Assembly: GCA_013166835.1 (NCBI GenBank)
Contig: JABLTI010000134.1
Location: forward strand, 1 to 10,699
From: Promethearchaeati archaeon
GTDB lineage: Archaea; Asgardarchaeota; Heimdallarchaeia; JABLTI01
Direction of reading: 5' to 3'
DNA length: 10,699 bases
Shown here: positions 1-10,699 of the stretch, in pieces
Numbering within the stretch: the stretch's first letter is position 1
Layout of the letters: each line of letters starts with the position of its first letter
Notes under the pieces: model-generated
The model's input: the letters and a program-made list of their open reading frames with translations, nothing else
What the model was told of the DNA's origin: nothing
Databases searched by the model: none
Program-made: the position numbers and the translations under genes

Positions 1-1230
1 TTTTGGTGTTCTTTCTTTTGTAATACTCTTATACCAACGGTCTACACCATTTATGAAACCACCCCAAATAACCTTTCTACCTTTATTTTTATCATCTTGA
101 ATAGGAGCATCTGGTGGTATAATTAATTCTATTTTCTCGCCATTTGAACCATAGAAAATAATATCTCGTATCTTTTGTGGTAAATCCTTGAATGGTATAT
201 CCCAACTGAAGTTGTAATGCTTAGCTAAACTATACATCCTCACACCTCTTATATTATTGAAACGTTTGAAGGTTTTTTGACTCAGATTAAAGATTCTAGT
301 ATCTAAGGCACCTTCTCGAATTGTCTTATTTTCATCTTCGACTAATAAGAAAGGTGATGCTCTAAAATGAGTTCCTAACCCAGAACATGTTACACATGCA
401 CTTTCAAGATCATTCGGTGTAAAGAACCAGGGTAATAAATCACCACAAGTTGTATGATGTTCTGGACAAGTAAATTCATAGAATTTGTCTAAATCGACAT
501 CAACCTCATCAGGATTTAGAATTTCAATTATGATGAGCTTTTGTCCGATGTCGAAAGCATTTTCTATTGCTTCAAAAATCTGCTTGTATATATCTCCTTT
601 TACGGTAAATTTGTCAATTATTGCTTCTATTTTATATTCTTCATCCTCTTCTAATTCTATCTCTTGACCAATGTCATAGATTCCATTGTTTATTCTAAAT
701 CTTCTATATCCATGATTTCTAATCTGATCAAGTAAATATTGATACTCTTCACCATATACCTTGAAAAGCACTGCTCGAACTTCTACAATAGTTCCTTCAG
801 GTAAAGTGTTTATTCTATCTGCTAATTGTCCAGATGTTTTAATGTCGATTTTTCTATCACAAAGGGGACAAAATGCCTCACTTGCTACTGAAAAGAGAAG
901 TCGAATGTAACTTCCTATATCCGTCAAACTACCTATTGTTGATCGTGGATTGCTTATTCCTCGTTTTTGATCTATACTCACTATGGGTGAAAGCCCTTTG
1001 ATGAATTGAACATCAGGCCGTTTCATTTGTGGAACTCTTGAACGTGCATAGGCAGAAAGTGTCTCAAGAAACCGTCTTTGTCCTTCAGCATATAACACAT
1101 CAAAAGCAAGTGAAGATTTACCCGAACCTGAAACTCCAGTTATTACAGTCATCTCATCTCGAGGTATTTTGACTGTTACATTTTTCAGATTATTCTGTTT
1201 TGCACCTATAATTTCAATAAAATTTTTCAT
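1..1230 (-). CDS. uvrA: Excinuclease ABC subunit A (UvrA)-family ATPase, N-terminal 410 codons; truncated by the window edge
   Basis: Not in the ORF track because it has no stop in the window. Manual translation from ATG 1230 is open to base 1: [64 protein letters not shown]...[11 protein letters not shown]...NPRSTIG. It has the UvrA N-terminal signature, Walker [10 protein letters not shown], and Zn motifs CPLC (121-124), CPEH (255-258) and CVTCSGLG (279-286). The start overlaps the upstream stop as ATGA (1227-1230). Confidence 0.95.
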
Positions 1231-2180
1231 GTCATATCATCTCCAATATAATAAAACCCTATTTCGTTGACTTCATCATGACTACGTAAAGTTAAACGAA
1301 CGGGACACGGAACTCTATCACAGATTCCCTGTTCTACTAACCAATCCCCTAAAGCTACTCCAGCAATATTCCACCATGTTGTCTGTAATCTGTCATTGAG
1401 ATGCCTAGCAATATCAGAAACACTTCGGAAAGCGGCCTCATTCTTGAGATAATCTATTACTGGGCCAAAAATCTCTATAGTATTATCTTCCAAGTATTTT
1501 CTAGTAGTGGAAAGTATTTTGAGCAATTTATCTTTGCTTGTTTTTTCTAAAACCACTTGTGTATAGATTTGATCTAGTAATTCTGGCTCGAATTTCATCG
1601 CTTGTTCTGCTGCTTCTCTTCCAGGAATTTCATTATTCAACATACAGATAATAGAAGCTAAATTATCAAGTAATCTGTAAATGAAAAGGTAACTTTGAAC
1701 GATATCATCCTCAATATGGATATATTTCTCAGCTTTTTCAAGATCACCAATAACCATACAAACGATACGAAGGATTTCTAACTCGAAATCTCGTCTACCG
1801 ACTTGTTTCATGCTTTCTATAAATTCATCTAAAGTTGGATCCTCTGAGAATAGAACTTTACTTGTAATCAAAACATGATGTGCTCCGGAACCTTGTAATG
1901 CTCTTTGCTGGTATCTAATGAAACTATTTCTAGTCATCACAGTAACCTGGAGTTTGATATCATCATCCATTAACCAGAAATCTCTCCTCGGTGTTTTCTG
2001 ATCCTTAGTTATAAGAACTAAATCTATGTCCGATTTCTCCCAGATTGTTCCTTTTACTAAACTTCCAAATAATAGTGCTGCAGTAAAGGTTTGATCTTTC
2101 TTAATTTCTTCAATGAAAGCATTGAGTGCTTCTTCAAACTTTTTTCTTATTTTCTTGTCTTCTGGCATTTCTTTCACCAA
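1227..2180 (-). CDS. Pol-beta-superfamily nucleotidyltransferase-domain protein (NTase + helical bundle + probable C-terminal winged helix; YgxA-like architecture)
   Basis: The N-terminal motif [10 protein letters not shown]...SDIDLVLI is the hG[GS]...DxD signature. A helical middle region (DLEKAEKY...LLDNLASI) resembles a HEPN/KNTase-C substrate bundle, and the C-terminal SVSDIARHL...DWLVEQGI looks like a wHTH. The start is uncertain (TTG 2180, GTG 2177 or ATG 2168). Confidence 0.75.
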
Positions 2181-2190
2181 CCAAATAACT

Positions 2191-3054
2191 TTACCTCAAA
2201 TCCTTAGGAATACTATCTTCAACTACTGGAATGTAAATATCAAGAATGAAACCCTCTCCAGAGTGGCTTGGAACTATGACTTTTTCAAGGCCACAACGTC
2301 CTGCAAACTTTATCTTGTGTTTCTTTATCCACTCAAGAATCTTCTTCCACGCTTCAGTTATATCTCGAGCAGGATCTTCAACATTGCATCGAGTAACTAC
2401 ATTGAATGATTCTGGAACATCCTTAACTTCAACTTCATCTGATTTAAAATCAGGATTTACTACTAACCAAAACTCATAACCATATTCCTTTTTACCCGGA
2501 GATGGATTTGGATTATCAAATCCGTAAATAGGATTCTTTTCAAGATCATCAAAATAGCCTTTTGGTTCTGCCCATTCTCGAAGCTTTGCCCAAGCTTCAT
2601 TTTCAGGTGATTCACTGATAGCTTGAAAGCTAACAACCCGCATAGGCTGTAATCGTATAAATTGAACTTCCAATTCATCGGGTTTTCTTACGGAATACAT
2701 TCTTTGAATGTGATCGGCTTTTCTTTTTGCTTCCATTTTCTTCTTTACTTGTGATTTTATGTAGGCCTCTTTTATTGCAAAGAAAAGCACTTTTCCATCT
2801 TCACTTAATTTATACTTCCCTCTACCAGTATTAACTAGTATACCATAACTGACTAGCTTCTCTAAGTGATGTGCTAATGCTGTTTTACTAAGTTTTACTA
2901 CTTCTTTCAGTCCACTGAAATCATTTGGACCTTCCAATAAAGATTCAATTAATTGTAATCTACTTTTATTAGCTATCGCACTTAGAACTTCTGCCAACTC
3001 ATCAAGTGATATTTTTGTTGTTTCAATATCGATGTCATCAAACGAAGTCATCAT
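2191..3054 (-). CDS. ArsR-family wHTH regulator fused to a C-terminal GyrI-like (AraC effector-binding) domain
   Basis: The N-terminus LSAIANKSRLQLIESL...LSKTALAHHLEKLVSYGIL...GKYKLS is an ArsR wHTH. The C-terminus VQFIRLQPMRVV...AWAKLREWA...IYGFDNPNP...YGYEFW...AWKKILEWIK...GLE...LDIYIPV follows the GyrI-like/SbmC pattern. A GAGGA Shine-Dalgarno-like motif lies at 3066-3062, 7 nt before ATG 3054. Confidence 0.88.
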   Translation of the reverse strand: MMTSFDDIDIETTKISLDELAEVLSAIANKSRLQLIESLLEGPNDFSGLKEVVKLSKTALAHHLEKLVSYGILVNTGRGKYKLSEDGKVLFFAIKEAYIKSQVKKKMEAKRKADHIQRMYSVRKPDELEVQFIRLQPMRVVSFQAISESPENEAWAKLREWAEPKGYFDDLEKNPIYGFDNPNPSPGKKEYGYEFWLVVNPDFKSDEVEVKDVPESFNVVTRCNVEDPARDITEAWKKILEWIKKHKIKFAGRCGLEKVIVPSHSGEGFILDIYIPVVEDSIPKDLR

Positions 3055-3075
3055 TTTTCATTCCTCTGTTATTTC

Positions 3076-3123
3076 TATTCAAGCTGAACATTATTAAATG
3101 TTTTGTTGAATATTAGTACTAAT
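3076..3123. promoter_or_regulatory. Candidate operator(s) in the divergent intergenic region, probably for the ArsR-GyrI regulator
   Basis: Imperfect inverted repeat TATTCAA-gctg-AACATT-atta-AATGTT-ttg-TTGAATA (3076-3112) abuts the perfect palindrome ATTAGTACTAAT (3112-3123), just upstream of the ArsR start. The function is inferred. Confidence 0.4.
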
Positions 3124-3154
3124 TTTACTGAACAGTTTTTTAGTTGTTTTTCAC

Positions 3155-3176
3155 TTTCTATATTAGAAACTTTATA
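3155..3176 (+). promoter_or_regulatory. Putative archaeal BRE/TATA promoter for the peroxiredoxin-like gene
   Basis: GAAAC-TTTATA (3166-3176) lies about 33 nt before ATG 3209 and is overlapped by the 6-3-6 palindrome TTTCTA-tat-TAGAAA (3155-3169). Confidence 0.45.
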
Positions 3177-3208
3177 CAAGAAGGAAACTATTAGAGAAAT
3201 GATGGACA

Positions 3209-3736
3209 ATGAGACTACAAGATGGAGAAAAGGCGATTAATTTCACAGTAACTGATCTTTCAGGTAAGAAGATTTCACTTGAGAAATTTAAGAATAAGAA
3301 GATCTTACTTTCATTCTACAGATATGCATCATGTCCCTTATGTAATCTGAGAATTTCACAATTAATTCAACAATACGATGATATGAAGAAGAAAGGGCTA
3401 GTGATTATTGCGTTCTTTCAATCACCAAAGGAAAGTATGCTTGAATACGTTGGAAAGCAAGATGTACCTTTTCCACTAATACCTGACCCAGAAAGAGAAA
3501 TCTATAGATTATATCGCATTGAGAAATCTTGGTTCAAATATGTCATCGGCGGGATTTCTAGAAAAATGTTCAAAGCACTAAGAAAAGGCTTTAAGATAAA
3601 AGGTCAGGAAGGACAGCAAAATCTTGTTCCAGCAGATTTCTTAATAGAAAATATGGTTATCAAGAAGGCTTATTATGGGAAAACTATTGCTGACCACATC
3701 TCATTTAAGGAAATTAATCAATTTCTTGAAAAGTAG
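3209..3736 (+). CDS. AhpC/TSA (redoxin) family peroxiredoxin-like thioredoxin-fold protein
   Basis: GEKAINFTVTDLSGKKISL, LLSFYRYASCPLCNLR (CxxC), FPLIPDPEREIYRLY and PADFLI are typical of PRX-like redoxins. Confidence 0.88.
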   Translation: MRLQDGEKAINFTVTDLSGKKISLEKFKNKKILLSFYRYASCPLCNLRISQLIQQYDDMKKKGLVIIAFFQSPKESMLEYVGKQDVPFPLIPDPEREIYRLYRIEKSWFKYVIGGISRKMFKALRKGFKIKGQEGQQNLVPADFLIENMVIKKAYYGKTIADHISFKEINQFLEK

Positions 3737-3839
3737 TTTTCAAAATAATATCGCTGACGGTTTTCTTAGGTTCTAATGAACCATTCTTTTATAAAACTGG
3801 AGTAGTTGTAAAGAAGACACATTATTGAGAAGATTTAGA

Positions 3840-4136
3840 ATGACAGAAACAGAGACGTTTACATATAATCCCGTTGATGGTACTGATACTTGTAAAGTCT
3901 CATTTAATTTTGAGCTAAAAAAGGAAGAAGGAAAGATCATAATAAAGCAACTCACTGTTGATGGAGAAAAGGGTTGCATCGGACACAATAAAACAATAGA
4001 GCTATTAGTAAGGGGTAGAATCATTCAAGATCTTCCAATTGAGGAATTGAAAGATGCAGGTTGTAAGAGAGCATCTTCTTGTTCTCAAGAGCTTGCTAAA
4101 GCATTAGAGTTATTACTTAAATCTAGCAATAAATAA
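3840..4136 (+). CDS. Stand-alone TSCPD-domain / TIGR03905-like 4-Cys small protein
   Basis: The pattern TYNP..C...GCIGHNKTIELLVRG...LKDAGCKRASSCSQELAKAL parallels the family pattern Y.P.G.C...GGC.GN...I..LV.G...L.GI.C....TSCPDQLA.AL, recalled from memory. ATG 3840 is preferred over the TTG 3825 call. TTTTATAAAA at 3787-3796 is a TATA-like element. Confidence 0.72.
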   Translation: MTETETFTYNPVDGTDTCKVSFNFELKKEEGKIIIKQLTVDGEKGCIGHNKTIELLVRGRIIQDLPIEELKDAGCKRASSCSQELAKALELLLKSSNK

Positions 4137-4140
4137 TTCA

Positions 4141-4150
4141 TTTTTTTTCT
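4141..4150 (+). terminator. T-tract, putative archaeal intrinsic terminator
   Basis: A T8 run starts 5 nt after the stop codon at 4136 and lies immediately before the next promoter. Confidence 0.45.
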
Positions 4151-4155
4151 AAATT

Positions 4156-4186
4156 GGGAAAAATTTTTAACCGACCAGTCGGTTAA
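4156..4186 (+). promoter_or_regulatory. BRE/TATA promoter overlapped by a 20-bp palindromic TetR operator
   Basis: GGGAAAAA (BRE-like, 4156-4163) and TTTTTAA (TATA-like, 4164-4170) overlap TTAACCGAC-CA-GTCGGTTAA (4167-4186, a 9-2-9 inverted repeat) that ends 9 nt before the TetR ATG. Confidence 0.8.
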
Positions 4187-4195
4187 TTATGTACA

Positions 4196-4831
4196 ATGAA
4201 ATCATCAAATAAACGTCAGCAAAAAAGTGGGAAAACAAAAGGAATAATTATTGATGCATCGAAGAAGCTCTTTTTTGCTCATGGATTCTCTGATGTTAGT
4301 ACAGAGCAAATTGCTAAGGAAGCAGGTATATCAAAAGGCGGTATTTTTCATCATTTTTCAACCAAAGAGGAATTAGGTTTAGCTGCTTTAAGATCAACAT
4401 TAGATGATTTCCAACATCTACTCCCGATTATCGAAGAATCACAAGATCTCAGAGCAGTCATGAAGATGGTTGTTAGTGAGACTATGTCTTTCGGTCGAGA
4501 GAATCCAGGTTTCATTAAAATGCTTCTGTGGTTTTTACTTAGAATTGATGACAAATCAGATAGCAAACAATTTTATCTTTTGATGAAAGAAACATTTCTT
4601 GAATCTCTTTTACCTTATGCTCAAATTCTGGAAACATTATTTACACGTCTTGGACAGACACAGCCAAGAGAGAAAGCATTGCTTCTTATGGGTCTCCTAG
4701 ATGGAGTTGTTATTTATGCTACTTATGTAGATAAACTTTCCAAGTTTGAACCAGAGCTTGCGGATTATTTTGATGATTTCGATAATTTAGCAGATATAGT
4801 AATGGAGTTATTTTTTCCAAAAAAGGAATAA
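4196..4831 (+). CDS. TetR/AcrR family transcriptional regulator
   Basis: IIDASKKLFFAHGFSDVSTEQIAKEAGISKGGIFHHFSTKEEL is a canonical TetR N-terminal HTH. Confidence 0.95.
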   Translation: MKSSNKRQQKSGKTKGIIIDASKKLFFAHGFSDVSTEQIAKEAGISKGGIFHHFSTKEELGLAALRSTLDDFQHLLPIIEESQDLRAVMKMVVSETMSFGRENPGFIKMLLWFLLRIDDKSDSKQFYLLMKETFLESLLPYAQILETLFTRLGQTQPREKALLLMGLLDGVVIYATYVDKLSKFEPELADYFDDFDNLADIVMELFFPKKE

Positions 4832-4837
4832 GAAAAA

Positions 4838-5575
4838 ATGAATGAAGAAATAATGGTATCAACTCGAAATCTAAAACGCATTTTTAAATTCGGAGAAACA
4901 GAGGTTTTTGCACTTGATGGTGTGAACCTGTCTGTTCGAAAAGGTGAATTTGTAGTTGTCCTTGGTCCCTCGGGAGCTGGAAAAACCACTCTCTTGAATA
5001 TGATTGGTGGAATAGATCGTCCAACAGAGGGAGAAGTTATTGTAGATGGTAGTAAAATCACTGAATATTCCATAGATGAATTGAATAGTTATAGACGAAA
5101 TGATGTTGGTTGGATATTTCAGTTCTTTAACATCGTTGCAAGTCTACGAGCATGGGAAAACGTTGGATTAGCCTTGGAATTCCAAGGTCAAACCTCAAAA
5201 TCTGAAATCAAGGAACGAGCATTTGAATTACTCAAACAAGTAGGATTAGAAGGAAAGGAAGAACGGTTTCCTAGTCAACTATCCGGTGGAGAACAACAAA
5301 GAGTGGCTATTGCACGTGCTCTAGTTAAGAAACCAAAAATTGTTGTTGCTGATGAACCTACAGGAAATCTTGATTTTGTTACTGGTCAGAGTATTGCAGA
5401 ATTAATGAGAGATTTGAACCTGCAAGAGGAAATTACATTCATTGTTGTTTCTCATGATTTAAACATCACACAATATTCAGATAGAGTATTCCATCTTCGA
5501 ATGGGTAAAATTGAGCAAATTGAAGAACAGCCTAAGGATAATCAGAGTAAGTTAGTTGGTGAAGAAATAAATTGA
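4838..5575 (+). CDS. ABC transporter ATP-binding protein, LolD/MacB/FtsE family
   Basis: Walker [10 protein letters not shown]-loop IFQFFN, signature [15 protein letters not shown], Walker B/D-loop [11 protein letters not shown] and H-loop VSHD are all present. Confidence 0.96.
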
Positions 5576-7996
5576 AAATTATGACGAAGAAAATCTTTAG
5601 AGAGATTCGGACGAGTAAATTTCGATCTTTTTCTATAGTTATTCTTGTAGCTTTCACCGTTGCATTTCTTGGTGGAATGCGAGCCAGCTACCCTATGATA
5701 TTAGAAACCTATAATCTTAATAAAGAGACGTATAATGTAGCAGATGGCCGATTTACTTTTTTTCAACCCATTCAGCAAAATAATCTTTCAGTAATAAGTA
5801 CGAATAGTACCTTTCTGACAGAAGCTAATATTGATCAGATTGATGGACGTGTTATTTTCTACTCTGATATAACACTTGATGGTGAAAAATTCCCAGCAAT
5901 CATTATTGGAACTGATTATCCAAACAAAGTAAATCAATTAGTAATTGAAGAATCCGCGAGTGATATAGAGGATGTAGATGAAATCCTAAATAGTAATACT
6001 AGTTGTCTAGTTGAAACTCATTTCGCTGGAAGAGCCATATCTTTCGTTGGACAAGACGTTCAGATGAATGATACGATTTCTATTAATTTTGCTGGTTTTC
6101 CCGTTGATTTTGAGGTAAAAGGAATAGCTCAGGACACAGATTTCCTTTATGTTGTAGATGAAAGTTCATTGATGCCACTTATGGGCGAACTAGCAGTAAT
6201 CTGGATTAACTTGGAAGTAGTTCAACAATATTTGTTTAGTGGTGATCCGCTAATTAATCAAATACTCTTTACTGTAGAGGAGAGATTTGATAAAGAGATG
6301 ACCTTAGCAGCTGCAGATATATTATCATACGTTTTTACTAGCAATAATATTGATGCTAATTCCTTGAAATTTGAAATTCATGATGAAACTGCTGATTATA
6401 AGATGTTTACTAGTGATGCCGGTGCTCTTGACAGCATGGGAACAATCTTTGGAATCATTGGTATGATTGTTTGTGCTACTATTATTCTTAACACCCTATC
6501 AAAACTTGTAAATTCTCAAAGAAAAAACATTGGTTTGTTCTTTGCAATGGGATCAAGAAGGCGAACTATACTCACGCATTATATTCTAGTGACATTGATT
6601 TTGGCAATATTTGGTGTATTAATAGGTATACCACTTGGATATGGTATTGCGTATGGTATGGTAAAAATAGTCTCAAGAATGTATGGAACACATGAGTTTG
6701 CATTTTATCTACCTCCTAATGAGTTCTTAATTGGAGGTTCAGTTACTTTTGGCATTTGCCTGATAGCATCTATAATCAGTGCATGGCCTATAACCACTGT
6801 AACACCTAGGGAAGCTATGACTGCTACATTTACACGCATAAAGACCAAAGGAAAATCCGTTTCAGAGAAATTACTTGGTTGGTTTCCAATATTCAAACCC
6901 ATTCATATGGCAGTTCCTCTTCGTGAAATATTTATGAAGAAGAAAAAAACAATAATAACAATTTTTGCTCTTACAACATCAATGGTATTCTTAGTTGACT
7001 CATTAGCTATGGAATATAACATGTATGATATAATGAGGAGTAATTTTACAGAGTTTAATACTTATGATGTACAAATACATCTTGAGACACCTGAATCCAT
7101 AGAAAAAATCCTTTCTTTTATATTCAAAAATAACGCATGATGGTGAGTTTGCCAGCTGGGCACAAATAGAGTGTTACCAAGAAAATTCTACGTTACGAAA
7201 TTATAATATAATTAAAGGAATTGCTGAAGATAAAGGTGATTTGACTTCTAAAAAAGTATTACTTGGTAATGCTATTGCAGGAAAATACGATATCGAATTA
7301 TTCGATAATATTTCAATTGGTATCTTAGGTAATTATACAGTTGAAGTTACTGGTTTGGTTGGTGAACTAGTAGATTTCTCAGTTTTTTGGACTTATGAAT
7401 CATTCCAGCAAGGCAACATCACAGATTACTTTGGATTACCAAAAGGATGGGTAAATGGTATTGTTCTCTCAGTAGAAGATAATGCTAACCTAACAGCTCT
7501 TAGAGCTGTTTTCGATGATGCTTTCAGTATAAATCAATGGACAGAGTCAGATGCAGCTCTAAGATCAATTAGAGCCTTGATGGAAGCAATGATGAGTGTA
7601 ATGATCTTATTTCTTGTAATAGGTATCGCAATTGGAGTGATATTTAGTTTTCAATCTATGAATATGGCTTTTGTTGATCGTCAACAGGATTTTATTGCCT
7701 TTAAAGCAATGGGAACAAAAATGAAGTTTATTCGAAGAATGATTTTCTGGGAGAACGCTATACTAAGTATTTTCGGTCTTATCCTTACTGTACCATTTGG
7801 CTACTTATTCTATCGGCTTAGTTTGGATTATATGTTGGAGGATAAGTTCTTTGTTCCAACCTCCATACCTTGGTTTACATGGCCCATAGTATTACTCTTA
7901 TCTCTTTTCGCAATATGGTTAGCTACTGCTAGACTTGTAAGAAGAATAAGAAAATTTGATCTCGCTGATGAATTAAGACAGACAGGTGCAACTTAA
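5572..7996 (+). pseudogene. FtsX/MacB-type double-repeat ABC permease interrupted by a frameshift (ORFs 5572-7140 and 7241-7996 are one gene); real lesion or assembly artefact
   Basis: The first ORF has TM1, a large ectodomain, an FtsX domain (SQRKNIGLFFAMGSRR) and the start of the second repeat, then stops at TGA 7138-7140. The +1 frame is open from 7103 (..LYSKITHDGEFASWAQIECYQENSTLRNYNIIKG..) into the second ORF, which carries the second FtsX domain (DRQQDFIAFKAMGTK). The joined product would be about 807 aa. TTG 5572 overlaps the ATPase stop (TTGA). Confidence 0.8.
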
Positions 7997-8071
7997 GCTT
8001 CTGCTGTTCTTTTTCTAATTTTCCATAAAATTCATAATCTATTTATTCAATGGATTATAGGAGGTTATCTA

Positions 8072-8518
8072 TTGGAACAAGATCCTATTAAAAAAGCACG
8101 AGAGATGTTTCTTGACATTGATAATTGTGCTCAAGCAGTTTTTAGAACAATCCTTGAGGAAAAAGAACTCTATTTTGAGCAAGCACCAATTGCTGCGGCT
8201 GGTTTTGGTGGAGGAATTAGTAGAAGAGGTGAAATGTGTGGTTCTTTGACTGGGGCAATTATGGCGATTGGTATACTTCAAAATCAAAAATACCCAGAAC
8301 CAGTTGAACATAGAAAATATACCTATGAATCAGTAGGTGAATTAATTGATAAATTCAATGCAATTCATGGATCTCCGATTTGTAATGATTTAGTAGGTTT
8401 TGATGTAAGAGATCCAGAAGCGAGAAAGAAAGGAAACGACGAAGGAGTTTTCAAAAACATTTGTCCGAAATTTGTTGAAGATGCTGTTAGAATTGTTCTT
8501 GAAATGTTTCCTGATTAA
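8072..8518 (+). CDS. C_GCAxxG_C_C family putative redox-active protein
   Basis: NCAQAV...GFGGGISRRGEMCGSLTGAIMAIG...ICNDL...IC matches the family. A strong SD-like AGGAGGT at 8059-8065 precedes TTG 8072. Confidence 0.9.
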   Translation: MEQDPIKKAREMFLDIDNCAQAVFRTILEEKELYFEQAPIAAAGFGGGISRRGEMCGSLTGAIMAIGILQNQKYPEPVEHRKYTYESVGELIDKFNAIHGSPICNDLVGFDVRDPEARKKGNDEGVFKNICPKFVEDAVRIVLEMFPD

Positions 8519-8620
8519 CATACGCTCTTTATTTTTGGTAAATCTTGATTAGCAAGGATTTAAAAATTCGTATACGTAGTACAAATCGAAATAGTTCAAT
8601 TATTTGGTGGAAGGGACTTA

Positions 8621-8833
8621 ATGGCTCAATATACTTTGCAAAGTGAATTGGCAATAGCAGTCTTAGTAGTTGTTTGGAATGTTGTTTTGCTCTATTTGGG
8701 AATCATGAATATTATTTTGGATCCATTGAGTGTTTGGGGATATATGTTCTTTTTAATGGGAATTTTCGTTGACTTCTTCATTCTTAGTTGTAGTGTAAGA
8801 TTTCATCGACACAGTTATTCTAGGGTTCCTTAG
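8621..8833 (+). CDS. Small hypothetical membrane protein (2 predicted TM helices)
   Basis: An ATG-started 70-aa ORF fills the intergenic space. It has two hydrophobic stretches (LAIAVLVVVWNVVLLYLGIMNIIL; VWGYMFFLMGIFVDFFIL) and a basic tail. A TATA-like TTTAAAAA lies at about 8558-8566. Confidence 0.6.
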   Translation: MAQYTLQSELAIAVLVVVWNVVLLYLGIMNIILDPLSVWGYMFFLMGIFVDFFILSCSVRFHRHSYSRVP

Positions 8834-8856
8834 AGTAACAGTAGATTTCTAGGATA

Positions 8857-10698
8857 CTAGGAATTGCTTTTCATTTTTCTTTTCTTACTAACGAATATAA
8901 TTATGGGAAAGAAAAATACAAGCTGCCAAATATTGAAAGTCATCTTCGGTGTTGGTTCATTCGGATTATTTATTTCTATTGTGAAATCACCGACTCCCTC
9001 ATATCCACAAATTTCCAAAATAAAGGTAATAGAACTTGTGCTTGTATGATTATATATCATTGATAAAATTTCACCAAAACCTTCCGCAGGCATAAAGAAA
9101 AGTATTCTCCAATCCTCATCATATATGGTTAGTTGATAATTAGCAGATTCAGTATTAGTTAAAGAAATTGTGTTATTTCCATAAGGAATATCTATTTGGA
9201 AATAATGATTCAAATACTGTTTAAAGTGTTCTTGTTCATCGCCATTTATTGATCCACCTGAAGACGTAAATGGAGAATTACAAAGGAGATTAATCGCATC
9301 ATATTCTTTTACTACTAAATCAAAATTTGATGTTAAAGCTTTGCTGGAAACCATTATAAGATAGAAACCAGTTTCAAGAAGAAATCTACAGCATTCAGCA
9401 GTTGCATCTTCAGGATTTATTAAGTAACTCCCACCTATGAATTCATGAACGCCATACATATCGAATTCAAAAACTTTGATATCAACTTCGCCCATTGTAA
9501 TTGAACAATAGAATTCGTAGAAAGATTTCTCCCAAATATTAATTCTATAAATTTGTACAGAGTTCTGTTGGATAGAGCAATCTTCCTTAATATCTTCTAA
9601 ACTGAGCATTAGCGGTTCCATATTAGATGTAGTAAGACTGTTTTCGTAATAGTAGGTTAGGAATTCATCCCACAAAGTATCTACTTGCCAATCCATTCCA
9701 GTACAAAAACTCAGCCTATTTGTGTAATCAGTGAAGAATTCCTCAGAGGTAACATCAAAAGGCATGTACAAAGTAAGACCGTTTGCACTACCAAGATAGC
9801 CCGGATGTTGCCAGTTAAACACTACTGCTTCACCAAGAAATTCCAATAATTCTTCAGCAGCAAGATTAAGAGATGGATAATCCAAAAAACTGATTATATT
9901 ATCAACGAATGAGATGAAATCAATCCAAAAATCATCATAGAAATCATAGGTAATTTCTCTACAAAAAGAAAAAATATCATCGATATTATTTCCTTCCAGA
10001 GCAGCAATTAATTCAGTAATAAACGAATTAATTATTTCTGGAATGTCTATGAATTGTGTTTGATTAATAACTGACAAGCAAGTCATGTATGTGTATTGAT
10101 AATGGTCTGAATAGGCATCAACCATTAGTTCACAAAGTGAACTTGCATTAATACTAGGATCAGATTTTAGGCCCTCGATAATTAGCCTGTAGGGATAACC
10201 ATTAGTACCATCTTCTGAAGCAATAAAATACTTGCAAAGATTCCTCAGTTCCCATGCTACTTCAGCTGTAATCATATTACATGCATCCATTGAAATTATG
10301 TCAATTTCCTCTGAAGAAGAAGCAAGGGCATTTGCTATTGCATTTTGTACATCATTAGCTATAAAGTGAGACATACTTGTCTCATCATCAATAACCCCAT
10401 AAGCTGCGTGACCATGATTCCATAAATCAAGAATATAATTCTCAGCTGGAAAATTTGTGAAGCTATAATTTATGAAGTTTATTAGAGTAATTGGATTAGC
10501 CATATCCACTTCTCCCAAATCCACCATAAGTTGAGAGTCAATTGTCGTTGCTGATATATCATCTGTGATGTTGTATATTCTACTTCCATTCCAGTTACCA
10601 TGGGTATTATCATAACCAGGGATTCGGTCAAGTAATACAACAATGCTAATGTTTTCATCAGAACCACCTGCTTCTTCTAACCACTCAAAATCTCTTAT
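8857..10698 (-). CDS. Clostripain-family (peptidase C11) cysteine protease with C-terminal beta-rich domains and a membrane anchor; 5' end lies outside the window
   Basis: The catalytic His motif LDLWNHGHA, Cys motif IISMDACNM..AEVAWEL and ASE motif are present. The frame is open upstream of the called Met to the window edge (IRDFEWLEEAGGSDENISIVVLLDRIPGYD...GEVDMANP), which is typical C11 N-terminal sequence. The C-terminus is a hydrophobic helix followed by KKRK. Confidence 0.9.
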   Translation of the reverse strand: MRDFEWLEEAGGSDENISIVVLLDRIPGYDNTHGNWNGSRIYNITDDISATTIDSQLMVDLGEVDMANPITLINFINYSFTNFPAENYILDLWNHGHAAYGVIDDETSMSHFIANDVQNAIANALASSSEEIDIISMDACNMITAEVAWELRNLCKYFIASEDGTNGYPYRLIIEGLKSDPSINASSLCELMVDAYSDHYQYTYMTCLSVINQTQFIDIPEIINSFITELIAALEGNNIDDIFSFCREITYDFYDDFWIDFISFVDNIISFLDYPSLNLAAEELLEFLGEAVVFNWQHPGYLGSANGLTLYMPFDVTSEEFFTDYTNRLSFCTGMDWQVDTLWDEFLTYYYENSLTTSNMEPLMLSLEDIKEDCSIQQNSVQIYRINIWEKSFYEFYCSITMGEVDIKVFEFDMYGVHEFIGGSYLINPEDATAECCRFLLETGFYLIMVSSKALTSNFDLVVKEYDAINLLCNSPFTSSGGSINGDEQEHFKQYLNHYFQIDIPYGNNTISLTNTESANYQLTIYDEDWRILFFMPAEGFGEILSMIYNHTSTSSITFILEICGYEGVGDFTIEINNPNEPTPKMTFNIWQLVFFFPIIIFVSKKRKMKSNS

Positions 10699-10699
10699 T

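Follow-up and report, generated by a model that had tools for sequence, protein, structure and literature searches.

For decades UvrA has been investigated in its role as UvrB's partner; in the additional UvrAs that are known (class II: Ecm16, DrrC and UvrA2) the domain that docks UvrB is lost, and these proteins work alone. Genes resembling uvrA are reportedly already in use as genome-mining markers for gene clusters of intercalators. According to PMC9328131, neither a UvrB-binding domain nor the first zinc finger is present in class IIa UvrAs.

The locus described here lies at one end of a window of 10,699 nucleotides (the whole stretch of DNA that was analysed) from an Asgard archaeon, and it encodes a UvrA paralog together with a nucleotidyltransferase (NTase), hereafter the module. 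Like class I UvrA (TIGR00630/NF001503; structures 9gxk, 2r6f/3uwx, 3pih and 3zqj), the module UvrA has the full domain set, with both ABC ATPase sites, the UvrB-binding and insertion domains and the Zn modules, and it aligns end to end with 9gxk (971 bits); in contrast to class I, it falls in a separate clade, its UvrB-binding surface is clade-specific and its gene is linked to an NTase gene and not to uvrB. With the class IIa proteins (Ecm16, DrrC and D. radiodurans UvrA2) it shares the status of an extra paralog beside the housekeeping UvrA, the retention of the ATPase and, plausibly, a role against special DNA-bound insults. However, its UvrB-binding domain and first zinc finger are both retained, which sets it apart from class IIa as defined in PMC9328131, so that the likeness to DrrC and Ecm16 drawn in the original prediction fails on the defining feature. 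The class IIa structures 7sh1 and 2vf7 gave only 570 and 472 bits against the 971 bits of 9gxk, the short paralogs of class IIa type formed other branches of the UvrA tree and, whereas Ecm16 acts alone, the module UvrA has a dedicated partner.

That partner has the same NTase and helical-bundle fold as ANT(4')-Ia (1kny, 6un8) and ANT(4')-IIb (4ebk), complete with a G-S...D-x-D motif and a Lys-rich helix that is conserved, but it is only 14-18% identical to them, no ANT model passed, its C terminus carries an additional winged helix, and its gene lies with that of a UvrA. Its three-part layout is also that of 3c18, an uncharacterised protein of Exiguobacterium sibiricum with YgxA-like architecture, at 10-12% identity. 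The regulator encoded beside the pair resembles sensors of the BmrR/Rob/SbmC type, in which a DNA-binding domain (MerR or AraC) is likewise fused to a GyrI-like domain, and it heads an operon that it presumably controls, although its DNA-binding domain is of the ArsR type and archaeal.

Gene layout at the contig end

All three genes were co-oriented on the minus strand (Table 1), with ORFs and Pfam domains in agreement with the original prediction. On balance we read the window as containing most of a three-gene operon in the order arsR-gyrI, NTase and uvrA paralog, a reading that belongs to the overall explanation proposed below and shares its standing. The ATGA at 1227-1230, in which the NTase stop overlaps the uvrA start, was present as had been noted, and it can be counted as a sign of translational coupling of the two genes. 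The 10-nt gap proposed between the regulator and NTase genes (2181-2190) holds only with the TTG at 2180 as the start of the latter. Since most homologues are 310-313 aa long and a GGTGA precedes the ATG at 2168, this ATG is probably the true start, and the gap would therefore be 22 nt.

Table 1. Features of the locus; coordinates are those of the window.
Feature	Coordinates	Strand	Basis
uvrA paralog, N-terminal 410 residues (runs off the contig, to G000:C144:3399-5054)	1..1230	-	Pfam, TIGR00630, clade
NTase, 313 aa (317 aa with TTG at 2180)	1227..2168	-	Pfam, fold, homologue lengths
ArsR-GyrI regulator, 287 aa, first gene of the operon	2191..3054	-	Pfam
Putative promoter/operator block 5' of the regulator gene	3075..3134	-	Column conservation in 5 same-genus loci; operator role proposed

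The uvrA ORF is not short but cut by the contig end, and the C-terminal 551 residues are encoded on a second contig of the same genome (G000:C144:3399-5054), only 6 nt being missing between the two pieces as judged from continuous orthologues (L022, L041 and L042). The genes past the left edge are the remainder of uvrA, a member of the clostripain family and a GDSL lipase, with neither uvrB nor uvrC among them, and the Pfam scan of the window agreed with the earlier statement that none of these is in view. DNA contigs of an independent study span positions 1-3300 at 99% identity or more. The GC content was 0.32-0.36 across the whole window, and the base composition carried no sign of recent transfer.

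The NTase-uvrA pair across genomes

The NTase and uvrA genes are a conserved, co-inherited two-gene module. In relatives with single-NTase loci, uvrA was directly downstream in 17 of 17 cases, and among the best 80 of 541 stretches with NTase relatives in genome_contigs it followed within 300 nt on the same strand in 64 and at 324-4968 nt downstream in 8 more; the conservation of the adjacency, on which the original prediction depended, was thus borne out. Tight coupling is not obligatory, because no uvrA was present within 1.4-6 kb at 6 of these 80 loci and it was not directly adjacent at 8 of the 80 (1.4-5 kb off at six of the eight). When five genomes with an unlinked pair were searched, a UvrA of the module clade was found elsewhere in four and none in the fifth. 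The paired loci among the best 80 of 541 come from Asgard archaea and from eight or more phyla of bacteria, the hosts being soil and sediment organisms, and within Asgard archaea the distribution is patchy (18 of 201 genomes).

In the UvrA tree, which like the NTase tree was a quick LG+G4 search without bootstraps and with long branches flagged, 34 module UvrAs, the copy on contig C80 of the same genome and a second Oceanirhabdus copy formed one clade (SH-aLRT 100), and the housekeeping UvrAs another (SH-aLRT 98); the grouping with housekeeping UvrA that would have spoken against the original prediction was not seen, and the split was unchanged after nine rows were added. The deep division seen in the UvrA tree recurred in the NTase tree (17 versus 13 rows, SH-aLRT 99), and in both trees the Myxococcota and Planctomycetaceae rows were nested inside an Acidobacteriota clade, a congruence that in part simply follows taxonomy. 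Where module and housekeeping copies of the same genomes were compared using TIGR00630, the former scored 1107-1147 bits and the latter 1360-1512 (about 250-400 more).

The module copy is not the only uvrA of its genome, as had also been anticipated: there are at least five uvrA-like genes, of which the one on contig C94 scores better (1271 bits). A second module of this genome has an alpha/beta hydrolase inside it. The genome contains uvrC, and its best uvrB match reached only 32 bits. This low score was not read as absence, because the MAG is 84.75% complete and 54 of 60 relatives have a single uvrB, as do 9 of 10 of the same genus.

No gene family recurred across lineages as a third member of the module in a Pfam scan of 130 ORFs at 34 loci (130 of 157 picked ORFs, the more distant and shorter ones having been dropped). 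Neighbours seen at single loci were a GyrI-like protein (L109), a MerR-TipAS protein (L049), MerR with a glyoxalase (L092), two glyoxalase/bleomycin-resistance proteins with an APH (L084), an AlkZ-like protein and several GNATs, and the loci lie amid housekeeping genes, not in defence islands. A possible NTase-UvrA fusion at L108 (a 1314-aa frame) was rejected, because the long ORF arises from the uvrA frame remaining open 5' of the gene, in DNA of high GC, and the NTase is read in a different frame; at L109 the two genes are in one frame with a stop between them. Among 4029 candidates no longer homologue indicating a fused protein was found at E <= 0.001, in a weak search that also missed the double NTase of the Asgard genome mentioned below. 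The pair was nowhere described in the literature covered, Krishnan et al. 2020 (NAR) and Marszalkowska et al. 2013 (UvrA classes) lying outside it.

The two proteins, their predicted complex and their regulation

The uvrA ORF of the window (1-1230) contains Pfam UvrA_inter and UvrA_DNA-bind domains and a P-loop, with the Walker A motif of NBD-I. Present in full view are both the UvrB-binding domain (residues 132-237; PF17760, 74.5 bits against a cut-off of 23.3) and the insertion/DNA-binding domain (residues 295-406; PF17755, 55.2 bits against 23.2). TIGR00630 matched the window piece over positions 2-391 (320 bits) and the C144 piece over positions 395-924 (778 bits), and complete module orthologues exceeded its curated cut-off of 729.8 bits. 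Both ATPase sites (Walker A, Walker B, signature and H-loop) and the Zn-module cysteines were invariant in 36 module UvrAs, including K38, K665, D533/E534, D877/E878, S508-E511, S850-E853, H566 and H910. C121 was also invariant, with the C-P-x-C at that place and a C-P-x-H-H kept in the consensus, and the ATPase motifs could be read in the translations of both the window and C144. Judged from these motifs, the module UvrA would be a complete, ATPase-competent damage scanner of class I type, which we hold with the same measured confidence as the explanation of which it is part. Only the mad3 and mad8 ABC-ATPase models of the MADS system, which comprises a set of mad genes with a methyltransferase among them, matched this UvrA and no other mad gene was present in the window, and membership in that system was rejected.

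The NTase (1227-2180 in its longer form) matched Pfam Polbeta/NTP_transf_2 and PF18765 (44 bits), and its Pol-beta-type NTase domain is followed by a helical bundle and a C-terminal winged helix. The motif of Pol-beta NTases is worded hG[GS]x9-13Dh[DE]h. The corresponding G-S...D-x-D (G35-S36, D47-x-D49) was invariant in 66 sequences, as was a K-A-[EH]-K in the helical bundle among the NTases aligned, and the invariant residues of the helical domain (K145, K148 and R184) are basic. In the AF2 model (pLDDT 93.2), the nearest folds among characterised proteins were ANT(4')-Ia, ANT(4')-IIb and LinB, Foldseek giving TM 0.58 (query) and 0.70 (target) against 6nmk and 1kny; the best full-length match both in structure (Foldseek E 7e-12) and in sequence (profile E 2.8e-7) was 3c18, and the nearest named Atlas clusters were YgxA-like. 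The Pfam YgxA-like substrate-binding domain was matched below its cut-off and in paralogs only (24.7 and 20.8 bits against 27), and the NCBIfam models for ANT(4'), ANT(3'') and ANT(9) gave 17.6-21.2 bits against cut-offs of 193-545. Two candidate assignments were rejected, namely an MntA antitoxin of the MNT-HEPN type VII system (29.8 bits against 60, with no HEPN gene in the window) and Hailong HalB (21.1 bits against 190, fold TM 0.34). The same genome also encodes a double NTase of 626 aa.

Co-folding of the NTase with residues 1-640 of a 94-96% identical UvrA orthologue (monomers only, with alignments built for this analysis) gave ipSAE values of 0.58, 0.68 and 0.62 (median 0.62), and the best of the controls, a set without housekeeping UvrA, gave 0.00. 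Of solved complexes, 116 of 157 reach the ipSAE mark applied, as do 2 of 215 mismatched pairs. The three runs had at least 59% of contacts in common, and partner pLDDT was 82 or more. In the predicted interface, residues 148-224, 321-331 and 380-413 of UvrA face residues 79-127, 245-262 and 284-311 of the NTase, which would thus dock on the UvrB-binding and insertion domains. The complex is a model prediction, and it is consistent with the non-canonical UvrA pathway, having the NTase-winged-helix protein as a partner, that the original prediction had put forward. Interface residues R171, R176 and K216 occur in 36, 31 and 30 of the 36 module UvrAs, respectively, and in none of six housekeeping UvrAs. 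Position 148 is R or K in all six housekeeping proteins and mostly E, A, I or T in module copies, and position 217 is R in five of the six and mostly Q or A in module copies. These systematic differences suggest that the contacts with UvrB are changed in the module UvrA.

The regulator (2191-3054) matched HTH_5 (ArsR; PF01022, 30.1 bits against a cut-off of 22) and, under the cut-off of 55, NF033788 (ArsR; 35.9 bits), and its effector domain matched Cass2 (PF14526, 41.7 bits against 27) and GyrI-like (PF06445, 32.1 against 26). It was found 5' of the NTase only in loci of the same genus (L022, L024, L025, L041, L043 and L044), so that, contrary to the original proposal of a three-part unit, it stands outside the conserved pair. 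The putative operator block, common to the regulator gene and a divergent AhpC/TSA gene, contains a perfect palindrome, TTAGTACTAA, at 3113-3122, flanked by imperfect arms; it also has TGTTCAG twice and, at 3091-3098, the TATA-like TTTAATAA. Nearly every column of it was invariant in five of five same-genus loci, while the flanking intergenic DNA diverges and the proteins of these loci are 57-96% identical.

Upstream of the pair in Bacillota, GAAC-N4-GTTC, which we take to be the LexA box consensus, was found with at most one mismatch within 150 nt at 10 of 36 loci, these being from related species; this is 10 occurrences in 5,400 nt upstream against 193 in 448,139 nt. Such LexA-like boxes in Paenibacillus point to a DNA-damage regulon. 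Finally, an RNA-library run (X20) yielded contigs at 1-238 and 2015-2217 only, at about 94-97% identity, and DNA can occur in such libraries; the second contig bridges no genes, because fewer than 31 of its letters fall in the regulator gene.

Proposed mechanism and alternatives

The explanation that we favour, with somewhat better than even confidence in the whole of it, is that the pair forms a damage- or genotoxin-induced UvrA-NTase complex. Genotoxic stress would drive its expression, set in the archaeal genus by a ligand-sensing ArsR-GyrI repressor on the conserved palindromic operator and in many Paenibacillus by LexA. The paralog would recognise a distorted or adduct-bearing site on DNA; its UvrB-binding surface would have been remodelled, so that the KNTase/ANT(4')-like NTase docks there and on the insertion domain and may be brought to the site instead of or before UvrB. 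At the site the NTase would transfer a nucleotidyl group to a target, candidates being UvrA itself, a lesion or end of the DNA, or a small molecule bound to DNA. What we infer here is which partner recruits the other, what the substrate may be and that expression is induced. A wider proposal, which we offer only tentatively, would make this an undescribed DNA-surveillance pathway in which a UvrA clade has swapped UvrB for an NTase on its former UvrB-binding domain and couples recognition to nucleotidyl transfer, not excision, as a unit moving between Asgard archaea and at least eight phyla and wired to LexA or to xenobiotic sensors.

The fold of the NTase, the drug-related neighbours at single loci (the GyrI-like, MerR-TipAS and MerR-glyoxalase genes, the set at L084 and the GNATs), the hydrolase within the second module of the genome and the soil and sediment hosts would all suit drug resistance by catch and inactivation. 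Here the UvrA paralog, in the manner of Ecm16 and DrrC, would strip DNA-binding natural products from the DNA, the freed drug would be O-nucleotidylylated by the NTase, as happens with ANT and Lnu enzymes, and the GyrI domain would sense the drug. The aminoglycoside pocket of ANT(4') is acidic, unlike the basic K145, K148 and R184 of the module NTase, the ANT models stayed far below their cut-offs, and no neighbour is kept across lineages. A uniform pair in at least eight phyla argues for a common substrate over one antibiotic, the LexA-like boxes point to DNA damage and the UvrA, keeping its UvrB-binding domain, is not class IIa as described in PMC9328131; we consider this reading unlikely.

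A little less probable still is that the NTase acts as a regulator or loader, capping or AMPylating the UvrB-binding domain until damage is sensed, after which the paralog would hand lesions to the single UvrB and UvrC as a specialised entry to ordinary excision repair. The retained UvrB-binding domain, the predicted NTase footprint over it, the uvrC of the genome and the single uvrB of most relatives are in line with this possibility, but residues 148 and 217 suggest changed UvrB contacts, and the NTase would not be a mere scaffold, since its catalytic motif is invariant.

An anti-phage or anti-plasmid pair, in which foreign DNA would be sensed by the UvrA-like ABC ATPase and the NTase would respond with a signal or by modifying a target, in analogy to HalB of Hailong or to CBASS, appears very improbable. 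In its favour, the PADLOC model mad3 hits UvrA in its C-terminal half (E 1.5e-74), PDC-S09 shows a weak match to the N-terminus of the NTase (E 1.3e-8), HalB is among the fold matches and the pair is patchy in Asgard archaea; against this, no other MADS gene or effector was found in the window or in 34 scanned neighbourhoods, the HalB match is poor, the UvrA can be aligned over its whole length with repair UvrAs of class I, and the loci are not in defence islands. That an ordinary housekeeping uvrA, with every class I domain and a score above the TIGR00630 cut-off, merely neighbours an unrelated NTase by chance or local synteny is scarcely credible given an adjacency that recurs in two domains of life and at least eight phyla, the separate UvrA clade, the better-scoring copy on C94, the congruent trees and the passing co-fold prediction.

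The damage-induced complex that we favour would rest on a third kind of UvrA, full length, widespread and linked through gene order with an enzyme that has the antibiotic-NTase fold, the two being tied together also by co-inheritance and by the co-fold model. If the complex is real, an ABC ATPase would recognise damage and link this step to chemistry other than excision, which might tag or inactivate a DNA-bound molecule or mark DNA or protein, and the pair may constitute a novel branch of DNA repair or of defence against genotoxins. It is directly testable, because culturable strains of Paenibacillus, Alicyclobacillus and Oceanirhabdus carry it, and it could itself act as a genome-mining marker. 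For Asgard biology, the five or more uvrA-like genes give a single genome an unusually large set of UvrAs.

The regulator, nucleotidyltransferase and uvrA genes and the contig ends

The window corresponds to an entire 10,699-bp contig (C70) of an Asgard archaeal MAG, whose homologues carry names of Heimdallarchaeota/Hodarchaeota-type organisms. ORF and Pfam analyses found three co-oriented ORFs on the minus strand, where the original prediction had placed an ArsR-GyrI regulator, a nucleotidyltransferase (NTase) and a uvrA gene, and the ATGA in which the NTase stop overlaps the uvrA start was present (Table). The 10-nt gap reported before the NTase held only for a TTG start; since NTase homologues are mostly 310-313 aa long and GGTGA precedes the ATG at 2168, we took this ATG as the likelier start, which leaves a gap of 22 nt. 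The uvrA ORF of the window matched positions 2-391 of a 924-position UvrA model (NCBIfam) and was the beginning of a full gene split over two contigs, with the remaining 551 residues located at the end of contig C144. Judged by the continuous orthologues of loci L022, L041 and L042, just 6 nt are missing at this junction. In an independent study, DNA contigs covered positions 1-3300 with at least 99% identity and extended beyond the first base of the window.

Two findings named beforehand as counting against the original prediction, a sole uvrA in the genome and uvrB or uvrC just past the left edge, did not appear: the source genome (a MAG of 260 contigs, 84.75% complete, with 6.79% contamination) carried at least five uvrA-like genes, and a clostripain-family (Peptidase_C11) gene and a GDSL lipase gene lay 3' of uvrA on C144. 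The uvrC gene was localised on contig C106 and no copy of uvrB was found in this MAG; because 54 of 60 relatives, among them 9 of the 10 in the same genus, had a single uvrB, we ascribe its absence to the incompleteness of the assembly.

The clostripain-family paralogs of the window and of C144 both had hydrophobic C-terminal tails. Joining the two contigs places them on either side of the operon, and a gene of this family was also found directly 3' of uvrA in the same-genus locus L043. Elsewhere in the window, the FtsX-type permease was found as two ORFs in different frames separated by 100 nt, which are either separate genes or the pieces of one broken MacB-like permease in a putative efflux operon.

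Table. Features of the window, of the source genome and of one further locus
Feature	Location	Strand	Description
uvrA, 5' part	window 1-1230	minus	410 aa, open at contig end; Pfam UvrA UvrB-interaction and DNA-binding domains after P-loop; 320 bits (C144 part, 778 bits)
NTase	window 1227-2180	minus	317 aa; Pfam Polbeta/NTP_transf_2
ArsR-GyrI regulator	window 2191-3054	minus	287 aa; Pfam HTH_5 (ArsR) and Cass2/GyrI-like
Intergenic region	window 3055-3208		Common to regulator and AhpC/TSA genes; bears putative operator
Conserved block	window 3075-3134		5' of regulator gene
AhpC/TSA peroxiredoxin	window 3209-3736	plus	Divergent from regulator gene
TetR regulator, ABC ATPase, FtsX-type permease	window 4196-7996	plus	Permease ORFs 5572-7140 and 7241-7996
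C_GCAxxG_C_C putative redox-active protein	window 8072-8518	plus	Between permease and clostripain genes
Clostripain-family paralog	window 8857-10698	minus
Clostripain-family paralog	L015 (C144) 1241-3376	minus
Second module	L018 (C80) 2955-8518	minus	Module-clade uvrA (943 aa, 1094 bits), then alpha/beta hydrolase (278 aa), then tandem double NTase (626 aa)
Two adjoining uvrA-like genes	L016 (C94) 3416-9159	minus	Best-scoring uvrA (1271 bits), then directly a second, split copy (544-aa and 310-aa ORFs, TGA inside match)
Double UvrA	C30		1677 aa
NTase locus of an Acidobacteria MAG	L087 2085-5847	plus	NTase, then ankyrin-repeat protein, then AlkZ-like DNA glycosylase (238 bits); no uvrA

Conservation of the NTase-uvrA pair and the clade of its UvrA

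Among 60 same-class relatives, uvrA lay directly 3' of the NTase gene and on the same strand in all 17 single-copy NTase loci, whose NTase homologues were 26-94% identical. A profile scan with one genome per species revealed at least 541 stretches encoding a relative of the NTase, and the best 80 of these were analysed. They came from Asgard archaea, Armatimonadota, Abditibacteriota, Chloroflexota, Acidobacteriota, Planctomycetota, Gemmatimonadota, Myxococcota and Bacillota, the last comprising about 35 Paenibacillus as well as Cohnella, Alicyclobacillus, Oceanirhabdus and a Clostridiales MAG. In these best 80 loci, uvrA started at most 300 nt 3' of the NTase in 64 and 324-4968 nt 3' of it in 8; it was absent within flanks of 1.4-6 kb in 6, and the contig had no room for a downstream uvrA in 2. 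Of the six genomes in which the NTase had no adjacent uvrA, five were searched: four encoded a UvrA of the NTase-linked clade (module UvrA) elsewhere and the fifth did not, which shows co-occurrence of the two genes even without linkage. Chance adjacency of the two genes is, for practical purposes, excluded.

The second module version of the source genome had tightly packed genes, and its double NTase form was also found in family code f11 of the Asgard phylum sample. In this sample the NTase family was patchy (18 of 201 genomes, four family codes only). The chromosome of the complete clostridial genome of Oceanirhabdus sp. W0125-5 bore two NTase-uvrA pairs (L109 and L126) beside a housekeeping uvrA. 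Other culturable carriers of the pair include Paenibacillus psychroresistens ML311-T8, Paenibacillus sp. H1-7 and Alicyclobacillus fodiniaquatilis.

The UvrA family model TIGR00630 was compared with the UvrAs of one Asgard chromosome and four complete bacterial genomes; it scored 1360-1512 bits with the housekeeping UvrA and 1107-1147 bits with the NTase-linked copy, which covered the full model. A quick LG+G4 tree of 48 rows, with long branches flagged and support given by SH-aLRT and not by bootstraps, was built from 34 of 60 full-length module copies (Paenibacillus thinned), the C80 and C94 copies of the source genome, the second Oceanirhabdus copy, together with 5 housekeeping copies and 6 short ones that lack the UvrB-binding domain; duplicate sequences, fragments and double UvrAs were excluded. 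The divergence claimed for this UvrA was borne out, since all NTase-linked copies formed one clade (SH-aLRT 100) apart from the housekeeping copies and the C94 copy (98). The short paralogs fell outside both groups, and the Asgard module UvrAs grouped with Bacillota copies.

Module UvrA could be aligned over its whole length with solved UvrAs of class I (971 bits to 9gxk), and more weakly with 2vf7 and 7sh1, structures of class II (570 and 472 bits). Class IIa UvrAs, Ecm16 and DrrC among them, are defined by the loss of the UvrB-binding domain and of the first zinc finger (PMC9328131). Module UvrA keeps both, so that the proposed likeness to DrrC and Ecm16 could not be maintained. In 36 module UvrAs, every motif of the two ATPase sites was invariant, as were the cysteines of the zinc modules. 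The sequences thus indicate that module UvrA is a distinct paralog, neither housekeeping nor class II.

The NTase and its predicted complex with UvrA

A confident AlphaFold model of the NTase, calculated from a 66-sequence alignment (pLDDT 93.2, pTM 0.87), predicted three parts, namely an NTase domain of the Pol-beta type, a bundle of helices and a winged helix at the C terminus (helices 235-279, hairpin 283-307). The uncharacterised protein 3c18 matched this fold best, over the full length, followed by ANT(4')-Ia/KNTase (TM 0.58/0.70) and ANT(4')-IIb, with weak matches to HalB, LinB and AadA. Among these structures a sequence profile found 3c18 only (E 2.8e-7), and YgxA-like clusters were among the Atlas neighbours of the NTase. 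Residues D25, G35, S36, W43, S46, D47, D49, R80, K145, K148, R184, A190, L277, S296 and E302 were invariant, so the G-S...D-x-D catalytic signature is intact and the NTase is expected to be an enzyme. None of the curated ANT, MntA and HalB models came near its own cut-off on this protein.

The co-folding proposed in the original prediction was carried out with the NTase of locus L042 and residues 1-640 of its intact UvrA orthologue, 94-96% identical to the window protein. The ipSAE was 0.58, 0.68 and 0.62 in three runs, and 0.00 in the best of three controls. The predicted complex passed the mark, as did 116 of 157 solved complexes vs 2 of 215 mismatched pairs, counts that hold only roughly with the separate, author-made alignment used for each chain. 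The runs shared at least 59% of contacts, with a partner pLDDT of at least 82. We know of no solved structure for such a complex, which makes it improbable that the model merely reproduced one from its training data.

The predicted interface involved two UvrA domains, the UvrB-binding domain with residues 148-224 and the insertion domain with residues 321-331 and 380-413. The NTase contributed residues 79-127, 245-262 and 284-311, a footprint that includes its conserved R80, D110, G124 and D127. Three UvrA interface residues, R171 (36/36), R176 (31/36) and K216 (30/36), were found in module copies vs 0/6 housekeeping copies in each case. Conversely, position 148 was R or K in all six housekeeping copies and mostly E, A, I or T in module copies, and position 217 was R in five of the six and mostly Q or A in module copies. 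An NTase tree of 30 rows showed the same deep split as the UvrA tree (17 vs 13 rows, SH-aLRT 99), and in both trees Myxococcota and Planctomycetaceae rows were nested in the Acidobacteriota clade. This fits inheritance and transfer of both genes as a unit, the congruence being partly mere taxonomy.

Taken together, the results are best explained by a dedicated complex of module UvrA and the NTase that genotoxic stress would induce; the NTase would occupy the former UvrB-docking surface of module UvrA. Less probable readings are drug modification by the pair, as first envisaged, and, at slightly lower probability, a regulatory or loader role of the NTase that feeds ordinary excision repair; phage defence is unlikely. 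Full-text literature searches found no paper describing the pair.

Regulation and gene neighbourhoods

The ArsR-GyrI gene was found 5' of the NTase only in same-genus loci (L022, L024, L025, L041, L043 and L044, some of which may derive from the same genomes). The block 5' of the regulator gene hardly varied among same-genus loci (5 of 5), although the proteins encoded there were only 57-96% identical. It contained the perfect palindrome TTAGTACTAA, the repeat TGTTCAG twice and, about 40 nt ahead of the start codon, a TATA-like TTTAATAA, suggesting that the block holds a promoter and a putative operator. The AhpC/TSA gene may be co-regulated with the regulator operon, because it shares this conserved intergenic region.

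In 10 of 36 Bacillota loci, the 150 nt 5' of the NTase contained, with at most one mismatch, a GAAC-N4-GTTC box, which we take to be the Bacillus LexA site consensus. In seven or eight of these loci the box lay between putative -35 and -10 hexamers or abutted them. The box density was 4.3-fold that of the remaining sequence (10 in 5,400 nt vs 193 in the other 448,139 nt; exact boxes, 2 vs 8). As the carrier species are related, these boxes give a moderate hint of SOS control of the pair.

No conserved third gene was detected by Pfam analysis of 130 neighbouring ORFs from 34 loci, in which xenobiotic and genotoxin themes were scattered locus by locus. A stand-alone GyrI-like/Cass2 protein was encoded directly 5' of the Oceanirhabdus pair L109, a MerR-TipAS downstream in L049, a glyoxalase and a MerR in L092, and two glyoxalase/bleomycin-resistance proteins and an APH upstream in L084; GNATs were encoded at several loci. 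Ankyrin-repeat genes neighboured the NTase in L102, L097 and L054, as well as in the Acidobacteria MAG.
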